NCBI GenBank assembly: GCA_030041175.1
Contig: JASHOK010000030.1
Span: 12,401-76,400, forward strand
Length of the DNA stretch: 64,000 nucleotides
Source of the DNA: Thermoplasmata archaeon
GTDB lineage: Archaea; Thermoplasmatota; Thermoplasmata; Lutacidiplasmatales; UBA184
Reading direction: 5' to 3'
Part shown: piece after piece, positions 1-64,000 of the stretch
How positions within the stretch are numbered: the stretch's first letter is position 1
Layout: each line of letters opens with the position of its first letter
Notes under the pieces: generated by a model
Database searches by the model: none
Seen by the model: the letters and a program-made list of their open reading frames with translations, nothing else
Told to the model about the DNA's origin: nothing
Translations under genes and position numbers: made by a program

Positions 1-520
1 GCAGCACCAGTGCGAGCTTGGACCGGGCGTACGCCCGGTACCCCGAGTACTGACGTTCCCCCTGCAGGTTCTCAAAATCGAGGTGGACCCCCCGGTGGGC
101 GGCCGACGCGACGTTCACGACGCGGGCCGGGACACTCTCCTCGAGCCTCGAGACGAGCAGATGGGTGAGCAGAAACGGTGCCACGACGTTCAAGGCCCAC
201 GTTCGCTCGAATCCCTCGGAGGTCTGGCCGCGGGTCGAATACATCGCGCCGGCGTTGTTGAGCAGAACGTGAACCCGGGGGAGAGCCAACCGGAGCTCGC
301 TCGCGAGCCGGCGGACGTCGGCCTGGAGAGACAGGTCGGCGGCGAACGCACGGAGCCGGTCGTTGCCGGTCTCCCGCGAAATTGCGCCGGCAGCCGCTGC
401 CACCCGAGCGGGGTCGCGGCCTACCAGCGCGACCGTCGCGCCCTTGCGGGCCAGTTCCCGGGCGGCGACCTGGCCGATTCCCGACGTGGCTCCGGTGACG
501 ACCACGACCCGGTCCGTCAT
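1..520 (-). CDS. Short-chain dehydrogenase/reductase (SDR); C-terminus runs off the left edge of the window
   Basis: Own minus-strand translation from CAT at 518-520 gives MTDRVVVVTGATSGIGQVAARELARKGATVALVGRD...LLNNAGAM...YSGYRAYARSKLAL. It has the TGxxxGIG Rossmann motif, NNAG and the YxxxK catalytic motif. It is absent from the ORF track because there is no stop inside the window. An alternative in-frame ATG lies at 553. Confidence 0.85.
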   Translation of the reverse strand, partial: MTDRVVVVTGATSGIGQVAARELARKGATVALVGRDPARVAAAAGAISRETGNDRLRAFAADLSLQADVRRLASELRLALPRVHVLLNNAGAMYSTRGQTSEGFERTWALNVVAPFLLTHLLVSRLEESVPARVVNVASAAHRGVHLDFENLQGERQYSGYRAYARSKLALVL

Positions 521-563
521 CGGATGGTCGGACGCCCCGGCGGTAGTCTGCATGGTTCGGTAC

Positions 564-1013
564 TCAGCGGTACTTCCGGTAGTGGATCGTCCTCAGGAAG
601 GGGCGGAATCCGCCACTTTCGTAGATTCGGGCCGCGACCTGGTTTGTTTCATCGGTCGCCACGTACAGCAGCGGGATCTGCCGTTCGTTCACGTCCCGCA
701 GGAACCGGTCGACGAGCCGCTGCGCCACCCCCCATCCTTGGAACTCGGGGAGGACGCGGAGCTCCTCGAGCTGGGCGTACTGGTCCGCGCCCTTGTCGAA
801 CCACGGCTTCCGGCCCTCGAACCAGTACAGGAAGCCGGCGTAGGCCCCGTCCTTCTCGGCGATAAGCAAGCCGTCCCGGGGGATCCTCTCGAGCCGCTCC
901 GGAGTTGTAAATGGGTCCCACGGAGTGGTGCCGGTCGAGCCGTAATGCCGCGCGACCGTCGGGAGGTCCTCGGCCCGCGCTGGCCGGACCACGACTCCGG
1001 ACTCCGCCGCCAT
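564..1013 (-). CDS. GNAT family N-acetyltransferase (149 aa)
   Basis: C-terminal part of track ORF 564..1391. The internal ATG (CAT at 1011-1013) gives MAAESGVVVRPARAEDLPTV...LRVLPEFQGWGVAQRLV...ARIYESGGF, a typical GNAT A/B motif pattern. The upstream part of the ORF is Arg/Pro-rich shadow sequence. Confidence 0.8.
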   Translation of the reverse strand: MAAESGVVVRPARAEDLPTVARHYGSTGTTPWDPFTTPERLERIPRDGLLIAEKDGAYAGFLYWFEGRKPWFDKGADQYAQLEELRVLPEFQGWGVAQRLVDRFLRDVNERQIPLLYVATDETNQVAARIYESGGFRPFLRTIHYRKYR

Positions 1014-1045
1014 AGCCGGGACGAATCGGGCCGGGGAGATATGGC

Positions 1046-2803
1046 CTACGCAGAGCCGCGGGGCGACCGGCCCGAGAATCGGTGCACGAAGTAGACGGTA
1101 GTCCCGACCCCGCCGCCGACGACCAGCACGATGAGGAGATCGAGGGTCGAGAGACCGGCCTTGCCGGTCGGGCCCGCGGGGGGCGGAGTCGAGTGGGCCG
1201 TGAAGCTCACGTCGACGGTCACATTCGCGCCGTTGACCGTGAGACTTCCGGTCGCCTCCCCCGGTGTGTAGGTACCGACCGCGGGAACCCAGTAGCCGTA
1301 GGTCCCGTCCGGGACGCCGGTGTACACGAGGGACGGAGTCGCTCCCTGGTTCGGTGAGCTCGCGGAGCTGCTGTTCAGACTTACCGCCCACGTGCTGCTG
1401 CTCGGCAGGCCGACCTCGATGAACGTGACCGTGTAGCCGAGCGGAACCGGCTCGGAGGTGCTCCAGCTTATGTCGATCGTGACCGCCGAGCCCTCCACGA
1501 CGACGGTGCCCGCGGTTACGTTGGCCGTGTATCCCGCGACCGAACCGACCGACCAGGGATAGGTTCCGTTGGCCACGGCAAAGAGGATCGTGGAACTGGT
1601 CGTCGAGCTGGCGGTGCCGTTCAGAGTGACCGACCAGCTGGTCTCGCTCGGCAACCCAGACTCGACGAAACTCACGTTGTACGTGAGGCGGACCCAGGGA
1701 ACGACGACCGTGACATCGCTCCCGGCCACGGTGACGTTGCCGGAGTAGTTCGCGGTGTGGTACCCTGCGATCGGCGAGACCGTGTAGGCGTAGGTGCCGT
1801 TCACCGCTGTGAAGTCGAGGAAGACGAAATAGGCCGACTGCGTGACACCGTTGAACGTTACGGACCAGGTCACTCCGTCCAGCAGCCCGGTCTCCTCGAA
1901 CGAAACCTCGTAGGGCACCCCGAAGACTCCGACCTCGGTGAGGGGGGAGTTCATGGTAACCGTCGGCGTCGCGTTCGCACCGGTATAATTGCCGTCTCCC
2001 GTGCCGTTCCAGCTGACGAACTGATAACCGGCACTGGGCGACTCAGACAGGGAAACGGCGGACCCCGCCGGATACCATCCCGAGGAGGGGCTGACAGTGC
2101 CTCCGGTGCTCGGCATGGCTGCCGTCGTGAGGTAGTACGCCGTCGAGTACGGGATCGCGACCGTGACACTCGCGCCGGCGACCTCCACGGTGCCGTTGTT
2201 CACCACTGTGGAGTACTCGGTGCCGACTGTCCCGCTGATCTGGGCGGGGTCCGTGAAGATGTACGTGCCGTTCTGGACGGTGAAGGCGATCGACGTGGCG
2301 GCGGAGGTCGTGTTCGTGCCATCGAAGTCGACCCACCAAGAGCTCCCTGTGGGGAGACCGGACTCATTGAACCAGACCGAGTAGGTCGAGACGGCCGCCA
2401 CCGGCGTGAATGCGATGTACACCGTGGCCATGCAGCTATTCACCGTGACCTGCCCCGAGGACGGAACCGCCTGGTACCCGGCAACGGGCGTCACGGTGAA
2501 GTTGTAGGTCCCGGGGAGTTCGGAGAACACGATCTCGGTCGTGGTGCTCGACTGCGTTGAGCCCGCGAGGTCTACGCTCCAGGACGTACCGCTCGGCAGC
2601 CCACTCTCCACGAACGTGACGGGCTTCTCCCAAGCCGCCGTGAGCTGGCCCGGCTGGGACGTCGGCCCGCCGGCGGCACCGTAGGCCCCCAGCGCGATGA
2701 GCGCCGGGGCGCTCAGCAGCACCACAACGAAGGCGAGGACGTACAGCGCTCGGACCTGGGGGTTCGATACGACTGACTCGCGCGGCAGCTCCTGGGGTTT
2801 CAT
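1046..2803 (-). CDS. Surface-exposed repeat glycoprotein candidate with an N-terminal signal/anchor helix, five tandem ~75-90 aa beta-rich repeats plus one different Ig-like insert, a Thr/Pro linker and a C-terminal TM anchor
   Basis: Start MKPQELPRESVV... (CAT at 2801-2803), followed by the hydrophobic stretch ALYVLAFVVVLLSAPALIALGAYG. The repeated motif is F(V/N/E)ESGLP(S/T)G(T/S)SW(S/W)V...NGTY. There are at least 17 N-x-S/T sequons. The C-terminus is STPPPAGPTGKAG-LSTLDLLIVLVVGGGVGTTVYFV-HRFSGR. Confidence 0.8.
   Translation of the reverse strand: MKPQELPRESVVSNPQVRALYVLAFVVVLLSAPALIALGAYGAAGGPTSQPGQLTAAWEKPVTFVESGLPSGTSWSVDLAGSTQSSTTTEIVFSELPGTYNFTVTPVAGYQAVPSSGQVTVNSCMATVYIAFTPVAAVSTYSVWFNESGLPTGSSWWVDFDGTNTTSAATSIAFTVQNGTYIFTDPAQISGTVGTEYSTVVNNGTVEVAGASVTVAIPYSTAYYLTTAAMPSTGGTVSPSSGWYPAGSAVSLSESPSAGYQFVSWNGTGDGNYTGANATPTVTMNSPLTEVGVFGVPYEVSFEETGLLDGVTWSVTFNGVTQSAYFVFLDFTAVNGTYAYTVSPIAGYHTANYSGNVTVAGSDVTVVVPWVRLTYNVSFVESGLPSETSWSVTLNGTASSTTSSTILFAVANGTYPWSVGSVAGYTANVTAGTVVVEGSAVTIDISWSTSEPVPLGYTVTFIEVGLPSSSTWAVSLNSSSASSPNQGATPSLVYTGVPDGTYGYWVPAVGTYTPGEATGSLTVNGANVTVDVSFTAHSTPPPAGPTGKAGLSTLDLLIVLVVGGGVGTTVYFVHRFSGRSPRGSA
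1202..2620 (-). repeat. Coding tandem repeats inside the surface protein: five ESGLPxGxxWxV-type domains interrupted by one GGTVSPSSGWY...GYQFVSW-type domain
   Basis: Repeat units start near aa 84, 163, 319, 396 and 479 of the track ORF (VTFVESGLPSGTSWSV, YSVWFNESGLPTGSSWWV, YEVSFEETGLLDGVTWSV, YNVSFVESGLPSETSWSV, YTVTFIEVGLPSSSTWAV). The divergent insert spans aa 245-316. Confidence 0.75.
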
Positions 2804-3097
2804 CTCCTCCTCCGGGCGGCTCCCGGCCACGCGACCCAGCGCCCGGGACGCACCCGGCCCTCCGCGCACCCGGACTTCCAGGGTGGCGGAACGGCCTGCT
2901 TTCCCGGGCAGGTCGGCGGCCCTCAGCCGCGCGGCCGAGCATGCCGATGTCGAATAGATAACGACCCTGTCTGGACTGGATGACGGGGCGCTCAGAGTAA
3001 CGGAAAACCCTTCACCGGGACAGCCTCCTTACGGAGCCGGGTCGAGGCTACAGCCCGGGCCAAGTCCCATATGCACGCCGGTCTGCTCCGAGGCCTC

Positions 3098-4207
3098 ATG
3101 GAGGACCGCGTTCGGCGCATCTTCGACCGGATCGACTCGCAGCCGGACGCTTTGATCATCGCGAACGGAGACGACCGGCACGTCGACGCGAGCTTCTTCT
3201 ATCTGTTCGACGCCGTCGGGGGCGCGTTCGAGGGCGATGGCCTGGTCGCACGGCCGGACGGTACCCGGACCGTGCTCACCTCGCCGCTGGAGGCAGAAAC
3301 CGCGCACAACGCCGCGGAGCTCGATCGATCGGTGGAGGTCCGGGTCTGCCGGAGCCGCGCCGATGCGGTCGCGGCGCTCCGCGACCTCGTGGACGCTAAG
3401 GCTTCGGTCGGCCTCAACTTCCGCGAGCTCACCGAGGAGCGCTTCGGAGAACTCCGCCAGGCCCTCCCGGGGGTTCGCTGGGTGGACGCCTCGGACGCGA
3501 TCCAGAAGGCGCGACGCGTCAAAGACGCCGATGAGATAGAGCGGATCGAGCGAGCCGGACAGATCGTTTCCCGGGTGGCTACGGAGATCCCGTCGCTGCT
3601 CCGGCCCGGCGTTACGGAGCTCGATCTAGCGGCCGAGCTCGAGTATCGAATGGCCCGGGCCGGCGCATCGGGCCGGAGTTTCGAGACGATCATCGGCTTC
3701 GGAGCGCACTCGGCCGAGCCCCATTTTGCGCCGGGCGCGGCACGGCTCGAACGAGGCAACACCGTGGTCTGTGACTTCGGGGCCCTGCATCGCCGGTACG
3801 TAAGCGACCTGACACGGCCTTTCTATCTGGGACCCGAGGACCCGGAAATGCGCCGGGTTCACGCCACCGTTCTCGATGCCCAGAACGCGGCGCTGGCCGT
3901 CCTCCGCGCCGGGGCCCGGCCCTCGGAGGTCCATCGAGCGGCCCAGACGGTCATCGACGCGAGCCCGTGGAAGGGCCACTTTACACACCGGCTGGGCCAC
4001 TCGATCGGGTTGTCGGTGCACGATGGTCTGAGTCTCAACCTCGAGACGACTGACCCGCTCGAACCCGGCGAGACCGTGACGATCGAGCCCGGGATCTACC
4101 TGCCCGGCCGCGGAGGCGTTCGCATCGAGGATGACGTTCTGGTGACGGCGTCGGGCTATCGATTTCTGACCACCGCGCCCCGAGAGTATCTTGGTCCGGC
4201 GAACTAG
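3098..4207 (+). CDS. M24 family Xaa-Pro dipeptidase/aminopeptidase (paralogue 1)
   Basis: Pita-bread fold metal ligand contexts are present: VVCDFGA, YVSDLTR, LGHSIGLSVHD, IEPGIY, GGVRIEDDVLVT. The start was chosen at MEDRVRRIFDRI (ATG 3098) by alignment with the paralogue at 28681 (MKDRIRRIFAKL). Confidence 0.9.
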   Translation: MEDRVRRIFDRIDSQPDALIIANGDDRHVDASFFYLFDAVGGAFEGDGLVARPDGTRTVLTSPLEAETAHNAAELDRSVEVRVCRSRADAVAALRDLVDAKASVGLNFRELTEERFGELRQALPGVRWVDASDAIQKARRVKDADEIERIERAGQIVSRVATEIPSLLRPGVTELDLAAELEYRMARAGASGRSFETIIGFGAHSAEPHFAPGAARLERGNTVVCDFGALHRRYVSDLTRPFYLGPEDPEMRRVHATVLDAQNAALAVLRAGARPSEVHRAAQTVIDASPWKGHFTHRLGHSIGLSVHDGLSLNLETTDPLEPGETVTIEPGIYLPGRGGVRIEDDVLVTASGYRFLTTAPREYLGPAN

Positions 4208-4237
4208 GCTTCCTCGGCCGCTATTCGGCGAGGGCGG

Positions 4238-4245
4238 TTAAATAG
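4238..4245 (+). promoter_or_regulatory. Candidate TATA box (TTAAATAG) for the small wHTH gene
   Basis: This is the only AT-rich octamer in the GC-rich spacer. It lies 34-41 nt upstream of ATG 4279, consistent with an archaeal TATA at about -26 and a very short leader. Confidence 0.4.
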
Positions 4246-4278
4246 GGCTCCTCGCTCGGCCGCCCTCGGGGGACGAGC

Positions 4279-4503
4279 ATGGCGCTCGAGGACGAATTGG
4301 GGCCGCAGGCGGTCAAGATTTACAAGGCGATGAAGGACATGGGCTTCCTGACCGAGGATAAGATGGGCACGGCCGAGCGCATTACGATGGGCGCGAAGCT
4401 GCCCAAGAACATGGTCATGAACGCCCTTCAAGAGTTGCAGGCGAAGGGCTACGCCCGGCGCAAGGTGCGAGAGAAGGCCGCCGGCTATTACCTGGTTCGC
4501 TGA
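4279..4503 (+). CDS. Small (74 aa) winged-helix-like DNA-binding protein, function unknown
   Basis: MALEDELGPQAVKIYKAMKDMGFLTEDKMGTAERITMGAKLPKNMVMNALQELQAKGYARRKVREKAAGYYLVR. The helix-turn-helix plus beta-wing pattern (GYYLV) is present, codon usage is good, and there is its own TATA candidate. Confidence 0.6.
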   Translation: MALEDELGPQAVKIYKAMKDMGFLTEDKMGTAERITMGAKLPKNMVMNALQELQAKGYARRKVREKAAGYYLVR

Positions 4504-4507
4504 GCCT

Positions 4508-5461
4508 CTACGACTCGGCCCCCGCCGACCGGGGACCGAGCAGGCGCTCCAGCAAGCGACTCGTAGAGCGTAGCGTGACCTCGGTAACGGCACTGACGCG
4601 AGCGACCTGCGCACGGGATCGGCGTTCACCGCCGCGTTCTGAGGCGATGTAGATCAACGCGGCAACGAGACCGTGCGCCGACAAGCCCGAAACCTCCGGA
4701 CTTGTCTCCGTCTCCTTGAGCATCGTTTCGACAGAGGTCCGTACGTGCGGAGACAGGGCGAGTTCCTGCGCATAGCGCGCGAGGTAGACCCGAGGGTCTA
4801 CCGAGGGCACGATCGTGGACATTCCGCGACAGGCGACCTTGAACGCCCGGCCGACCTCAGAGCGCCGGGCACCGAGCACCTTGGAAACCTCGCCCAGAGT
4901 ACGAGGAACTGCGAAGCGGCGGCAGGCGGCGTAGACGGAAGCGCCGACGGCGGCCACCTGGCTGCGGCCCCGGTAGAGTCCCCGCTGGGTCGCATCCCGG
5001 AAGAATCGCTCCGCCTCGGAACGGATGACCGGCGGCAACGCCAGCCGATCGGAGGCCATGGCGATCGAGTCCCGGGCCTGGGAGCGCTCGAGGGGGTCTT
5101 CGAGTGCGCGTACCGTCTGGCGTTGTGCGACTCGCCGGAGGTGCTGGAATTCGTATCTCCGCTGCCAATCGAGCGGCCGGCCCTGTCCGTCCCGGGTGCC
5201 CTTCAGGATCGTCCCCAACTCGCGCCGAGAGGCCCCTGGAAGGCTGAACGGCCCAATCCCACGACCGGAACCCTGGGCACCAGGCGCGTCCCGTACTGGA
5301 GGTCCCGGGGTTACCAGCTCTGAACCTTCGAACACGAGTCCGCAGTCGGCACAGTGCGTCTCCAGACTGGCCGGATCCTGTACCCGTCGGCGGCTACCGC
5401 ACAGGGAGCAGGCGAGGAGGCTTGGTTCCCCCTCTGCCGGGGGCGTCCCCTGGTCGGACAC
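4508..5461 (-). CDS. tfb: Transcription initiation factor IIB (TFB)
   Basis: Zn-ribbon CSLCGSRRRVQDPASLETHCADCG, then two cyclin-fold repeats (IAMASDRLALPPVIRSEAERFFRDA...GRSQVAAVGASVYAACR...; YLARYAQELALSPHVRTSVETMLKE...LVAALIYIAS). No ATG lies upstream of the ribbon. The GTG at 5459-5461 sits about 25-33 nt downstream of the TATA element at 5485-5494, giving a 317-aa leaderless product. The 444-aa track ORF would overrun that promoter. Confidence 0.88.
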   Translation of the reverse strand: MSDQGTPPAEGEPSLLACSLCGSRRRVQDPASLETHCADCGLVFEGSELVTPGPPVRDAPGAQGSGRGIGPFSLPGASRRELGTILKGTRDGQGRPLDWQRRYEFQHLRRVAQRQTVRALEDPLERSQARDSIAMASDRLALPPVIRSEAERFFRDATQRGLYRGRSQVAAVGASVYAACRRFAVPRTLGEVSKVLGARRSEVGRAFKVACRGMSTIVPSVDPRVYLARYAQELALSPHVRTSVETMLKETETSPEVSGLSAHGLVAALIYIASERGGERRSRAQVARVSAVTEVTLRSTSRLLERLLGPRSAGAES

Positions 5462-5484
5462 GGTCGAGAGGCGAGACCTTGAAG

Positions 5485-5494
5485 TATATTTATA
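5485..5494. promoter_or_regulatory. Bidirectional TATA element TATATTTATA shared by tfb (minus) and the YkgJ-like gene (plus)
   Basis: Plus strand reads TTTATA (5489-5494), 34 nt before TTG 5528. Minus strand reads TATAAATA, 26-33 nt before GTG 5461. It is the only AT-rich block between the two divergent genes. Confidence 0.6.
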
Positions 5495-5527
5495 GAACTG
5501 ACTAAAGCCGCCCCGCTCGAACGGTCT

Positions 5528-6631
5528 TTGCCCCCGAGGTCCTGGGGCTCTCCGGGTGCTCAGGTGCTTGCGGGGGCAGACCTCTCCCTGCTCTCTGGCT
5601 TTCGATTTCAGTGCCTCCCCGGGTGCGGTCTCTGCTGCTTCACAACCCCGGCCGTCCGCCCATCCGAACGTCGACGGCTCGTCCAGCTGGAACCGGAGGC
5701 TCCTTTTCTCGATCGTGCAGACGGCTGGAGCCTTGTGGCCAGCCGCCCTGATGGCGGTGCTTGCCACTTCCTCCGGGACCTTCGGTGTTCTTGCCACGAC
5801 GTCCGCCCCGCCACTTGTGCGGAATTCCCCATAGTAGCCCACGCGTCGGACCGACTGCAGCTGAGCTTGGTCCTCGGCTGCCCCGGCGTCGAATTAGCCG
5901 CTCTGGACCGATGGGCTGAGGGTGTGCCTCCGGACGCACCGGCCGACGGGTTGGAAACCGAGCTGGCCGCCGTGGCCAGGGAGGTGGAGCGGGCGCTCGC
6001 CGAGGGGGAGCTGGCCAGAGCTGCGCGCCGATGGCACCGCCTGAGAGCGAGCATCCGGCGCTCAAGTGGAGGGGCCAGGGGGTCGGACCCGCGCGCTCCG
6101 CTGTACCCGGTGTCGGAAGATCTCATCCCCACCGACCTGGCCAAAGCGCAGTTGCTCGATACCGAGGGTGATCGCATCGATCTCGACGGGCTACCGCTCG
6201 CCTACGATGCTCGGTGGGGCCGCTTGGCATGGCGGAGTCACCCCGGGGGGGTCGAGTTCCTCTCCTTGGAGGCAACGGGAGGCGCCGGCCCCGCCCGCGA
6301 GGTCCTCCCCCTTCCCGCCCGCTCGCCGGGGCTTGACGGACCGGCGAGACTCCGCCTTCGCGGTTACCTCGGATACCGGCTAGCTCGAGACCAGAGTCTC
6401 GGGACGGCATACGAGGAACTCCGTAGTACGGGAGAGTCCCAGGTCTCCCTTCGGGACGTACTTCTGGCGGACCTCCAGTCGACCGCCGGTCAGGTACTTT
6501 CGCTGGCGATCCTACGCCGAGCGCTGACCACGGATCGCCGGGGCCCACTGACCCGGGAGGATATCGACCTCGGGATCCGAGCGACGGATATGGATGCGCT
6601 CGACCGTCCCACCGTAGGTCTCCGGCTGTAG
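5528..6631 (+). CDS. YkgJ/UPF0153-like cysteine-cluster (CxxCxxCC) protein with a long C-terminal extension
   Basis: N-terminal FQCLPGCGLCC...GGACHFLRDLRCSCHDVRPATCAEFP matches the putative Zn/Fe-chelating CxxCxxCC domain pattern. TTG start at 5528; GTG alternative at 5564. Confidence 0.6.
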   Translation: MPPRSWGSPGAQVLAGADLSLLSGFRFQCLPGCGLCCFTTPAVRPSERRRLVQLEPEAPFLDRADGWSLVASRPDGGACHFLRDLRCSCHDVRPATCAEFPIVAHASDRLQLSLVLGCPGVELAALDRWAEGVPPDAPADGLETELAAVAREVERALAEGELARAARRWHRLRASIRRSSGGARGSDPRAPLYPVSEDLIPTDLAKAQLLDTEGDRIDLDGLPLAYDARWGRLAWRSHPGGVEFLSLEATGGAGPAREVLPLPARSPGLDGPARLRLRGYLGYRLARDQSLGTAYEELRSTGESQVSLRDVLLADLQSTAGQVLSLAILRRALTTDRRGPLTREDIDLGIRATDMDALDRPTVGLRL

Positions 6632-6651
6632 CGGACTTCCGCGACCACGAA

Positions 6652-7302
6652 GTGTATTTCCGTGCTGAGGGCCCTCGGACGGGCGTGCGGCCGTGGCTCG
6701 TCGTGGTCGGCATTGTCTTCCTGACGCTCGGCATCGGAAGCGCCACGACGCTGTATCTCGGTGACCAGGGCGCCGTCTCGTCCAGCAACGGGACGGGGCC
6801 GATCTCGTTCCCGCTCGGCTCGAACTCGAGCGAGGTGCTAACCCTGCAAGGGACCAACGGGACCACCGAGCATTTCCGCCTCCAGTGGGCGGCTTCGTCG
6901 CCGCTCTCCGTGGAACTCGAGTCCTCGGCGGGGTGCTCGTCCGACGGTACGACCTGCTGGCCGTCCGACGTACTCGTCCAATGGTCCGGGAGCACGTCGG
7001 GCGATTGGACCGGAGCCGGTCCGTTTCACTATCCGTTGCTGTGCGTCTTGAAAAACCTGAACTCGGACCCTTCGGCCGTGACGGTGAGTGGCCGGGCCTC
7101 GGCCGAGACCTCGGTGCATGAGACGCTGGTCGTGTCGCTGGTGCTCGGCCTCAGCGCCGCCGCGCTATTCGTCGTTGGCGGACTCGCCGTCTTCCTGGGA
7201 CTCTTCCTTGCCTCGGACCCCTACGGGCCACCGGCACCGCCGGTCTCCCGTTCCGCCGACGATGTTGACGAGATCCTGGACGAACCGGGTCCTCGTCACT
7301 GA
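6652..7302 (+). CDS. Hypothetical bitopic membrane/extracellular protein (N- and C-terminal TM helices, N-glycosylation sequons)
   Basis: WLVVVGIVFLTLGIGSATTLYL near the N-terminus and LVVSLVLGLSAAALFVVGGLAVFLGLFLA near the C-terminus. NGT/NSS/NGT sequons lie between them. GTG start 6652 (alternative GTG 6685). Confidence 0.55.
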   Translation: MYFRAEGPRTGVRPWLVVVGIVFLTLGIGSATTLYLGDQGAVSSSNGTGPISFPLGSNSSEVLTLQGTNGTTEHFRLQWAASSPLSVELESSAGCSSDGTTCWPSDVLVQWSGSTSGDWTGAGPFHYPLLCVLKNLNSDPSAVTVSGRASAETSVHETLVVSLVLGLSAAALFVVGGLAVFLGLFLASDPYGPPAPPVSRSADDVDEILDEPGPRH

Positions 7303-9059
7303 CCCCAGAACGGCTGTGTCGCGCGGCGGATCCGCAGCACCTCGTCCAGTACCGACCGCTCGGAGTCCGACAGGGGCCGATCCTTCAACGCCCGGGCGGC
7401 CGACTCCGGTATCGTAACGTAGAGAACGTCCCCCTCGGCCAGCGTTCGCCCGACCGTGGCGCCGTCAATCGAGGCGGCAAGCTCTGAGCCCTCGTCGGCC
7501 TCCTTCACCGATTCATTATCCTTCTGCAGACTGCGGAGGACTCCGACCTCCTCGCCGCGGGTCGACATCAACCGCACCCCCGGTCGGAGCTGTCCGGAGA
7601 GGACCTTCACGCCCACGACCGCGGGCTTCGATCTCCGGAATACGAAGCCGGGCAGCACCTGCAGCTTGGCCGGGTGCACGATCTCCTGCCGTCGCTCCGC
7701 CTCCAGCGACTGGCGAACGGAGTCCCGCCACTTCGAGTACTCTTCGAGCAGCTGATACATCACCTGGCCGGAGAAGACCTTCACATGATCCCGTAGGGAC
7801 TCGGGCACGGCATCCGGGAGTGTCGCGACGTTGAACGCCAGGATCGCCCGGTCGGTCGCTTCCTTCACATCGGCCATGCGAAGCACCATGGGCCGGTTCA
7901 CCGGTCCCACCTCCGCGATGTGCACCGGAACCGGGGCCTCCCGGCACTCGAAGGCGAGGGCCTCGAGGCCGCCGAGGGTGTCGGCCGCCAGCGCGACTCC
8001 GCTGTCGGCGAACTCGGCGACGGGCTGAGACTCGCGCGCCAGCTCCGCGAGGGTCGTCGCGCGTTCCTCCGGCGAGCGAACCGTCTTGACCAGCCCGCCC
8101 GGCAACGCCCGGTCGACCTCCGGGGCGGATAGATACACCCCGGCGGCGGCCCGGACGCTGGGGACACTCTCGACCTTCTTCGTCGGCGCTCCCCGGCGCG
8201 GACCCGCGGGTGGCGGGCGGTAGAGGCCGCGCACACGGCTCGAGAACGGGCCGCCGGTCCCCGTGATCACGACCTCGTCGCCCACGTGGAAAGCACCCTG
8301 ATAGACGATCAGGCTCGCTACGGGTCCGAGGCCGCGCTGCTCCGTCCGCTCGAGGACAGTGCCCTCCCCGGGTGCGTCGGCGAGGGCGAGCTCCTTTTCG
8401 AGGAAGCGCTGCGAGAGGCCGACCAGGAGCGCCACGAGCTCGGCCACGCCGACGCCCGACTTCGCCGAGAGAGGCACGACCCCCAGGTTGCGGGTGAAGT
8501 CGCTGACTCGGTCGTAGCGCTCGGCGGAGAACCCGAAGGAGAGCAGCTCTTCGACGACCGTGTAGAGCCGGGAGTCGAGCTGCTTCTCGTAGGAGGGCCC
8601 GCACCGCTGAAGTTGCGTCTTCAGCGCCGTGTGCCCGGCCGGCTCCCGCCAGCCCTCGACGAGGTCGATCTTTGTCAAGGCCACCGCGAAGGGCGTCTTT
8701 TCACGACGCAGGATCTGGATCGACTCCCGGGTCTGCGGCATTACCCCCTCGTTCACATCGACGACGAGCACCGCCAGGTCGGCCAGAGCTCCTCCGCGCC
8801 GCCGCATGGTCTCGAAGGAACGGTGGCCGGGGGTGTCGATCATGAGGAAACCCGGAATGGCGACCTGGCCCGGTTGAAGGAGCCCGTGCGACAGCCGGAG
8901 CAATGTGACCTGGGGCACTTCGAACGCCCCAATGTGCTGGGTGATGCCCCCGGCCTCGTGCGGCGCCCGGGAGGCCCCCGTAATCCGGTCGAGCAGCGTA
9001 GTCTTGCCGTGGTCGACGTGGCCGAGCAGCGACACGATCGGCTGTCGCAGGTCGGACAC
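7296..9059 (-). CDS. infB: Translation initiation factor aIF5B (IF-2 family GTPase)
   Basis: LRQPIVSLLGHVDHGKTTLLDRI (G1), IDTPGHRSF (G3), LTKIDL (G4), followed by domains II-IV. The 915-aa track ORF is an artefact: its first ~310 aa are Arg/Ser/Pro-rich and lie out of frame over dinB. GTG at 9057-9059 gives M-SDLRQPIVS, as in typical aIF5B N-termini. An alternative GTG at 9104 would overlap the dinB stop by 20 nt. Confidence 0.9.
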   Translation of the reverse strand: MSDLRQPIVSLLGHVDHGKTTLLDRITGASRAPHEAGGITQHIGAFEVPQVTLLRLSHGLLQPGQVAIPGFLMIDTPGHRSFETMRRRGGALADLAVLVVDVNEGVMPQTRESIQILRREKTPFAVALTKIDLVEGWREPAGHTALKTQLQRCGPSYEKQLDSRLYTVVEELLSFGFSAERYDRVSDFTRNLGVVPLSAKSGVGVAELVALLVGLSQRFLEKELALADAPGEGTVLERTEQRGLGPVASLIVYQGAFHVGDEVVITGTGGPFSSRVRGLYRPPPAGPRRGAPTKKVESVPSVRAAAGVYLSAPEVDRALPGGLVKTVRSPEERATTLAELARESQPVAEFADSGVALAADTLGGLEALAFECREAPVPVHIAEVGPVNRPMVLRMADVKEATDRAILAFNVATLPDAVPESLRDHVKVFSGQVMYQLLEEYSKWRDSVRQSLEAERRQEIVHPAKLQVLPGFVFRRSKPAVVGVKVLSGQLRPGVRLMSTRGEEVGVLRSLQKDNESVKEADEGSELAASIDGATVGRTLAEGDVLYVTIPESAARALKDRPLSDSERSVLDEVLRIRRATQPFWGQ

Positions 9060-9084
9060 GAGCCGTCGGACCGGAGGTTCTGCT

Positions 9085-10251
9085 TTATCGTTTCGGCGAA
9101 GCACCCGGTTCGTCCGGGGCCCCGTCCAACGGCGCGCGCCCGCGCCGGCCGGCGCGTAGGTAGCGGTCCAGCCGGCGTTGGGTCCCCACCCGGGGGCTGA
9201 GCCCACCGAGGCGGACCGACAGGAGCCGCACCCGACGGTTTCGTCCGGTCCTCTCCTCCTGTAGCAGCTCATGCAGCAGACGGGCTGCCTCCGCAACGCT
9301 CGGCTCCGTCCCTTCCCGCGCGGCCCCCAGGGAACGGCCCCGCTGGACCTGCTGGAAGTCCTCCCACCGGATGCGTACGGTGAGGTTCTCGTATCGGAAC
9401 CCCTCGGACTGGACTCCCACGGCTGCTTCGCGCGCGAGATCGCGAACGGCGTCCGCGAGTGTCGCTTCGTCCCGCGTATCCTCGGGTAGGGTCCGGTCCG
9501 AACTCCGGGACTTGGGCGGCCCAACGTCGAGCTCCGTCGATTCGTGGGGGGAACCGGACGCCAGCGCCCGGAGCTCCTCACCGAACGTGCCCAACCGCCG
9601 GAGCTGCGAGGTCGAGTTGCCGGTACGCAGCTGACCGATGGTCTCGATGCCGAGCCCCTGGAGCACGGCCTCGGTCTTGGGTCCAACGCCCGGGATCGAC
9701 CGTACCGGGAGCGGGGCGAGGAAGTCCGCGGTTTCGTTCGGTGGGACCACGCGGATCCCCGCCGGTTTGGCAGTGTCGGTGGCGATCTTGGCGACGGTCC
9801 GATAGGGGGAAATGCCGATCGACGCGGGGAGCTGCAGCTCCGAGTGCAGGGTCGCCTGGATACGGTCGCCGAGGTCGCGAGCCTCGATGGCACTGGGAAG
9901 GTCGACCCAGACCGCCGCCTCGTCGATGCTGAACGGAAGCACGTCCGGACTAAAGCGGAACAGCACGGCGCGGACCTCCCGGGCGGCCCGTTCGTACTTC
10001 GGAAAGTCGGCCGGGATCCAGACCGCCGCTGGGCAGAGCGCATGGGCCCGGCTCACGGGCATCGCGCTGCGGAGGCCGAACCTCCGGGCCTCATAACTGG
10101 CCGAGAGCACTACGCCCCGAACGTGCCCCTGCCGGGGGTCGGGACCCACGACCACCGGCAGGCCCCGAAGGTCGCCCCGGTCCCGTAGCTCGCACGAGAC
10201 GTAGAAGGCGTCCATGTCGACGTAGAGACACCAGCGCATACGCCGTTCCAT
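9085..10251 (-). CDS. dinB: Y-family DNA polymerase IV (DinB/Dpo4-like)
   Basis: WCLYVDMDAFYVSCELRD (catalytic DxD...F/Y), VVLSASYEARRFGLRSAMP, FSIDEAAVWV, and the little-finger region. A second ATG lies at 10239. Confidence 0.9.
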   Translation of the reverse strand: MERRMRWCLYVDMDAFYVSCELRDRGDLRGLPVVVGPDPRQGHVRGVVLSASYEARRFGLRSAMPVSRAHALCPAAVWIPADFPKYERAAREVRAVLFRFSPDVLPFSIDEAAVWVDLPSAIEARDLGDRIQATLHSELQLPASIGISPYRTVAKIATDTAKPAGIRVVPPNETADFLAPLPVRSIPGVGPKTEAVLQGLGIETIGQLRTGNSTSQLRRLGTFGEELRALASGSPHESTELDVGPPKSRSSDRTLPEDTRDEATLADAVRDLAREAAVGVQSEGFRYENLTVRIRWEDFQQVQRGRSLGAAREGTEPSVAEAARLLHELLQEERTGRNRRVRLLSVRLGGLSPRVGTQRRLDRYLRAGRRGRAPLDGAPDEPGASPKR

Positions 10252-10311
10252 TCCTGGGGAAGGGGTGTAACCCCGGAGAGGAGGGGGTGAAACGGGGTAC
10301 GCTGCGCGGAC

Positions 10312-11037
10312 TTAGAAGCTGTTCCCGAAATCGACCGCCTTCGAATCGACCCGGAGGCCCGACTGCGTGATCGTGTACGGTTGCACGCTGCGGGCGTGGG
10401 CGGTGCGCCGCATCTTGAGGACCCGGAGCGCGAGGCCCACTCGGTGGCCGTCCTGGGCCGTGCTGTAGCCGAGCAGGATGACCCCGTCTGCCACGTACTC
10501 CGACAACCCATCCCGGCTCGTCTCGGGGTGGAGCGGGTTTGCCTCGGCCGTGAAAACGGTGGTGGCACCGGCGGCGCGACACGCCGCGGCCAGTGTGAAG
10601 AGCGTGTTCCGGCGGCCGGCCTCGGTATCGCTCAGCATGTTGAGCAGCGAGACCGAATCGACGACGATCCGCTTGACGCCGTAGCTGGCGAGCTCCTTGG
10701 GAAGGTCGCTCTGGATCCGGTGCAGATTCCGGTCCGTCTCCTTCGGGTCCAGCCGGAAGAATCGCAGCGACTGCTTTGCCAGGGCATCCTCGACCGGCCA
10801 GCCGAACTGCTTCGCGGAGTCGGTCAAGGCTCTCGCGTCCTCTTCCAACGAGAGGAAGAGGCCCTTCTCTCCTTGGGCAAGGCCCGCGAAGAGGAATTGC
10901 AGGCCGAAGCAGGTCTTGCCCGTCCCCGGAAGCCCCGTCACGAGCACGACGTGGCCGGCGGGCAGGCCGCCGCCGAGCATCTCGTCCAGACCGGCAATGC
11001 CGGTCGAGACCCGAACGACGCCGTCAGATTCGCTCAT
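10312..11037 (-). CDS. KaiC/aRadC-like single-domain RecA-superfamily ATPase (intact P-loop)
   Basis: VSTGIAGLDEMLGGGLPAGHVVLVTGLPGTGKTCFGLQFL (Walker A GxxGTGKT), RIVVDSVSLL (Walker B), and the C-terminal LRVLKMRRTAH motif typical of KaiC-like proteins. Confidence 0.85.
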   Translation of the reverse strand: MSESDGVVRVSTGIAGLDEMLGGGLPAGHVVLVTGLPGTGKTCFGLQFLFAGLAQGEKGLFLSLEEDARALTDSAKQFGWPVEDALAKQSLRFFRLDPKETDRNLHRIQSDLPKELASYGVKRIVVDSVSLLNMLSDTEAGRRNTLFTLAAACRAAGATTVFTAEANPLHPETSRDGLSEYVADGVILLGYSTAQDGHRVGLALRVLKMRRTAHARSVQPYTITQSGLRVDSKAVDFGNSF

Positions 11038-11944
11038 ACTGAGTGGTCACCAACCCGGTCAGCGAGCTGACCCGAATGACGAACCGGCCCTGGTGTTCGT
11101 GCGGCACGTGCGAGAGCACGGGCATGAACTTCTCGATGAGCATCGTCCGCTGCCGGCTCGACCGGGAAGGATGCGTCGACCAGGTGAAGGAGAAGACGCC
11201 GTCCACGGAGTCCGCGAGCGCCTGCTCCGTCGCTGCCGGTGCCACTCCCCGCGAGAGCAGGAGATAGACCACACCGCCCCAGTCCTTGGCTCGGCGCCGA
11301 AGCCCCTTGACGAGCGTCAGGATCGCCTCGGTCTCGAGGTTGCGTCGGACGAGCAGGTCGGTGAGAGAGTCGAGGATGACGACGTTCCCGTTCCCGTCTT
11401 GCTCGACGGCCTGAACGATCGCCGCGAGGGGGTCGGTCGCCGTCGAGGGTCCGCCGCCGGCCGCCAGCTCGGCCAGCAGGGGTACCGAGGTCTGCGCCCA
11501 GTTCCGTGGGACGACGGAGTCCGAGAAGTAGATCGACGAGAGGTCGTGGAAGATCAGGTGCCGGGTGAAGGACTCCGTGTGGGTCGGTTCGAACGAGATC
11601 TCGACCTCTCGGGTGACCTGATCCTTCGATCGGGTCAGGCTGATGTAGGTGACGCCGGCTGGATAGACGAAGTTTCCCTTGACGCTGCCGAGGTAGAACT
11701 TGTGCAGTCGTTCGGCGTCATAGGAGAACATGAGGTGGGTGGCCGAGGTGAGGGCGAACTCCTGATGTCCGGAGCCAGCCTCCCCGGTCAGCAGGACAAC
11801 GGATCCTACGGGAACTCCGCCGGCAACGGAGTCGAAGTCCCCTACGCCCGTGGGGATGCGGGCGTCCGTGGGTGCCGCGGTCGAAACGCGCAGCGCCGGC
11901 AGGGAGGAGATCGGCAGGGACCTTGCTGGAAGCTGCGCCGACAT
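11024..11944 (-). CDS. KaiC/aRadC-like paralogue with a degenerate Walker A (predicted non-catalytic partner)
   Basis: ATG (CAT at 11942-11944) gives MSAQLPARSL...IPTGVGDFDSVAGGVPVGSVVLLTGEAGSGHQEFAL...NVVILDSLTDLL. The architecture matches the downstream gene, but the P-loop Lys-Thr is replaced by His-Gln. It overlaps the next gene by 14 nt. Confidence 0.7.
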   Translation of the reverse strand: MSAQLPARSLPISSLPALRVSTAAPTDARIPTGVGDFDSVAGGVPVGSVVLLTGEAGSGHQEFALTSATHLMFSYDAERLHKFYLGSVKGNFVYPAGVTYISLTRSKDQVTREVEISFEPTHTESFTRHLIFHDLSSIYFSDSVVPRNWAQTSVPLLAELAAGGGPSTATDPLAAIVQAVEQDGNGNVVILDSLTDLLVRRNLETEAILTLVKGLRRRAKDWGGVVYLLLSRGVAPAATEQALADSVDGVFSFTWSTHPSRSSRQRTMLIEKFMPVLSHVPHEHQGRFVIRVSSLTGLVTTQYERI

Positions 11945-11984
11945 TCGGGTCCCGGAACCATGGTCTCGACCGCCGGGTCCGGTA

Positions 11985-13331
11985 TTAGAACTCTCGTGTA
12001 GAGTCGCTCCCGAGAGCTGCGGTTGCGCCGGATTTCCGGAACTCGCGGAGCAGCACGGTAGCGTAGCTACCTCTCGGAAGGTTGAACTCGAAGCGGAGCC
12101 CCGCGGCCTCGGGCGGACTCTCCCACTCCAGGCTGAGGGTCGGGTCGGGGCACCAGAGCGGTCGCCAGTTTCCCGCACTCGCCAGATCCGGCGCCGAGCG
12201 AAGCTCGAAACTGGCCCGGCATACATGGTCCGCGTCCAGGAGCTCCTCGAGAAGGGGCCCCGCTGGTCCCTCGAGTCGGGGGGTTTCGTACCCTACGAGC
12301 GGCCCGGCCAGTCGCGCCTTGCCTTCCTGGACCAGGGCCCGGGCTTCGGACAGATTGTCCGGCGTGACCGGGACCGGGTCCCGACCGGGGATGGTACCGT
12401 CGCGGGCGACTCGGAGAAGCCAATCCCCGGATGCCGGTTCTACGAGGGAGAGTCCGGCCGCGAATCGGCGGGACAGATATCGATTGAACAGGTAAGACTG
12501 ATAGGCGTGCACAAAGAGTGTCCGGAGCGGATGCCCCAGGGCGCGCAACGCCTGCGCAGCTGACTGGCCCCGGGCCAGGTGATCGAGGATTTGGCGCTCG
12601 AACTGCAGCGCCGGCGGAAACTCGCGAAGCGCCCGGGCGGGGTCCCGGTGCTCCGCGAACGCAGCTCGAGCCTCGCTGCCCAACGGGGTTTCGCCAGGCG
12701 CGAGTTCGCAGAGGTAGATGTCCACGGCACCGGCGGCGTCGCCCTGCACGAGGGCCCGGCCGACCGAGTGCGTGACCGGACGCACCTCGCCGAAGCGCTG
12801 GACTCCGAAGAAGTTCGGAAACCCGTGGAGTCCGTGGAGCTCCTCCTTGAGGCGCCGAGCCCGAGAGACCGCCTCCTCCGGCGGCGAGGCGACCTCCCGG
12901 AGCACGATGCGAAAACGATTCCCGTAGTGATGGCCCAGCACGAGCTCCTCCCGCGTCCGGTAGACCTCGCGAACCTCGACTCGTGGGAGGGAGACCTGGC
13001 CGGGTTGGGGGGGCGCTCCGCGGTACGACAGGATCCGTTCCGCCACGGCGCGGCGGTCCTTCGTGCCGGCCCATCGGATGGCATGCGTCGGGATTCCGAG
13101 TGCCTGCGCGAGCCGGTGCGTGAGCTCGTGCTGTTCCCAGCCTTGACTCTCCACCCGCAGGACGGTGATCGGGCCGTCGGGGTCGGGCCGGGGATAGGCC
13201 GACAGCTCTTCGACGCGGAAGTCGGCAGCCTCTCGTTTCAGTCGTCCGCCGAGCCCGGGCTGCGCCGTCGCGTAGAACTCAAGCCCCAGGAGCCGTTCTT
13301 CCTCCGGCGGGAGCCAACCGGGGCCTGCCAT
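11985..13331 (-). CDS. truD: tRNA pseudouridine(13) synthase TruD/Pus7 family
   Basis: MAGPGWLPPEEERLLGLEFYAT...GGRLKREAADFRVEE...IRWAGTKDRRAVAERILS (catalytic GxKDxxA Asp)...NFFGVQRFG. The start was reassigned to the ATG at 13329-13331. Confidence 0.88.
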   Translation of the reverse strand: MAGPGWLPPEEERLLGLEFYATAQPGLGGRLKREAADFRVEELSAYPRPDPDGPITVLRVESQGWEQHELTHRLAQALGIPTHAIRWAGTKDRRAVAERILSYRGAPPQPGQVSLPRVEVREVYRTREELVLGHHYGNRFRIVLREVASPPEEAVSRARRLKEELHGLHGFPNFFGVQRFGEVRPVTHSVGRALVQGDAAGAVDIYLCELAPGETPLGSEARAAFAEHRDPARALREFPPALQFERQILDHLARGQSAAQALRALGHPLRTLFVHAYQSYLFNRYLSRRFAAGLSLVEPASGDWLLRVARDGTIPGRDPVPVTPDNLSEARALVQEGKARLAGPLVGYETPRLEGPAGPLLEELLDADHVCRASFELRSAPDLASAGNWRPLWCPDPTLSLEWESPPEAAGLRFEFNLPRGSYATVLLREFRKSGATAALGSDSTREF

Positions 13332-13394
13332 GCGTATAGGGCGCCTTGAGCGGAAAGGAGATAGCCCCAGCGTACGGTTCTCAGTCAAAGACCC

Positions 13395-13874
13395 ATGATA
13401 CGGGCGACAGCCCGCGTCCTCCGCAACGTTATCGAAATGGAGGTCGGCGGGGAAACCTGGAACTGCGCACCGGTGGCCGAGACCGAGTCCGGTGGCTTGT
13501 CGCGTCGCATCGCGCTCTTGTTTTCCACGCGGTACGAGACGACCCGAACCTCCGATGGCGGCCAGGTCCACTCGACCGTTACGTATCATCCGAAAAAGGA
13601 CGAGATCCTCATCCAGGTCGGTGAGCAAAAGTGGCGCACGAAGTCGACGGTCTTCGGACCGATCACCTTCGATTACGGCGGGGCGGCCTACACGATCACC
13701 GAAAAGCTGACGGGCAAGTTCGGGGTCCTAAAAGGGTCCGAACTGGTTGCTTCCGGCGAGCTGCTGTTCCGGACCGCCGTGATCCGGGACTACCCACCCG
13801 AGATGGAGGGATTTCTCGCGAATCTCGCGCTGGGCTACCTGATCCGGACCTTGTGGTGGGCTACGCTGCGGTGA
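13395..13874 (+). CDS. Hypothetical protein (159 aa, beta-rich, no recognised motif)
   Basis: The ORF has coding-like composition and fills the gap between truD and the DUF1634 gene. The only support is ORF length and the lack of a competing frame. Confidence 0.45.
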   Translation: MIRATARVLRNVIEMEVGGETWNCAPVAETESGGLSRRIALLFSTRYETTRTSDGGQVHSTVTYHPKKDEILIQVGEQKWRTKSTVFGPITFDYGGAAYTITEKLTGKFGVLKGSELVASGELLFRTAVIRDYPPEMEGFLANLALGYLIRTLWWATLR

Positions 13875-13887
13875 GCCGGCCCGTCGC

Positions 13888-14268
13888 TCACGGATAGGCG
13901 CCGAGCAGCATGCTGACGCCGAGCAGGACCAGGACCGCGAGCGTCAGGGTCGTAAAGGCACGGTCGTGGACCGTGCCGAACATGATCGCAGAGATCACTA
14001 CGCGGACCAGCGGTGTCAGCACCAGCACGAGGAATCCCGCCAGCAGGAGTCCAATGCCCCGGCCTTCCGCCGAGCCCGACCACAACATCCGGATCGAAAA
14101 GGGGGTTCCGTGGGTGAGCGTGGCGGCGAAGCCGCTCGAGGGCTCGAAAAGCAGCAGCGCCAGCCCGGCGAGCAACAGAAGTACGGCAGCCCCGACGCCA
14201 ATTCGTAGCGTGTAGTAGATGGCTTGCCGCAGGATTGGCGGGACGTCCACGTCTTCCGGACGCGGCAT
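13888..14268 (-). CDS. DUF1634-like small membrane protein (partner of the TauE/SafE exporter)
   Basis: ATG (CAT at 14266-14268) gives MPRPEDVDVPPILRQAIYYTLRIGVGAAVLLLLAGLALLLF... with 3-4 TM helices. It lies immediately downstream of a TauE-family gene, the usual DUF81-DUF1634 pairing. Confidence 0.65.
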   Translation of the reverse strand: MPRPEDVDVPPILRQAIYYTLRIGVGAAVLLLLAGLALLLFEPSSGFAATLTHGTPFSIRMLWSGSAEGRGIGLLLAGFLVLVLTPLVRVVISAIMFGTVHDRAFTTLTLAVLVLLGVSMLLGAYP

Positions 14269-14282
14269 CGTACGAGCCGCTC

Positions 14283-15161
14283 CTACACCAGCCATCCGAC
14301 CCCCCGCAGAAACATGACGACGGCGGTCAGCACCAGGATCACGACGAACAGCAGCTTCAGGGATTGCGTCGGAGAGGTCCGGTGGAGTCGGGCGCCGAGG
14401 AAGCTCCCCGACACGGTCCCGAGAGCCACCGGCGCCGCGAGAGCTACCGCCAGGTGACCGGAGAGCAGGTACACCAGCGCCCCGGCCGTTGCGGTCACGC
14501 CGATCATGAAGTTCGACGTCGCGCTGGCTACCCGCAAGGGAACGTTCATGACGGAGTTCATTCCGGGCACGACGAACAGGCCGCCGCCGATCCCTAGCAA
14601 GCCTGACACGACGCCGGCGCACCAGGAGATGGCCAGTCCGGGTCGGCTACCGGTGACGCGATACTCGACGGTCTCCTGGCGGGCCGTGTCGTAGTACTGG
14701 CCGTGGAGCCGGAGCCGGTCGGCCCATCGGTCCGGGCTCGGGTTGGGCACCGTGTCGACCGCCCGACCTCGGTACATCAGGGCGGCGGCGAGCAGCACCA
14801 CCGGCACAAACGCGAGTGCCAGCAACTGGGAGCGGCCCGCGAGGATGGTGACCGAAATGAGCGCACCCGAGATTCCGCCGATCACCGTCGCGATCTCCAG
14901 GAACATCGCGACCCGGAGGTCGGAGAGTCCCTCGCGGACGTACGCCGCCGCTGACCCGCTGGAAGTTCCGATGACGCTGACCAAACTCGCCACGACCGCC
15001 GTTTGGACGTTGACCGCGAAGAGCACGACCAGGACCGGGACGATGAACACGCCACCGCCGAGCCCCAGCAGTGCGCCCATCGCCCCTGCCGCGATGGCGA
15101 AGAGGAGGAGCAGTAGAACGAGCTCGAGCGGGGAGACCGGAATCGTGGCGAACTCGAGCAC
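14283..15161 (-). CDS. TauE/SafE (DUF81) family anion/sulfite exporter
   Basis: Polytopic membrane protein with the twice-repeated G-rich motif LGLGGGVFIVPVL ... GLLGIGGGLFVVPGM, characteristic of TauE/SafE. Confidence 0.8.
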   Translation of the reverse strand: MLEFATIPVSPLELVLLLLLFAIAAGAMGALLGLGGGVFIVPVLVVLFAVNVQTAVVASLVSVIGTSSGSAAAYVREGLSDLRVAMFLEIATVIGGISGALISVTILAGRSQLLALAFVPVVLLAAALMYRGRAVDTVPNPSPDRWADRLRLHGQYYDTARQETVEYRVTGSRPGLAISWCAGVVSGLLGIGGGLFVVPGMNSVMNVPLRVASATSNFMIGVTATAGALVYLLSGHLAVALAAPVALGTVSGSFLGARLHRTSPTQSLKLLFVVILVLTAVVMFLRGVGWLV

Positions 15162-15218
15162 CGCACCTAGGGCTATGCGGCGGGCCTTAGAAGCCCGTCG
15201 GTCCGGTCGAGGGATTCG

Positions 15219-16649
15219 TCAGGGCTGCTTCGGGGAAAATTCGACCGGGGCAGTTCGCGGACGCCGTCGGCCGAGCCCTACAGCCCGCGTCGTGCCCAGC
15301 CGGCGGTGGTGGCTCGAGCCGGAGACGGTGAAGAGGTGGTACGGAATCGGCACCAGCAGTGCGGCTCCGACCAGCACGACCGCCGCCGCGGCCACATACG
15401 TGAACGTTACCCCGAAGGTCGAGTAGGTGAGCGCCCCGATGATCGTGCCGAGGAGCCCGCCGAAGCCGGCAATGGCGTTGTAGAGTCCCAGGGCGCGTCC
15501 CCGGCTCGCCCGGCCCGCCAGTCGGACCAGGAAGAGCGTGCTCGCCGTGCTCAGGAAGGCCCAGGTCACGCCCATCATGGCGTTCAGCAGGACGAGCCAA
15601 CCCACGAGCCCCGTCGAGCCCGGAACGAACAGGAGCGTGAACAGCACCGGCAGGAACAACGGGATCAGGGCGAATCGGGCGACCAGTCCCCCGAGGAACA
15701 CCAGCTTGGGCGAGTGCCATTCGACGGCCTTTCCGGACGGAAAGAACAGCGAGGTCGAGGCGGCGCTGGAGGCGAGATAGACCACAAACACTTGGGCGTC
15801 CTGCAGCTTGGCGACCTGGACCAGGTACACGGGGAAGGGGCCGTAGAACAGGAAGAACCCCACCGACATGATGGCCAGCGCCACGAGGAAGAGCCACTCC
15901 CGGGCGGGCAGCGGCTCCTCGGGCGCCCGCGTGAGTTCGAGGATGCTGGTCACCCGGCGCCGGACGACACGGAACCGCTCGACAATTCCGCGCTGGAGGT
16001 TGAGCAGCTCGGCAACCGTCCTCCGTTCGATCCGGTGCAGCGGCTCTTCGATCCAGGCCCAGGCGAGGCCGGAGGAGACGAGCGCAAGAGCTCCGGCCAC
16101 GACGAGGAGGGATTCGAGCGCGTGGACGAGGATGGTCGTTGCCGAGCCGGGACCGAAGGCGACCAGCCAGACGAAGCCCAGCGCCAGGCCGGCGGTCGTG
16201 CCGATGCCGGAGATGAGCTCGAAGAGACCGATATCCTGAGGCCACCAGCGCTTGTGTCGCGTTTCGAGCAGGAGCATCGTCCCGATCGGGGCGCTCGCCG
16301 CCGAAGCAAGGCCTTCACCCACGTTCAGCCAGAAGTAGGTGAAAATGTTGGTCGCCAGGGCGATCAGAATGAGGGCGATCCCCGTCGCCAGAAAAGAGCC
16401 CACGAGGAAGAACTTCCGATGGGAGATCCGGTCGGACAGATTCCCCCAGAGAATCGTGAACGGGACTTGGCTGATGCCGCTCGCGGCGATGATCAGAATG
16501 ACGACGATCGGTTGGGCCCGGAAGTGCACGAGGGCCAGGAGCGGGATGAGCGGGGTCGCGATGCCGTCGGAGATCGAGAGCGGCAGATACGCGAAAAACC
16601 AGAGGTCGTTGCTCGACGGGCGGATCGAGACCCGGGTCTTGACGTCCAT
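15219..16649 (-). CDS. Major facilitator superfamily transporter
   Basis: About 12 predicted TM segments, with the MFS loop motif GNLSDRISHRKF between TM2 and TM3 and a second-half repeat RLAGRASRGRALG. Confidence 0.8.
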   Translation of the reverse strand: MDVKTRVSIRPSSNDLWFFAYLPLSISDGIATPLIPLLALVHFRAQPIVVILIIAASGISQVPFTILWGNLSDRISHRKFFLVGSFLATGIALILIALATNIFTYFWLNVGEGLASAASAPIGTMLLLETRHKRWWPQDIGLFELISGIGTTAGLALGFVWLVAFGPGSATTILVHALESLLVVAGALALVSSGLAWAWIEEPLHRIERRTVAELLNLQRGIVERFRVVRRRVTSILELTRAPEEPLPAREWLFLVALAIMSVGFFLFYGPFPVYLVQVAKLQDAQVFVVYLASSAASTSLFFPSGKAVEWHSPKLVFLGGLVARFALIPLFLPVLFTLLFVPGSTGLVGWLVLLNAMMGVTWAFLSTASTLFLVRLAGRASRGRALGLYNAIAGFGGLLGTIIGALTYSTFGVTFTYVAAAAVVLVGAALLVPIPYHLFTVSGSSHHRRLGTTRAVGLGRRRPRTAPVEFSPKQP

Positions 16650-16767
16650 CGCGCTCGCCCCGTCCGATGCCCGGCAGCGTCTGTCTCGGGGCGGGGTCGT
16701 TTAAAGACTCGGTCGCTCTGGAAATCTCCGGCCTCCGGGAGGCCATTCGCACGACGTTTTCCGCCGG

Positions 16768-17322
16768 TCAAACGGCGGAGACGCTCATCGCACGCAGGAG
16801 CTCCGCGTACTCGGCATCATCGATCCAGTCGACGCGCAGGTAGTCCCGGAGGAATTCATCCGGGACGCCGAAGGCCCGTGCTTCTTCGATGACGAACCGG
16901 TAGGCCTCGAGCTCCGTGGGACGACGTACATAGCTAGTGTTCGTGAAGAGCTGGGCGCCCGCATGGCGCTGAAGCAGGTGGCGAAGCTCGTGAAAAATGT
17001 CCATGAAGAGCGTCAACGCCGGGCTCTCCCGGAGATGGTCGAGTCCGACGACGATGCAATCCGTGCCGGGAGAGAGCACCGGGTTCCAACGACCGCGCGC
17101 GGTCGACGGAATCTCCCACGGGGATACATACATCCAGACGTCGTTCTCGACCAACGCAATCTCCGTCTCCCGAAAGAGCCGGCCCCGCTGGTCCGGATCT
17201 GGCTCAAGCCGAGCGGCCGTCGGCAGCTCACCGAGCCCGGGAAAGACCCTCAAAATGGGATGGCGCCCGGGCGGGAGCGCGCGGTCGATGCGAAACTCTT
17301 TGGGCGCTTCGGGGACAATCAT
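16768..17322 (-). CDS. Small HExxH protein, putative minimal gluzincin-like metallopeptidase (184 aa)
   Basis: ATG (CAT at 17320-17322) gives MIVPEAPKEF...LTLFMDIFHELRHLLQRH...RRPTELEAYRF. The HELRH motif is followed by a Glu 22-24 residues after the second His. No family was recognised beyond the motif. Confidence 0.5.
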   Translation of the reverse strand: MIVPEAPKEFRIDRALPPGRHPILRVFPGLGELPTAARLEPDPDQRGRLFRETEIALVENDVWMYVSPWEIPSTARGRWNPVLSPGTDCIVVGLDHLRESPALTLFMDIFHELRHLLQRHAGAQLFTNTSYVRRPTELEAYRFVIEEARAFGVPDEFLRDYLRVDWIDDAEYAELLRAMSVSAV

Positions 17323-17430
17323 GCGTCGCTCGGTCGGGAACGACCGCCCCCGAAGAGCGGCGAGGCATAACCTTCGCGTCCGGAGCCGGGCGACAATCGT
17401 AATGCGGGCCCGGCGAACTGGGCCGGCCCG

Positions 17431-18396
17431 GTGACAGCGCGCGGAGGATCCCGGCTCCGGACGGTCGGAGTGCCGGGGGTTCGCGTCGGCCACTCGTCGT
17501 TGCCGGACGGAAGCACGGGCGTTACCGTCCTGCTCTTCGACCCGCCCGCGGCGACCGTGGTCGATGTTCGCGGAGGCGCCTCGTGCACGTACGACACTGC
17601 ATCGCTATCGATAGACGCGACGTTCGGACGGAGGTGGGCCCTCTTCTTTGCCGGCGGGAGCGTGCACGGATTGGACGCGGCGCGGGGGATCCGCACGTCA
17701 CTGCTGTCCGCGGGCGAGGGCTATCGGCCGTTCCGGAACCCCAACCGAGTGATACCGATCAGCGGGGCGACGCTGTTCGATCTCCCGGCGGAGGAAGGGC
17801 CGGTGGCAGACTACCTGCCTCTCGGCTTCGATGCTGCGGAGAGAGCGCGTTCGGGCCGGATTGCGGTGGGGCGTGTGGGGGCGGGATCCGGGGCGACGGT
17901 CGGCAAGTACCTGGGCCGTTCCCGGGCGATGCCGGGTGGCCTGGGCTATGCGGTGGGCCAGGTGCCCGGGCTCGGCGTCGTCGCGGCCCTCACCGTTCTC
18001 AATTCCGTCGGTGCCGTCCGGGATACTGCTACCGGTCGCTGGCTGGCGGGAGCTCGGGACTCGCGCGGCCGAGTCATCCCGCCGTCGGGCGGAGCGCCGG
18101 TGCGTCCGGGACGGAGTGAGATCGCGAGGGGAACGAACCTGGTGGCGGTCGTGACGGATGTGGACCTGGACCGTCGCGGGTTGCAGCGGATCGCCCAGCA
18201 GGCCCACGATGGGCTGGCGCGGGCGGTGATCCCGGCGCACACGGCGACCGATGGCGACGTTGTCTTCGCGGCAACTACCGGTCGCTCGCGTCCTCGGGGC
18301 ACAGAGCCGTATCCCGGTGCGATAGCGGATCGTGTCGGGTCGAGGACCGGGGAGCTCGTGACCCGGGCGGCGTCGACCGCGGTCGGAGCCGGCTAG
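17431..18396 (+). CDS. Peptidase S58 (DmpA/P1 aminopeptidase family), paralogue 1
   Basis: VPGVRVGHSS...GVTVLLF...DVRGGAS...GTNLVAVVTDVDLDRRGLQRIAQQAHDGLARAVIPAHTATDGDVVFAATTG is the typical DmpA-fold signature block. GTG start. Confidence 0.8.
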   Translation: MTARGGSRLRTVGVPGVRVGHSSLPDGSTGVTVLLFDPPAATVVDVRGGASCTYDTASLSIDATFGRRWALFFAGGSVHGLDAARGIRTSLLSAGEGYRPFRNPNRVIPISGATLFDLPAEEGPVADYLPLGFDAAERARSGRIAVGRVGAGSGATVGKYLGRSRAMPGGLGYAVGQVPGLGVVAALTVLNSVGAVRDTATGRWLAGARDSRGRVIPPSGGAPVRPGRSEIARGTNLVAVVTDVDLDRRGLQRIAQQAHDGLARAVIPAHTATDGDVVFAATTGRSRPRGTEPYPGAIADRVGSRTGELVTRAASTAVGAG

Positions 18397-18989
18397 GCTT
18401 CCGGGGTGCCGGTCGAGTGCTCGGAACGCCGGAGGGTTGTTCCCCGGAGGCCGCGGATCAGGTCAATGCGAGTGACGATGCCTTGCAGGTTGCCCTTGCC
18501 GAGGACGAGGACGGCCGGGTACCGCGTCAAGATCGTCGCGAGCAGGTCGGCGGGGAAATCCGGACCGACCTGGGGGTACGCTTCCTCCTGGACGTCCCGG
18601 ACCCGGAGCCGTCGACCAGTCGGTTGGGCCAACGCTCGAAGAAGGGTCGACTCCGACACCGATCCGGTGACCCGACCGGCTTCGACGACGGGCAGCTGAG
18701 AGAATCCGCCTTTCTCCATGACTCGGGCGGCCTCTCCGACCAGGGAGATTCCATCCACCGTGGTCACGTCCCGCTTCATGACATCGCCGCTTCGGAGCGG
18801 CGGCGTTGCCCGCGCCTCGAGTCCGTCTAGGTATGAGAGGATCTTCTGGACCAGTTCGTACGAGGGCCGAATCTGGCCCCGCTCGATCCGGGACAGCGTG
18901 GCATCGCTCCGGCCGACGGCGTGGGCGAGCTCCCCCAGGGATAGCCCGAGGGAAGTCCGTCGTTTCCGAATCTCTGCGAGCGAGTCCAT
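18393..18989 (-). CDS. XRE-type HTH plus tandem CBS domain transcriptional regulator
   Basis: N-terminus IRKRRTSLGLSLGELAHAVGRSDATLSRIERGQIRPS (HTH_3), then two CBS-like units (VMKRDVTTVDGISLVGEAARVMEKGGFSQLPVV...; ...LQGIVTRIDLIRGL). Confidence 0.85.
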   Translation of the reverse strand: MDSLAEIRKRRTSLGLSLGELAHAVGRSDATLSRIERGQIRPSYELVQKILSYLDGLEARATPPLRSGDVMKRDVTTVDGISLVGEAARVMEKGGFSQLPVVEAGRVTGSVSESTLLRALAQPTGRRLRVRDVQEEAYPQVGPDFPADLLATILTRYPAVLVLGKGNLQGIVTRIDLIRGLRGTTLRRSEHSTGTPEA

Positions 18990-19137
18990 GCAGAGGCCAC
19001 CCTGCCCGGCTACTCCTACTTTGTCCCTGGCCGGCGCGGCGTTCTCGGTCGACTCGGGCCGAAACCTAGATGTCGGCCTGCGGCGTACTACTCCCGCAGA
19101 GTCTGTGACGGCTCCTCCTCGACGTATCTCCTGGATC

Positions 19138-19365
19138 GTGGCTCCGCCAGAAACGTGCTGTCTCTGTAAGGAGCCGCTGGCCCGAGGTTCGGAAGTCAGT
19201 TCGTGGAACGGCGTGCCGGCGCACCGGGAGTGTGTCCGGATCCACCTGGTCCAGCGGGATCCCGCATTCCGGGACTGGAGTCACGAAGGAGAGTCGTCCG
19301 AGGAGGCACCCGAAGCCCCGGACGAGGCGACGCCTCGGGAAGATGACGACGAAGAGTTCGGATAA
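19138..19365 (+). CDS. Possible small CxxC...HxxC protein with an acidic tail (75 aa)
   Basis: This is the 3' part of track ORF 18718..19365 that no longer overlaps the regulator gene: (V)APPETCCLCKEPLARGSEVSSWNGVPAHRECVRIHLVQRDPAFRDWSHEGESSEEAPEAPDEATPREDDDEEFG. GTG at 19138 (alternative GTG at 19105). There is no ATG, so this is tentative. Confidence 0.35.
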   Translation: MAPPETCCLCKEPLARGSEVSSWNGVPAHRECVRIHLVQRDPAFRDWSHEGESSEEAPEAPDEATPREDDDEEFG

Positions 19366-19504
19366 GCCTCGCGCCGGGGCCTCCTGGTGAAGTCCGCTTC
19401 ATAACGTGGGGTTCGCGTCGCGCGCGGCACAACCATTAAAAACCGTCCTCGGTATCGAAGTCGACCGAGCCCTCCCGGTAGGGACCGGACCAAGTGGGGA
19501 GCCG

Positions 19505-21097
19505 ATGCCAGAAGTCGTGATCACGTGCGACTGGACCATGATGAGCAATCATCACGGGAAGGAGTTCCTCGGCTTCGGGACCACGACTCCGCCCTACCTG
19601 CTGCCGGAACGGGTCTACAAGAGCCTGTTCTACCCCACGATGCCCGTCGACGAGCACGGGTATCCCCAGCAGGCGCCCTACGGGATGCGGAAGATCGAGG
19701 CGTCGCTGATGGACGCCGGCTTCGACGCCCGGATCGTCCACCCGAGCTACCTGGATCGCTACATGCCCGGCGAGGCGAAACTGCTCCTGATCTCGGGCCA
19801 CGATTACTTCGGCCTCAATCCCCCGTCGTCGACGTTTGGCGGTGTCATGCGCAAGGAGACGCTGAATTGCACGAACTTCAAGCGCATGATGACCCAGCCC
19901 GCCGTGGTCGAGGCGCGAAAGCAGGGGATGAAGATCATCGCCGGCGGTCCGTGCGCCTGGCAGATCGCGCCTCCGACACAGATGCGGCTGCCTTGGATCG
20001 GAGAGTTCGTCTCCTCGTTCGGGGGCGTCGATTGCGTCGTCGAGGGCGAGGGAGACCTCTATGTCCGGGAGATCGTCCAGAAGGCTCTCAAGGATGAATT
20101 CCTGCCTCCGCACGTTATCCTTCCCCCGAAGAGCGCACCCAAGGTGGAGGAGATCTCCACGATCCGGTACCCGAGTGTCAATGGGCTGATTGAGATCGGT
20201 CGCGGCTGCTGCCGGGGCTGCTCGTTCTGCTCGGTGACCCAGCGGCCGACCCGATGGTACCCCCTCGAGAAGGTCGAGGAGGAGCTCAAGGTCAACGCTG
20301 CCATCGGCATCAAAAAGGGAATTCTGCACTCGGATGATGTGTTCTTCTACGGCAGCCCGAACGTCATGCCGCACGAAGAGAAACTGCTCCCGCTCCTACA
20401 GCTCGCGAAGCGCTACTACAAACAGGTCGGTTGGAGCCACGTGGCCGTCGCCTCGTTGATGACCAAACCGAACCTGATCCCGAAGTGTGCCGAGGTCCTC
20501 CTTGACGAGAACCAGAGCTGGTGGGGCGTCGAGATCGGTGTGGAGACCGGCAGCCCCCGCATGATCACGAAGGCGATGCCGGGCAAGGTGGCGCCGTTCA
20601 AGGCCAGCCAGTGGCCCGAGCTCGTCGTCCAGGCCGCGGGTCTGCTGAACGACAATCACGTCTATCCAGCCTGTACGTTCATCGTCGGTCTTCCCCAGGA
20701 GACCGAGGACGACGTTCTGAAGACGATCGAGCTCATCGACGACCTCTGGGACTTCCGGGCCATCCTGGTCCCGATGTTCTTCGTGCCGCTCGGGCACCTC
20801 AAGACGAAGGACTGGTTCAGCCGCAGCATGCTGTCGGATGTCCAGGTGGAGCTCCTCAAGCGGGCCCTGACCCACGGGCTCCGCCAGTCTCCGCAGATGT
20901 TGAACGACTTCTTCGACATGGAAGGGAAGAACACCCGGCTGTACCGGACGGCCTTCCGGGGATTCATCGCATTCCTCAACTGGGTGGCGAAGGCCCACGG
21001 GCTCTGGAGCGAGCCCAAGGGCGCGGCGCCGGACCTCGAGAGTCCGCTCGCCCATCCCGAACGGATGCCGATGCCCACGATCCCCGTCCGCGAATAG
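19505..21097 (+). CDS. Radical SAM protein with an N-terminal Rossmann/B12-binding-like domain
   Basis: IEIGRGCCRGCSFCSV contains CxxxCxxC. The N-terminal ~200 aa resemble the cobalamin-binding-like domain of class B enzymes (LLLISGHDYFG...KIIAGGP). ATG 19505 is preceded by GGGGAG. Confidence 0.8.
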   Translation: MPEVVITCDWTMMSNHHGKEFLGFGTTTPPYLLPERVYKSLFYPTMPVDEHGYPQQAPYGMRKIEASLMDAGFDARIVHPSYLDRYMPGEAKLLLISGHDYFGLNPPSSTFGGVMRKETLNCTNFKRMMTQPAVVEARKQGMKIIAGGPCAWQIAPPTQMRLPWIGEFVSSFGGVDCVVEGEGDLYVREIVQKALKDEFLPPHVILPPKSAPKVEEISTIRYPSVNGLIEIGRGCCRGCSFCSVTQRPTRWYPLEKVEEELKVNAAIGIKKGILHSDDVFFYGSPNVMPHEEKLLPLLQLAKRYYKQVGWSHVAVASLMTKPNLIPKCAEVLLDENQSWWGVEIGVETGSPRMITKAMPGKVAPFKASQWPELVVQAAGLLNDNHVYPACTFIVGLPQETEDDVLKTIELIDDLWDFRAILVPMFFVPLGHLKTKDWFSRSMLSDVQVELLKRALTHGLRQSPQMLNDFFDMEGKNTRLYRTAFRGFIAFLNWVAKAHGLWSEPKGAAPDLESPLAHPERMPMPTIPVRE

Positions 21098-21106
21098 GCC
21101 GCGGCC

Positions 21107-21628
21107 CTACTCGTCGTCGCTCGGGGAGAGCGTATCGGTCGGCGAACCGGCCGGTCGCGTCGGCGGCTGGTACGTGGGTAGCGCCGGCGGGTGGGCGGCA
21201 AGGGCCGGCCCTCGTACCGCCAGGTGGGTTTCCTCCCCGTTGCCGTCGTAGGCGCGCCACGCCCCCACACTGTACGGGTAGCCGACGATCACGTGGCGGC
21301 TGCCCCAGTGTCGGAACAGCCTCAGATCGGCGTCGGAGGGGTGGAGCGCACCCGACGGATGCGAGTGCACCGTGCCGACGACCGATAGGTCGGCGGGGAG
21401 CATGTAGAGCAGGAAGTTCGCGTGCCGCCGTCCGGCCGTCGTTCCCGGTAGCAGGAGCAGCTCCGTGATCACGCCAGCCTCTTCGGAGCGGAGGAGGCCG
21501 CCGAACTCGTTCGGGTAGCTCGACCGGCCGCACGCCAGCGCCGAGTCCAGGCAGTCCCGGCGGATCGCGGTCAGCCGGGCGCTGAAGCGAGACGCGTCCG
21601 ACTTCCGCCTACGTGTGGGCCGGAACAT
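21107..21628 (-). CDS. JAMM/MPN+ metalloprotease (archaeal JAMM-type isopeptidase candidate)
   Basis: YPNEFGGLL (catalytic Glu region) and VGTVHSHPSGALHPSDADL, which is an exact H-x-H-x7-S-x2-D JAMM motif. It has a single possible ATG and overlaps the NAD kinase stop by 20 nt. Confidence 0.85.
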   Translation of the reverse strand: MFRPTRRRKSDASRFSARLTAIRRDCLDSALACGRSSYPNEFGGLLRSEEAGVITELLLLPGTTAGRRHANFLLYMLPADLSVVGTVHSHPSGALHPSDADLRLFRHWGSRHVIVGYPYSVGAWRAYDGNGEETHLAVRGPALAAHPPALPTYQPPTRPAGSPTDTLSPSDDE

Positions 21629-22496
21629 CGGTATCCTCGTCGAGCTCCGCCGTGGCGGTTACCGCACCCCAGGGGAGAATCCCGGTGCCGTACAGCCGGG
21701 GGAAGTACCGCGAAGCGAAACGGACGAAGACGGCCTTCCGCGGAGAGCGGTAGCAGAGGACCTCGGAGCCGCCCGGCAGCCTCGTCTCGCTCTGACCGTC
21801 CACGACGATGACCGCGTCCTTGTCGGGCGCCACGAGCCGAATGGACACGGAGTGGCTCGGCTCGACCAGCACCGCTCGCGGCGCCGTCTGGAAGGGAGCG
21901 AGGGCGGTGATCACCATGGCATCCAGCGTCGGCTCGATCACCGGTCCGAAGGCCGACATCGCGTACGAGGTCGAGCCCGTGGGCGTCGCCACGATGACCC
22001 CGTCCGCTCGGAGGCGGCCGACCGCCCGTCGATCGATTCCGATCTCGAAGAGCCGCATCTTCGCGACCTGGGAGGTATGGATCACCACCTCGTTCGTTGC
22101 GTCCGCGAGGCGAGTGGAGTCGACCTGCGTAGCGATCCGCATTCGTTCCTCCAGGAAGTACGCCCCGCGGAGGAGGCGGTCGATGGCGGCGGCGAACGCC
22201 TCCTGGTCGTCGCCGTCCACCTCGGCCAGGAAGCCAACCGTTCCCGCATTGATCGGAAGCAGCGGCGCAGACGTTCGTTGCAGGGCGTACAGGAACGTCC
22301 CGTCCCCCCCCAGGGCCACGAGGACATCGACGCCGAGAGCGCTCAGCGGCGCTGGGGTGGGAGTGAGGCCCGGAGAACATTCCTCGGTCTCCTTCGAGGC
22401 GATCACCTCCGCGCGGCTTCCCACGAGGGCGACGAGCCGTCGCGCGAGGTCGAGTGCCTTAGGCTTGTTCGGGTTCGCGTGGAGGCCGATTCTCAC
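21609..22496 (-). CDS. nadK: NAD kinase
   Basis: VLVALGGDGTFLYALQ (GGDGT), INAGTVGFLAEVD (NxGxxGFL), and the C-terminal beta domain. The GTG start at 22494-22496 overlaps the IMPase TGA in a GTGA arrangement. Confidence 0.9.
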   Translation of the reverse strand: MRIGLHANPNKPKALDLARRLVALVGSRAEVIASKETEECSPGLTPTPAPLSALGVDVLVALGGDGTFLYALQRTSAPLLPINAGTVGFLAEVDGDDQEAFAAAIDRLLRGAYFLEERMRIATQVDSTRLADATNEVVIHTSQVAKMRLFEIGIDRRAVGRLRADGVIVATPTGSTSYAMSAFGPVIEPTLDAMVITALAPFQTAPRAVLVEPSHSVSIRLVAPDKDAVIVVDGQSETRLPGGSEVLCYRSPRKAVFVRFASRYFPRLYGTGILPWGAVTATAELDEDTDVPAHT

Positions 22497-23305
22497 AGGT
22501 ATCCCTCGGTCACGGCGTGCTGCGCGAACGTCGGATCGCCCCATGCGAACACGCTCGTGCGCCGGTCGAGCGAGAGTGGAAACTCCTCGAGCGGGCTTTG
22601 AGCGCTGTCCGTGATTCCGCCCCCGGCCTCTCGCACGATCAGATAGGCCGCAGCGATATCGGTGACCCGGAGGTTCCGTCCCTCGTCGTCGTTCTCAAAG
22701 AAGTAGGCGTCGGCACTCCCCTGGGCGACCATCGCGAGCTCGAGCGAGGCGCAACCGAGCGACCGTACCCGCCGGCCGCGTTCGGCGAGCCGCGCTGCCT
22801 TGGCGGTCGAGTGGCGCCCCAGGTTGACGCAGAAGAGTTCCGTTCGCGCTTCCCAGGCGCGTGTGCGTATCGGGTGTCCATCGCGGAAGGCCCCCTGGCC
22901 CTTGACGGCCCAGTGGGTGACCCCGTTGTCGAGATTATGCACGACCCCCGCCGTGACGTCGGACAGGGACCGGGTACCCAATGCCAGCGATACCGTCGAC
23001 ATCGGGAATCCGCGGAGGGCGTTATGACTCCCGTCCACGGGGTCGACGACCAGTAGTCGCGAACCGCCCCGCTGGACGAAGCCGGCCTCTTCGCTGAGGA
23101 CGTTCCAGTCACGCCCTTCCTCCTCCAGCGACGCAAAGATCTGGGCCTCTGCGATGCGGTCGAGCTCCTCGGTCGGGCTCCCGGCTGCACCCATGGCCAC
23201 GATATCGCCGCGCTTCGGTGAGGAGCCCGATTGTCGTACGGCGTGCCGTACGGCGTAGCCGATGCGGATGAGGGTCTCGAGCTCGCCCTCGTCGGTCCCG
23301 CTCAC
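22493..23305 (-). CDS. Inositol monophosphatase/FBPase family phosphatase (candidate NADP phosphatase)
   Basis: EEAGFV...LLVVDPVDGSHNALRG (DPxDG), TDIAAAYLIVREAGG (WDxAAG-like). The track ORF extends to 23398 (GTG), but that would swallow the TATA of the divergent gene. GTG 23305 gives a typical 270-aa size, and GTG 23374 is also possible. Confidence 0.8.
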   Translation of the reverse strand: MSGTDEGELETLIRIGYAVRHAVRQSGSSPKRGDIVAMGAAGSPTEELDRIAEAQIFASLEEEGRDWNVLSEEAGFVQRGGSRLLVVDPVDGSHNALRGFPMSTVSLALGTRSLSDVTAGVVHNLDNGVTHWAVKGQGAFRDGHPIRTRAWEARTELFCVNLGRHSTAKAARLAERGRRVRSLGCASLELAMVAQGSADAYFFENDDEGRNLRVTDIAAAYLIVREAGGGITDSAQSPLEEFPLSLDRRTSVFAWGDPTFAQHAVTEGYL

Positions 23306-23387
23306 GTCATCGGAGGACCCGGACCAGTCTATTAGGCCTCCCGAGCCCGCCGTTGAACGCTGTCCTCGTTCCACCCGCCGGGCAGGG

Positions 23388-23395
23388 GTTAAATC
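23388..23395 (+). promoter_or_regulatory. Candidate TATA box (GTTAAATC) for the beta-CASP nuclease gene; implies a leaderless mRNA
   Basis: AT-rich hexamer TTAAAT, 24-29 nt upstream of ATG 23418. Confidence 0.4.
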
Positions 23396-23417
23396 CACCG
23401 CCTAGGTCGCGGGCCGA

Positions 23418-24650
23418 ATGGAACTCCAGTTTCTGGGCGGGGCGTCGCAGGTCGGCTCTCTGGGTCTCGTCGTGCGGGACCAGGGCCGCACCCTCCTGTT
23501 CGACTATGGGCTAACCCCGAGCGACCCGCCAGAGTATCCCCGTCCCGTTCCGACGCATCTCGACGCCGCCTTTCTGTCGCACGCCCATCTCGATCATTCG
23601 GGCATGACGCCAGTCCTCTCGCGCCTCCCCCATACGCGAGTTGTCGCCACGCCGGTGACGGTCGCGGTGACGGACCTCATGGCCCGGGATACGCTCAAGG
23701 TCGCCCGACTCGAGGGATACCTCGAGCCGTACACGCCGGACGACATCCGCAGTCTGGCCGGTCGGTTCCTGGCCACGGACCGCCGCGGAACCTACCGGCA
23801 TCAAGGCGTCGAGGTCGAGCTCTACCCGGCGGGGCACATTCCCGGGGCGACGATGTTTCTCTACCGAGGGGAGCGGGATCTACTGTTCACCGGGGACCTG
23901 CAGACCATCCCGACCCACCTCGTCGACGGAGGACGGCCCCCCGAGTGTGAGACACTCGTCATCGAGTCGACGTATGCCGGCCGTGAGCATCCGGACCGGC
24001 GGGCCACGGAAGATCGCTTTCGGGCCAAGATCGAGGAGACGGTCGAGCGCGGCGGGAAGGTCATCGTCCCCGCCTTCGCGGTAGGTCGGGCCCAGGAAGT
24101 CATCATGGCGCTGGCCCACACCGGGTTCGAGATCTGGATGGACGGACTCGCCCGCACGGTCAACGGAATTTACCGCTCTCACCCCGAGTATCTGCGGGAC
24201 GCCCGAAAGTTCCGTCATGCGCTAGACTCCGTCCATCTGGTCGAGCATGCATCCCAGCGCCGACATGCCCTGCGCGAGGCCGACGTGATCGTAACGACCG
24301 GCGGGATGCTGGACGGCGGGCCGGTGCTCTACTACGTGGGGGAACTGTACCAGGACGAGCGCTCGTCGATCCTGTTGACGGGCTATCAAGTCGAGGGCTC
24401 GAACGGCCGCCAGTTGGTCGAGCAGGGCACGCTCACGATCGACGAGGTAACCGTCCGGCCGGCCTGCGAGGTCGACTCCTACGACTTCTCGGCGCATGCC
24501 GGCCACACCGATCTCGTGAATTTCATCCGGAAGTCCAAAGCGAAGAAGGTCGTCCTCATGCATGGGGACCACCGGGAGCTACTCGCTACCGCGATCCAGA
24601 ATGAGGTCGAGGTTTTGCTCCCAGAAACCGGGCACCGATACACGGTCTAG
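23418..24650 (+). CDS. Metallo-beta-lactamase / beta-CASP ribonuclease (aCPSF2-like, no KH domains)
   Basis: AAFLSHAHLDHSGM (HxHxDH), IPGATMF, TGDL, ESTYAGREH and the late HGDH motif. Its 410-aa size fits the short archaeal beta-CASP group. Confidence 0.75.
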   Translation: MELQFLGGASQVGSLGLVVRDQGRTLLFDYGLTPSDPPEYPRPVPTHLDAAFLSHAHLDHSGMTPVLSRLPHTRVVATPVTVAVTDLMARDTLKVARLEGYLEPYTPDDIRSLAGRFLATDRRGTYRHQGVEVELYPAGHIPGATMFLYRGERDLLFTGDLQTIPTHLVDGGRPPECETLVIESTYAGREHPDRRATEDRFRAKIEETVERGGKVIVPAFAVGRAQEVIMALAHTGFEIWMDGLARTVNGIYRSHPEYLRDARKFRHALDSVHLVEHASQRRHALREADVIVTTGGMLDGGPVLYYVGELYQDERSSILLTGYQVEGSNGRQLVEQGTLTIDEVTVRPACEVDSYDFSAHAGHTDLVNFIRKSKAKKVVLMHGDHRELLATAIQNEVEVLLPETGHRYTV

Positions 24651-25693
24651 CCCTCAATGACCGGGGGAAGCCCGGGCGGCGCCTTCGGCAGCCGGGCGTG
24701 GATCTGGTGCCGTAACTCTTCCAGACCCGCACCCGTGACCGCCGAAACGGCCAGGCGTCCGGACGCCGTCGCCACGAGGTCCGACTTGGTTTCGACGGGC
24801 AGGATCGGCGTGCCGGGAAATTCCCGTTCCCACCGGCGGAGGAGCGCTTCTTGGTCCTCGAGCGAATACCCGCTGCTCCCCGAAGGATCTAGGACGAAGA
24901 CGATCAGGGCCGGCCGGGTTCCGAGCACCGCCATCGCCTCCTGCTCTGCGGGGTTCGACCGGGACCGTCGTCCGAGGACGCCCGGCGTGTCCACGACCTG
25001 GAGCCGGTCGAAGCCCAGATCCGTATGACCGACCACGATCGCTCGTGTGGTGAATGCGTACGGGGCGACCTCCGGCCGCGCGGAGGAGAGGCAAGCGACG
25101 AGCGACGACTTCCCGACATTGGGAAATCCCGCGACAACGACGGAAGGGACCTCGGGCGAAACCTCTGGCCGATCGCGCCGGAATCGGATGATCTCGTGGA
25201 GTCGGTCCAGGTCCGGATCGATCTCCCGGACGTAGCTTGAGAGCCGGCCGTACGTCCGTCGGACCAGTTCGCCGAATTCCTCCTCCGTGGAAAGACTCGC
25301 GAGGCGCCGCTCTTCCTCTGCGAGGAGCTTCCGAATGCGGGTCTCGGCCGTGTGGACGCGACGGAGGGCTCGCTCGAGCGTTCCGACGGGGAAGTGCGCA
25401 TCGAGCAGCCGCCGGTCGAGCTCCGTAAGCGGCGGGGTCGTCGCCGTGTGCCCGAGGGCACGGATCGAGCGGAGCACCACCGCGGAGCTCCGGATGATTC
25501 GGAGCTTGGCGTTCCGGCGGGAGCGGTCCAGCCGGCTCGTGCCGTGCGCGGATGCCCGGTGGCCGCGTCGGAAAGCTGCGTCCAGGATCGCGGCCGACGG
25601 CAGCGGCCGGCCGGAGGCGGAGACCGTTGGGTGCGGTGCGGAACGTCGTGGCGGTGGCCTCCGGCGTCTCGGATAGTGCGGCCGGCGCGGCAC
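24647..25693 (-). CDS. Nog1/DRG-like GTP-binding protein (archaeal NOG1 N-terminal domain GTPase)
   Basis: VVVAGFPNVGKSSLV (G1), FTTR (G2), VVDTPG (G3), ETKSD (G4), preceded by the helical NOG1-type N-domain. GTG start. Confidence 0.8.
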   Translation of the reverse strand: MPRRPHYPRRRRPPPRRSAPHPTVSASGRPLPSAAILDAAFRRGHRASAHGTSRLDRSRRNAKLRIIRSSAVVLRSIRALGHTATTPPLTELDRRLLDAHFPVGTLERALRRVHTAETRIRKLLAEEERRLASLSTEEEFGELVRRTYGRLSSYVREIDPDLDRLHEIIRFRRDRPEVSPEVPSVVVAGFPNVGKSSLVACLSSARPEVAPYAFTTRAIVVGHTDLGFDRLQVVDTPGVLGRRSRSNPAEQEAMAVLGTRPALIVFVLDPSGSSGYSLEDQEALLRRWEREFPGTPILPVETKSDLVATASGRLAVSAVTGAGLEELRHQIHARLPKAPPGLPPVIEG

Positions 25694-25817
25694 CCCGCGC
25701 CGAGGGGGCCGTTCCTTAGAACGCTTTGGACAGCGCGGGCACTGGCCGGCTGGTCAACCCCGGGTTCCGAAACCCTTTAGCGCGCCCGTTTCTCGAACAC
25801 CCCCCGGGGTCGAGCGG

Positions 25818-27200
25818 ATGCCTCGGTGGATTCCATCCGGTGCGCAAGAAGAGAGCCAGCTGCTCAAGGAGCTGGACCTCCCAAACACCGAAGCGCTGTT
25901 CGCCGACGTTCCCAAGAAGCTCCGGGTGGGCCGTCTGGGAATCGGTGCGGGTCACTCCGAACCCGAGGTGGTTGCGGCGGTCGATAAGATACTCGACCGC
26001 AACCGGCCTCTTTCCAAATTCGCCTCCTTCCTTGGCGGACGGATCGCCGTACGCTACGTGCCGGCGGCCGTGGATGCCGTGATTTCACGGAGCGAATTCT
26101 ACACCTCTTACACGCCGTATCAGCCTGAAGCGAGCCAAGGGATGCTTCAGTCCCTGTTCGAGTTCCAGAGCCTCTGGGTGGAGCTGTCCGGCATGGACGT
26201 CGCCAACGCATCGCTCTATGATGGCGCGACAGCGATCGGTGAGGCGGCTCTCCTGTGCAAGCGACTGCATGAGGGGGAGCGGTTCCTGATCCCCGCGAGC
26301 CTGCCGTGGGAGGAAAAGAGCGTTCTCTCGAACTACCTTGCCGGTAGTGGGGCCCGGATCGAAGAGGTTCCCTTCGAATCCCGCACGGGGCGTCTCGACC
26401 TCTCGGCTCTTCGGGCTGCCATCGCACGGCCGGGCGTCTTCGGCATGCTGGCCGACCTACCCAACGGATTCGGAGTGGTGGATGAGGGCTTGCCGGAGCT
26501 CAAGTCCGTTTTGGGCGAGATCCCGCTGGCGATCTCGGCGGACCCGCTCGCGCTGACCGTACTGGAACCACCCGGCAGTTGGGGGGCGGACGTCGTGGTG
26601 GGCGAGGGCCAGCCGTTCGGCATACCGCCGGCCGGCGGGGGCCCGCTCCTGGGCCTCTTTGCCTGTCGAAAGGAGCACGTTCGGCTATCCCCGGGTCGCA
26701 TCGTGGGCCTCACACAAGACACCGAAGGGCGACGGGCCTTCGCCCTGACGCTACAGACCCGCGAACAGCACATCCGTCGATCCCGCGCCACCTCGAACAT
26801 CTGCACGAATGAGTCCCTGCTCGCACTGGCCTTCGTCACCTACGCCACGCTGGTGGGCCCACGGGGATTGGCCGAGCTGCAGCGGTCGTTGGCCGAGCGG
26901 GCCCGAACATTGGCGACCGCCCTCGGCGGTATTCCAGGCCTGGAGGCGCCCCGGTTCGACGCGCCTTATCTCAGCGAGTTCACGATCGGGGTCAAACAGG
27001 GCACGGCCACCGAGTTCCTGGACCGGCTCCGCCGGCGGAAGGTCCTCGGGGGGGTCCCTCTCGCCGACCCCCGGCCGGGGGCCCCCGCCCCACCCGGCCA
27101 GTGGCTGCTAACGTCCGTCCACGAACTGACGTCGGAGAAGGATATTCAGAAGTTCGCGCGCGCCGCACGGGCGGCACTGCCCAGAGGGGTGGCGGCTTGA
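25818..27200 (+). CDS. gcvPA: Glycine dehydrogenase (decarboxylating) subunit 1
   Basis: MPRWIPSGAQEESQLLKELDLPNTEALFADVPKKLR...FASFLGG...YTPYQPEASQGMLQSLFEFQ is the classical P-protein alpha subunit sequence. Confidence 0.92.
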   Translation: MPRWIPSGAQEESQLLKELDLPNTEALFADVPKKLRVGRLGIGAGHSEPEVVAAVDKILDRNRPLSKFASFLGGRIAVRYVPAAVDAVISRSEFYTSYTPYQPEASQGMLQSLFEFQSLWVELSGMDVANASLYDGATAIGEAALLCKRLHEGERFLIPASLPWEEKSVLSNYLAGSGARIEEVPFESRTGRLDLSALRAAIARPGVFGMLADLPNGFGVVDEGLPELKSVLGEIPLAISADPLALTVLEPPGSWGADVVVGEGQPFGIPPAGGGPLLGLFACRKEHVRLSPGRIVGLTQDTEGRRAFALTLQTREQHIRRSRATSNICTNESLLALAFVTYATLVGPRGLAELQRSLAERARTLATALGGIPGLEAPRFDAPYLSEFTIGVKQGTATEFLDRLRRRKVLGGVPLADPRPGAPAPPGQWLLTSVHELTSEKDIQKFARAARAALPRGVAA

Positions 27201-28684
27201 CCTTCCGGCAGGCGCGGTGGGATGAGCCACTGATCTGGGAGCGCCCATCCTCGGATGACGACCCTCACCCCATCGGCGATATTCCCGGCATTCCCGCGTC
27301 ACTGCGCCGGAAGCAGCCGCTGGATTGGCCGGAGATCTCCGAGCTCGAGGTGGTCCGGCACTACACACGGCTGTCCCAGATGAATTTCGGAATCGATACC
27401 TCGGCCTATCCGCTCGGCTCGTGCACGATGAAATACAACCCCAAGGTCCACGAAACGCTCGCTCGCCGGCGCCACGCGACTGACATCCATCCCTCACAGC
27501 CGGTCGAGTCGCTCCAGGGGGAGCTGGAATTGCTGTGGCGGCTGGAGCGAGCGCTTACCCGGATCACGGGAATGACGGAGGTCTCGGTCCAAGCGGCGGC
27601 CGGGGCCCATGGGGAGTTCGCCGCCCTCCTGATGATCCGGGCTCATCTGCAGGAACGGGGCGAGCTGGGACGCCGGACGGAGGTGATTCTGCCGGATACC
27701 GCCCACGGAACGAATCCGGCATCGGCGGCGATGGCAGGCTTCCAGACCCGGGAGATCCCATCGAAGGACGGTTGCGTCGATCCCGAAGCGCTCCGCGCGG
27801 CGGTCAGCGACCGGACCGCGGCATTCATGCTCACGAATCCGAACACCGCGGGGCTGTTCGAGCCGGATATCGCCGAGATCGACGAGATCGTGCATGGGGC
27901 CGGCGGCCTCCTCTACTATGACGGGGCGAATCTGAACGCCATTCTCGGTGTGACCAGTCCTGGCCGCATGGGTTTTGACGTCGCCCATCTCAACCTGCAC
28001 AAGACGTTCTCGACACCGCACGGCGGAGGAGGGCCGGGCGCCGGGGCCTTGGCCGCCGGAGATACGCTGGCGCCCTACCTACCGGTTCCGAGGATCGTCA
28101 AACGGGGCCGCAAGTTCGCCCTCGACTACGACCGGCCCAAGTCGATCGGAAAGATCAAGTTCGCCTTCGGGAACTTTGGTTTGGACCTCCGCGCCTACGC
28201 CTTCATCCTGGCCCACGGCGAAGACGGCCTGCGACACATCGCCCACCGCTCCGTGCTGAACGCGAACTACTTGGGCAAGCGTCTCGGGACCGTTCTCCCG
28301 AGACCCTTCCGGCCGCTCGTGAAGCACGAATTCCTCCTCAGCGGAAGTCCCCTCAAGGAGCGGGGCGTTCGAACACTCGACCTGGCGAAGCGTCTGCTCG
28401 ATGAGGGCATCCACGCCCCCACCATCTACTTCCCTTCGCTCGTCGACGAAGCGCTGATGATCGAGTTTCCCGAAACGGAAAGCCGGGCGGAACTCGACCG
28501 CTTCGTGGAGGCATTCACGCGGTGCGTCCGGGACACGCCCGAGAATCTGCACGGCGCACCGCACTCGCTATCGGTACGGCGAGTCGATGAGGTACGGGCC
28601 GCTCGCGAGCCGATTCTTTCACGGAAGGACCTCCAGGCGGCGGCAAAGCTTGAAGCCGCCCCGCCGGATGCGCCCCGCCCATGA
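27197..28684 (+). CDS. gcvPB: Glycine dehydrogenase (decarboxylating) subunit 2
   Basis: TTG start overlaps the gcvPA TGA (TTGA). FGIDTSAYPLGSCTMKYNPK..., and the PLP lysine context HLNLHKTFSTPHGGGGPG. Confidence 0.92.
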   Translation: MTFRQARWDEPLIWERPSSDDDPHPIGDIPGIPASLRRKQPLDWPEISELEVVRHYTRLSQMNFGIDTSAYPLGSCTMKYNPKVHETLARRRHATDIHPSQPVESLQGELELLWRLERALTRITGMTEVSVQAAAGAHGEFAALLMIRAHLQERGELGRRTEVILPDTAHGTNPASAAMAGFQTREIPSKDGCVDPEALRAAVSDRTAAFMLTNPNTAGLFEPDIAEIDEIVHGAGGLLYYDGANLNAILGVTSPGRMGFDVAHLNLHKTFSTPHGGGGPGAGALAAGDTLAPYLPVPRIVKRGRKFALDYDRPKSIGKIKFAFGNFGLDLRAYAFILAHGEDGLRHIAHRSVLNANYLGKRLGTVLPRPFRPLVKHEFLLSGSPLKERGVRTLDLAKRLLDEGIHAPTIYFPSLVDEALMIEFPETESRAELDRFVEAFTRCVRDTPENLHGAPHSLSVRRVDEVRAAREPILSRKDLQAAAKLEAAPPDAPRP

Positions 28685-29790
28685 AGGACCGGATCCGGCG
28701 GATCTTTGCCAAGCTCGGAGCGGACGCCGATGCGCTGGTCTTCGTGAATGCGGCAAGCCCCCATCTGGACTCGAGCTTCTTCTACGTCTTTGACGTCCCG
28801 AGTGGACTGTTCGAGGGCTGCGCGGCGGTTGCCCGGCCCGACGGCTCTCTCACGGTGCTCACGAGCCCCCTCGAGGAGGAGAGCGCCCGGCAAGCCGCCC
28901 GTCGGGACAAGGACGTCGAGGTTGAGCTCATCCGGGGCCGAGACGAGCGCGAAAAGCGGCTTACACAACTCATGGAATCCAACGACCGGATCGCGCTCAA
29001 CTACCACGAGCTGACGCACGAGGATTACCTCAGCATTGCCGGGGCGTTCCCGGAGGCCACCTGGGTCGACGCCAGCAGCGCGGTGCGGAAGACCCGGATG
29101 GTGAAGGACGCGATCGAGATCGAGCGACTCCGACGGGCCGCCGACATCGGTTCGGAGGTCGCTCGGGAGATCCCCTCGCTGCTCCGTACCGGGATCACGG
29201 AGCTGCAGCTGGCGGGCGAGATGGAGTACCGCATGGCACGGGCGGGTGCCTCGGGACGGAGCTTCGAAACGATTGTCGGCTTCGGCCCTCACGGTGCCGA
29301 GCCGCATTTCTCCCCTCAACCGTTTCCGTTGGCGGCGGGTCAGTCCATCGTCTGCGACTTCGGAGCCCTGTCCCAGCGGTACGTCAGTGACATCACGCGG
29401 TCCTACCACTTCGGACCGACCGATCCGGAGCTCAAACGGGTCCACGAGAAGGTCGAAGAGGCGCAGCAAGCCGCGCTCGACCAGGTCCGCCCGGGGGTGG
29501 CGGCGAAGGAGGTCCACCTGGCCGCGGCGAGGGTGATCGATGCGAGCCCTTGGAAAGGGTTGTTCAACCACGGAGTCGGACACTCGATCGGTCTTGCGGT
29601 GCACGATGGCTTTGCCATGAACCCCCGCGTGGAAGAGCCGCTCGAGGTGGGGATGGCCGTGACGGTCGAGCCCGGTATCTACATTGCCGGCCGTGGCGGT
29701 GTCCGGATCGAGGATGATATTCTCGTCACGGAAAAGGGCTACGAATTCCTCACCACCGCGCCTCGGGGGTATCTCGAGGTTCCGGCGTGA
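28681..29790 (+). CDS. M24 family Xaa-Pro dipeptidase/aminopeptidase (paralogue 2)
   Basis: ATGA overlap with gcvPB. Same ligand blocks as paralogue 1 (IVCDFGA, YVSDITR, VGHSIGLAVHD, VEPGIY, GGVRIEDDILVT). By eye it is roughly 55-60 percent identical to 3098..4207. Confidence 0.9.
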   Translation: MKDRIRRIFAKLGADADALVFVNAASPHLDSSFFYVFDVPSGLFEGCAAVARPDGSLTVLTSPLEEESARQAARRDKDVEVELIRGRDEREKRLTQLMESNDRIALNYHELTHEDYLSIAGAFPEATWVDASSAVRKTRMVKDAIEIERLRRAADIGSEVAREIPSLLRTGITELQLAGEMEYRMARAGASGRSFETIVGFGPHGAEPHFSPQPFPLAAGQSIVCDFGALSQRYVSDITRSYHFGPTDPELKRVHEKVEEAQQAALDQVRPGVAAKEVHLAAARVIDASPWKGLFNHGVGHSIGLAVHDGFAMNPRVEEPLEVGMAVTVEPGIYIAGRGGVRIEDDILVTEKGYEFLTTAPRGYLEVPA

Positions 29791-30809
29791 AGATCGGCGT
29801 TCTTACGGGCGGCGGGGATTGCCCGGGGCTCGATGCAGCCATCCGGGGGGTCGTCTATCGAGCGGGGCAGCAGGGCCACCAGGTCGTAGGTTTTCTGGAT
29901 GGTTGGAAAGGCGTCCGGGACAATCTTGCCCGTCCCCTCGCGCTGGCCGAGGTGGTCACGATCGTGGGCGACGGGGGCACGATCCTCGGGAGCTCGCGGA
30001 CAAATCCGTTCCAGAAGCCGGAGGATGTCGCTAAGGTCGAGGCCACGATCCGGTCCCAGGCACTCGACGCGCTAGTAGCGATCGGCGGAGATGATACCCT
30101 CTCCGCGGCGCTCGCCCTCTATCAGCGCGGGGGACGCGTGGTCGGCGTTCCCAAGACGATGGACAACGACGTCGGCGGCACAGATTGGACGTTCGGCTTC
30201 GACTCGGCCGCGTCGGTCGCCATGGATGCGGCCGAGCGCCTCCGCGATACGGCTCGAAGCCACCACCGGGCCATCGTACTGGAGGTGATGGGCCGCCACG
30301 CCGGCTGGGTGGCGCTGGCCACGGGGCTAGCGGCCGGAGCCGACGCTACCCTCGTACCGGAGGAGCGGTACGACGAGACCGCTCTCATGGACCACGTCCG
30401 GCGTGCAATCGCCGCACGGGGGTACGCCCTCATCGTGGTCTCCGAGGGGGTGGAGGTGGGTGCGGCCCAGGGGACCTCCGGGGCGGCGGACGAGTTCGGC
30501 CACGAGCTACTTCGGGAACGCGGCGTCGGGGCGCTCCTCGCGAAGCGGATCGAAGCCGGCACCGGGGTCGAGGCCCGGAGCGTACAAATCGGCCACATCC
30601 AGCGGGGAGGCCCGCCGACGCTGTTCGATCGGTTGTTATCGCTGCGCCTCGGGGTCCAGGCCGTGGACCTCGTCCTCGACGGCCGCTTTGGCCACGTCGC
30701 GGTGCTCCGCGGGGAACGCGTCATGGGCGTCCCACTGGAGGAGGCGCTCAAAAGTCCCAAGCTCGTGACCGCCGACTGGCTCGATCTGCTGCACACCTTC
30801 GACGCCTGA
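29787..30809 (+). CDS. pfp: PfkA-family 6-phosphofructokinase with PPi-type signature residues
   Basis: MKIGVLTGGGDCPGLDAAIRG, IGGDDTLS (Asp where ATP enzymes have GGDGS) and VPKTMDNDV (Lys where E. coli has PGTIDND), plus MGRHAGW and GHIQRGG. GTGA overlap with the preceding gene. Confidence 0.85.
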   Translation: MKIGVLTGGGDCPGLDAAIRGVVYRAGQQGHQVVGFLDGWKGVRDNLARPLALAEVVTIVGDGGTILGSSRTNPFQKPEDVAKVEATIRSQALDALVAIGGDDTLSAALALYQRGGRVVGVPKTMDNDVGGTDWTFGFDSAASVAMDAAERLRDTARSHHRAIVLEVMGRHAGWVALATGLAAGADATLVPEERYDETALMDHVRRAIAARGYALIVVSEGVEVGAAQGTSGAADEFGHELLRERGVGALLAKRIEAGTGVEARSVQIGHIQRGGPPTLFDRLLSLRLGVQAVDLVLDGRFGHVAVLRGERVMGVPLEEALKSPKLVTADWLDLLHTFDA

Positions 30810-30813
30810 TCCG

Positions 30814-31821
30814 ATGTCGGTTCGCGCGCTCTGGTTCACGGAAGGCCGGCTCCACGTCATCGACCAGCGGGAGCTTCCGAAACGTACCCGAATCCGTCAC
30901 CTGCGCCGGGTCGAGGAGGTGGCCGATGCCATCCGCACGCTCACCGTTCGCGGGGCGCCGGCAATCGGCGTGGCCGCCGCCTTCGGAATGGTCCTCGCGT
31001 CCCGCGAGCGTGGCTGGACTCCCGACCGGGCTGCACGCCTGTTGCGCTCAACGCGGCCGACAGCCTATGATCTGTTCGTGGGGATCGAAACAGTTCGGGC
31101 CGCCTGGGCGCGTGGGGAGGATCCCGGTCGGGCCGCGATGGCCTACCGGGACCAGGTGGTGGACGAGTGCCATGAGATCGGGGAGGCCGGGGCTCCCCTG
31201 TTCCTGCGCCGGCCGCGGGTACTCACGCACTGCAATGCGGGAGCGCTTGCGACCGTAGAGTGGGGCACTTCCCTGGCGCCGCTTCGCGTGGCCAAGAGCC
31301 GGGGAGCGCCCATCTTCGTCTGGGTGGACGAAACGAGACCGCTGCTGCAGGGGTCGCGGCTTACCGCATGGGAGCTCCTCCAGGAAGAGATCCCTCACGC
31401 GGTCATCGCCGACAATGCCGCGGGTCACTTCATGCGAAGGGGCGAGATCGATGCGGTCATCGTCGGGGCCGACCGAATCGTTTCCAACGGGGACTTCGCC
31501 AACAAGATCGGTACGTACGAGAAGGCGGTGCTGGCGCACGAGAACCACATCCCCTTCTACGTCGCCGCGCCCTGGACGACCTTTGACGTTCAGCGTCGAA
31601 GCGGCGCCTCGATCCCCGTCGAGGAGCGTAGCGCGGACGAGGTCCGACATTTCGCGGGGGCCTCCGTCGCTCCCGCGAAGAGTCCGGTGCGGAATCCCGC
31701 GTTTGATGTCACGCCGGCCCGGTACGTTACCGCCTACATCACGCCCGGCGGGGTCGCTACCCCGGCACGGGTCGGTGCACTCGCCCGGCGTCATGGGCTG
31801 GCGAACGGGCTGACTCGGTGA
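30814..31821 (+). CDS. mtnA: MtnA-type methylthioribose-1-phosphate isomerase / aIF-2B-I family protein
   Basis: ALWFTEGRLHVIDQRELPKRTR...AIRTLTVRGAPAIGVAAAFG...GADRIVSNGDFANKIGTY is the MtnA-type rather than the e2b2 (R15P isomerase)-type N-terminus. Confidence 0.85.
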   Translation: MSVRALWFTEGRLHVIDQRELPKRTRIRHLRRVEEVADAIRTLTVRGAPAIGVAAAFGMVLASRERGWTPDRAARLLRSTRPTAYDLFVGIETVRAAWARGEDPGRAAMAYRDQVVDECHEIGEAGAPLFLRRPRVLTHCNAGALATVEWGTSLAPLRVAKSRGAPIFVWVDETRPLLQGSRLTAWELLQEEIPHAVIADNAAGHFMRRGEIDAVIVGADRIVSNGDFANKIGTYEKAVLAHENHIPFYVAAPWTTFDVQRRSGASIPVEERSADEVRHFAGASVAPAKSPVRNPAFDVTPARYVTAYITPGGVATPARVGALARRHGLANGLTR

Positions 31822-31966
31822 CTTGTAGGGAGATGTGGGCCAGCGTTGGTGCCGGACCGGACTCTGGCGCTCAGCCCCGTGACCCTTCCGGGAAGAGACT
31901 AAGCGTGCGGCCCTGGTCGATGCTCGGGCGTCCGAGGCCAGTGGCTCATACCGGGGCCTTAATCGG

Positions 31967-32959
31967 ATGAAGGTCGCGCTCGCTTCGCAGAACTGGTCGA
32001 GTCCCATGACCAGCATGTACTCGTATTCGACGGATGTCCTACGCGCCCTGCAGAGCGTCGGAGTGGATGCCGTCCCCCTTCCGATTTCATCCCTCGTGGG
32101 CATGCCCGTTGGAGGCTTACTGCTCCCACTGGCGCGACGGACGTTCCGCTCTTACCCGAACCGGGAAGGTAGGCTGGTCCATCACATCGACCAGGATGCG
32201 TGGCGAGGGGTGGACGTCGTCACCGTTCACGACCTCTATCCATTTCGGGACACCCGGTTTGCCGACCGGTTCATTCGATCCGCAGTCCGGACCGCCGTGC
32301 GACGGGCTCGGCGTATCGTGACCGACTCTCGCGCAACGCTCGACGAGCTCGCGGTCCGGTTTCCGGCATTTACTCGCGGAAAGATGCAGGTGGTCCCCAT
32401 CCCGCACGCGCCGGTGTCCGCCGACCGCCGTGAACCAGTCTACGATGCTCTCTGGATCGGGCGGAATGCTCCGAACAAGCGTCTCGAAGAATACGTCGCC
32501 TTGGCCCAACGGTTTCCGAGAGCCCGTTTCGCTGTGCGCTGGTCCCGGAGTCCGGGTCGGCCGGAAGCCAACGCCGAGCTCACTCGCTCCATCGGCGCGA
32601 CGGCCAACATCCAGAATTTTACGCAATTCCTGGAGGAGGCCCAAATGGACGAGCTCTACCGATCCACCCGGGTCTACGTTTCAACCTCGACCTACGAGGG
32701 CTGGCATATCCCGGTGATGGCCGCCTATCTGCGGGGCTCTCACATCGTCATCCCCCGGATCGAGCCGTACGTTTCCATCTACCCGGAGCCCACGGCATTC
32801 TGGTACGACCCGACCAGTCGGCCCTCGCTCGACGAGGCCTTCGGTGCCGCGCTGGCCGCGCCCTTCCGCCCCCCGTCGGCTCAGGTGGCAGACTATGTTT
32901 CGTACTCCCGGGTGGGGTCGCAGCTCCGGTCGGTCTACGAGGAGCTCGCCCCCCGATAG
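31967..32959 (+). CDS. Glycosyltransferase, GT-B fold (GT4-like)
   Basis: VTVHDLYPF...ARRIVTDSRATLDEL...VYVSTSTYEGWHIPVMAAYLRGSHIVIP (E-x7-E-like region). Confidence 0.75.
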   Translation: MKVALASQNWSSPMTSMYSYSTDVLRALQSVGVDAVPLPISSLVGMPVGGLLLPLARRTFRSYPNREGRLVHHIDQDAWRGVDVVTVHDLYPFRDTRFADRFIRSAVRTAVRRARRIVTDSRATLDELAVRFPAFTRGKMQVVPIPHAPVSADRREPVYDALWIGRNAPNKRLEEYVALAQRFPRARFAVRWSRSPGRPEANAELTRSIGATANIQNFTQFLEEAQMDELYRSTRVYVSTSTYEGWHIPVMAAYLRGSHIVIPRIEPYVSIYPEPTAFWYDPTSRPSLDEAFGAALAAPFRPPSAQVADYVSYSRVGSQLRSVYEELAPR

Positions 32960-32965
32960 GGCGGA

Positions 32966-33066
32966 CGCCCTGGTCGGGAGTTTCGCCTCCGGGCGGACCC
33001 GGACGGCTTCGAACCCGAGTTCCAAGCTCGACAGGCTTAGATCCTAGACCGCTAGACTACCAGGGC
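32966..33066 (-). tRNA. tRNA-Asp (anticodon GUC) with a 28-nt non-canonical intron in the T loop (position 59/60; intron 32980..33007)
   Basis: Hand fold: acceptor GCCCTGG/CCAGGGC; D arm GTCT-AGCGGTCTA-GGAT; anticodon arm TAAGC-CTGTCGA-GCTTG; variable GAAC; T stem TCGGG/CCCGA; discriminator G. The T loop TTCGAA|intron|T becomes TTCGAAT after excision. Length is 101 nt, or 73 nt spliced. The junctions form an hBHBh' motif. Confidence 0.85.
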
Positions 33067-33220
33067 ACCGCGCGCGGCCCTAACGGTCGAGAGTAATCAA
33101 CCTTCCGGCCACCAACGGCCCCACGGTTCTCGGTAACGGGCCCGGGGCCCCATCCACTGCGAGTCGACCTCGTGGTTTATCTATCACCTGGCCGCCATCG
33201 GAGAAACCCCGAGGCCCGCG

Positions 33221-33376
33221 ATGGAGCGTGCGGAAGCATGGGCGACCTTCATCCTCGTCATCGTCGGTGCCCTCGTCCTGCTCGCCTTCATGGGGGTCTT
33301 GGTGGGGGCCTGGTTGGACCATACGTTTGCCGGGATCCTCCATACCCTCGCTTCGCCGCTGGTTTGGTCCCGGTGA
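33221..33376 (+). CDS. Possible 51-aa single-TM micro-protein
   Basis: Own translation: MERAEAWATFILVIVGALVLLAFMGVLVGAWLDHTFAGILHTLASPLVWSR. It falls below the 60-aa track cutoff and has no homology evidence. Confidence 0.3.
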   Translation: MERAEAWATFILVIVGALVLLAFMGVLVGAWLDHTFAGILHTLASPLVWSR

Positions 33377-33533
33377 CCGGCAGGGTCCACGGCGGCCTCG
33401 AACGCGTGGAAATTTCGCAGCCGCGGAAACCCTTTTAAGACCCGCCGGACTCTGTTTCTCCGAATGCGTTCGACTCGGGCGGAGGGCTAACGGCCCCTCC
33501 TGTTTGCTCTCGAATTTTTGCTTCGTCCGACTC

Positions 33534-34061
33534 ATGGACCTCTACGAGGCGATACGGGCGTCCCGCCCTTGCTCGAATTTCCAGTCGCGGCCGATCCCCG
33601 AGGAGAAGGTCCGTGCGGTCGTCGCCGCGGCCCGGCTCGCCCCTTCGCAGAGCAATCTTCAACCGTGGCGATTCGTGGTCGTGCGGGACGAGGAGCTCAA
33701 ACACCAGATCGCGCAGGCATGCCCTCGGGGCAAGCTGGTCTCGGAAGCCCCGGTCGTGATCGTGGCGTTCGCGATGGAGGAGGACATTCCGATGACCGTG
33801 GGCGGGTACATCTCCTCCTATCCCCTCGACACGGCGGTCGCCGTGCACCAGCTCCGCCTCGCGGCCGTCGCGGAGGGCCTGGCCACGAACTGGATCGTCG
33901 ACTTCCACGAAGCCAAGATCCGACGGGCCCTCCAGGTACCGGAGGGGATCCACCCGATCGCGGTGATCCCGCTCGGCTACGCCGGGGAGACGAACGGGTC
34001 CGCGGCGGAGGGCCGGAAGAGCCCCGACGAGATCATCGCCTACGACCGGTACCCCTGGTAG
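33534..34061 (+). CDS. Nitroreductase family protein (175 aa)
   Basis: ATG 33534 gives MDLYEAIRASRPCSNFQSRPIPEEKVRAVVAAARLAPSQSNLQPWRFVVV...IPLGY, the classic NADH oxidase/flavin reductase fold signature. The upstream 100 aa of the track ORF were rejected. Confidence 0.85.
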   Translation: MDLYEAIRASRPCSNFQSRPIPEEKVRAVVAAARLAPSQSNLQPWRFVVVRDEELKHQIAQACPRGKLVSEAPVVIVAFAMEEDIPMTVGGYISSYPLDTAVAVHQLRLAAVAEGLATNWIVDFHEAKIRRALQVPEGIHPIAVIPLGYAGETNGSAAEGRKSPDEIIAYDRYPW

Positions 34062-34065
34062 TTCG

Positions 34066-34611
34066 ATGGACCTGACGTTCGTCTCGACGAACGCCGGAAA
34101 ATTTCGAGAGGTCCGTACCATCCTGGCGGAGTACGACGTCGGGGTTCGCTGGCGTCGCGCATCGCTGCCCGAGATCCAGGCAGCGCGGCTGGACGACGTC
34201 GTGCGAGCCAAGCTAGGAGCCGCCAGCCGGCCCGGCCGCTACGTTCTGGTCGAGGACTCCGGTCTCTTCCTTCCCGCACTGCGAGGATTCCCGGGCGTCT
34301 ACTCTGCCTACGCGCTGCAGACGATCGGGCTCGAGGGGGTCCTTCGGTTGGTCGGCTCGGACCGGAGGGCGCGCTTCCAGACGGTCGCCGGACTGTCCTA
34401 CGGTGGGCGACAATGGCTGCGGTCCGGCGCCTGCGAGGGACGACTCGCTAAACGACCGGTCGGCGACCACGGATTTGGGTACGACCCCATCTTCGTGCCC
34501 GCGGGGCACCGGCAAACCTTCGGGCAGATGCGCCCGACCGAGAAGAACGAACTGTCGCACCGCGCGCACGCGATCCGTCGTATCGGCCGGCTCATCCACA
34601 GCTGGTCGTAG
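34066..34611 (+). CDS. Non-canonical purine NTP pyrophosphatase (HAM1/RdgB/ITPase family)
   Basis: LTFVSTNAGKFREV...VEDSGLFLPALRGFPGVYSA...GFGYDPIFVP...KNELSHRAHA. Confidence 0.88.
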   Translation: MDLTFVSTNAGKFREVRTILAEYDVGVRWRRASLPEIQAARLDDVVRAKLGAASRPGRYVLVEDSGLFLPALRGFPGVYSAYALQTIGLEGVLRLVGSDRRARFQTVAGLSYGGRQWLRSGACEGRLAKRPVGDHGFGYDPIFVPAGHRQTFGQMRPTEKNELSHRAHAIRRIGRLIHSWS

Positions 34612-34630
34612 CCTTTCCGAAAAGTGGGCT

Positions 34631-34658
34631 CCCTCCCCGTAGGAGACCCCGGGGAGGG
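34631..34658. terminator. Shared hairpin between the convergent HAM1 and thermosome genes (CCCTCCCCG-N10-CGGGGAGGG), with a T-run on the minus-strand transcript
   Basis: A perfect 9-bp GC stem. On the minus strand it is followed by AGCCCACTTTTCGG. Archaeal termination normally needs oligo-T, so any role for the hairpin is speculative. Confidence 0.3.
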
Positions 34659-34695
34659 GGAAGAGGTTCGGGGCTGATCGCGCCGGCCAGAGTCT

Positions 34696-36348
34696 TCAGT
34701 CTTCGCCGAAGTCCCCGCCGCCCATGCCGCCGGGGCCGCCCGGACCGCCGGGTCCGCCCGCCGGTGGAGAGGTCGCCTTCGAAGCGATGACGTCGTCGAT
34801 GCGGAGGATCATGACCGCCGCATCCGTTGCCGACTCGATCGCCTGACGCCCCACCCGGATCGGCTCGACCACATGCAGCTGCTTCATGTCGTCGACCTTG
34901 CCCGAGTGCACGTTGACGCCGGAGAACTTCTTGCCGTTCTTGTGCGACTGCCGGAGCTCGATCAGGATGTCGATCGGGTCCAGTCCCGCGTTCTCGGCCA
35001 GTGTCCGGGGCACCGTCTCCAGCGCCTCGGCGAAGGTCTCAAACGCCATCTGTTCCCGGCCGCCGACCTTGGCCGCCTCGTCGCGCAGGTGGAGGGCGAT
35101 CTCTTCCGCGGAGGCGCCGCCTCCGTAGACGATCTTGCCGTCTTCGACCGCCACGGCAACCACGTTGAGCGCGTCGTCGACGGACCGCTCGATCTCGTCG
35201 AGGACATGCTCGGTGCCGCCGCGCAGCAGAACCGACACGGCCTTGGCGTTCTTGCAGCCGGTCACGAAGGTCAGCGAGTCCTCACCGATCTTCCGCTCCT
35301 CGACCAGACCCGCCGTGCCGACGTCGTCAGGGGTCAGCTCGCTGGCCTTCGAGACGATGTTCGCACCGGTCGCCTTGGCAAGCTTCTCCATGTCCGACTT
35401 CTTGACTCGGCGGACGGCGTAGATGCCGTCCTTGGCCAGGAAGTGCTGGGCCAGGTCGTCGATGCCCTTCTGGCAGAACACCACGTTCGCCCCGGACTTC
35501 TGGACCTGGTCGACCATCCGGTGCAGCATGTTCTCCTCCTCCTGGAGGAAGGCGTTCAGCTGGGAGGGTTCATTGATCTCGATCTTGGCGTCGATCTCGG
35601 TCTTCTTGATCTCGAGTGCGGCATCCAGAAGGGCGATCTTCGGCGTCTCGACGCGCGGGGGCATCCCCGAGTGGACCTTCTCCTTGTCCACGATGACGCC
35701 CTCGATAAGCTGGGAATCCGTGATCGCTCCGCCCTGCTTCTTGACGATCTGAATGTCGTCCAGGTCGACCGAGTAGCCCTTCTCGTGCTTCTCGGCGACC
35801 GACTGGACGGCCTTCACGGAGATATCGGCCAGCAGGTCCCGGTTGAAGGAGACCGACTTGGACGACATGGAGGTCACGGCGACTCGCTTGAGGGTGTCCG
35901 GGTCCTCGATCTTGACCGGCTCCGAGATCCCGTTGAGCACCTCGAGGGCCTTCTGGGCGGCCAGCCGGTACCCCTGCGAGATGATCGTCGGGTGGATGTT
36001 CTGCTCGATCAAGGCCTCGGCGCGCTTCAACAGCTCGCCCGCGAGGATGACGGCGGTGGTCGTACCATCGCCGGCCTCTTGGTCCTGGGTCTTCGCAACC
36101 TCGACCAGCATCTTGGCGGCCGGGTGCTCGACATCCATTTCCTTCAGGATCGTGACGCCATCGTTCGTGACCACGACATCGCCCATCGAGTCGACGAGCA
36201 TCTTGTCGAGGCCACGCGGCCCGAGGGTCGAGCGAACAGCGTCCGCGATCGCCTTCGCGGCCGCGATGTTGTTCGACAGCGCGCCGCGCCCCCGTTCCCG
36301 CTTGGTTCCTTCCTTTAGCACCAGAATCGGTGTCTGTCCTGTCAGCAT
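34696..36348 (-). CDS. ths: Thermosome subunit (group II chaperonin)
   Basis: [45 protein letters not shown]...[15 protein letters not shown]..., and the C-terminal [20 protein letters not shown] tail. Confidence 0.95.
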
Positions 36349-36405
36349 GGTTTTCGCTTCTCCCGAGTATCCTCTCGGTTGTCAGGAGCGCTGAATATGC
36401 ACTTG

Positions 36406-36413
36406 TATTTAAA
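36406..36413 (-). promoter_or_regulatory. Candidate TATA box (minus strand TTTAAATA) for the thermosome gene
   Basis: This is the only AT-rich octamer in the 180-nt spacer. It lies 58-65 nt upstream of ATG 36348, implying a leader of about 30 nt. Confidence 0.45.
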
Positions 36414-36527
36414 CAGAGCGCCCCGCGCTGCTTCGTGGGCCACAGTCCCTCGGAAAGCGGGCAGGGCGGGAGGTCGGAGCCACGTCCTGGGTGCCGATCG
36501 AGGCCGCCGCAGCATCGTCGGGGCCGT

Positions 36528-37967
36528 CTACGGTGGCTCGGGGGCAAAGCGGGCCGTGAAGTGCCGGAGGTGTTCGGGCGCTTCCACGATCCGCATTCCG
36601 CGGACGGAGGCTCGTCGGTCCCAGACCCGGCAGACGGTGTCCGCCACGAACCTGAGATGGCTCTCCGTGTACACCCGGCGGGGGATGGCGAGCCGAAGGA
36701 GCTCGAGGGGGTTCGACGAGGGCGCGGTGACGTCCTCGAACATGATCGCACCCACCTCGACCGACCGTACGCCACCCTCCCGGTAGAGTTCGACGGCGAG
36801 GGCCTGCCCGGGCAGCTGCGGAGGGCGGAGGTGCGATAGGAAGCGCGTCACATCGAGATACACTCCATGCCCCCCCGGCGGCTGCATGATCGGGACCCCG
36901 TGGGCAGTCAATCTCCCGGCCAAGAACCGAACCTGGCCCAATCTGTGCTCGAGGTAGTCCTCCATCAGCGCCTCTTGGAGCCCGATCGATATCGCTTCCA
37001 GGTCTCGGCGAGCGAGGCCCCCATAGGTCGGAAACCCCTCGAAGACGATCAGTTCCTCCTTGAATCGGGCCGCGAGCCCGGCGTTCCGGGTGGCGATGAA
37101 ACCCCCCATGTTGACCAGCCCATCCTTTTTGGCGCTCATCGTCGCCCCGTCGGCCAGGTCACAGACCTCGCGCGCGATTTCGCGGACGCTTCGCGAAGAT
37201 TGCCCGGTTTCCCGCTCCCGGATCAGGTAGGCATTCTCCGCCCAGCGGCAGATATCCAGATAGAGCGGCTTCTGGAAGCGACGGCAGGTCTCGGAGACGG
37301 CCTTCAGATTCGCGAGAGAGACCGGCTGGCCGCCACCCGTGTTGTTCGTCAGCGTGACCATGACCAAAGGAACGTGGCTCCCTTGGGGCGACTCCAATAG
37401 CTGCTGGAGCTTCGGCACATCGACATTGCCCTTGAAGGGGTGCGGATCGTCACAGGCGTACGCCTCCGGGATCGCCAGGTTGAGCGGCCGGGCGCCGGCG
37501 CGGAGTACGTGCGCCTGCGTGGTATCGAAGTGCATGTTGTTCGGGACGATGTCTCCCGGTTTGGCGAGCTGCGAAAACAGGAGATGCTCCGCGGCTCGGC
37601 CCTGGTGCGCCGGGATGATGTGCGGGAATCCCGTGAGCTCCCGCACGGTGGCTTCGAAATGCACAAAGTTCCGGCTGCCCGCGTAGGCCTCGTCGCCGAC
37701 CATCAGCCCGGCCCACTGCCGATCGCTCATGGCGGCAGTACCGGAGTCCGTGAGCAGGTCGATGTACACCTCTTCCGAGAGGAGGTTGAACAGATTGTAT
37801 CCGGCGCGCTCCAGGGCCCGCTCGCGCTCCGCGCGAGAGGGCAGCCGGATCGATTCGACCACCTTAATGCGATACGGCTCGATGGGCGCCGTCGGGTCCG
37901 CCCCTTCCGGTTCCACGAGAGCCGGCGAGCGCACCGACTCCCTTAGCCTCTGCCGTGCGGCCGACAT
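36528..37967 (-). CDS. Beta-eliminating lyase (tryptophanase / tyrosine phenol-lyase family, PLP-dependent)
   Basis: EPYRIKVVESIRLPSRAERERALERAGYNLFNLLSEEVYIDLLTDSGTAAMSDRQWAGLMVGDEAYAGSRNF...SAKKDGLVNMGGFIA (PLP Lys). The GTG at 37916 may be the true start; it gives an N-terminus length similar to E. coli TnaA. Confidence 0.85.
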   Translation of the reverse strand: MSAARQRLRESVRSPALVEPEGADPTAPIEPYRIKVVESIRLPSRAERERALERAGYNLFNLLSEEVYIDLLTDSGTAAMSDRQWAGLMVGDEAYAGSRNFVHFEATVRELTGFPHIIPAHQGRAAEHLLFSQLAKPGDIVPNNMHFDTTQAHVLRAGARPLNLAIPEAYACDDPHPFKGNVDVPKLQQLLESPQGSHVPLVMVTLTNNTGGGQPVSLANLKAVSETCRRFQKPLYLDICRWAENAYLIRERETGQSSRSVREIAREVCDLADGATMSAKKDGLVNMGGFIATRNAGLAARFKEELIVFEGFPTYGGLARRDLEAISIGLQEALMEDYLEHRLGQVRFLAGRLTAHGVPIMQPPGGHGVYLDVTRFLSHLRPPQLPGQALAVELYREGGVRSVEVGAIMFEDVTAPSSNPLELLRLAIPRRVYTESHLRFVADTVCRVWDRRASVRGMRIVEAPEHLRHFTARFAPEPP

Positions 37968-39195
37968 CGACCGAGGACCGGGCCCGGGTCCCCGGTCGAA
38001 GGAGGGCGGTAGTCACTGGTCCGCGGCCGAGGAACCGTCCGAGCTCGTCGGCTTCCCGCTCGATCCCGTCGATGATGGAGCTTGAGAGCGGACCGAACGG
38101 CTCCACCCGTACCGTAGTGCTGGGACCGGCTGCCGCGTAACTCCACACACCGACTACTCGGCCGTCCACCAACAGCGCGGGGGCGATCCATCCCTGCGGG
38201 CGATAGAGACGGTGGTGCAGCGAGCGCGGTAGGAGCGCGGTCTTGTCCTCGTGCTGCAGCACGTAGGAGTCGAAGTATGGCAGCAGCCGGACCGACGGCG
38301 ACGGGAGCCGTGCGGATTCCAGCGCGGAGAGGTCGGACGCCAAGACCCAGCCTCGTTGCTCGCCGGTGTCGACCCCGGCCATTTCGGGAAGCAGACGGGA
38401 CCAAACTCGGGCCGCGTCCCGCAGCCGTAAGCCGGTCCACCAGGCGAAGTCGCGGAGCTGGGCCGGTCCGGCTACCCTAAGGTACCGGCGGAGCAGGTCG
38501 TCCTCAGCCTGGGGGACCGGGACATCCTCCCAGTGGGGGATCCAGGCGTCCGCCCGGATGTACTTCGGGACGTTCCCGGAGCCCGGAGTTACGCAGACTA
38601 CACCGTAAGCCCCGGCGAGGTGCAACAACCAGCCCGCCGGGAATGTTAGGCTACCGAACCCCACTGCCGGGACGTCCCGCCGGCTGCCCCAGCCCCCGCC
38701 GGGCCTCGAGGTCCTCTTGGCCCCGAGCAGGACTCCGACGCGGTCCGCGATGGCATCGACGGTGCATTCCTCGTCGAGCGATTGTAACAGGGCCGACGCC
38801 AGCCGGTGTACCTGGGCAGCGGAGTAGCCCCGACGGCGAACGTAGCCGACATCCCGATCCGCCCGGAGCGAAGTCCCTCGGACGAAGATCGATACCGCCT
38901 TGGCCGGCACCACGTGGAGGGTCCGCCGCATGCACCAGACCTTGACCAAGGACCGGGTCCGGGACAGCGCCCGGTCAACATCGGCAGGGGCCAACCCGCG
39001 GACGCGTGTGGCGAGGGAGAGCCGGGCCGCTGAGGCGAGCTGCGCGTGCACTCCGCCGATGTCGCCGGCCACGGCGACCATGGAGGACCGTGCTGCCCGA
39101 GCCAGCAGATGGTGCCGGTGCAGCCGGAATGCAGCGACCTGGGCCGGCTCGACCGATAGTGCGGGCCGGGCCCTGTTCTCTGGCTTCAAACGCAT
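37864..39195 (-). CDS. Winged-helix YcaQ/AlkZ-like (HTH_42, DUF1006) protein, candidate DNA glycosylase
   Basis: VAAFRLHRHHLL...GGVHAQLASAARLSLATRV...LVKVWCMRRTLHVVPA...FAWWTGL...YFDSYVLQHED matches the conserved blocks I recall for the YcaQ family. Confidence 0.65.
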   Translation of the reverse strand: MRLKPENRARPALSVEPAQVAAFRLHRHHLLARAARSSMVAVAGDIGGVHAQLASAARLSLATRVRGLAPADVDRALSRTRSLVKVWCMRRTLHVVPAKAVSIFVRGTSLRADRDVGYVRRRGYSAAQVHRLASALLQSLDEECTVDAIADRVGVLLGAKRTSRPGGGWGSRRDVPAVGFGSLTFPAGWLLHLAGAYGVVCVTPGSGNVPKYIRADAWIPHWEDVPVPQAEDDLLRRYLRVAGPAQLRDFAWWTGLRLRDAARVWSRLLPEMAGVDTGEQRGWVLASDLSALESARLPSPSVRLLPYFDSYVLQHEDKTALLPRSLHHRLYRPQGWIAPALLVDGRVVGVWSYAAAGPSTTVRVEPFGPLSSSIIDGIEREADELGRFLGRGPVTTALLRPGTRARSSVDVGRTAEAKGVGALAGSRGTGRGGPDGAHRAVSH

Positions 39196-39252
39196 GACTC
39201 CGCGGCAGGACGACGCGCGGCAGAACCCGGACCGTGACTACATGCCAGGGGC

Positions 39253-39690
39253 CTAACGACGCTTGGGACGCCGGCGAGGTGCGGCAGCCCGAGTGCGCGC
39301 TCGGCGGCGCCGGGGCTGGGCGCTCGGCATACGGGCTTCCCAGAGTGCGATGACGTTCCCTTCAGGGTCGGCGCCGATGAAGCTCCATCCCATTCCCGGG
39401 ACCTCCATCTTGGGGACAATCTGGGCGCCACCGGCCTGCTGGAAGCGAGCGATGGCCTCGTCGATGCGGTCGACGGAAACGAAGTTCCGGGGCCGGTCCT
39501 CCGCGCCCATGCGGCGATACATTCCACCGCCGACGCTCTTGCCTCGGGGCCCCGTCGAAATCAACCGGTAGTCCATGTCCGGCATGTCGGCCTTTGTGAA
39601 CGTCCACCCAAAGACCTCCGTATAGAAGCGAGAGAGACGATCCGGATCGGCGGCAGGTATCTCAAAGTGTACTATCGTCGAGATCGACAT
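39253..39690 (-). CDS. VOC/glyoxalase-fold protein with an Arg-rich C-terminal tail
   Basis: ATG (CAT at 39688-39690) gives MSISTIVHFEIPAADPDRLSRFYTEVFGWTF...GWSFIGADPEGNVIALWE, then PSAQPRRRRARTRAAAPRRRPKRR. Confidence 0.8.
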   Translation of the reverse strand: MSISTIVHFEIPAADPDRLSRFYTEVFGWTFTKADMPDMDYRLISTGPRGKSVGGGMYRRMGAEDRPRNFVSVDRIDEAIARFQQAGGAQIVPKMEVPGMGWSFIGADPEGNVIALWEARMPSAQPRRRRARTRAAAPRRRPKRR

Positions 39691-39803
39691 CGGGCGCACC
39701 CAGCACGGACAAGCTGTACACAGCCATAAAGCAGGCCGAGGGATGACACGACCCCGGCGCCCCGACAGCCCGAAGGTCCGGGGGCCGGCAGGGTAGGTCT
39801 GAG

Positions 39804-41366
39804 ATGGAACGCGACGGAAGGCGGGGCGATTCTGACCCACCCGTCCGACAGGCCGACCTTGAGGCAGCGGAGATCGTTGCCGCGACCTTCTACCTGCGGC
39901 GCAGGCACAGCTCGGAGGTTTTGTCGGCCTTGAATTCCTTCGGAAGCGCCCGACCGCACGATCGGAGGTATCTGAGGCGGGAGGAGTTCGCCGCCCGGTT
40001 CGGGGCTGACCCCGACGACATTGCGCTGGTCACCCGTTGGATCGGAGAGAGAGGGCTTGCGCTGGTCGCAGCTGACCCGGCGCGGCGGACCGTTCGCGTT
40101 CAGGGGCCGGCCAGTGCGTGGAACCGGGCGTTTCAGGTCGTGCTCGGACGCTACTCCCGCGGTCCCCGCCGATACATCGGGCACGAAGGGGAGCTCATCC
40201 TCCCGCCCGAGCTTGACGGACCGGTCGTGGCGGTGCTCGGACTCGACGCTCAGCCGGTTCTCCACACCCACTTCCGGATTGCCGCAGCCGGAACCGCCGG
40301 GTACCCTCCCGGACAAGTCGCCGGTGCCTACGACTTTCCCCCGGCTCAGAATGGGAACGGGCAGACCATCGGACTGCTCGAGTTTGGCGGAGGATACGCT
40401 CCGGGCGATCTCGCCACGTTCTTCCAGCAGGCGGGCCTGCCGCTGCCGAACGTTGTCTCCGTTTCCGTCGACGGCGCCTCCAACGCGCCGACCGGGGACC
40501 CGGACGGGCCGGACGCCGAGGTCGAGCTGGACATCGAGTTGGCGGGTGCTCTCGCCCCGGGCGCGACGATCGTCGTCTACTTTGCACCCAACTCCGAGCA
40601 AGGCTTCGTCGACGCCCTGTCGACCGCCATTCACGATGCGACGAACAAGCCGTCCATCGTTTCCGTGAGCTGGGGCGGACCCGAGCCGACGTGGACCTCG
40701 GCCACCCTCACCGCCTTCAGCCAGGCGGCCGAAGACGCCACCGGTCTCGGTGTCACGGTGATCGCCGCGGCCGGGGACGATGGCGCGAGCGACGGAGAAG
40801 GCGGCGGAGCGCTTGCCGTCGACTTTCCCGCCTCAGGACCGTACGTCCTCGGATGCGGGGGCACCCGCCTGCTGCTGTCCGCGGAGACCATCACCGAAGA
40901 GGTGGTCTGGAACGACCTCGCGGAAGGCGAGGGAGCTACCGGCGGCGGAGTCAGCCAGGTCTTTCCCCTTCCGTCGTACCAAGCCGATGTCGGAGTGCCG
41001 ACTGGGGAGGGTGGCTTCGAAGGACGAGGGGTGCCGGACGTGGCCGGGGACGCCGACCCCGAAACCGGCTACGCTGTGTTTGTGGACGGATCGTCAGCCG
41101 TCATTGGCGGCACCAGCGCCGTAGCTCCGCTCTGGGCGGCGCTCGTGGCACGGCTCAACGAAGCCCTCGGAGCCCCGGTCGGGTTCCTCCAGCCTCTCCT
41201 GTATGCGCCGGCCGAGGAGGCTACGTTCCATGACATCACGGAGGGGAACAACGGCGGCTTTGATGCCGGCCCCGGGTGGGATGCCTGTACCGGCTGGGGA
41301 TCGCCCGACGGGACCGCCCTGCTGTCGGTCCTACAGGGCTCTGGGCCGTCGAAGCCGGCGCCCTGA
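39804..41366 (+). CDS. Peptidase S53 (sedolisin/kumamolisin-like) with a pro-kumamolisin activation domain
   Basis: The prodomain carries (RYLRREEFAARFGADPDDIALVTRWIGERGL). The catalytic domain carries AEVELDIE (Glu/Asp), SVSWGGPE and IGGTSAVAPLWAALVARLN (Ser nucleophile). Confidence 0.85.
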   Translation: MERDGRRGDSDPPVRQADLEAAEIVAATFYLRRRHSSEVLSALNSFGSARPHDRRYLRREEFAARFGADPDDIALVTRWIGERGLALVAADPARRTVRVQGPASAWNRAFQVVLGRYSRGPRRYIGHEGELILPPELDGPVVAVLGLDAQPVLHTHFRIAAAGTAGYPPGQVAGAYDFPPAQNGNGQTIGLLEFGGGYAPGDLATFFQQAGLPLPNVVSVSVDGASNAPTGDPDGPDAEVELDIELAGALAPGATIVVYFAPNSEQGFVDALSTAIHDATNKPSIVSVSWGGPEPTWTSATLTAFSQAAEDATGLGVTVIAAAGDDGASDGEGGGALAVDFPASGPYVLGCGGTRLLLSAETITEEVVWNDLAEGEGATGGGVSQVFPLPSYQADVGVPTGEGGFEGRGVPDVAGDADPETGYAVFVDGSSAVIGGTSAVAPLWAALVARLNEALGAPVGFLQPLLYAPAEEATFHDITEGNNGGFDAGPGWDACTGWGSPDGTALLSVLQGSGPSKPAP

Positions 41367-41369
41367 GGC

Positions 41370-42227
41370 TTACTTCCCAAAGTTCCGGTGCCGGAGCTGG
41401 AAAGCACGAATGGCCCTCAGGAACTCGGTCTTCGTGAGGCCGGGCCACATGACATCGGAGAAGTAGAGCTCCGAATAGGCGACCTGCCACAACAGGAAAT
41501 TGGAGATCCGCTCCTCTCCGCTGGTCCGGAGCACGAGGTCGGGGTCCGGCAGATTCGCGGTGTACAGGTTCTCGGAAACTTTCCGGTCATCGATCTGGTC
41601 CGGCCTGAGCGTCCCCGCAGCGACCTGCTCGGCGAGGCGCCGGATCGCGTGGACGATCTCCTCTCGGCCACCGTAGGCGATTGCCACGTTGTACCGGTAC
41701 TCGGAATAGTCCTGCGTCGCCCGTTCCGCTAGCTCGATCGCCGCCACGACGTCGGGGCGGAGAACGGCTCGGTTCCCGATCGCCGCCACGTGGATCCGGT
41801 GCCGGTGAACCCGGGGGTCCTTGGCAATGTCCGTGAAGGCTTCGGCAAAGAGGTCCATCAGCTGCGACACCTCCTCCGGGTCTCGGTCCAGGTTCTCGGT
41901 CGAGAGCGCGTAGACGGTGAGAATCCGGACGCCCACCTCGAGGCACCAGTTCAGCAGCTCCTCGAGCTTGTCCTTCCCGCGCAGATGTCCCTCCTCCACG
42001 AGAAGCCCGTGGCCGCGAGCGTAGCGTCGGTTCCCATCCATGATCAGGCCCAGGTGTCGGGGCACGGGCTCTTGGCGGATCAACTTCAGGAGCCGACGCT
42101 CGGTGCTGTCCCGAAGAGCGTCCGCGATGATGCTCGACAGGTACGGCGGCCGTCGTTCCTCGCGCGTCTCCGAGGGTTCGTCGGTCGCCACGCCGGTTGT
42201 ACGTCCTGCGGGGGTTAAGGGTTCCAC
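41370..42227 (-). CDS. uppS: Cis-prenyltransferase (undecaprenyl-diphosphate synthase family)
   Basis: PRHLGLIMDGNRRYA, LTVYALSTENLDR, RTSGEERISNFLLWQVAYSELYF. Confidence 0.9.
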   Translation of the reverse strand: MEPLTPAGRTTGVATDEPSETREERRPPYLSSIIADALRDSTERRLLKLIRQEPVPRHLGLIMDGNRRYARGHGLLVEEGHLRGKDKLEELLNWCLEVGVRILTVYALSTENLDRDPEEVSQLMDLFAEAFTDIAKDPRVHRHRIHVAAIGNRAVLRPDVVAAIELAERATQDYSEYRYNVAIAYGGREEIVHAIRRLAEQVAAGTLRPDQIDDRKVSENLYTANLPDPDLVLRTSGEERISNFLLWQVAYSELYFSDVMWPGLTKTEFLRAIRAFQLRHRNFGK

Positions 42228-42326
42228 CCTCGCAACCGCGACGGCCAGTCGACCGGACGTCGTAGGTGCGACCGTGCGCCGTCTGTCGACCGCAACTTAA
42301 TTGAGCCTCACCGTCGCCAGTCTGGA

Positions 42327-42977
42327 GTGGACCCGGTATGGCCCGCCGGATCCGATACTGTGGAAGGCAGGCATCCAACCCGATTCGATGGCGTCGATTG
42401 GTTCCGACGGTTTCGGGCCCTCTACAATGCGTCCGCGGCCAGCCCGCTGACGGAGCTCGGCATCTTCTACGACCGGCACCGGAAGTTCGTCGAATACAGC
42501 CAGCGTAGCGATCCGGACAATCCCGAGTACACCGACGAGGAATGGAACCGCGTCATGTCCACGCTGTTCGGAGAGCTAGCCGGTGACCTCGGGCTCGCGC
42601 AGGCCCCGGACTCCCGGGGACATCCGCGGCTTGAGTGGTACCTGCCCGGCGTCACCGACCGTCCGTCGGTCGTCATCTGGGGCACGTCGGAGGCTGCACT
42701 GACGATCCTGACGGAGGATCTCGCGCAACTGACCCGGACCGGCCCGGACCTCTCGGTCGTCCTGATGTATCCGGACTATCCGTACCCCGAGGGCGCCTCC
42801 ACGTATGACGAGGCGGCTCTGGTCTGGAGGCGCCGCCTCGAATCCCGGCTCTACGACCTGAGGCCAAGCCGCGAGATCCTGACTCTCATGATCAGTGCCT
42901 ACTCGTTCGACCTGCCGGCGCCGTGGTTGGGGTACCTCTGGCGCCCGTCTCGAGCGGCCCTCGAGGCGACGCACTGA
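42327..42977 (+). CDS. Hypothetical protein (216 aa), no recognisable motif
   Basis: Coding-like composition and no competing frame. GTG start. Confidence 0.45.
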   Translation: MDPVWPAGSDTVEGRHPTRFDGVDWFRRFRALYNASAASPLTELGIFYDRHRKFVEYSQRSDPDNPEYTDEEWNRVMSTLFGELAGDLGLAQAPDSRGHPRLEWYLPGVTDRPSVVIWGTSEAALTILTEDLAQLTRTGPDLSVVLMYPDYPYPEGASTYDEAALVWRRRLESRLYDLRPSREILTLMISAYSFDLPAPWLGYLWRPSRAALEATH

Positions 42978-43022
42978 GTCTCCGAGCGACCGGGCTTTAA
43001 GCCGCACTTCGGTGCATGGCGT

Positions 43023-43568
43023 ATGCCCCGGAACACCGATGCATCCGGGGGGGCTCCCCCCCGTATCCGGGCGGCTCGGTCCCGCGACTTGGAGGCCATC
43101 CGGTCGATCTACAACGAGGCGGTTCGGACCACGACGGCGACGTTTGATACGGTACCGCGGACGCGCCGGGAGCAGCGGGTCTGGTACTCTGCCCACGAGG
43201 GGCGCTACCCGGTCCTTGTCGTGGAGGCGGAGCACCGAGTGGTCGGCTGGGCGTCGTTGAGCGCGTGGTCCGACCGCCGGGCCTACCAGGATACGGCGGA
43301 GCTCTCGGTCTACGTGGCGTCAGCACATCGCGGCCATGGTTTCGGGAAGGCGCTCATGGTCGGGATCCTGGAGGCGGGCTGTCGACGGGGCCTTCGGACC
43401 GTCCTGGCTCGAGTCGCCGACGGTAACCCGGCAAGTCGAGGTCTTCACCTGAAGGTCGGATTTGTTCCGGTCGGCGTGATGCACCGCGTCGGGAAGAAAT
43501 TTGGTCGCCTGCTCGATGTCGAATTGCTCGAGTTCCACTGGGAACCGGAACCCGGCCCTCGGCACTAA
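43023..43568 (+). CDS. GNAT acetyltransferase, phosphinothricin/MnaT-like
   Basis: IRAARSRDLEAIRSIYNEAVRTTTATFDTVPRT...VVGWASLSAWSDRRAYQDTAELSVYVASAHRGHGFGKAL...NPASRGLHLKVGF. Confidence 0.8.
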   Translation: MPRNTDASGGAPPRIRAARSRDLEAIRSIYNEAVRTTTATFDTVPRTRREQRVWYSAHEGRYPVLVVEAEHRVVGWASLSAWSDRRAYQDTAELSVYVASAHRGHGFGKALMVGILEAGCRRGLRTVLARVADGNPASRGLHLKVGFVPVGVMHRVGKKFGRLLDVELLEFHWEPEPGPRH

Positions 43569-43622
43569 TGCGGCACTCCTCCTTCACTGCCTTTACATGA
43601 GGCGCCGGCCTACCCCGGCCGT

Positions 43623-44345
43623 ATGCCCCCGCGTCGGACCGCGACGGAGGCCGCCCACGACCAGAGCCCGAAGATCGTCGTGACGGAGAACGGGCCGTAC
43701 GAGGTCTCGGGAAGGATCGCGCTTCAGCTCCAGACGATTCAATCGAATTCAGAGGGCATGTCCTGGGAATGGGTCGCCGGGCGTACGTTCGACACCGAGG
43801 AGACCTACTACCTCTGTCGGTGCGGTCGCTCGGGGCACAAGCCGTTCTGCGATGGAACCCACGCCAAGGTCCGCTTCAACGGTCGGGAGCGAGCTTCGAG
43901 AGAGTCGTACGATCGTCAGGCGGGCGTGCTCGACGGCCCCACGCTGACTCTGCAAGACGCCGAGCCATTGTGTGCGTTTGCCCGTTTCTGCGATCCGGAG
44001 GGGAAGATCTGGGGTCTGGTCCCGGCTTCGGACGATCCTCGCGCCCGCGAGCTCGCGATGAGGGAGGGCATGCGGTGTCCGGGCGGGCGGCTCGTCGTTC
44101 ACGAAAAGCCGTCGGGGAAGGCGGTGGAGCCGGACCTGCCTCCATCCGTCGGGGTTGTCGAGGATCCGGCGATGGAGTGCAGTGGCGGGCTGTGGGTCCG
44201 GGGCGGCATCCCGGTCGAGTCTGCGGACGGACGTCGTTACGAGGTTCGGAACCGCGTGGCGCTCTGTCGATGCGGCGGCTCCAGCAACAAGCCGTTTTGT
44301 GACGGTACTCACGCGAGCATCAAGTTCCGCGACGGACTTGGCTGA
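43623..44345 (+). CDS. CDGSH iron-sulfur domain protein (two CDGSH motifs)
   Basis: YYLCRCGRSGHKPFCDGTHAKV and ALCRCGGSSNKPFCDGTHASI both fit C-x-C-x2-S-x3-P-x-CDG(S/T)H. Confidence 0.85.
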   Translation: MPPRRTATEAAHDQSPKIVVTENGPYEVSGRIALQLQTIQSNSEGMSWEWVAGRTFDTEETYYLCRCGRSGHKPFCDGTHAKVRFNGRERASRESYDRQAGVLDGPTLTLQDAEPLCAFARFCDPEGKIWGLVPASDDPRARELAMREGMRCPGGRLVVHEKPSGKAVEPDLPPSVGVVEDPAMECSGGLWVRGGIPVESADGRRYEVRNRVALCRCGGSSNKPFCDGTHASIKFRDGLG

Positions 44346-44374
44346 GTCTTCCGGCAGTCGGTTGCCGCGCCGAT

Positions 44375-44692
44375 CTAGACGTACTGCTGGTCGGTCGGGC
44401 AGTAGTAGCGCCCGTACTGGGCGACCCAAACCGTGGGCTTGCCGCACTTCGGGCACGGGGGCCCGTTGGCCTGTCCGGGGGCGCCGCCGGGCGCGGCGTA
44501 GCCCGTCGGGGCTGGCGACGCGTAGGTCTGAAACTCCTGGACGGGCACCTTCTCTCGCGTGAAATAGTACAAGATCGCCGCCGGCCAGCAAATGATCACC
44601 AACAGGATCAGAATCCAGAGGGTGTACTTTCGCTTGTACTGAATCGGGCCAGCTACCGCAGACATCTGCTGAGGCTGGGGTGGGTAACCCAT
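44375..44692 (-). CDS. Small membrane protein with a C-terminal zinc-ribbon-like CPKC...C motif
   Basis: MGYPPQPQQMSAVAGPIQYKRKYTLWILILLVIICWPAAILYYF...PCPKCGKPTVWVAQYGRYYCP. The start was placed at the ATG (CAT at 44690-44692), 30 nt downstream of the minus-strand TTTATG element. The track start at 44719 would overlap the divergent gene. Confidence 0.55.
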   Translation of the reverse strand: MGYPPQPQQMSAVAGPIQYKRKYTLWILILLVIICWPAAILYYFTREKVPVQEFQTYASPAPTGYAAPGGAPGQANGPPCPKCGKPTVWVAQYGRYYCPTDQQYV

Positions 44693-44708
44693 GGTGCGGC
44701 CCATCCGC

Positions 44709-44724
44709 TTTAACCTCATAAACC
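44709..44724. promoter_or_regulatory. Candidate bidirectional AT-rich promoter element (TTTAACCTCATAAACC)
   Basis: TTTAAC (plus strand) lies 31-36 nt before GTG 44745. TTTATG (minus strand) lies 25-30 nt before the ATG at 44692. Both would give leaderless mRNAs. Confidence 0.35.
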
Positions 44725-44744
44725 TCGGGGTAAAGCCGGGTGGG

Positions 44745-45254
44745 GTGTTGGAAGAACCGTCCAGTCCGCCGGACCTCGTGCCGGAATGGGAGTACCTGCT
44801 TTCCCACCACGAACCCGCCCGGTACCGCCGGACACTACGAGTCCGACTGGGTCGCGCTCAAGTGCACGTCTGTTCCCGATGCACGGGTCAGCTCCTAGGC
44901 GGATTGGCCGCCGCCGCGCTCTTGCTGCTGGTGAGCCGCGCCCCTGCGCTGGTGTTCAGCCCCGGCGTACTGATCGTGGTTGCCTTCCTGCCCGCACCGG
45001 CGACGTACGACTGGCTCTCGCAAACCATCCGAGGAAGGGAGTCCACGAACGTGCGCAGAGTCGCGTCGGGGTCGGTGCTGGGGTTCTCGTGGGTAGTTCT
45101 CTTGGCGCTGCTCCTCAGCCGTCAGTGGACCCTCTTCCTCGGAGGAATTGTCATCGCCGCGGGCTATGCGCTCGTCGTGGGGCTCGCCCTCCGCCTTTCG
45201 GGTGCTTGGGTTCGCGTCATTCACGACCACTTCCCGGGGATCGCCGTAGATTGA
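44745..45254 (+). CDS. DUF2085-like membrane protein
   Basis: VHVCSRCTGQLLGG, followed by 4 TM helices, resembles the CxRCxG motif of DUF2085. The track start is ATG 44691; GTG 44745 is preferred on promoter geometry. Confidence 0.55.
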   Translation: MLEEPSSPPDLVPEWEYLLSHHEPARYRRTLRVRLGRAQVHVCSRCTGQLLGGLAAAALLLLVSRAPALVFSPGVLIVVAFLPAPATYDWLSQTIRGRESTNVRRVASGSVLGFSWVVLLALLLSRQWTLFLGGIVIAAGYALVVGLALRLSGAWVRVIHDHFPGIAVD

Positions 45255-45623
45255 ACTTCCCCCCGTTCCAGGGGGCGGGGGAAGTCGGGGACATTTCCCG
45301 GGTCCGGAGGACGGGACCTGGCGAACGGATCCGGGAACGGTCCCCTACGGAAACCTGCGACCCGTCTCAAAGTCCGATGGGATTTTGAGGCGGTTGGCAG
45401 TGCAGGGCTCTGGGCCGTAAGGCCCCCTCCGCGACCGTGGCCGTACACAACCGCACGGTCGCGGGGGCCCCGACGCGACGAGCTCCTCGCGCTCGCCCCG
45501 AGTACGCATTTAGTAGCCGGCATGAGGCGGACCTCGAGAGGCGATCGAGGCACGAGCGACGCCCCGTCGTCGCCACCCTGCGCGCCGAAATGGCTAAGGG
45601 GTGCTCCGGATGCGAGGCGCTCA

Positions 45624-45698
45624 GGGCCCATAGCTTAGGCTGGCTGGAGCACCCGGCTGATAACCGGGAGGTCGTCGGTTCAAATCCGACTGGGCCCA
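45624..45698 (+). tRNA. tRNA-Ile (anticodon GAU)
   Basis: Hand fold: GGGCCCA-TA-GCTT-AGGCTGGCTG-GAGC-A-CCCGG-CTGATAA-CCGGG-AGGTC-GTCGG-TTCAAAT-CCGAC-TGGGCCC-A. All stems are complementary. 75 nt, no encoded CCA. Confidence 0.92.
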
Positions 45699-45827
45699 CG
45701 TTCCCTGAAGGAATTGTCCTCCCGGCACAATTTCTGAATTGTCACCCCGTCACCGCCGTTGACGCCGCGGGCCGGTTCGGTCCCTGGACTGAGTGCCGAC
45801 CCGGGCCCTCACTCGCCCGCGCGTGGG

Positions 45828-46277
45828 TTACGGTGCAGCTGAAGGAGCCGAGTTGAGTGGCGCCCGGCCAAAGAGTGCCATCAAGATAATCCCGAGCAGC
45901 ATCGCGCCCGCGAAGCCTTCCATTCCATCGAGGGCGTACTGGTTCTGACCTGCGAAGAGAAAGAGGAGACCGGAAACGGTGGCAGCGAGGGTCGAGCCAT
46001 GCGTTACTCCCGCCGCATACAGCCCTCGGCGCTGACCGCTTCGCAGCGCGACGCCGACCGCGAAGCCCGTCAGGAGGACGGCGAGTACGGCTACGATCAC
46101 GTGTGCCGCGAGCAGATCCGTGGGATAGGGGCTACCATCAATGGCGAGCGTATTGCCGAGTACGACCTCCGCGATCCAAAGCGCCAGCACGGGTATTGCG
46201 AGGATCCGGAGGGGCACCAAGGGAGCTCCGGAAGTCGGCCCCGACGTTGTGGGATCCGCGCTCAGGTTCGCCTCCAC
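45828..46277 (-). CDS. Hypothetical 4-TM membrane protein
   Basis: Four hydrophobic segments (LRILAIPVLALWIAEVVLG, LLAAHVIVAVLAVLLTGFAVGVAL, GSTLAATVSGLLFLFAG, FAGAMLLGIILMALFG). GTG start. Confidence 0.55.
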   Translation of the reverse strand: MEANLSADPTTSGPTSGAPLVPLRILAIPVLALWIAEVVLGNTLAIDGSPYPTDLLAAHVIVAVLAVLLTGFAVGVALRSGQRRGLYAAGVTHGSTLAATVSGLLFLFAGQNQYALDGMEGFAGAMLLGIILMALFGRAPLNSAPSAAP

Positions 46278-46570
46278 CCACTTCTAGAGAGTGCTGACAT
46301 TAGAGATCGCCCGGGCTCGCGCCATCGCTTAGCCCCCGGGCCAGTCCGAGGCTCCTACTTAACCCCGGACTGCCCGGAGTTGAGGCACGGACCCGACACC
46401 CCACAGGGCGATCGGCGTCAGCTTTCGAGTCAGCCGCTGAGCATGGCCACTCCGCGAAGGGAGTTCTTTGTGTTTGCCCGGCCCAGCGGTCTACCTCTTG
46501 CCGGAATTGCCCCGGCAGAAATGCCGGACCTCGCTGGAGCTCCGAGGAGCCGACCCCCGCACTAGCGGCC

Positions 46571-47017
46571 TTAGGCGGACCCGGGCCGCACGACCAGCAC
46601 CGAACACTTAGCGTGGTGGATGACCCCGTCGCTAACGCTGCCCAGCAGAAGGCGCCGCGCCCTCGACAACCCCCGAGCTCCCATGACCAATAGGTCGGGC
46701 CGGCGATCGTCCAGGTACGTCAGAATTTCCTCCACCGGTTCGCCCTGCATGAGCTCCTTTGTCACGGTCGAAAGGCCGGCTCGACGGGCCGCTTCCAGGG
46801 CACGACTGAGGAGCTCCTCGAACAGTCGGAGGTCCTCCTCTCGAGGTTCAACGACCTCGGCTCGCCGTTGCACCGAATAGACCGTATGGGCCGGCACCAC
46901 GGCCAGAACCGTCAGCGCCGCCGAGAAAACTTTGGCCAGCTGGACCGCCTCGTCCAGTGCCCGCTGGGCGCCCGGCGAACCATCGATTGCCACCACCATC
47001 GAGCGAAGTTCGGACAC
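46571..47017 (-). CDS. Universal stress protein (UspA family)
   Basis: MVVAIDGSPGAQRALDEAV...DLLVMGARGLSRARRLLLGSVSDGVIHHAKCSVLVV (ATP-binding G-2x-G-9x-GS motif). Confidence 0.88.
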   Translation of the reverse strand: MSELRSMVVAIDGSPGAQRALDEAVQLAKVFSAALTVLAVVPAHTVYSVQRRAEVVEPREEDLRLFEELLSRALEAARRAGLSTVTKELMQGEPVEEILTYLDDRRPDLLVMGARGLSRARRLLLGSVSDGVIHHAKCSVLVVRPGSA

Positions 47018-47113
47018 AGGATTCGTCAGGCGGCGGCCGTTTTAGTCCAGACCGTCAAGCGCACGTGACGTCCTCCCGGAATCCGCATCGCTCATAGCCC
47101 GGTCCGGCTGAGC

Positions 47114-47947
47114 TTGTCCGAGGGAATCCTCGTGGTGCAGAGGGTCAAGACCTCGCCTCCCCGTTCTCGGCGTCGCCCCCGGGACCACGTTCGGGTCAAC
47201 CGCCGACACTGGGACCGGCTCAGTGCCTCGTATGACCGACGATATCGTAGGGTCCTCGGCGGTCGGTTCGCCCGTGCCTGGGGAGTCTGGCGCATTCCGG
47301 AGCGCCACCTCGGTCTTCTCGGCCCGGTGCGGGGGAAGTCGGTACTGGAGCTCGGATGTGGGGCGGCGCGCTGGTCCATCGCTCTCAGTCGGCTGGGGGC
47401 GCGTTGCGTCGGCCTGGACCAGTCTGGGGGGCAACTGCGCCACGCTCTCCGTGAACGCGCTCGGGGCGGGCGGGCCGTATCGCTCGTTCGCGCGAACGCC
47501 GAGCAGACGCCGTTTCCTAATGCGTCGTTCGACCTCGTCTTTTGCGACTGGGGGGCCATGACCTTCTGCGACCCGTACCGCACCGTACCCGAGGTGGCCC
47601 GACTCCTACGCCCGGGTGGGAGATTCGTCTTCGCGACGAGCACTCCGATTTTTGTGATCACCGACGACCGCCGGCACGACCGACCCACGCGCAAGCTGAG
47701 ACGCTCGTACTTCGACCTCTACCGGATCGAGGACTCGCGGGAGGTCGAGTTTCAGCTTCCATATGGGGTATGGATCGACCTCTTCCGGAACAATGGCTTC
47801 GTCATCGATCGCTTGATCGAGCCCCGACCGGGCCCTCGGACGCGTAGCAAATACCTGACCGCTGCAGAGTCCCGCTGGTCGCGTCAGTGGCCGAGAGAGG
47901 CCATCTGGCAGCTTCGGAAGCTCCCTTCCGGGCGGAGCGCCGGATGA
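47114..47947 (+). CDS. Class I SAM-dependent methyltransferase
   Basis: KSVLELGCGAARWS (motif I), CVGLDQS, FDLVFC, LLRPGGRFVF. TTG start. Confidence 0.8.
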   Translation: MSEGILVVQRVKTSPPRSRRRPRDHVRVNRRHWDRLSASYDRRYRRVLGGRFARAWGVWRIPERHLGLLGPVRGKSVLELGCGAARWSIALSRLGARCVGLDQSGGQLRHALRERARGGRAVSLVRANAEQTPFPNASFDLVFCDWGAMTFCDPYRTVPEVARLLRPGGRFVFATSTPIFVITDDRRHDRPTRKLRRSYFDLYRIEDSREVEFQLPYGVWIDLFRNNGFVIDRLIEPRPGPRTRSKYLTAAESRWSRQWPREAIWQLRKLPSGRSAG

Positions 47948-49014
47948 GCGGGAAAGTCCGGGCCCGTGACCTGGACATACCCTTCGAAGGCACACCGGGC
48001 CGCTGGAACGCTATTACTGACGTTCCCGGGGTGCGCGTAGGGCACACGACGCTCATCCGTGACGGGAAGTCCGACGCGTCCGACGCAGTGCGTACCGGTG
48101 TGACGGTCGTCGTTCCGAAGCCTCGGACCGAACAGGAGGCAGTCTTCGCCGGTTGGTTCCGGCTCAATGGCTACGGCGAGCTCACGGGAACGGCATGGAT
48201 CGATGAGGCCGGTCTGCTGGACGGCCCGGTCGTGACTACGAACACTCATAGCGTCGGCGTGGCTCATGCCGCGATCGCCGCCTACGCCCATGGGCGACGG
48301 CTGGGCGAAGAGCGCTGGTCCCTTCCGGTGGTGGGGGAGACGTGGGACGGCTACCTGAACGACCTCTGGGGCGACAACGTGACCAGTCAACACGTGCTCT
48401 CAGCGCTGGCAGAAGCCCAGGACGGGCCCGTCGCAGAGGGTAGCGTCGGCGGCGGAACTGGCACGATCGCCTACGAGTTTAAGGCGGGAATAGGGACGGC
48501 GTCTCGGAAGGTCTCGAGCGCGAGCGATTACACTCTTGGCGTATTGGTACAGTCGAACCAAGGGCGCCGGGAACAGCTCCAGATCGCCGGGGTCCCGGTC
48601 GGCCGGGAGTTTGCCGAGGACCGTACGAAGGAGCCCGACAGTGGCTCGATCATCGGCATCGTCGCCACGGATGCTCCCCTCCTTCCCCATCAGCTCAAGC
48701 GGCTTGCCCGCCGGTGTGCTCTGGGGCTCGCGCGGAGCGGCAGCGTCTCGGGCCACGGCTCCGGGGACCTCTTTCTCGCATTCTCCACGGCGAACGATGG
48801 CCAGGTGGAGGGACCCAAGGAGCGGCGGCTCGCGGCACTGCCCGAGGACGCACTGAATCCCTTCTTCGCTGCCGTCGTCTCCGGGCTCGATGAGTCTGTC
48901 ATCAACTCCCTTGTGGCGGCCGAGACGATGAGCGGATTGCACCATCGCCGGGCAGTCGCGCTGCCCCACGATCGCCTCAGATCCGTCCTGAAACGACACG
49001 GGCGCCTCGGGTAG
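47944..49014 (+). CDS. Peptidase S58 (DmpA-type aminopeptidase), paralogue 2
   Basis: ATGA overlap with the methyltransferase. ITDVPGVRVGHTTL...TGVTVVVP...GNGELTG...GGGTGTIAYEFKAGIGTAS...GSIIGIVATDAPLLPHQLKRLARRCALGLARSGS...GSGDLFLAFSTAN. Confidence 0.85.
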   Translation: MSGKVRARDLDIPFEGTPGRWNAITDVPGVRVGHTTLIRDGKSDASDAVRTGVTVVVPKPRTEQEAVFAGWFRLNGYGELTGTAWIDEAGLLDGPVVTTNTHSVGVAHAAIAAYAHGRRLGEERWSLPVVGETWDGYLNDLWGDNVTSQHVLSALAEAQDGPVAEGSVGGGTGTIAYEFKAGIGTASRKVSSASDYTLGVLVQSNQGRREQLQIAGVPVGREFAEDRTKEPDSGSIIGIVATDAPLLPHQLKRLARRCALGLARSGSVSGHGSGDLFLAFSTANDGQVEGPKERRLAALPEDALNPFFAAVVSGLDESVINSLVAAETMSGLHHRRAVALPHDRLRSVLKRHGRLG

Positions 49015-49094
49015 CCGGTCCCGCTTCCGGCCGAGTCTTCCTATCGACGGGACCTCGTCCGGCGCAGACCGCTTGTCGAGGGACTCCAAAGGTC

Positions 49095-49102
49095 CTAAAT
49101 AG
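49095..49102 (+). promoter_or_regulatory. Candidate TATA box (CTAAATAG) for the binding-protein gene
   Basis: AT-rich element 36-43 nt upstream of ATG 49138, followed by an A-run (GAGAAAAAA). Confidence 0.4.
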
Positions 49103-49137
49103 CGAGAAAAAATGCACCGGCCTGCCGGGTTTTTCCG

Positions 49138-52100
49138 ATGGCACATCCCGAGGGCCGCCCCGGGTCTTTCCGCCGTTCCCGATCGCTTGGCGACGACCGC
49201 GCTCTCGGGCGGGTCGCGGCAGTCATCGTGCTGGTTCTGGTGGTTGTCGTCGCAGGGGCCGTCACGTACGTCGCCTATCCGGGCACCAAGACGACCTGTC
49301 AGCCGGTCAACGATCCCGTCTGCGTCCCCGCCGCGCTCAGCACCGATGACCTGGGTCTCCTGGCACCGCTGAAAACAGTTCAGCAGGGCGTGCCGATACC
49401 CTTCACCGCCATCGTTCCCTCGCAATATCGCGCCACGAGTTTTAGTTTCAACTTCGGCGACGGAACCTACAACAACACTACTTCACCGACCGTGACGCAT
49501 GCTTTCGCCGAACCGGGGGTCTACGCCGTGTCGGTCTCGGCCGACATCAGCGGAGTGACCCACACGAACGACCACGCACTGGCCGAGATCGCCGTCGCAA
49601 CGTCCTACGCATCGGACTCCCTCGGTACGATCCCGACCGATGTGCTTTCGCTGGTGTCCAACACCACGTCGACCTCGAACCCCACATCCCTCATCCTCAC
49701 GGGAGAAAGTGTCACGTTTGACGGAACCTACACGCTCCCGCCGACGAACCCGCTGTACTCGCTCGGGACGGCCCGCATCATCTCGCCGGGCGGAACGCTC
49801 ACGAGCTCGACCAACACCTCTCAGGGCCTGGCAGCCACCTACACCTACTCCAAGCCCGGGACCTATGAGGCAACCTTCGTCGGCTCCGGAGTCGCGGCGG
49901 GACTCCCGACCAGCTACCTGAACTTCTCTTACACGATCAAAGTGGGTACGTCCGGAGCGGGGTATGCGTTCGCCGGCCTCTCCTCGGCCGTCGACCCGCA
50001 CCCGGGTCAGATCATCTCGTATGAGGACTACTCGGGCGGAGCCACGACCTTTGACCCGGCCATCGACTACGATCTCGCAGGGTACGAGGTCGTCGGCAAC
50101 GTCTACCAGCAGCTCGTGCTCTACAACGGAAGCGCGGCGGGCCCGAACCCGAGCGACTACATCCCCGAGATCGCCACGTGTGTACCCGGCAGCCAGGAGT
50201 GCGCGACGCTGTACAACGGCGATGACCTGGTTCAGGGAACGAACTACACTTTCGTGATCAGCAGTACACCGCAGTTCTACGACCCGTACGACGTGGTCAA
50301 TGGAGTCCATCCGTCCTGGGGGGTCTATCCGTCGGATGTGCTGTTCTCCATCCTGCGAACGCTCGGCTTCGTGAACGAGCCCTACGTTTCGTTCACGAAC
50401 GGATGGATCATCAGCCAGTCGTTGCTTCCAGGCGGAAATTCGAGCTGGGACAGCGGCTACCACGCGACCTTCAACAACACCCCCGAGTACATGTTCGCCT
50501 CCATGACGATCAACGGCACCGACTGTCCGTCCATCGCGCTCACCGAAGAGCACGGATGCATCACGTTCCACGCCAACGCCAGCAACAGCTACGGTGATTC
50601 ATGGCCGTTCTTCCTCGAACTCATCTCCGACCAACAGGGAGGCAGCATCGTCTCGTGCGGATGGTTCAGCAGCCCGGCGCAGGGTCAGGGAATCCCGGGC
50701 TGGACCCTCGACAATGCTTCGGACCAGGGCCCCCATCCGTGCCGTGCACCCACGGCCGCACAGGTCGCCGCGATGTCGCCGACCTCTTTCGACAACTGGG
50801 AAACGTCGTACTACAACGCCGTCACCGGCCAGTACCTGGGGAATACGCAGTGGAGAATGGTCGGCTCGGGCCCGTACTATCTGTCGGGCTTCGAGCTCGG
50901 CGAGAGCTACGACCTTGGCGCCAACCCGGCGTATCAGTCGAACCCGCTCTGCACCTGGTCGGAGTGTCAACCGCCCGCCGGACAGTATGCACCGGTGGTC
51001 CACGTGGTCTGGGAATCCGACCCGACGATCGGAGAGCAGTCCTTTGCATCGGGTGTAGCCGACTTCGCCAGCTTCCCGGCGACCGATACCGGCTTCATGC
51101 TGCAGCTCATCGAGGACGGGAAGGCCCAGGCGCTCATCATTCCGTCTCTGGCGGTGAACACCCTCTTCTTCGCCCTCAACTTTAGCGAGTCTGCCGCGTC
51201 TTCGTTCTCGCCCAACCCGCTCACGATCCCGTCGAACTTCTTCAGTTATCTCGGCATGCGACAGTTCATGGTGCACGCCTACCCGTATGCGTCGGTTCAG
51301 TCCACGGTCAACACCGTTGACGGGATCCAATACGCGTTCGACTTCGGAGGCGCGATCCCGGACTTCATGGGTGACTATTACCCGCACAACATCGATTGGC
51401 CGAGCGGGAATCCGTGCGCGAACGCGACGAATCCGAACTGTCCGGCGTACTGGTGGGCGCAGATGCTCAACAAGACGGGCCCCTATTACGACCCCGACGC
51501 CGCGAGCTGCACGGTCGCGAGTCCCTGCCGGTTCTCGATCTACAATTCAGCCGGCGATTTCGCCGAGGACTCGCGCATTGACCTCTACGCCGCGGCCGTC
51601 GCCAACGCGAGCGGCGGCAAGATCCAGATGACGCTCGTGGACATTCCGGCCGAAACGCTTGGGCTGGAAGGCACGGCCGGCCCCGGGACGAACGCCCTGC
51701 CGATGGAGACCGGGGTCTGGTACCCCGACTACCCCGACCCGACGGACTACGTGGGCATCTTCTACTTCCCGGACCAGACGTTCACGTTGCCCGAGTCCAC
51801 CGCCGAGGGCCTGGGCTCGTCGTACGTTACGACGACTCCCAATGCGTTCAATTCGACGCTGCCCAATGGCCAGGCATGTCCGACCAACGCCGGCTTCTAC
51901 GACAACATCTCCGCTGCCGGTTACGCGGTCGTTCCCCAATCCTGCCAGGGGGCGGCCTACGACGCGATGGTTGGGCTCATGACGGCCGCGGGAGCGCTGC
52001 CGGCGGGCCCGCAACGGGTCCTCGAGTACACCGAAGGCGAGGAGATCGCAAACCAGCTGGCGATCATGATCAGCGAGTACCAGATCAACATCGTCGTGCC

Positions 52101-52209
52101 GTACGCGTCGTGGATCAATCCGTCCTCCGTCTCTACGAACGTGATCTACGCCGGCTTCTTCTGGTGGTGGCTGGTCAACGGTAACGGGGTCCTCGCGTCG
52201 TCGACCTAA
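49138..52209 (+). CDS. Membrane-anchored extracellular solute-binding protein (family 5, peptide/oligosaccharide type) with an N-terminal PKD domain; 1023 aa
   Basis: TM anchor VAAVIVLVLVVVVAGAVTYVAY. PKD signature FSFNFGDGTYNNTTSPTVTHAFAEPGVYAVSVSA. SBP_bac_5-like core (ISYEDYSGGATTFDPAIDYDLAGYEVVGNVYQQLVLY...). Many N-x-S/T sequons. Confidence 0.8.
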   Translation: MAHPEGRPGSFRRSRSLGDDRALGRVAAVIVLVLVVVVAGAVTYVAYPGTKTTCQPVNDPVCVPAALSTDDLGLLAPLKTVQQGVPIPFTAIVPSQYRATSFSFNFGDGTYNNTTSPTVTHAFAEPGVYAVSVSADISGVTHTNDHALAEIAVATSYASDSLGTIPTDVLSLVSNTTSTSNPTSLILTGESVTFDGTYTLPPTNPLYSLGTARIISPGGTLTSSTNTSQGLAATYTYSKPGTYEATFVGSGVAAGLPTSYLNFSYTIKVGTSGAGYAFAGLSSAVDPHPGQIISYEDYSGGATTFDPAIDYDLAGYEVVGNVYQQLVLYNGSAAGPNPSDYIPEIATCVPGSQECATLYNGDDLVQGTNYTFVISSTPQFYDPYDVVNGVHPSWGVYPSDVLFSILRTLGFVNEPYVSFTNGWIISQSLLPGGNSSWDSGYHATFNNTPEYMFASMTINGTDCPSIALTEEHGCITFHANASNSYGDSWPFFLELISDQQGGSIVSCGWFSSPAQGQGIPGWTLDNASDQGPHPCRAPTAAQVAAMSPTSFDNWETSYYNAVTGQYLGNTQWRMVGSGPYYLSGFELGESYDLGANPAYQSNPLCTWSECQPPAGQYAPVVHVVWESDPTIGEQSFASGVADFASFPATDTGFMLQLIEDGKAQALIIPSLAVNTLFFALNFSESAASSFSPNPLTIPSNFFSYLGMRQFMVHAYPYASVQSTVNTVDGIQYAFDFGGAIPDFMGDYYPHNIDWPSGNPCANATNPNCPAYWWAQMLNKTGPYYDPDAASCTVASPCRFSIYNSAGDFAEDSRIDLYAAAVANASGGKIQMTLVDIPAETLGLEGTAGPGTNALPMETGVWYPDYPDPTDYVGIFYFPDQTFTLPESTAEGLGSSYVTTTPNAFNSTLPNGQACPTNAGFYDNISAAGYAVVPQSCQGAAYDAMVGLMTAAGALPAGPQRVLEYTEGEEIANQLAIMISEYQINIVVPYASWINPSSVSTNVIYAGFFWWWLVNGNGVLASST

Positions 52210-52233
52210 GACGACCCGGTCGAGGGGCTCCGC

Positions 52234-53391
52234 CTAGCGGCGCAGCCGCGGATCCAGCGCGTCGCGCAGCCCGTCAGCGAGGAAGTTCACGCTGATGGCG
52301 AACAGGAAGACCGTGAGGCCGGGGAACAGGATCTGCCACCAGGGGAAGATGCAGCTGATCCCCGGGTACGCGCAGTCCACGACGAACGTCTCGAGATACA
52401 TCACCGAGATCGCGGAGAGCGTGCCCCACTCGGGGAACGGGGTCGTCGGCCAGATCGGGAAGCCCAGGAAGACGATCACGCCCAGCAGGAGCGGCACGGT
52501 TCCCACATCGAGCGAGAACTGGACCATGACCGGATAGGTCACGTTCGGCAGAATGTGCTTCCGCAGGATCCGACCCGCTCGAGCGCCGCCCGCGCGGGCA
52601 GCCTCGACATACTTCTGTTCCCGGATGACCAGCGCCTGGCCCCGTACGATCCGCGTGTAGAACGGCCACCAGGTCACGACGAAGGCGGCGATGAGCACGC
52701 CCACGCGGCCCAGGAACGAGACATGGCTGCCGATCGTGGTCTGGAGCACCGCCAGGACGACGAGCACGAGCAGAAGGCCGGGGATCGAGAGGAAGATGTC
52801 GGTGAGCCGCATGATCACCTCGTCGGTCGAACCCCCTTGATAGCCGGACACCGACCCCAGGATCAGGCCGATGAGGGCTCCGCTCCCGACGATCGCGGCC
52901 GAGATTCCCAGCGACCAAGGAGCGCCTTTGATCAGCCCGGTCGCCGTGTTGTAGAAGAGCCCGTTCGCCGGCTCGATGGCCAGCGAACCTAATGGGAGCG
53001 GGCCCAGCCCCAGCGGCGATAACGACTCCGTCGGTGGCACGAGCGACTTCTCGAGCGAGGAGACCAGGTAGCAGCCGGCGCCCGGCGAGAGCTCGGGTGC
53101 GGCGTAGGTGCAGACCTGAACGCAGTTGGTGGCGGTCGAGAGGTAGGTCCCGCAGTACAGCGTCATGGAGTCCGAGGGGCCGGGGTAAAAGAAGGACCCC
53201 AGGGCCACGATGACGAAGAAAATCAGGAGGCCCAGCCCGACCATGGCGAGGGTGTTCTGGCGGAGAAGGTGCCAGGTTCGCTTCAGCTGGTCCACGCGCG
53301 CGTTAAACGGGCGCGGGGCGGCTTTTTTCTCCGGCTCGGTCGCCGGGGGCTTCGTCGCCGCTGTACCGGGAGAGTCCTCGGCTGTGGCCAT
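52234..53391 (-). CDS. ABC transporter permease, DppC/OppC type
   Basis: ATG (CAT at 53389-53391) gives MATAEDSPG.... EAA loop KYVEAARAGGARAGRILRKHILPN. About 6 TM helices. Confidence 0.85.
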   Translation of the reverse strand: MATAEDSPGTAATKPPATEPEKKAAPRPFNARVDQLKRTWHLLRQNTLAMVGLGLLIFFVIVALGSFFYPGPSDSMTLYCGTYLSTATNCVQVCTYAAPELSPGAGCYLVSSLEKSLVPPTESLSPLGLGPLPLGSLAIEPANGLFYNTATGLIKGAPWSLGISAAIVGSGALIGLILGSVSGYQGGSTDEVIMRLTDIFLSIPGLLLVLVVLAVLQTTIGSHVSFLGRVGVLIAAFVVTWWPFYTRIVRGQALVIREQKYVEAARAGGARAGRILRKHILPNVTYPVMVQFSLDVGTVPLLLGVIVFLGFPIWPTTPFPEWGTLSAISVMYLETFVVDCAYPGISCIFPWWQILFPGLTVFLFAISVNFLADGLRDALDPRLRR

Positions 53392-53395
53392 CGCG

Positions 53396-54601
53396 TCAGC
53401 CCAGCCGGACCCGGGGGTCGAGGTAGGCGTAGAGGATGTCGACGATGATGTTCGCCGCAACGACGATGATCGTGAAGACGATTGTAGTCCCGAAGATCAC
53501 CCCGAAGTCAAAGGGCGGCCGAACCGAGTAGGTGAAGAGCAGTCCAATGCCCCGAAGCCCAAAGATATCCTCGGTCACGGGAAACCCGGCGAGGAAGAAG
53601 GCGAAGGTCAGGCCGAGGACCGTCAGCGTCACGTTGAACGCGTTCCGACCCGCGTGGCGACGAATGACCTGCTGCTCGGCCACACCGATGGCGCGTGCGT
53701 GCTTGATGTAGTCGAGGGACAGGACCTCGAGCATGCTGTTCCGGACAAACCGGAGGATGCCGGCGGCCGAGCCGAAGGCCACGGTGAAGGCGGGCAGCAA
53801 GAGTCGCCGGATGGTGTCGAGCGCGATCAACGGCTGGCCGTGGATGAGCGCGTCGATCGTGGGAAAATGCGTGGGATTGGTCTGACCGTAGATGCCGATC
53901 CAGCTGGGCTGGACGCCGTTGTATGGCGGACAGGCGTAGCCGCTCGGGTCCGGCGGTAGCCCGTACCAGAGATCCCAGGGCGTGGCGGTCCCTCCGCAGA
54001 TGTGCGTGAAGCCGCCGGTGGCGAGCACCGCGAGCAGGAGCGTTCCGCCTCCGAGCAGGTACGTCGGAAGGGCGAAGCCGGAGAAGGAGAGGAGGCGGGC
54101 GGACTGGTCAAACGGTCGATTCCTCCGGACGGCGGCCCGATTCCCGATCGGGAAGGACATCAGCCAGATCATCACGAGCGACAGGGCCGCGAGTTCGAGC
54201 GTATAGGGTAGGTACCAGGAGAGAACGGTGAGGACGGGGATGCCGCCAGGAATGGCGATCTCGTAGAGGAGGCTATGTGCGGAGGTGTAACCCCACTGAC
54301 CGGTGAACAGGTTGTACATGTACCGCGCCCACTGCACCGGTAACGGCTGATTGAGACCCAGCTCTCGGATACCGTTCCAGTACCAAGGATTCGGGCAGAA
54401 CCGGGAGCCGTTCGGCGAGGTGAAGCCAAAGCGAGAGCACAGGACGTACGGGCCATTCCCGAACTTCGAAATTCCGAACTGCGACGACAGACGCTGCTCC
54501 GTCGGGATGGCGCTGACCAGTACGAAGGTGATGGTCATGACGCCCACCAGCACGGGGATCAGCAGCAGGATTCGGCGGATGATGTAGGTCCAGAGCTTCA
54601 C
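53396..54601 (-). CDS. ABC transporter permease, DppB/OppB type
   Basis: MKLWTYIIRRILLLIPVLVGVMTITFVL is the typical N-terminus, with the EAA-like loop DYIKHARAIGVAEQQVIRRHAGRNA. It has an unusually long periplasmic insert. Confidence 0.85.
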   Translation of the reverse strand: MKLWTYIIRRILLLIPVLVGVMTITFVLVSAIPTEQRLSSQFGISKFGNGPYVLCSRFGFTSPNGSRFCPNPWYWNGIRELGLNQPLPVQWARYMYNLFTGQWGYTSAHSLLYEIAIPGGIPVLTVLSWYLPYTLELAALSLVMIWLMSFPIGNRAAVRRNRPFDQSARLLSFSGFALPTYLLGGGTLLLAVLATGGFTHICGGTATPWDLWYGLPPDPSGYACPPYNGVQPSWIGIYGQTNPTHFPTIDALIHGQPLIALDTIRRLLLPAFTVAFGSAAGILRFVRNSMLEVLSLDYIKHARAIGVAEQQVIRRHAGRNAFNVTLTVLGLTFAFFLAGFPVTEDIFGLRGIGLLFTYSVRPPFDFGVIFGTTIVFTIIVVAANIIVDILYAYLDPRVRLG

Positions 54602-54946
54602 GAGCGTTCCCCTCCCGACGAGGTTCGAACTCCGACCGCCGCGCCTTGCCGCCTCGCTCGCATCCCTTCAGGGGCCGTCGGCAGGGCATGGGATTGCCAG
54701 GTCCGGATTTTCCCCACCCAGCCTGCTCGGCGTCGCTATCGATGGCCTCCCTCTACATGAAAAGTGGGATTCCGGCCGGTCCGATTCCCGGGTTGAGCCG
54801 TGGGCTCGTCCTCAGGCTCGAGGGTCGGACCGACACGTACGAACGCTAAATCCCGCCCGGCCCTGCGAAACTCAGGAAGATACAGTGGGAGCTGGGATCC
54901 TGCCTCTCGGCCGGTCGCGCCGGAACGGCTTGGTAGGCTGCCAACT

Positions 54947-56509
54947 ATGAGCGCGACTCCCGAGGTCTACCAAAATCTCGGACAGATGATCCGAGATCGG
55001 GCGCGCATCAGCCCCGAGAAGGTCGCTCTCGTTTGCTGGGATGGGACGCTCCGCTACGGAGAGCTGGACAGCCGGTCCGATCAGTTAGCGGTGGGCCTCT
55101 TGGAGAGCGGGATCGGCGCGGGCGACCGGGTCGCGACCCTGACCTCCAACCGGACCGAATTCGTCGCGCTCTGGTTCGCGGTTGCGAAACTAGGAGCGGT
55201 GCTCGTGCCGCTCAACACGGCACTCCGGGGGGAGTTGCTGGCCTATGAATTGGAGGACTGCCAGCCCAAGGGCCTGTTAGTGGAGCAGACCTATCTGTCG
55301 GCCTTCACCGCGGTTCGGGCCGGCCTGCCGGCCATCCCCGCATGGGTGGTCGGAGAGTCCCCTTCCGGGCCCGGGACCGTGCCGTTTGACTCGCTCCGTT
55401 CTGCGCGAAGATCCCTGCCCGAGCTCTCGGTCGAGCCGTGGCAGCCCGCCGAGATCATCTACACGAGCGGGACGACCGACCGTCCGAAGGGAGTCGTTCT
55501 GCCGCACCGAAGGCTGCTGAATACCCCCCGCGAGATCGGGGGGCGCGCCCGGCTGGATGCGGGCTCGGTCCTGTTTTCGGCGCTTCCCCTCTTTCACTGC
55601 AACGCCCAGGAGAAGACCGTACTGGTCGCGCTGCTCCATGGGCTCACGGCCGTCATCGCCGACCGATTCCGGGCGTCTACTTTCTGGGACCAGGCCGCCG
55701 CCTCGGGCGCCACTCATGTCTCGCTGCTCACCTCGATGATCTCGATTCTCTACAAGCAGCCGCCTACGGACCGGGACCGGACGCACGGGGTTCGCATCGC
55801 CACCGCCTCGGGTACTCCGGCGGACCTCTGGGCGGACTTCCAGGAACGCTTCGGCATCTCGATCGTGGAAAGCTACGGCATGACGGAGTGCGGCTGCACC
55901 ACGATCATGAATCCGCCCTCCGCGCCCCGCGTCGGTTCGGTCGGCACGCCGTTGGGCTTCGTTGAAGCACAGGTTGTGGACGATTGGGACCGTCCGGTGC
56001 CGCCCGGGACACCGGGCGAGCTCCTGGTCCGGCCCCGAGAGCCGTTCACGATGTTTCTCGAATACTACCGGAAGCCGGAGAAGACGGTCGAGGCGTGGCG
56101 GAACCTCTGGTTCCACACCGGCGACCTGATGAAGCAGGACGCGGACGGCTACTTCTACTTCCTCGACCGGAAGAAGGACGTCATCCGACGTCGAGGGGAG
56201 AACATCGCGCCCTACGACGTGGAGAATGTTCTGAACCAGCACCCATCGGTGTTCGAGTCGGTCGTGGTCGGCGTGCCGGCGGAGGTCGGCGAGGAGGACG
56301 TGAAGGCGTTCATCCAGCTGAAGCCGGGTCTCCGGGTCGACCCGGAGGAGCTGTTCCGATTCGCCGCGGACCGGCTGCCGGCATTCATGGTCCCTCGGTA
56401 CCTCGAGTTCATCGAGGATATCCCCCGAACCTCCAACCAGAAGGCGCAGCGTCGACTCCTCAAGGGAAAACGCTCGGAAGCTGAGGTCGAGCGACCGGCC
56501 TACCGGTAG
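54947..56509 (+). CDS. AMP-dependent synthetase/ligase (acyl-CoA synthetase family, CaiC-like)
   Basis: IIYTSGTTDRPKGVVL (AMP motif), YGMTECG, WFHTGDL, RKKDVIRRRGENI, and the terminal lysine region NQKAQRRLL. Confidence 0.88.
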   Translation: MSATPEVYQNLGQMIRDRARISPEKVALVCWDGTLRYGELDSRSDQLAVGLLESGIGAGDRVATLTSNRTEFVALWFAVAKLGAVLVPLNTALRGELLAYELEDCQPKGLLVEQTYLSAFTAVRAGLPAIPAWVVGESPSGPGTVPFDSLRSARRSLPELSVEPWQPAEIIYTSGTTDRPKGVVLPHRRLLNTPREIGGRARLDAGSVLFSALPLFHCNAQEKTVLVALLHGLTAVIADRFRASTFWDQAAASGATHVSLLTSMISILYKQPPTDRDRTHGVRIATASGTPADLWADFQERFGISIVESYGMTECGCTTIMNPPSAPRVGSVGTPLGFVEAQVVDDWDRPVPPGTPGELLVRPREPFTMFLEYYRKPEKTVEAWRNLWFHTGDLMKQDADGYFYFLDRKKDVIRRRGENIAPYDVENVLNQHPSVFESVVVGVPAEVGEEDVKAFIQLKPGLRVDPEELFRFAADRLPAFMVPRYLEFIEDIPRTSNQKAQRRLLKGKRSEAEVERPAYR

Positions 56510-56576
56510 ACCGTCGTGCGGCGGCAACACGCTTACCTATCCCAAGCGGTCAGGGACGGGCGAGGAGCCTCCGGGA

Positions 56577-57989
56577 ATGGAGTCGGCCGCTATCGACGAC
56601 ATTCTGTCGGTCCGGGACAACCATCTCTATGTGGAGGACCTCTCCGCCGCAGCCATCGCGCGACGATTCGGCACTCCGGTCTACGTGGTCTCGGAGAGTG
56701 GTCTCCGGAACCGGGTGCGCCGCTTCGTCCGGGCGTTTGCGACGCGATGGCCGGAGGGCGAGGTCCACGTACTTCCGTCGCTCAAGGCGAACTTTGCGCT
56801 CGCTCTCCGGCATCTGCTCACTCAGGAGGGGGTCGGTTGCGACACGTTCGGCATGCCGGAACTTCAGGTCGCCCTCGCGGCCCGAGTCCGCCCGGAATTG
56901 ATCTCCGTCAACGGCTCTAGCAAGGACCGCGCGCTCATCGAGCGGGCGGTGCAGTCCGGCGCGCGAATCACGTTGGACAGCGAGAGAGAAATCGGAATCG
57001 TTCGCCAAGTTGCGCGGGACCTCCGGGTTCGAGCACGAGTACGGTTCCGGCTGCGACCGGACTATGCCGACCTCGATTTTCCCTCCGACTTTGGCCACGA
57101 TGTGATCATCCGGGACGCGGCCCAGGCGTACAAGCCTGGGATTCCAACGGAGCTCCTGCTCCGCGTGGGTGAGGACGCGATCCGGGCGCCGGAGCTGGAC
57201 GTCCGGGGTGTGATGGTCCACCTGGGTCGTCACACTAGTGACCTCGAAGTCTGGCGGCGCATGGCCGCCGGGGTGGGAGCCCTCATCGGTCAGCTTTCGC
57301 AATCCTGGTCGGGCTGGGAACCCACCGAGATCGATCTCGGGGGCGGTTTTCCCTCGCACCGGGACCCGACCGGTGAGGGGGTCCGGTATGAGCGGCACGA
57401 GGCCACAGGGGCCCCGGCTCCCGAGATCGAAGCGTATGCGGAAGCCCTGACTGGGGCGCTCCGCGAGTCGCTGCGCCGGCAAGGGGTTTCCCCTTCCGGG
57501 AAGGTCCTCGAGGTGGAACCGGGACGGAGCCTCTATGCGGACGTTGGGATCCATCTCGCAACCGTACGGAACATCAAGACACAACAGCGGCCCGTGGCCC
57601 GAACCTGGGTAGAGACGGATACCTCCGAGATGTTTCTTCTCGACACGCTGATCGAGCACAACCGCTGGGACACTTTGGTTGTCGAGCGAGCCCGCGAGGC
57701 GCCAACGGTGACGGCGGACATCGTCGGAATTTCCTGCGGCTTCGACGTTATCGTACCCGATGCCCGGCTGCCCGAGGTCGGCGAGGGCGACCACATTGCG
57801 TTCCTGGCCACGGGGGCGTACCAGGACGCAACCGCCGCGAACTTCAATGCCATGCCGCGGCCAGGGACCGTCCTAGTGCGCGGAGCCGACGCGTGGGTGA
57901 TACGCCAGCCCGAGTCCGTCGAGGACGTCTTCCGGAGAGATGTGGTACCTGAGCACCTGGCGGCCGGCATCCCGGAGTCGACGCGATGA
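56577..57989 (+). CDS. Alanine-racemase-fold PLP decarboxylase (Orn/DAP/Arg decarboxylase family 2, LysA-like)
   Basis: FGTPVYVVSE, PSLKANFAL (PLP Lys), IDLGGGFP, EPGRSLYA, GISCGFDVIV, GAYQDA. Confidence 0.85.
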   Translation: MESAAIDDILSVRDNHLYVEDLSAAAIARRFGTPVYVVSESGLRNRVRRFVRAFATRWPEGEVHVLPSLKANFALALRHLLTQEGVGCDTFGMPELQVALAARVRPELISVNGSSKDRALIERAVQSGARITLDSEREIGIVRQVARDLRVRARVRFRLRPDYADLDFPSDFGHDVIIRDAAQAYKPGIPTELLLRVGEDAIRAPELDVRGVMVHLGRHTSDLEVWRRMAAGVGALIGQLSQSWSGWEPTEIDLGGGFPSHRDPTGEGVRYERHEATGAPAPEIEAYAEALTGALRESLRRQGVSPSGKVLEVEPGRSLYADVGIHLATVRNIKTQQRPVARTWVETDTSEMFLLDTLIEHNRWDTLVVERAREAPTVTADIVGISCGFDVIVPDARLPEVGEGDHIAFLATGAYQDATAANFNAMPRPGTVLVRGADAWVIRQPESVEDVFRRDVVPEHLAAGIPESTR

Positions 57990-58456
57990 AAGTTCGCGGG
58001 ATCGATCACGTATCCGTGTCCGTCAGCGATCTCGACCGGTCGCTCCGCTTCTACCAGGGTCTCCTAGGTCTCCCGCTCTTGGGTCGGGGCGAGGAGGAAG
58101 GGCCCACACTGTCCGGGCCGAGCGGGGATGTCCGGAGCCGGTTCCGCTTCGCTGATTTGGACCTAGGGACGGGGCAACTCCTCGAACTCTTGCAGTGGCT
58201 CGAACCCCACGGGGTGCCGGGCCGGGTCTCCGTCCACGACCCCGGCAGTGGTCACGTCGGCCTCCAGGTGGACAGCCTCGACGACGCGCTCCGTATCCTC
58301 GCCACGGCCGGCTTTTCCCCTCGATTCGACCCGGTCCGCCTGGAGGCCCCGGGATGGTGGGCCGGGGCACGGGTCGTCTACGTTTCGGACCCGGACGGGG
58401 CCACGGTCGAACTGGTTGAGTGGCCGTCGTCCAAAGGTCGCCCGGTCCGAGCTTGA
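57986..58456 (+). CDS. VOC/glyoxalase family protein
   Basis: ATGA overlap. MKVRGIDHVSVSVSDLDRSLRFYQGLLGLPL...HVGLQVDSLDDA...VSDPDGATVELVEW. Confidence 0.85.
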   Translation: MKVRGIDHVSVSVSDLDRSLRFYQGLLGLPLLGRGEEEGPTLSGPSGDVRSRFRFADLDLGTGQLLELLQWLEPHGVPGRVSVHDPGSGHVGLQVDSLDDALRILATAGFSPRFDPVRLEAPGWWAGARVVYVSDPDGATVELVEWPSSKGRPVRA

Positions 58457-58476
58457 CCGGCGACCCTTCCGGATCA

Positions 58477-59289
58477 CTAGGTCGACGCCGGCCGTTGCCA
58501 GACGGCCCGGTCAAAGGCCCAGCGGAAGCCCATGGCCTCGTAGACGGACTCGGCCATCGGCGTGGACTGGAGGAATCCGAGCGTGCACCCCAACTCGAAG
58601 CCCGTGCGTATGGCCCGCTCGGTGATCGCGCGACCGTATCCGCGGCCCCGCCATTTCGAGATGACGCCGACTGCGTAGACTCCGGCCACCCCTCGGTGGA
58701 GGAAAGCGGCGGACGTCGCAACAGGGGTGCCGGCGACCCGGCCCAGGAAGCGAAGGAAATCGGGCAGCTCGGTTCGCGAGGGGGGCGGCGACGGGGACGG
58801 GGGTGCCCCGCTCATCCCCTCGACCATGGTCGCCAGAAAGACGGGAACGTCGCTGGAACTCCGGACTGGGGCGATCTCCAGGTCCTCGGGAGTCGCTCCC
58901 TGTACCAGCCCGGCCGGGCGCAGCAGGAAGCCGGGCCGCCGGGTCCGCGCCGTCAGACCGACCTTCGCGGCCTGGGCGTCGACCTGAGCCTCGATTTCGG
59001 ACGGCGTCTCCAGGCGCCAAGATCTCCCTCGCGCGGAAAAGTACTCGGCGGCTCGCTGGATGCCGGTCCACCCCGTCGAGACCGACTCTACGAAGGCGAT
59101 GTTGAACTCCGGAATCGGCCTGCCAGAGTCGATAAGCGTCAGGTCCGGGGAGGGCACGATGTGCGCGTTCGGCCGCTGAAGCACCCAGGTCGCGTATGCG
59201 CCGTACAGATTCGACAGCACCGCCCCCATCTCCTCGCGACTCGTCGGGACCGTCCCAGAGGCCCGGGTTCGCGGTTCGGCCGGCTCCAT
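58477..59289 (-). CDS. GNAT acetyltransferase (tandem/extended GNAT fold)
   Basis: ATG (CAT at 59287-59289) gives MEPAEPRTR.... The C-terminal half GVYAVGVISKWRGRGYGRAITERAI...STPMAESVYEAMGF is a canonical acetyl-CoA binding motif. Confidence 0.75.
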   Translation of the reverse strand: MEPAEPRTRASGTVPTSREEMGAVLSNLYGAYATWVLQRPNAHIVPSPDLTLIDSGRPIPEFNIAFVESVSTGWTGIQRAAEYFSARGRSWRLETPSEIEAQVDAQAAKVGLTARTRRPGFLLRPAGLVQGATPEDLEIAPVRSSSDVPVFLATMVEGMSGAPPSPSPPPSRTELPDFLRFLGRVAGTPVATSAAFLHRGVAGVYAVGVISKWRGRGYGRAITERAIRTGFELGCTLGFLQSTPMAESVYEAMGFRWAFDRAVWQRPAST

Positions 59290-59429
59290 CGTTGCGCCTG
59301 GATCGCCCCAACTCACCTGGGACTTAGTCCTGCCGCACGGGCAGGAGTACGGCTTGGAACCAAGCGGCTCCGTAGGACAGCCCCGCCGAAAGGCGTAAGC
59401 GGGAGGTCGGATTGCGCCCATCGACGACC

Positions 59430-59660
59430 ATGAAGTGCGAAGGATGCGGTGCCGAGCTAGCTCCCAACGCGAAGACCTGCACTGCCTGCGGCCGAGCGAC
59501 CACCTTTGGCCAACGGGCCGGGGCGGAAACCGAACATGTCGCCGAAAAGACGGGTGAGGTCGCCGGGAAAGTGGGCCGCGGTATCGTCGGTGGCGTCAAG
59601 GGTTTCGCGGCTGGGGCCAAGAAGGGCTACAAGGGCTCGGACGAGGATAAGCAGCAATAG
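59430..59660 (+). CDS. Small zinc-ribbon protein with a Gly/Lys-rich tail
   Basis: MKCEGCGAELAPNAKTCTACGRAT (CxxC-x10-CxxC), then GEVAGKVGRGIVGGVKGFAAGAKKGYKGSDEDKQQ. Confidence 0.6.
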   Translation: MKCEGCGAELAPNAKTCTACGRATTFGQRAGAETEHVAEKTGEVAGKVGRGIVGGVKGFAAGAKKGYKGSDEDKQQ

Positions 59661-59758
59661 TCCAGCCCACACGGTGGGACGCCCCGCACGGTGCCCCGTT
59701 CGTACGGCCGACCCGGAAGTGCGAAAATCGCTTAGATTCCTCGGGCTGACCTCCTGCG

Positions 59759-61714
59759 TTGGGTGATGTCACGGCCAGTTCATCCCTGGACGCCGGGGGT
59801 TCGGAGGCAGCGCCCCCAAAGGACACGGCGCCCGAGGACCCGCTAGCCCGATGGCATCGGCGTATCACGGAAGCGTTCCGGCGGCCCTCCACCGGGGTCG
59901 TCGGGGTCACCAGAGATCTCACGCGTTGGGTGGCCATCGCAGTACCCATCGGGGTCGTCGCGGGCCTGGGCGCGGCGCTCTTCTACTATCTGCTCAACCT
60001 CGCATCCGACCTCTTTCTCTCGACGGTTGCGGGCCTCACGCTTCCGATGGAAGGGACCACCGTTCCCTCGCTGCTCCAGTGGGGGGCCTCCTACCCCCGG
60101 CTGTTCCTAGTTCCGGCGGTGATGGTCCTGGGGGGCTTGGCCGTGGGACTCATTGTATGGCGACTCGCACCCGAGGTGGCCGGCCACGGCACGGACGCCA
60201 CGATTCAGGCGTTCCACGAAGGCGCAGGCAAAGTTCGTTACCGGGTGCCGCTCCTGAAGACGCTGGCAAGCGTGGTCACGCTTGGCACCGGGGGTAGCGG
60301 CGGACGGGAAGGACCGGTTTCTCAAATCGGAGGCGGATTCGGATCGTTCCTCAGCGATCTGTTTGGTCTGAGCGACCGGGACCGGCGGATCGCCCTCGCG
60401 ACCGGCATGGGGGCCGGGATCGGGGCCATCTTTCGAGCTCCCCTGGGTGGCGCGGTCTACTCCGCCGAAATCCTGTATACCGGGGACTTCGAGCCCGAGG
60501 TCTTCGTTCCCGCGATCATCGCGTCCGTCGTCGCCTACTCGGTCTACTCTACGATCTTTGGTTTTCACACGCTCTTCGCAACCCCGGCGGCGCTGGCGAG
60601 CTATGAATTCGACCCGGCCCGGTTACCGCTGTACGGCGTACTCGGCATCGTATGCGGAGCCGCGGGCATCTTGTTCGTGCGACTCTACCGACGCACCGAC
60701 GGCTGGTTCGGTTCCCGCCGGTGGCCCGCCTACCTCCGCCCGACCGTGGGGGCGGCCTGCGCCGGCGCGATCTTCGTGGGGGCGTACTTCTTGGTTCCTC
60801 AGGAGAACCACTTCGCCGCGCTGTCCTCGCTGACCATCGGCTACGGATTCGTACAGGCCGCAATGCTCGGCGAGCTTTCTCAGGGGAACTTCACCCTCGT
60901 CGTGCTCTCGGTCCTCCTCGTCGCTATCGCCCTGCGCATGGTGATGACGTCCTTTGTCGTTGGGAGCGGCGGAAGCGCAGGACTGTTTGGGACGAGCGTC
61001 GTCGTGGGCGCGTTCCTCGGGACCATCGTCGGAGGCGCCGCTCACGTGCTGTTGCCCTCGCTTATCCCGCTCCCCGTGGTCGCGGTCTTCTCGATCGTAG
61101 GAATGATGTCGTTCTTCGGCGGAATTTCGAAGGCGCCTCTCGGCGTGCTCATCATGGTCGTAGAAATGGTGGGGAGCTACACGGTGTTGCCCGCCGCGAT
61201 GGTCTCCATCTTCGTAGCCTACATTGTTACCGGCAGGAATCACATCTATCAAGAACAGCTGCCCACCCGGCTCCAGAGCCCCGCACATTTGGAGGAATAC
61301 CGCAACTACCTGCTGGGCGTGACGCCGATTGGAGCCCTGGCCCGGCAGCTTTCCGAGACCGTTCCGCCTTCGACTACAGTGGCGGCCGCCCTCGACTTGG
61401 CGGTCGCGCACGGCCGCGTGGCCCTCTCGGTCGACGAAGGGGGCTCGTGGCACGGCGCCGTCTACCTCAATGATCTGCTCGCCATTCCGAGTGAGCGTCG
61501 GGCGCGAATCGCCGTGGGCGAGATCGCGCGGCCGGCCGAGCTCATGCTCTCGAGCGATCTCACGGCGGCGGAGGCCTTGAAGCGCATGTCGGAGGCCGGC
61601 ACGAACATTGCTGTCGTACTTTCTGCGGAGGAACCCGTCCACGTTGTCGGGCTCGTGAGCCGTCAGGCGATCTTTGCGCCGGAATCCGTATCGGTGACTC
61701 CTGACCAGCGCTGA
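59759..61714 (+). CDS. ClC family chloride channel/transporter with a C-terminal CBS pair
   Basis: GGSGGREGPVSQIG (gating Glu motif GREGP), GAIFRAPLGGAVYSAEIL, about 10-11 TM helices, and a C-terminal CBS-like region (...HVVGLVSRQAIF). TTG start; the true start is uncertain. Confidence 0.85.
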   Translation: MGDVTASSSLDAGGSEAAPPKDTAPEDPLARWHRRITEAFRRPSTGVVGVTRDLTRWVAIAVPIGVVAGLGAALFYYLLNLASDLFLSTVAGLTLPMEGTTVPSLLQWGASYPRLFLVPAVMVLGGLAVGLIVWRLAPEVAGHGTDATIQAFHEGAGKVRYRVPLLKTLASVVTLGTGGSGGREGPVSQIGGGFGSFLSDLFGLSDRDRRIALATGMGAGIGAIFRAPLGGAVYSAEILYTGDFEPEVFVPAIIASVVAYSVYSTIFGFHTLFATPAALASYEFDPARLPLYGVLGIVCGAAGILFVRLYRRTDGWFGSRRWPAYLRPTVGAACAGAIFVGAYFLVPQENHFAALSSLTIGYGFVQAAMLGELSQGNFTLVVLSVLLVAIALRMVMTSFVVGSGGSAGLFGTSVVVGAFLGTIVGGAAHVLLPSLIPLPVVAVFSIVGMMSFFGGISKAPLGVLIMVVEMVGSYTVLPAAMVSIFVAYIVTGRNHIYQEQLPTRLQSPAHLEEYRNYLLGVTPIGALARQLSETVPPSTTVAAALDLAVAHGRVALSVDEGGSWHGAVYLNDLLAIPSERRARIAVGEIARPAELMLSSDLTAAEALKRMSEAGTNIAVVLSAEEPVHVVGLVSRQAIFAPESVSVTPDQR

Positions 61715-61800
61715 AAGGCGGCCCTCGACGGGCGCCCCCGGGAGACTGTCGCCCAGCGGGCACGCACAGTGCTGAATACTCGGAGACCCGTGGCCTCGCG

Positions 61801-63003
61801 ATGCCGGGTCGGACTCTGTACCGAGACGCGGCACTGGCGGATGGGTCTGGACCCAACCTGAACGTCGGGGTGAGCATCCTCGTAGACGCCGGCCGCATCG
61901 TATGGATCCTGCCGACGGAAAACGAGCCGAAGGGAGATTCTGCCGCGAAGGTCATCGACGCCGGCGGAGCAACGGTGGTGCCCGGCCTCGTAGACTGCCA
62001 CAGCCACATCACGCTCCCCGGGGGTTCGCATTGGATCGACCGTGGGTCCGACCCCCCCGAGCGGCTGCTCGAAGAGGCCGAACTGAACGGAGAACTGCTG
62101 CGCCAGTCGGGCGTGCGTTGGGCCCGGGACGTCGGATCGCCGATTGCGCTCGATCCCAACGATGGTCGACGCCGCGGACTGGCGCTCGGCGTTCGGGACA
62201 GGTGGAAGAGCCGAACGGACCGACCGTATGTCCGAGCGGCCGGTACATGGGTGCAGCGAGCGGGAACGATTCCCGGAGGCGTTGCCGCCGAGGCGTCCAC
62301 GCCCGACGAACTTCTCTCGCTCAGCCAACAGCAGCTGGACGACGGCGCAGACCTCATCAAGCTCTATCTCGACGGCCCGAAGCCGGACGAGGCGCCGTGG
62401 ACTGGGGAGGATGTCCGGCGGGTCGTGGCCATGGCGCACGCTCGAAACGCCAAGGTGACCGCGCATTCCACGACATTGCCGGGCGCCCGGGTGTGCGTGG
62501 ACGGTGGCGTGGATTCCATCGAGCACGGAATGTCGTTGGACGAGGACGTAGCCCGACGGATGGTGGCCCAGGGCACGTTTCTCGTTTCCACTCTCGCCGT
62601 ATTTCGCTCCTGGGCGACGTTCGCACAGACCACGAACCAGGCGCGCTTCGTGTCCGACGAGGCGCGGAAGCGAATCGCTCAGCGGAGGGACGGGGCGTAC
62701 GAGAGCCTTCGGATCGCCCACCGAGCGGGAGTGAAGATCGCCACGGGTACGGACTTCGGTGGCGGCTCGCTCCGGGCGAATCAGCTGGCCTGGGAGGTCG
62801 AGGCGCTGGTCCAGGCAGGGCTACAGCCATGGGAAGCGTTGGCCTCCGCGACGCGCCGCGGCGGGGAACTGCTGGGAGAGGCAGATGCCGGCGTACTCCG
62901 TGCAGGGGGTCCCGCAGACTTCTTTCTGATCCATGGCGACCCTCTAACAGATCCCTCGGCCTTGTGGAGAGTCTGGCGGGTCGCCTGGGGCGTGCCCGAG
63001 TAG
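61801..63003 (+). CDS. Amidohydrolase superfamily metal-dependent hydrolase
   Basis: VVPGLVDCHSHITLPGG (HxH), VTAHS, SIEHG, ATGTDFGG (terminal Asp). Confidence 0.8.
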   Translation: MPGRTLYRDAALADGSGPNLNVGVSILVDAGRIVWILPTENEPKGDSAAKVIDAGGATVVPGLVDCHSHITLPGGSHWIDRGSDPPERLLEEAELNGELLRQSGVRWARDVGSPIALDPNDGRRRGLALGVRDRWKSRTDRPYVRAAGTWVQRAGTIPGGVAAEASTPDELLSLSQQQLDDGADLIKLYLDGPKPDEAPWTGEDVRRVVAMAHARNAKVTAHSTTLPGARVCVDGGVDSIEHGMSLDEDVARRMVAQGTFLVSTLAVFRSWATFAQTTNQARFVSDEARKRIAQRRDGAYESLRIAHRAGVKIATGTDFGGGSLRANQLAWEVEALVQAGLQPWEALASATRRGGELLGEADAGVLRAGGPADFFLIHGDPLTDPSALWRVWRVAWGVPE

Positions 63004-63081
63004 CAGCTGACCGGCTCGTCGGCCGGGGCCTGTGCGTGACTTAACAGGCGGTCGAGTATCCCGGGAGCGAGGCAGGCACCT

Positions 63082-64000
63082 ATGTCTTCGATTCTGCTGG
63101 ATGCCGCAGCGCGAGCGAACCGTTACTCGGAGACGTTACCCGCCCGGCGAGCTGCCCCGACTCCGGAGGCCGTCGCTGCGCTGGACCGCCTCACCGGGCC
63201 GATCTCCCCGGAAGGCATGCCGGAAGCCCGGGTCATTGCCGAACTCGACGAGATCGGTGGCCCGGCCGCCGTGGCAAACGCCGGTGGCCGATACTTCGGA
63301 TTCGTGATCGGTGGCGGGCTCCCAGTGTCTGTAGCTGCCAACTGGCTTGCCGGTGCGTGGAACCAGAACACGGCGATGGAGGTCATGTCCCCGGTCGGAG
63401 TTCGCCTGGAATGGACCGCGCTCGAGTGGATTCGAGATCTCGTGGGCCTGGGGCCGGAGGTGCGAGGGGCCTTTGTGACCGGCGACACAGTGGCGAACTG
63501 TACTGCCCTCCTGGCGGCCCGGCAGTCGGTGCTGGAGAGCGTCGGCCACGACGTCGCCCGGCAGGGCATGAGCGGTGCACCCCCCATCACGGTGATTGTC
63601 GGGGAAGAGGTCCACATCTCTGTCCTTCGGGCCATCGCCCTTCTCGGCCTAGGGCGGGATCGGGTGGTACGCGTGCCGGTAGATGACCAGGGCCGGATGG
63701 TCGCGAGCCGGCTTCCGGATCTGAACGGCCCGACTATCGTCTGCACCCAGGCGGGGAACGTGAACTCGGGCGCCTTTGACCCCGTACCGGACATCTGCCG
63801 GGCCGCGCACGCCGCAGGAGCCTGGGTCCATGTCGATGGTGCCTTCGGCCTCTGGGCTCGGGCGTCACCCCGATACCGGGGGCTGGCCGAGGGAGTCGAC
63901 TCGGCCGATTCGTGGGCGCTCGATTGCCACAAGTGGCTGAACGTGCCTTACGACAGCGGAGCAGTCTTCGTACGAAACTGGGCGGCACTGAGGGCGGCAG
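63082..64000 (+). CDS. Group II PLP-dependent decarboxylase (aspartate aminotransferase fold); 3' end runs off the window
   Basis: Own translation from ATG 63082: MSSILLDAAARANRYSETLP...RYFGFVIGGGLPVSVAANWLAGAWNQN...GAFVTGDTVANCTALLAAR...AWVHVDGAFGLWA...SWALDCHKWLNVPYDSG (PLP Lys in the HK context). The frame is open to the window end. The 269-aa minus ORF 63123..63932 is its shadow. Confidence 0.8.
   Translation, partial: MSSILLDAAARANRYSETLPARRAAPTPEAVAALDRLTGPISPEGMPEARVIAELDEIGGPAAVANAGGRYFGFVIGGGLPVSVAANWLAGAWNQNTAMEVMSPVGVRLEWTALEWIRDLVGLGPEVRGAFVTGDTVANCTALLAARQSVLESVGHDVARQGMSGAPPITVIVGEEVHISVLRAIALLGLGRDRVVRVPVDDQGRMVASRLPDLNGPTIVCTQAGNVNSGAFDPVPDICRAAHAAGAWVHVDGAFGLWARASPRYRGLAEGVDSADSWALDCHKWLNVPYDSGAVFVRNWAALRAA

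Follow-up and report, generated by a model that had tools for sequence, protein, structure and literature searches.

The window analysed here is a 64,000-nucleotide stretch of DNA from a soil Thermoplasmata archaeon, and the genes under study all lie on its minus strand. Listed 5′ to 3′ along that strand, the features are:

11985..13628, minus strand: gene of the tRNA pseudouridine synthase TruD, next upstream of the pair (Pfam TruD match beginning at ORF residue 114, E 3e-118)
12000..11981, minus strand: BRE/TATA-type archaeal promoter of the pair, with TTCTAATA at 11990-11983; it includes the TruD stop codon
11024..11944, minus strand: iKaiC, a predicted KaiC-fold pseudo-ATPase of 306 aa (ATG 11944, stop TGA 11026-11024)
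11785-11762, minus strand: degenerate Walker A of iKaiC, GEAGSGHQ
10312..11037, minus strand: active single-domain KaiC-like ATPase of 241 aa (ATG 11037, stop TAA 10314-10312)
10935-10912, minus strand: Walker A of the active copy, GLPGTGKT
10252..10311, minus strand: 60-nt spacer separating dinB from the active KaiC-like gene
9085..10251, minus strand: dinB, a Y-family DNA polymerase IV (ATG 10251, stop 9087-9085; Pfam IMS, IMS_HHH and IMS_C)
7296..9059, minus strand: aIF5B (infB; Pfam GTP_EFTU, IF-2 and GTP_EFTU_D4; most likely start GTG 9059)

An earlier note on this DNA had described the coordinates and motifs of the two KaiC-like genes and their 14-nt overlap, and all of these were found in the window sequence, on the minus strand. 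iKaiC comes first and the overlap covers 11037-11024. The iKaiC product contains GVGDFDSVAGGVPVGSVVLLTGEAGSGHQ and NVVILDSLTDLL, and the active protein carries RIVVDSV in addition to its Walker A motif. The true start of TruD probably lies near 13328, and for dinB a second in-frame ATG, at 10239, agrees better with homologues than the ATG at 10251. Given the GTG at 9059, dinB abuts aIF5B across a 25-nt gap, as had been suggested, without the overlap that had been offered as the other option; a TATA-like GATAAAG ahead of aIF5B (9089-9083) includes the dinB stop codon. The two genes are separated by about 2.5 kb in most relatives.

A catalytically competent RecA/KaiC ATPase was taken to have a Walker A motif (GxxxxGK[ST]), a Glu pair after strand 2, a Walker B Asp and a trans-acting Lys/Arg finger. 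The active copy has all four features, with SLEE, DSVSLL and LKMRRT alongside GLPGTGKT, and its K-x-R finger is kept. iKaiC fails the same test: when it is aligned to the active copy with hhalign, the Walker A K/T pair is replaced by H60/Q61 (GEAGSGHQ versus GLPGTGKT), the catalytic EE by T104/R105 (SLTRS versus SLEED) and the Arg finger by M274 (IEKFM versus LKMRR), leaving D192 of Walker B and K272 as the sole retained residues. The degenerate P-loop motif is kept throughout the iKaiC family, and a Lys occupies the Walker position in just 3 of its 354 members. Judged by these residues, iKaiC is a true pseudo-ATPase, all positions needed for hydrolysing ATP or for completing the active site of a neighbouring subunit having been lost.

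The earlier expectation of a non-catalytic upstream copy with its fold kept is also borne out on the structural side. Both copies pass the 26.6-bit gathering threshold of Pfam KaiC (PF06745), the active copy over its full length (E 1.3e-55, 188.7 bits) and iKaiC with 31.4 bits at the N-terminus only (profile positions 1-37); among diverse members of the dead family, 35 of 35 match the same profile at E ≤ 0.01. An AF2 model of iKaiC built with 16 close sequences had a pLDDT of 54 and was discarded, and a rerun with a 57-sequence alignment gave a pLDDT of 82.9. When this model was compared with the PDB using Foldseek, the top 50 matches were all KaiC (E ~1e-13, target TM 0.74-0.80), the best being KaiC CI (E 1e-13, TM 0.78). 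The modelled fold therefore matches the KaiC CI type, with a RecA-like core. The two copies had been called paralogous; they share about 20% identity, and BLASTP recognises similarity only across residues 29-65, so homology over the full length is seen only by profile comparison (hhalign probability 94.6%) or structure prediction.

The dead-then-active arrangement is strongly conserved. Among 78 related species-level genomes the 14-nt overlap is kept in 77, and the pair is therefore no chance feature. At seven distant loci (L081, L082, L084, L085, L087, L167 and L169) the two genes are spaced by -4 to +8 nt. When metagenomes were scanned with the active-copy alignment as query, the dead gene lay directly upstream of every active-gene ortholog of at least 41% identity (51 paired loci were counted). 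In differing neighbourhoods, the pair is also present in numerous lineages of Thermoplasmatota and among Methanomicrobiales, for example Methanoculleus bourgensis. No protein fusing iKaiC to KaiC was found, and the long family members P0149, P0157, P0201 and P0210 have no fused active KaiC domain.

That the genes are independent, or that the dead copy is a decaying duplicate without a role whose overlap with its neighbour is incidental, might be argued from the low identity between the copies and from the stand-alone iKaiC genes of three haloarchaea-like loci (L083, L086 and L168). We regard this as extremely unlikely, since the dead gene is intact and, over 48 species, evolves at about the rate of aIF5B, its product has dozens of invariant residues, and the same order and spacing hold among lineages with just 30-48% identity. 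Across 80 species iKaiC is conserved at 57-92% identity, and it carries conserved inserts specific to its family (F.DLS..YF.DS.VP..W). The lowest rate among five compared genes (TruD, dead, active, DinB and aIF5B) belongs to the active copy, which evolves even more slowly than aIF5B. Mirror-tree comparison of these five genes in 48 genomes was unspecific: all correlations were high (r 0.82-0.90) and partial correlations small, with no excess for dead and active copies (partial r 0.14) and none for the pair with dinB. By its distribution, the pair is an ancient and widely spread unit of two archaeal KaiC-family genes, and the tight, conserved coupling of iKaiC to an intact ATPase gene fits a predicted hetero-complex.

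Families were ranked for the active copy by HMMER score. Its best PDB match is KaiC (6e-57, 196 bits), as against 81 bits for SSO2452/aRadC and about 25 bits each for RadB (25.5) and RecA. NCBIfam RadB models gave 22.8 and 19.6 bits (cut-offs 278 and 172.4), and RadA models about 20 bits (cut-offs 259-361). The aRadC/SSO2452-type RadA paralogues of Sulfolobales and RadB are likewise single-domain members of the RecA superfamily, of ~230-250 aa, and the earlier note had placed the two genes among such paralogues; we rejected an aRadC, RadB or RadA assignment because the KaiC match is far stronger and the NCBIfam RadA and RadB cut-offs are missed tenfold. The closest named family is TIGR03880 KaiC_arch_3 (the AF_0351 family), at 223.6 bits, below its cut-off of 249.45.

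Cyanobacterial KaiC, and specifically its CI domain, is the best sequence and structure match of both proteins. However, that protein consists of two fused domains, CI and CII, whereas here the proteins have single domains and the dead 'domain' comes from a separate gene; circadian KaiC was rejected on this ground and on its scores (147.5 bits versus 408 for NF006799, 103.3 versus 546.25 for TIGR02655). Neither KaiA nor KaiB was found near the pair. ArlH (FlaH) is likewise a KaiC-like protein of one domain; it functions docked to another machine and not as an enzyme standing alone, and its gene is linked to a T2SSE/T2SSF-type motor. It is the partner of the archaellum ATPase ArlI, whereas the window has no arl genes, and membership of ArlH (NF052589) was rejected at 56.7 bits for the active copy and 24.5 for the dead one against a cut-off of 215. 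ArlH also retains its Walker A lysine.

We then considered transcription and the link to dinB. Across 75 related loci an AT-rich peak lies 38-47 nt upstream of the ATG of the dead gene (71% AT versus a background of ~25%), with the consensus ...CGAnnCGAGCCTACTAATAC; in the window, between 6 and 16 kb, only three other stretches reach 7/8 A/T or more. This is a conserved BRE/TATA promoter belonging to the pair itself, some 40 nt ahead of the dead gene. The 60-nt spacer before dinB (10252..10311) carries a conserved CCCCGTTTCAC (10297-10287). The earlier note had seen no promoter-like element there; this holds for a strong AT-rich element, of which the window spacer has none, but a weak TATA-like GTTACAC is present at ~10271-10265, about 31 nt ahead of the second ATG at 10239. 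In some 20 loci a TATA-like element stands 33-46 nt before an in-frame dinB ATG, the same spacing as in the pair's own promoter. The AT profile upstream of dinB, anchored on assigned start codons, shows no peak, so a dinB promoter, to which only these heptamer-to-ATG distances point, is tentative. From such spacing dinB often appears to have a promoter of its own as well; read-through from the pair into dinB is possible in this genome, and is no conserved property of the unit.

The earlier note had joined the pair to dinB as a dedicated module, and a dead/active pair serving as accessory to the Y-family polymerase (a loader, regulator or mutasome-like partner, co-transcribed with dinB for translesion synthesis after damage) would be a first for archaea, namely an accessory ATPase devoted to a translesion polymerase. 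Both ATPase-like proteins are indeed RecA-superfamily members, the first gene after the pair on its strand is dinB in most of 80 clade genomes, and the gap in the window is short and free of a strong AT-rich element. In L012, L017 and L020 dinB starts at a GTG that even shares bases with the active gene's stop codon (GTGA), which makes co-translation there very likely. The linkage nevertheless holds only where the active protein shares 63% identity or more with its window counterpart: of 31 more distant paired loci whose flanks were long enough, none had dinB within ~5-6 kb. Within the clade itself the pair and dinB may overlap by 4 nt or lie up to 4.8 kb apart, across inserted metabolic genes on the opposite strand, and in 11 of 72 species the gap is at least 636 nt; of two inserts examined, one is the gene of an acetolactate-synthase-like enzyme and the other isocitrate lyase with malate synthase, all on the opposite strand. 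TruD, which has no plausible functional link, is the immediate upstream gene at every clade locus that extends far enough, and is thus at least as faithful a neighbour as dinB. The TATA-like elements before dinB also weigh against obligate co-transcription with the pair. We therefore consider a polymerase accessory very unlikely, and conclude that the adjacency of pair and dinB is an inherited gene order of one Thermoplasmata clade and not a dedicated repair module.

The bacterial precedent invoked earlier does not fit either. The ImuA-ImuB-DnaE2 mutasome also brings an inactive RecA-like protein and a Y-family-type protein together in one cluster, but here the partner is of KaiC type and has an active twin, and its linkage to dinB is not conserved. 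This system was rejected because the neighbour is a canonical Pol IV (NCBIfam PRK02406, 254.4 bits against a cut-off of 256) that keeps DMDAFY and SIDEA and looks catalytically intact, unlike the dead polymerase ImuB, and because neither ImuB nor DnaE2 is present; the region holds no polymerase gene other than dinB.

TruD and DinB flank the pair in the clade of the window only. In other lineages LonB-NMNAT-CinA lies upstream and an aminotransferase with purC downstream, and it is most often among metabolic or proteolytic genes (purC, aminotransferase, LonB, CinA) that the pair is found. FEN1 with PolD DP2 forms another context, as does T2SSE/T2SSF with PmbA/TldD. In L087, L112 and L119 FEN1 is the same-strand gene that follows the pair, at a tight spacing of 13-19 nt. 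In Methanoculleus bourgensis T2SSF-T2SSE adjoin the pair and are divergent from it, and L169 has PilB3-T2SSF-DUF7289-iKaiC-KaiC-KaiC on one strand. Proteins of Methanoculleus were retrieved by the dead-family profile, and this match, together with the equal order and spacing next to T2SSE/T2SSF, suggests that the pair there is orthologous. Makarova, Koonin and Albers (2016, PMC4858521) located arCOG01172 and arCOG01173 close to VirB11/TadC operons of Methanomicrobia; from the published description of those arCOGs, we infer that the pair belongs to arCOG01172/01173. The association differs from the situation here and in most Thermoplasmatota, where no pilus locus is nearby. A search of the window for T2SSE, T2SSF, LonB, CinA, FEN1, PmbA and purC found none, and the genes around the pair in it include none for pili or other signalling. 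PADLOC defence-system models gave no meaningful match, the sole hit being a 16.8-bit P-loop match.

Such neighbourhoods bear on a broader role in repair, in which the pair would act as a general recombination or repair mediator of Rad55-Rad57 or aRadC type, on DNA or on RadA filaments, without being specific to DinB. Both proteins have a RecA-superfamily fold, and among Rad51 paralogues, pairs of RecA-family proteins with reduced ATPase activity in one member are well known. DNA enzymes do recur in several lineages, next to the pair or not far off: DinB, FEN1 with PolD DP2, Lhr (convergent) and Hel308 (3.5 kb away). Their count is only marginally over expectation, though, and comes from few independent lineages, the more common contexts being those of metabolism and proteolysis, with type IV pilus genes a further one; the scores given above, with KaiC so far ahead of SSO2452/aRadC, RadB and RecA and with NCBIfam RadA and RadB at about 20 bits against cut-offs of 172-361, also argue against it. 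We judge a mediator of this kind unlikely, and the complex is probably no DNA-repair factor. In two independent lineages, all the same, a DNA enzyme that is a client of PCNA tightly follows the pair on the same strand (DinB here, FEN1 in the three loci named above), which gives a DNA-related role some probability. One such role, secondary recruitment of this clade's iKaiC/KaiC complex to regulate or load DinB in an ATP-dependent manner, with FEN1 as the matching client elsewhere and with L012, L017 and L020 as its fully integrated form, strikes us as quite improbable.

The reading we favour, and hold to be reasonably probable, is that iKaiC and the active KaiC-like ATPase form an autonomous, ancient two-gene operon encoding a hetero-oligomeric, ATP-driven regulatory switch, the position of dinB being inherited. 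iKaiC would be translated first, with translation of the active ATPase coupled to it. Both proteins would then be made in a fixed ratio and may assemble as a hetero-oligomer, either an alternating ring or two stacked rings resembling a split two-domain KaiC. ATP would be turned over by the downstream subunit only, while the dead subunit could serve as a scaffold or as a surface on which partners dock. By analogy with ArlH, CirA and GvpD, the complex would most likely act as an ATP-driven regulatory switch, a reading supported by the type IV pilus PilB/PilC genes that adjoin the pair in Methanomicrobia. Of these, CirA and ArlH are KaiC-like proteins that regulate the archaellum or act as its partners (PMC10983859).

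An 'inactivated KaiC-like ATPase domain' (iKaiC) has already been described (PMC5847659). The archaeal KaiC and iKaiC proteins catalogued so far are also single-domain, one of them with a disrupted ATPase site, and occur across Euryarchaeota. Makarova, Galperin and Koonin reportedly dealt with archaeal KaiC-family ATPases and their inactivated homologues in a 2017 mBio paper on KaiC hubs, to which PMC5847659 refers. We know of no experimental characterisation of an obligate dead-then-active pair with a conserved overlap, and in that experimental sense the earlier statement that this is not a characterised archaeal module stands; as a kind, the pair is known, inactivated KaiC domains and these KaiC families having been catalogued before (PMC5847659, PMC4858521).

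The promoter consensus documented here for an uncultured clade is of use for annotation. The evidence places the pair in a large, mostly uncharacterised network of archaeal KaiC-family proteins. As a clean and very conserved unit, the dead-then-active pair would offer a tractable way into the use of pseudo-ATPase subunits in KaiC-type assemblies, and cultured Methanoculleus, which also carries it, is a place where such work could be done.

The observation that started this analysis, an overlapping pair of dead and active KaiC-like genes upstream of the Y-family polymerase gene dinB, made in an earlier note, is confirmed in the window sequence. The window has a G+C content of 67%, and its nearest relatives, all uncultured, are Thermoplasmata MAGs from soil and peat, some of them named Lutacidiplasmatales. 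Positions 7296-13628 hold five minus-strand genes arranged head to tail, listed here with the promoter of the pair:

11985-13628, minus strand: TruD, the upstream neighbour of the pair
11990-11983 (within 11981-12000), minus strand: TTCTAATA, conserved promoter of the pair, enclosing the TruD stop codon TAA
11024-11944, minus strand: dead KaiC-like copy (iKaiC), 306 aa
10312-11037, minus strand: active KaiC-like copy, 241 aa
9085-10251, minus strand: dinB, Y-family polymerase
7296-9059, minus strand: aIF5B (the infB product), GTG start at 9059

The 14-nt overlap of the pair is as described earlier, with the ATG of the active gene at 11037 and the TGA of the dead gene at 11026-11024, and the 60-nt spacer ahead of dinB is also present. 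dinB had been said to abut or overlap infB; the two genes are indeed close, with a gap of 25 nt, but they do not overlap. The dinB stop codon TAA lies inside a TATA-like GATAAAG (9083-9089, minus strand) roughly 30 nt ahead of the GTG of aIF5B, a position that would suit a leaderless aIF5B transcript. Other nearby genes of the window (TauE, MFS, peptidases, a CBS-HTH regulator and a radical SAM protein) are not functionally related to the pair, and there was no defence-system match.

Direct comparison of the dead and active proteins by BLASTP shows similarity confined to residues 29-65, and the Pfam KaiC model matches only the N-terminus of the dead copy (31.4 bits). An AlphaFold2 model of the dead copy, built from a 57-sequence alignment, is confident (pLDDT 82.9). 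The 50 PDB entries that match it best are KaiC without exception, in most cases the CI domain (E about 1e-13, target TM 0.74-0.80). Profile-profile alignment with active orthologues (probability 94.6%) gives each catalytic element a single counterpart in the other copy. The Walker A sequence GLPGTGKT of the active copy corresponds to GEAGSGHQ in the dead copy, the catalytic Glu pair SLEED to SLTRS, Walker B DSVSL to DSLTD, with the Asp kept, and the K-x-R finger strand LKMRR to IEKFM, with the Lys kept and the Arg lost. Both P-loop sequences had been quoted in the earlier note and are present, as are NVVILDSLTDLL and RIVVDSV. Across the dead family the consensus around the P-loop is GExGAGxxEF, in which the Glu-Phe after the P-loop is invariant, and a Lys at the Walker position was found in just 3 of 354 retrieved proteins; the degeneracy is a stable trait of the entire family. 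The family also carries strongly conserved inserts, F.DLS..YF.DS.VP..W, that have no counterpart in the active copy. The earlier call of a pseudo-enzyme is right: the protein of the upstream gene is truly a pseudo-ATPase, and its fold is that of KaiC.

The active copy retains all four catalytic elements. It scores 196 bits against KaiC, compared with 81 for SSO2452/aRadC, 28 for ArlH and about 25 for RadB or RecA, and reaches 223.6 bits against TIGR03880 ('KaiC_arch_3'), just under the cut-off of 249.45. Because it is far nearer to KaiC in bit score, the 'KaiC-like' half of its former description, 'KaiC/aRadC-like', is supported and the assignment to the aRadC group is not.

Among 80 species-representative genomes of the window's own clade, in which the dead copy is 57-92% identical, TruD, the dead gene and the active gene always come in this order, and 77 of 78 species retain the 14-nt overlap. 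Clade genomes (about 75 loci) share a motif of the form CGAnnCGAGCCTACTAATAC approximately 40 nt upstream of the dead-gene ATG, and the AT profile upstream of this gene peaks at 71% against a background of about 25%. This motif is the BRE/TATA-type archaeal promoter of the pair; the consensus could aid annotation of these MAGs. Mean Kimura distances for 48 clade loci (a subset of L003-L080) are 0.27 for the active protein, 0.39 for aIF5B, 0.43 for the dead protein, 0.59 for TruD and 0.63 for DinB. The active protein is thus the slowest-evolving of the five, and evolution slower than that of the translation factor aIF5B is unusual for a protein without known function. Outside the clade, dead-copy orthologues at 30-45% identity are followed by an active orthologue at +3 to +8 nt (L081, L082, L084, L085 and L087). 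Scanning metagenomes with the active protein as anchor yielded 51 paired loci, with a dead gene directly upstream for every active-copy match of at least 41% identity. The dead family extends to cultured Methanomicrobiales, and in Methanoculleus bourgensis (LT549891, 193-204 kb) the pair overlaps by 4 nt. The pair is an old unit common to Thermoplasmatota and Methanomicrobia, under strong purifying selection, with one promoter and translational coupling.

Haloarchaea-like loci have an iKaiC gene on its own, and Haloferax carries stand-alone homologues of iKaiC. Two such contigs (L086 1560-5614 and L168 3990-7595) carry the homologue without an adjoining active partner, in a conserved string of GHMP kinase, iKaiC, EzrA/DUF948-like protein, DUF8135 and TFIIS-type zinc ribbon. 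About 33 hypersaline-metagenome loci (L126-L162) have active-copy homologues at 37-42% identity with no dead partner upstream; these are possibly the haloarchaeal counterparts after the pair split, or a different paralogue.

Most clade genomes have 37-215 nt between the active gene and dinB, but the distance is very variable, and in 11 of 72 it is at least 636 nt. In the two inserts examined, the genes are metabolic and on the opposite strand: L006 carries an acetolactate-synthase-like enzyme, and L061 a methyltransferase together with isocitrate lyase and malate synthase. At the other extreme, the dinB GTG overlaps the active-gene TGA by 4 nt (GTGA) in L012 (9591-9594), L017 and L020, so that dead, active and dinB are all translationally coupled in this subclade. 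A separate dinB promoter is likely, though not proven, in many genomes, since about 20 loci have an AT-rich heptamer 33-46 nt ahead of an in-frame dinB ATG, which matches the spacing of the pair's own TATA box, but the AT profile anchored on assigned dinB start codons shows no peak. The sole candidate element in the window, GTTACAC, is weak and lies 31 nt ahead of the second ATG (10239), and transcriptional read-through from the pair into dinB is possible there. Just past the active-gene stop, CCCCGTTTCAC (10287-10297, minus strand) is conserved in the closest relatives (L001, L002, L004, L005, L007 and L018); this motif is not an oligo-T terminator, nor is it clearly a TATA box. In L004 (about 9640-9865) the dinB N-terminus (MRWCLYVD...) is seemingly broken by about 150 nt before the gene resumes; an insertion, a frameshift or misassembly of that MAG could account for this.

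TruD adjoins the pair at least as constantly as dinB does, and dinB-aIF5B adjacency is limited to the closest relatives. Outside the clade, dinB was absent from all 31 paired loci with a downstream flank of 1.2 kb or longer. The proposal of a dedicated module of pair and translesion polymerase therefore fails as a general statement under the refuting condition that the earlier note set for it, since the neighbourhood is not conserved in relatives. The link is clade-specific synteny, probably an inherited gene order.

Neighbourhoods outside the clade are varied. One arrangement has LonB-NMNAT-CinA upstream of the pair and an opposite-strand aminotransferase with purC downstream; at least 17 loci have purC no more than 3 kb away from the pair. 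In three loci FEN1 follows the pair, and then PolD DP2 on the opposite strand, and in 4-5 loci an opposite-strand T2SSE is upstream and an opposite-strand PmbA/TldD downstream. Two lineages that are very far apart, Methanomicrobiales and a group of Thermoplasmatota, have the archaeal LonB protease gene no more than a few kb from the pair, either upstream on the same strand (L081, L105, L107-L109, L114, L121 and L164) or downstream on the opposite strand (L147, L163 and L167); this could be a remnant of ancestral linkage or chance. In Methanoculleus, the pilus-motor genes T2SSF-T2SSE adjoin the pair in divergent orientation. A 'Euryarchaeota archaeon' MAG (L169, 251-7350) has PilB3 (T2SSE)-T2SSF-DUF7289-iKaiC-KaiC-KaiC on one strand, which joins three KaiC-family genes to a type IV pilus motor, and the pilus-motor arrangement is similar in four metagenomic loci. 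The type IV pilus motor is the only recurrent context that is functionally suggestive. The window itself has no T2SSE/T2SSF-type pilus genes, LonB, CinA, FEN1 or purC.

A DNA-related role for the pair retains a residual probability: PCNA-client enzymes lie tightly downstream in two lineages, DinB in the window's clade and FEN1 in L087, L112 and L119, and dinB is fused into the operon in one subclade. Coupling to translesion synthesis is not a conserved feature of the pair. Rate covariation among the five genes in 48 genomes revealed nothing specific, and no iKaiC-KaiC fusion proteins were found. We favor a regulatory or accessory switch because of the recurrent pilus-motor context and because the KaiC-like proteins ArlH and CirA have known roles in archaellum function and regulation (PMC10983859), which the pilus-motor context of the pair matches. 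'Inactivated KaiC-like ATPase domains (iKaiC)' are a category already described (PMC5847659). The dead and active proteins would assemble into a hetero-oligomer whose ATP hydrolysis would fall to the downstream subunit alone, and the conserved inserts of the dead subunit would provide a scaffold or a surface for docking. Archaeal KaiC with inactivated KaiC is a known but experimentally unstudied class, to which the pair belongs, and by analogy we think it somewhat probable that, within the archaeal KaiC network, the pair would serve as an ATPase switch with a regulatory or accessory role.

Follow-up and report, generated by a model that had tools for sequence, protein, structure and literature searches.

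The 64,000-nucleotide stretch of DNA analysed here (the window) carries on its minus strand, from 33066 to 32966, a 101-nt pre-tRNA-Asp(GUC) whose letters match the earlier sequence-only reading of this locus exactly. Read along the minus strand, the layout of the precursor is GCCCTGG TA GTCT AGCGGTCTA GGAT C TAAGC CTGTCGA GCTTG GAAC TCGGG TTCGAA / GCCGTCCGGGTCCGCCCGGAGGCGAAAC / T CCCGA CCAGGGC G, where the slashes mark the borders of a 28-nt insert in the T loop. Excision of 32980..33007 leaves 73 nt that ARAGORN folds as a tRNA-Asp(gtc) cloverleaf, with an acceptor stem paired at 7 of 7 positions, a D stem made of G-U, U-A, C-G and U-G pairs, a 5-bp anticodon stem with the loop CUGUCGA, a T stem TCGGG/CCCGA paired at 5 of 5 positions and a T loop that reads TTCGAAT. 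The anticodon GUC and the discriminator G73 are both present in this spliced form, and the gene does not encode CCA. The G10-U25 pair of the D stem, an aspartate identity element in yeast, is invariant in an alignment of the window with 38 related loci that is described below. The parts of the gene and the features that surround it are listed here.

32966..33066, minus strand: complete pre-tRNA-Asp(GUC) gene of 101 nt; a perfect 73-nt cloverleaf once spliced, with exons that are those of 7 MAG species
33008..33066, minus strand: 5′ exon, tRNA positions 1-59, comprising the acceptor 5′ strand, D arm, anticodon arm, variable region, T stem 5′ strand and U54-A59
33030..33032, minus strand: anticodon GUC in the loop CUGUCGA; ARAGORN puts the anticodon at position 35
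32980..33007, minus strand: intron GCCGTCCGGGTCCGCCCGGAGGCGAAAC, 28 nt, between tRNA positions 59 and 60; homologous inserts of 27-34 nt occur at the same site in relatives
32966..32979, minus strand: 3′ exon, tRNA positions 60-73, comprising U60, T stem CCCGA, acceptor CCAGGGC and G73; invariant in the 110 metagenome loci listed
33080..33083, minus strand: conserved TA(G/C), a putative transcription start or leader element at about -17 to -14; AT fraction 0.7-0.8
33093..33104, minus strand: putative archaeal promoter, a BRE/TATA-like box AAGGTTGATTAC at -38 to -27 from the mature 5′ end
31967..32959, plus strand: glycosyltransferase gene, convergent with the tRNA gene
34696..36348, minus strand: thermosome subunit gene, a neighbour of the tRNA gene

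The presence of the thermosome gene identifies the host as an archaeon. Further neighbours of the tRNA are genes for a nitroreductase and a Ham1-family pyrophosphatase, and upstream of it lie a methylthioribose-1-phosphate isomerase/eIF-2B-family gene and a phosphofructokinase gene; the rest of the 44 genes called in the window belong, by Pfam, to ordinary housekeeping and metabolism. The GC content of the window is 63-70% throughout and mostly 65-68%, and a permissive Rfam scan found no further tRNA fragments in it. Gene order around the tRNA is common to the window and most of the related clade loci, at 70-80% nucleotide identity, and this shared order places the window in a soil Thermoplasmata clade, the membership of individual MAGs being based on record titles together with shared gene order. 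On this comparison the host lineage is that soil Thermoplasmata clade, Lutacidiplasmatales-like, and not Thermoproteales. Lutacidiplasmatales (formerly TMEG) were described from acidic Scottish soils with genomes of about 2.1 Mb and about 69% GC, in a study that leaves tRNA introns unmentioned (PMC9287336). The clade is abundant in soil and uncultured.

In all relatives the 60 nt on the 5′ side of the gene are rich in GC, with two elements as exceptions, namely an AT-rich box AAGGTTCAT(A/G)AG, conserved at about -38 to -27 within surrounding DNA of 67-69% GC, and the TA(G/C) motif nearer to the gene. From their position and composition we infer that these elements may correspond to a BRE/TATA box and to a start site that would give a short leader.

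Junction geometry and its conservation in relatives

The borders of the insert fold into a complete BHB motif. On the exon side the motif is closed by helix h, which is the 5-bp T stem. The central 4-bp helix is formed by the pairs U54-A26, U55-A25, C56-G24 and G57-C23 and lies between two 3-nt bulges, A58-A59-G1 on the 5′ side and A27-C28-U60 on the 3′ side, and helix h′ comprises C2-G22 and C3-G21 followed by a bulged G4 and 6 further pairs, which are U5-A20 and those of the hairpin CCGGG-UCCG-CCCGG. The elements of the motif map to the window as follows.

33010..33013, minus strand: exon strand of the central BHB helix, U54 U55 C56 G57; 100% of cells paired in the alignment of the window and 38 loci
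32982..32985, minus strand: intron strand of the central BHB helix, C23 G24 A25 A26; the forms found in the clade are CGAA, CGGA, CGGG and CGAG
33007..33009, minus strand: 5′ bulge A58, A59, G1, with predicted cleavage between 33008 and 33007; base 3 of the bulge is G, C, U or A among relatives
32979..32981, minus strand: 3′ bulge A27, C28, U60, with predicted cleavage between 32980 and 32979; size constant wherever the motif is readable, ACU commonest
32986..33006, minus strand: intron helix h′ and hairpin (loop UCCG); 8 of 8 modelled pairs with changes on both sides among 38 distinct sequences

All features of a strict hBHBh′ motif, that is, two 3-nt bulges, a 4-bp helix and the closing helices h and h′, are present in the window intron just as the sequence-only reading had described them, and the 4-bp helix and the two bulges recur in relatives. 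Assignment to the relaxed class (hBH, HBh′ or BHL) was considered and rejected because neither bulge is missing or disrupted in the window, and almost every relative likewise keeps the pair of them whole. Since the T loop and the anticodon loop are both 7 nt long, the resulting geometry is that of the canonical 37/38 intron. With the central helix enforced, the predicted folding energy of the precursor is -47.1 kcal/mol against -50.6 kcal/mol for the unconstrained minimum, a gap of 3.5 kcal/mol that is usual for a BHB motif read by a protein.

Homologous loci were sought in genomes representing 185,579 species, one per species, with the pattern TCGGGTTCGAA-N{0,30}-TCCCGACCAGGGCG, which yielded 55 loci. 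This pattern prescribes the T arm and the acceptor 3′ strand and admits introns of at most 30 nt, and exon conservation in the genome scan looks inflated for this reason. Thirty-eight of the 55 loci lie in MAGs labelled Thermoplasmata or Thermoplasmatota and have 27-30 nt between the exon parts; these insert-bearing MAGs include Candidatus Lutacidiplasma silvani AcS3-62 and several others from the same acidic Scottish soil study. The spliced product is tRNA-Asp(GUC) in 38/38 of them and is identical to the 73 nt of the window in 7. The 4-bp helix is paired at 4/4 positions and both bulges are 3 nt long in 41/41 inserts from genome loci, and the intron sequences are almost all different. Matches that lack an intron came from Woesearchaeota, Micrarchaeota, Aenigmatarchaeota, Brockarchaeota, Methanosarcinales and three other Thermoplasmata MAGs, and none of these intron-less matches from the 185,579 species representatives has a clade-type 5′ exon. 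Of the 73 positions of the spliced window sequence, 66 are the same in the intron-less Thermoplasmata tRNA-Asp sequences (L002 and L009).

The window and the 38 clade loci were aligned with MAFFT and evaluated against a specified structure, consisting of the cloverleaf and the BHB. Of the alignment cells, 95.6% were paired, compared with 27-56% when the 3′ partners were slid by 1-3 columns, and the covariation score was 0.221 compared with 0.097 for shuffles, with 0 of 500 shuffles reaching the observed value. Beyond the double-sided changes in the intron helix, 36 of the 38 distinct sequences have a standard pair at the first position of h′, and 19 of the 38 carry a compensatory A-U to G-C change at 29:41 of the anticodon stem. 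Changes on the intron strand of the central helix opposite U54 and U55 are A-to-G alone, and pairing in this helix is therefore always kept. Mean identity across the 39 loci is 96.6% for the exons (9 variants) and 48.6% for the intron (38 different sequences), falling to 39.7% in the hairpin part. As judged from this alignment, the exons show strong purifying selection. The structure of the intron is conserved among homologues and its sequence is not.

In view of these constraints on the genome scan, JGI metagenomes were scanned with a pattern that lies wholly in the 5′ exon (positions 17-48, the clade-specific D and anticodon arms), and this corrects in part the pattern bias of the genome scan. 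At least 120 loci were found, with 110 complete loci among the matches listed. Every one of these 110 carries an insert at 59/60, 28-34 nt long with a mode of 33, and no intron-less copy is among them; the T loop always reads TTCGAA/T and the 3′ exon always reads CCCGACCAGGGCG in the 110 complete loci listed, neither of which was part of the search pattern. The central helix is paired at 4/4 positions in 108 of the 110 and at 3/4 in the other 2, so that with the genome set it is fully paired in 147 of 149 clade loci, and the 110 complete loci listed hold 101 distinct introns. In 76 of the 110 metagenome loci listed, h′ beside the 5′ bulge amounts to one G-C pair, beyond which come an internal loop and a 7-bp hairpin, and the invariant features are for this reason the 4-bp helix, the two bulge sizes and the closing pair. 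Compared with its metagenome relatives, the window intron is among the tidier versions of the motif, and its exact sequence is not among the loci of the genome scan or the metagenome matches listed.

Together, the perfect spliced cloverleaf and the conservation and covariation in 148 related clade loci bear out the proposal of the sequence-only reading that a tRNA-Asp(GUC) is split at 59/60 by a 28-nt intron. An intron-less tRNA-Asp, whose existence would have spoken for an intact gene elsewhere, was sought, and no clade-type copy came to light in the 185,579 species representatives or the 110 metagenome loci listed.

Behaviour of tRNA finders

On unspliced window DNA, ARAGORN and Rfam both report a 72-nt tRNA-Asp at 32995..33066 that ends inside the insert, with a score of 29.2 bits against the Rfam tRNA threshold of 29; intron-less archaeal tRNA-Asp genes that share the 3′ half reach 58.5-60.6 bits under the same model and threshold. 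With default settings, ARAGORN made no call in 21 of the 38 clade loci that carry the intron and reported a mis-bounded tRNA-Asp in the other 17, and the Rfam tRNA model reached its gathering score in 1 of the 13 intron-bearing loci tested. For the relatives, these results agree with the earlier suggestion that such genes escape default finders; in the window itself both tools still flag a mis-bounded tRNA-Asp. In its archaeal mode tRNAscan-SE 2 looks for non-canonical introns by default (PMC8450103), and the Lutacidiplasmatales study ran tRNAscan-SE 2 in that mode (PMC9287336). Because this tRNA-Asp can be invisible or mis-bounded, MAG tRNA counts and analyses of codon usage and tRNA sets can err. 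For annotation, this means that the only tRNA-Asp seen in the clade needs a BHB-aware archaeal mode, and tRNA counts are a criterion of MAG quality.

Splicing model and competing readings

We regard the evidence from related loci as decisive for the intron reading and consider it very probable that the locus is an expressed tRNA-Asp(GUC) gene of a Lutacidiplasmatales-like soil Thermoplasmata archaeon with a vertically inherited 28-nt intron at 59/60. In the precursor, U54-G57 can pair with the intron 3′ segment CGAA to form the 4-bp helix between two 3-nt bulges, and this helix is then stacked between the T stem and the intron's own helix and hairpin. By analogy with archaeal tRNA splicing, EndA would cleave after A59 and after intron C28 to leave 2′,3′-cyclic phosphate and 5′-OH ends, and RtcB would then ligate the exons and circularise the intron (PMC6379350, PMC4090602). 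The spliced junction would read ...GGGUUCGAA + UCCCGACCAGGGCG(CCA). RNase P and RNase Z would be expected to process the ends, with CCA added afterwards because the gene does not encode it. Since U54-G57 would be held in pairs with the intron, the T loop and the elbow would have to wait for splicing, and T loop formation, modification and D-loop docking would follow only then.

What is known of archaeal splicing endonucleases accommodates an intron at this position. Archaeal EndAs read the BHB itself and act also on rRNA, mRNA, D loops, T loops and acceptor stems (PMC6379350, PMC5829648). A strict BHB is cleaved by every archaeal EndA type regardless of position (PMC6379350), and the broad-specificity (alpha-beta)2 or epsilon2 enzymes are needed solely for relaxed hBH or HBh′ motifs (PMC6379350, PMC5829648). 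Because the motif is strict, any EndA type should be able to remove this intron, including the narrow alpha′2 type expected in the lineage. For Cluster II Euryarchaeota, the group that takes in Thermoplasmata, alpha′2 is the sole EndA type reported (PMC5829648), and the EndA of T. acidophilum is an alpha′2 enzyme of narrow specificity (PMC6379350). On this literature the clade's EndA is expected to be of the narrow alpha′2 type, and such an enzyme would be expected to enforce the near-perfect preservation of the motif seen throughout the clade. The sequence-only reading had gone further and taken the intron to imply an endonuclease with relaxed positional specificity; that step does not hold, as both bulges are kept and a strict BHB suffices (PMC6379350, PMC5829648).

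The genes for these enzymes were also sought. Neither EndA (PF01974/PF02778) nor RtcB is among the 44 called genes of the window by Pfam, and neither was found in 1.17 Mb of clade DNA (125 queries for EndA); a tblastn search with M. jannaschii EndA (PDB 1A79 over residues 9-179) gave no match in the window or the loci. The best 120 of 5344 protein matches to a 5-sequence EndA profile include no clade EndA and are alpha4, epsilon2-like or low-GC alpha′2 proteins of other lineages. EndA is universal in Archaea (PMC6379350), and the clade's enzyme is for this reason expected elsewhere in the genome.

These considerations bear directly on the possibility that the intron is real and that its removal needs a broad-specificity EndA, whether (alpha-beta)2, epsilon2, or an alpha4 or alpha′2 enzyme with an extra specificity loop. 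Such a dependence would agree with the clustering of non-canonical introns in lineages that have these enzymes (PMC5829648, PMC3239211) and with the 76 of 110 metagenome loci listed in which h′ is reduced to a single pair and an internal loop, which is below the textbook hBHBh′, and the clade's own EndA appeared neither among the best 120 matches of the database profile search nor in 1.17 Mb of clade DNA. We nevertheless consider it quite improbable, given that both 3-nt bulges and the 4-bp helix are found in the window and in 147/149 clade loci, that broad specificity is required only where a bulge is missing (PMC6379350) and that the group to which Thermoplasmata belong is reported with alpha′2 alone (PMC5829648), the upkeep of the full motif fitting a narrow enzyme.

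Three readings that dispense with splicing altogether were rejected on the comparative data. It is hardly credible that a 28-nt insertion in the T loop has turned this tRNA-Asp into a pseudogene while a working copy lies elsewhere: the unspliced sequence does reach just 29.2 bits with the Rfam tRNA model, and a divergent second tRNA-Asp elsewhere in the genome is conceivable, but the exons are near-invariant in 38 species and the 110 metagenome loci listed, the insert has diverged to about 49% identity and yet kept its structure, the anticodon stem carries compensatory changes, the upstream box is conserved, and no intron-less clade-type 5′ exon occurs in the 185,579 genomes or the 110 metagenome loci listed. 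Retention of the insert in the mature tRNA as an extra 28-nt T-loop hairpin is likewise very hard to sustain. The insert folds as a stable hairpin, but a retained hairpin would have no need for the intron 3′ CGRR to pair with U54-G57, nor for unpaired intron bases that number exactly one behind A59 and two ahead of U60; an EndA substrate imposes just these constraints, and they hold in 147/149 clade loci. With U54-G57 sequestered, the retained form would also lose the elbow between T loop and D loop, which is universal in tRNA. The chance that the gene is an intron-less 72-nt tRNA-Asp at 32995..33066, with the downstream CCCGACCAGGGCG a coincidence, we regard as practically negligible. Although ARAGORN calls this form and its Rfam score of 29.2 bits is barely over the threshold of 29, its acceptor stem would contain a mismatch and a G-U pair, its T stem 3 paired positions and its T loop 6 nt; in relatives the corresponding calls are absent or have inconsistent 3′ ends, Rfam fails in 12/13 and the downstream 3′ exon is invariant.

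Implications and comparison with known introns

Several consequences follow from a spliced T-loop intron in this clade. Non-canonical introns would be extended to an order of Thermoplasmata, beyond Thermoproteales, Thaumarchaeota and DPANN. The loci also supply about 140 natural variants of one strict non-anticodon BHB (38 plus at least 101 distinct introns), a data set on EndA tolerance in which helix H and the bulge sizes are fixed and h′ is flexible. The understanding of the splicing mechanism is unchanged by the finding, which would not surprise a specialist.

A more speculative thought, which we rate as unlikely, is that the T-loop intron has been kept across the whole soil Thermoplasmata order by selection and not by neutral persistence. 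The features that prompt it are the presence of the intron in every clade locus examined, with no loss, its narrow length range of 27-34 nt and the narrow alpha′2 enzyme expected. If selection were at work, the intron could break the segment from the T arm to the 3′ end, a common attachment site of integrases and mobile elements, or could force a splicing checkpoint before T-loop modification and elbow formation, and the probably independent 59/60 introns that Woesearchaeota and Thermoproteota have in tRNA-Asp would in that case suggest that an intron at this site has been of advantage repeatedly.

The origin of the intron can be addressed from its distribution. Intron sequence families track exon variants, the window grouping with L001, L004, L041, L044 and L055 in both intron and exon, and for this reason the intron appears to go back to a single gain with vertical inheritance; the pattern agrees with one ancient acquisition handed down within the clade. 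A generic scan for 59/60 BHB motifs gave tRNA-Asp alone among Thermoplasmata loci. Two further Thermoplasmata candidates from that scan (L020 and L083) were rejected, as they have no tRNA fold. Outside the clade, tRNA-Asp genes in Woesearchaeota and Thermoproteota MAGs (L013, L040 and L052) have the same T arm and acceptor, the same 59/60 site, and likewise a 4-bp helix and 3-nt bulges, but their introns, 29 nt and AT-rich or 15 nt long, are unrelated in sequence to those of the clade, and the anticodon loop of these genes holds a second intron, which in L013 and L040 sits at 37/38. The 59/60 introns of these three loci and those of the clade were probably gained independently.

The kind of element is already known, since 59/60 introns have been published in ARMAN-2 and in lists of intron positions. 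Position 59/60 is a listed non-canonical intron position (PMC4090602), and in ARMAN-2 (Ca. Micrarchaeum acidiphilum) it is occupied in tRNA-Cys(GCA), with a relaxed hBH motif, and in tRNA-Pro(GGG), with a strict hBHBh′ motif (Fujishima et al. 2011, PMC3239211). Our locus shares with ARMAN-2 the site, the strictness of the tRNA-Pro intron and the expected mechanism, namely EndA acting at two bulges. The two differ in host, tRNA and enzyme: ARMAN-2 belongs to DPANN, has its introns in tRNA-Pro and tRNA-Cys and uses a broad epsilon2 EndA, whereas here the intron lies in tRNA-Asp of Thermoplasmata with an alpha′2 enzyme expected, and it is conserved in all clade members sampled. In Thermoproteales and other Crenarchaeota, BHB-bounded introns outside 37/38, including some at 59/60, are likewise found (Marck & Grosjean 2003; Sugahara et al. 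2008; PMC4090602), and those of Thermoproteales are also missed by standard finders without a BHB-aware mode (PMC8450103). Thermoproteales have many introns per genome, often several per tRNA, many with relaxed motifs and with signs of recent intron transposition; the soil clade, in contrast, has a single strict intron, with one such tRNA gene in about 1 Mb of clade DNA.

The closest structural counterpart is the canonical 37/38 intron. In both, a 5-bp exon stem and a 4-bp helix formed by the first four loop bases and the 3′ part of the intron are identical in arrangement, and the bulges are alike, one consisting of two loop bases and intron base 1 and the other of the last two intron bases and the last loop base. 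The same enzymes are expected to act on both, and the difference is that the site is in the T loop and not in the anticodon loop; the precursor would therefore block formation of the T loop and not of the anticodon loop. We found no description of a T-loop intron in Lutacidiplasmatales tRNA-Asp in the literature. Set beside these known systems, what is new here is the host lineage together with the pattern, in which every clade member sampled has one strict T-loop intron in its tRNA-Asp.

Intron length and the extent of the clade

Among the matches listed for the JGI metagenome loci (L057-L175), introns of 33 nt form the commonest class (52 of 110 complete loci), and in 76 of the 110 the helix adjoining the 5' bulge is a single base pair long and gives way to an internal loop. 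The genome scan accepted introns of up to 30 nt, shorter than this commonest class, so the figure of 38 species counted from genomes is too low for the clade. The T-loop intron is absent from tRNA-Asp of three other Thermoplasmata MAGs (L002, L003 and L009), which could serve as outgroups for dating the gain of the 59/60 intron:

L002:3997-4070, intron-less tRNA-Asp (Rfam score 58.5 bits)
L003:3192-3264 region, + strand, tRNA-Asp of MAG KM4338-14 with a 16-nt intron at 37/38 and none at 59/60
L009:1560-1632, intron-less tRNA-Asp (Rfam score 58.5 bits)

Gene order and neighboring signals in the window

In many relatives an undecaprenyl-diphosphate-synthase-family gene directly adjoins tRNA-Asp, whereas in the window the two are separated by ~8 kb that carry genes for a nitroreductase, Ham1, a thermosome, a beta-eliminating lyase and a sedolisin-like peptidase. 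As judged from gene order, this separation suggests a lineage-specific rearrangement or insertion in the region 36400-42230, which includes:

36528..37967, beta-eliminating lyase
39804..41366, sedolisin-like peptidase
41370..42227, - strand, undecaprenyl-diphosphate-synthase-family gene

Two mechanically called ORFs overlap or abut the tRNA-Asp gene; both fail the coding-composition filter based on third- and second-position GC, and they are probably not genes:

32681-33025, - strand, ORF of 114 aa
33080-33535, - strand, ORF of 151 aa

Elsewhere in the window, two further RNA signals were recorded:

4326-4378, + strand, weak similarity to sR44, an archaeal C/D-box sRNA family
45624-45699, intron-less tRNA-Ile(GAU), 66.9 bits

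The sR44 match scores 23.8 bits, below the threshold of 45 (E = 0.13); it falls between called genes and may represent either a guide RNA or a chance similarity. An Rfam 'Plastid-ycf2' match opposite tRNA-Ile(GAU) was rejected as an element, as it is the antisense of that tRNA.

T-loop introns of tRNA-Asp in Woesearchaeota and Thermoproteota

The tRNA-Asp(GUC) genes of two Woesearchaeota MAGs share the T arm and acceptor of the window's gene and carry two introns each: at 37/38 one of 17 nt, and at 59/60 an AT-rich one of 29 nt whose central helix is fully paired (4/4):

L013:6180-6327 (approximate gene span), + strand, MAG JBDROB010000035.1
L040:5460-5607 (approximate gene span), + strand, MAG JAZDHV010000027.1

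Close by, further tRNA-like genes combine BHB-compatible 59/60 inserts of 25-44 nt with anticodon-loop introns, and with several such genes in the neighborhood, T-loop introns look common in these DPANN genomes:

L013, T arm 5825, + strand, folds as tRNA-Tyr with the inserts removed
L013, T arm 2443, - strand
L013, T arm 6460, + strand
L040, T arm 5152, + strand
L040, T arm 3120, - strand

The tRNA-Asp(GUC) of a Thermoproteota MAG combines a 33-nt anticodon-loop intron with a very short 59/60 intron of 15 nt, AGCATATGCCGAAAA, so that the identical site of the same tRNA is occupied in a third phylum:

L052:4882-4921, - strand, MAG JAWCDE010000008.1, the gene running ~85 nt further upstream
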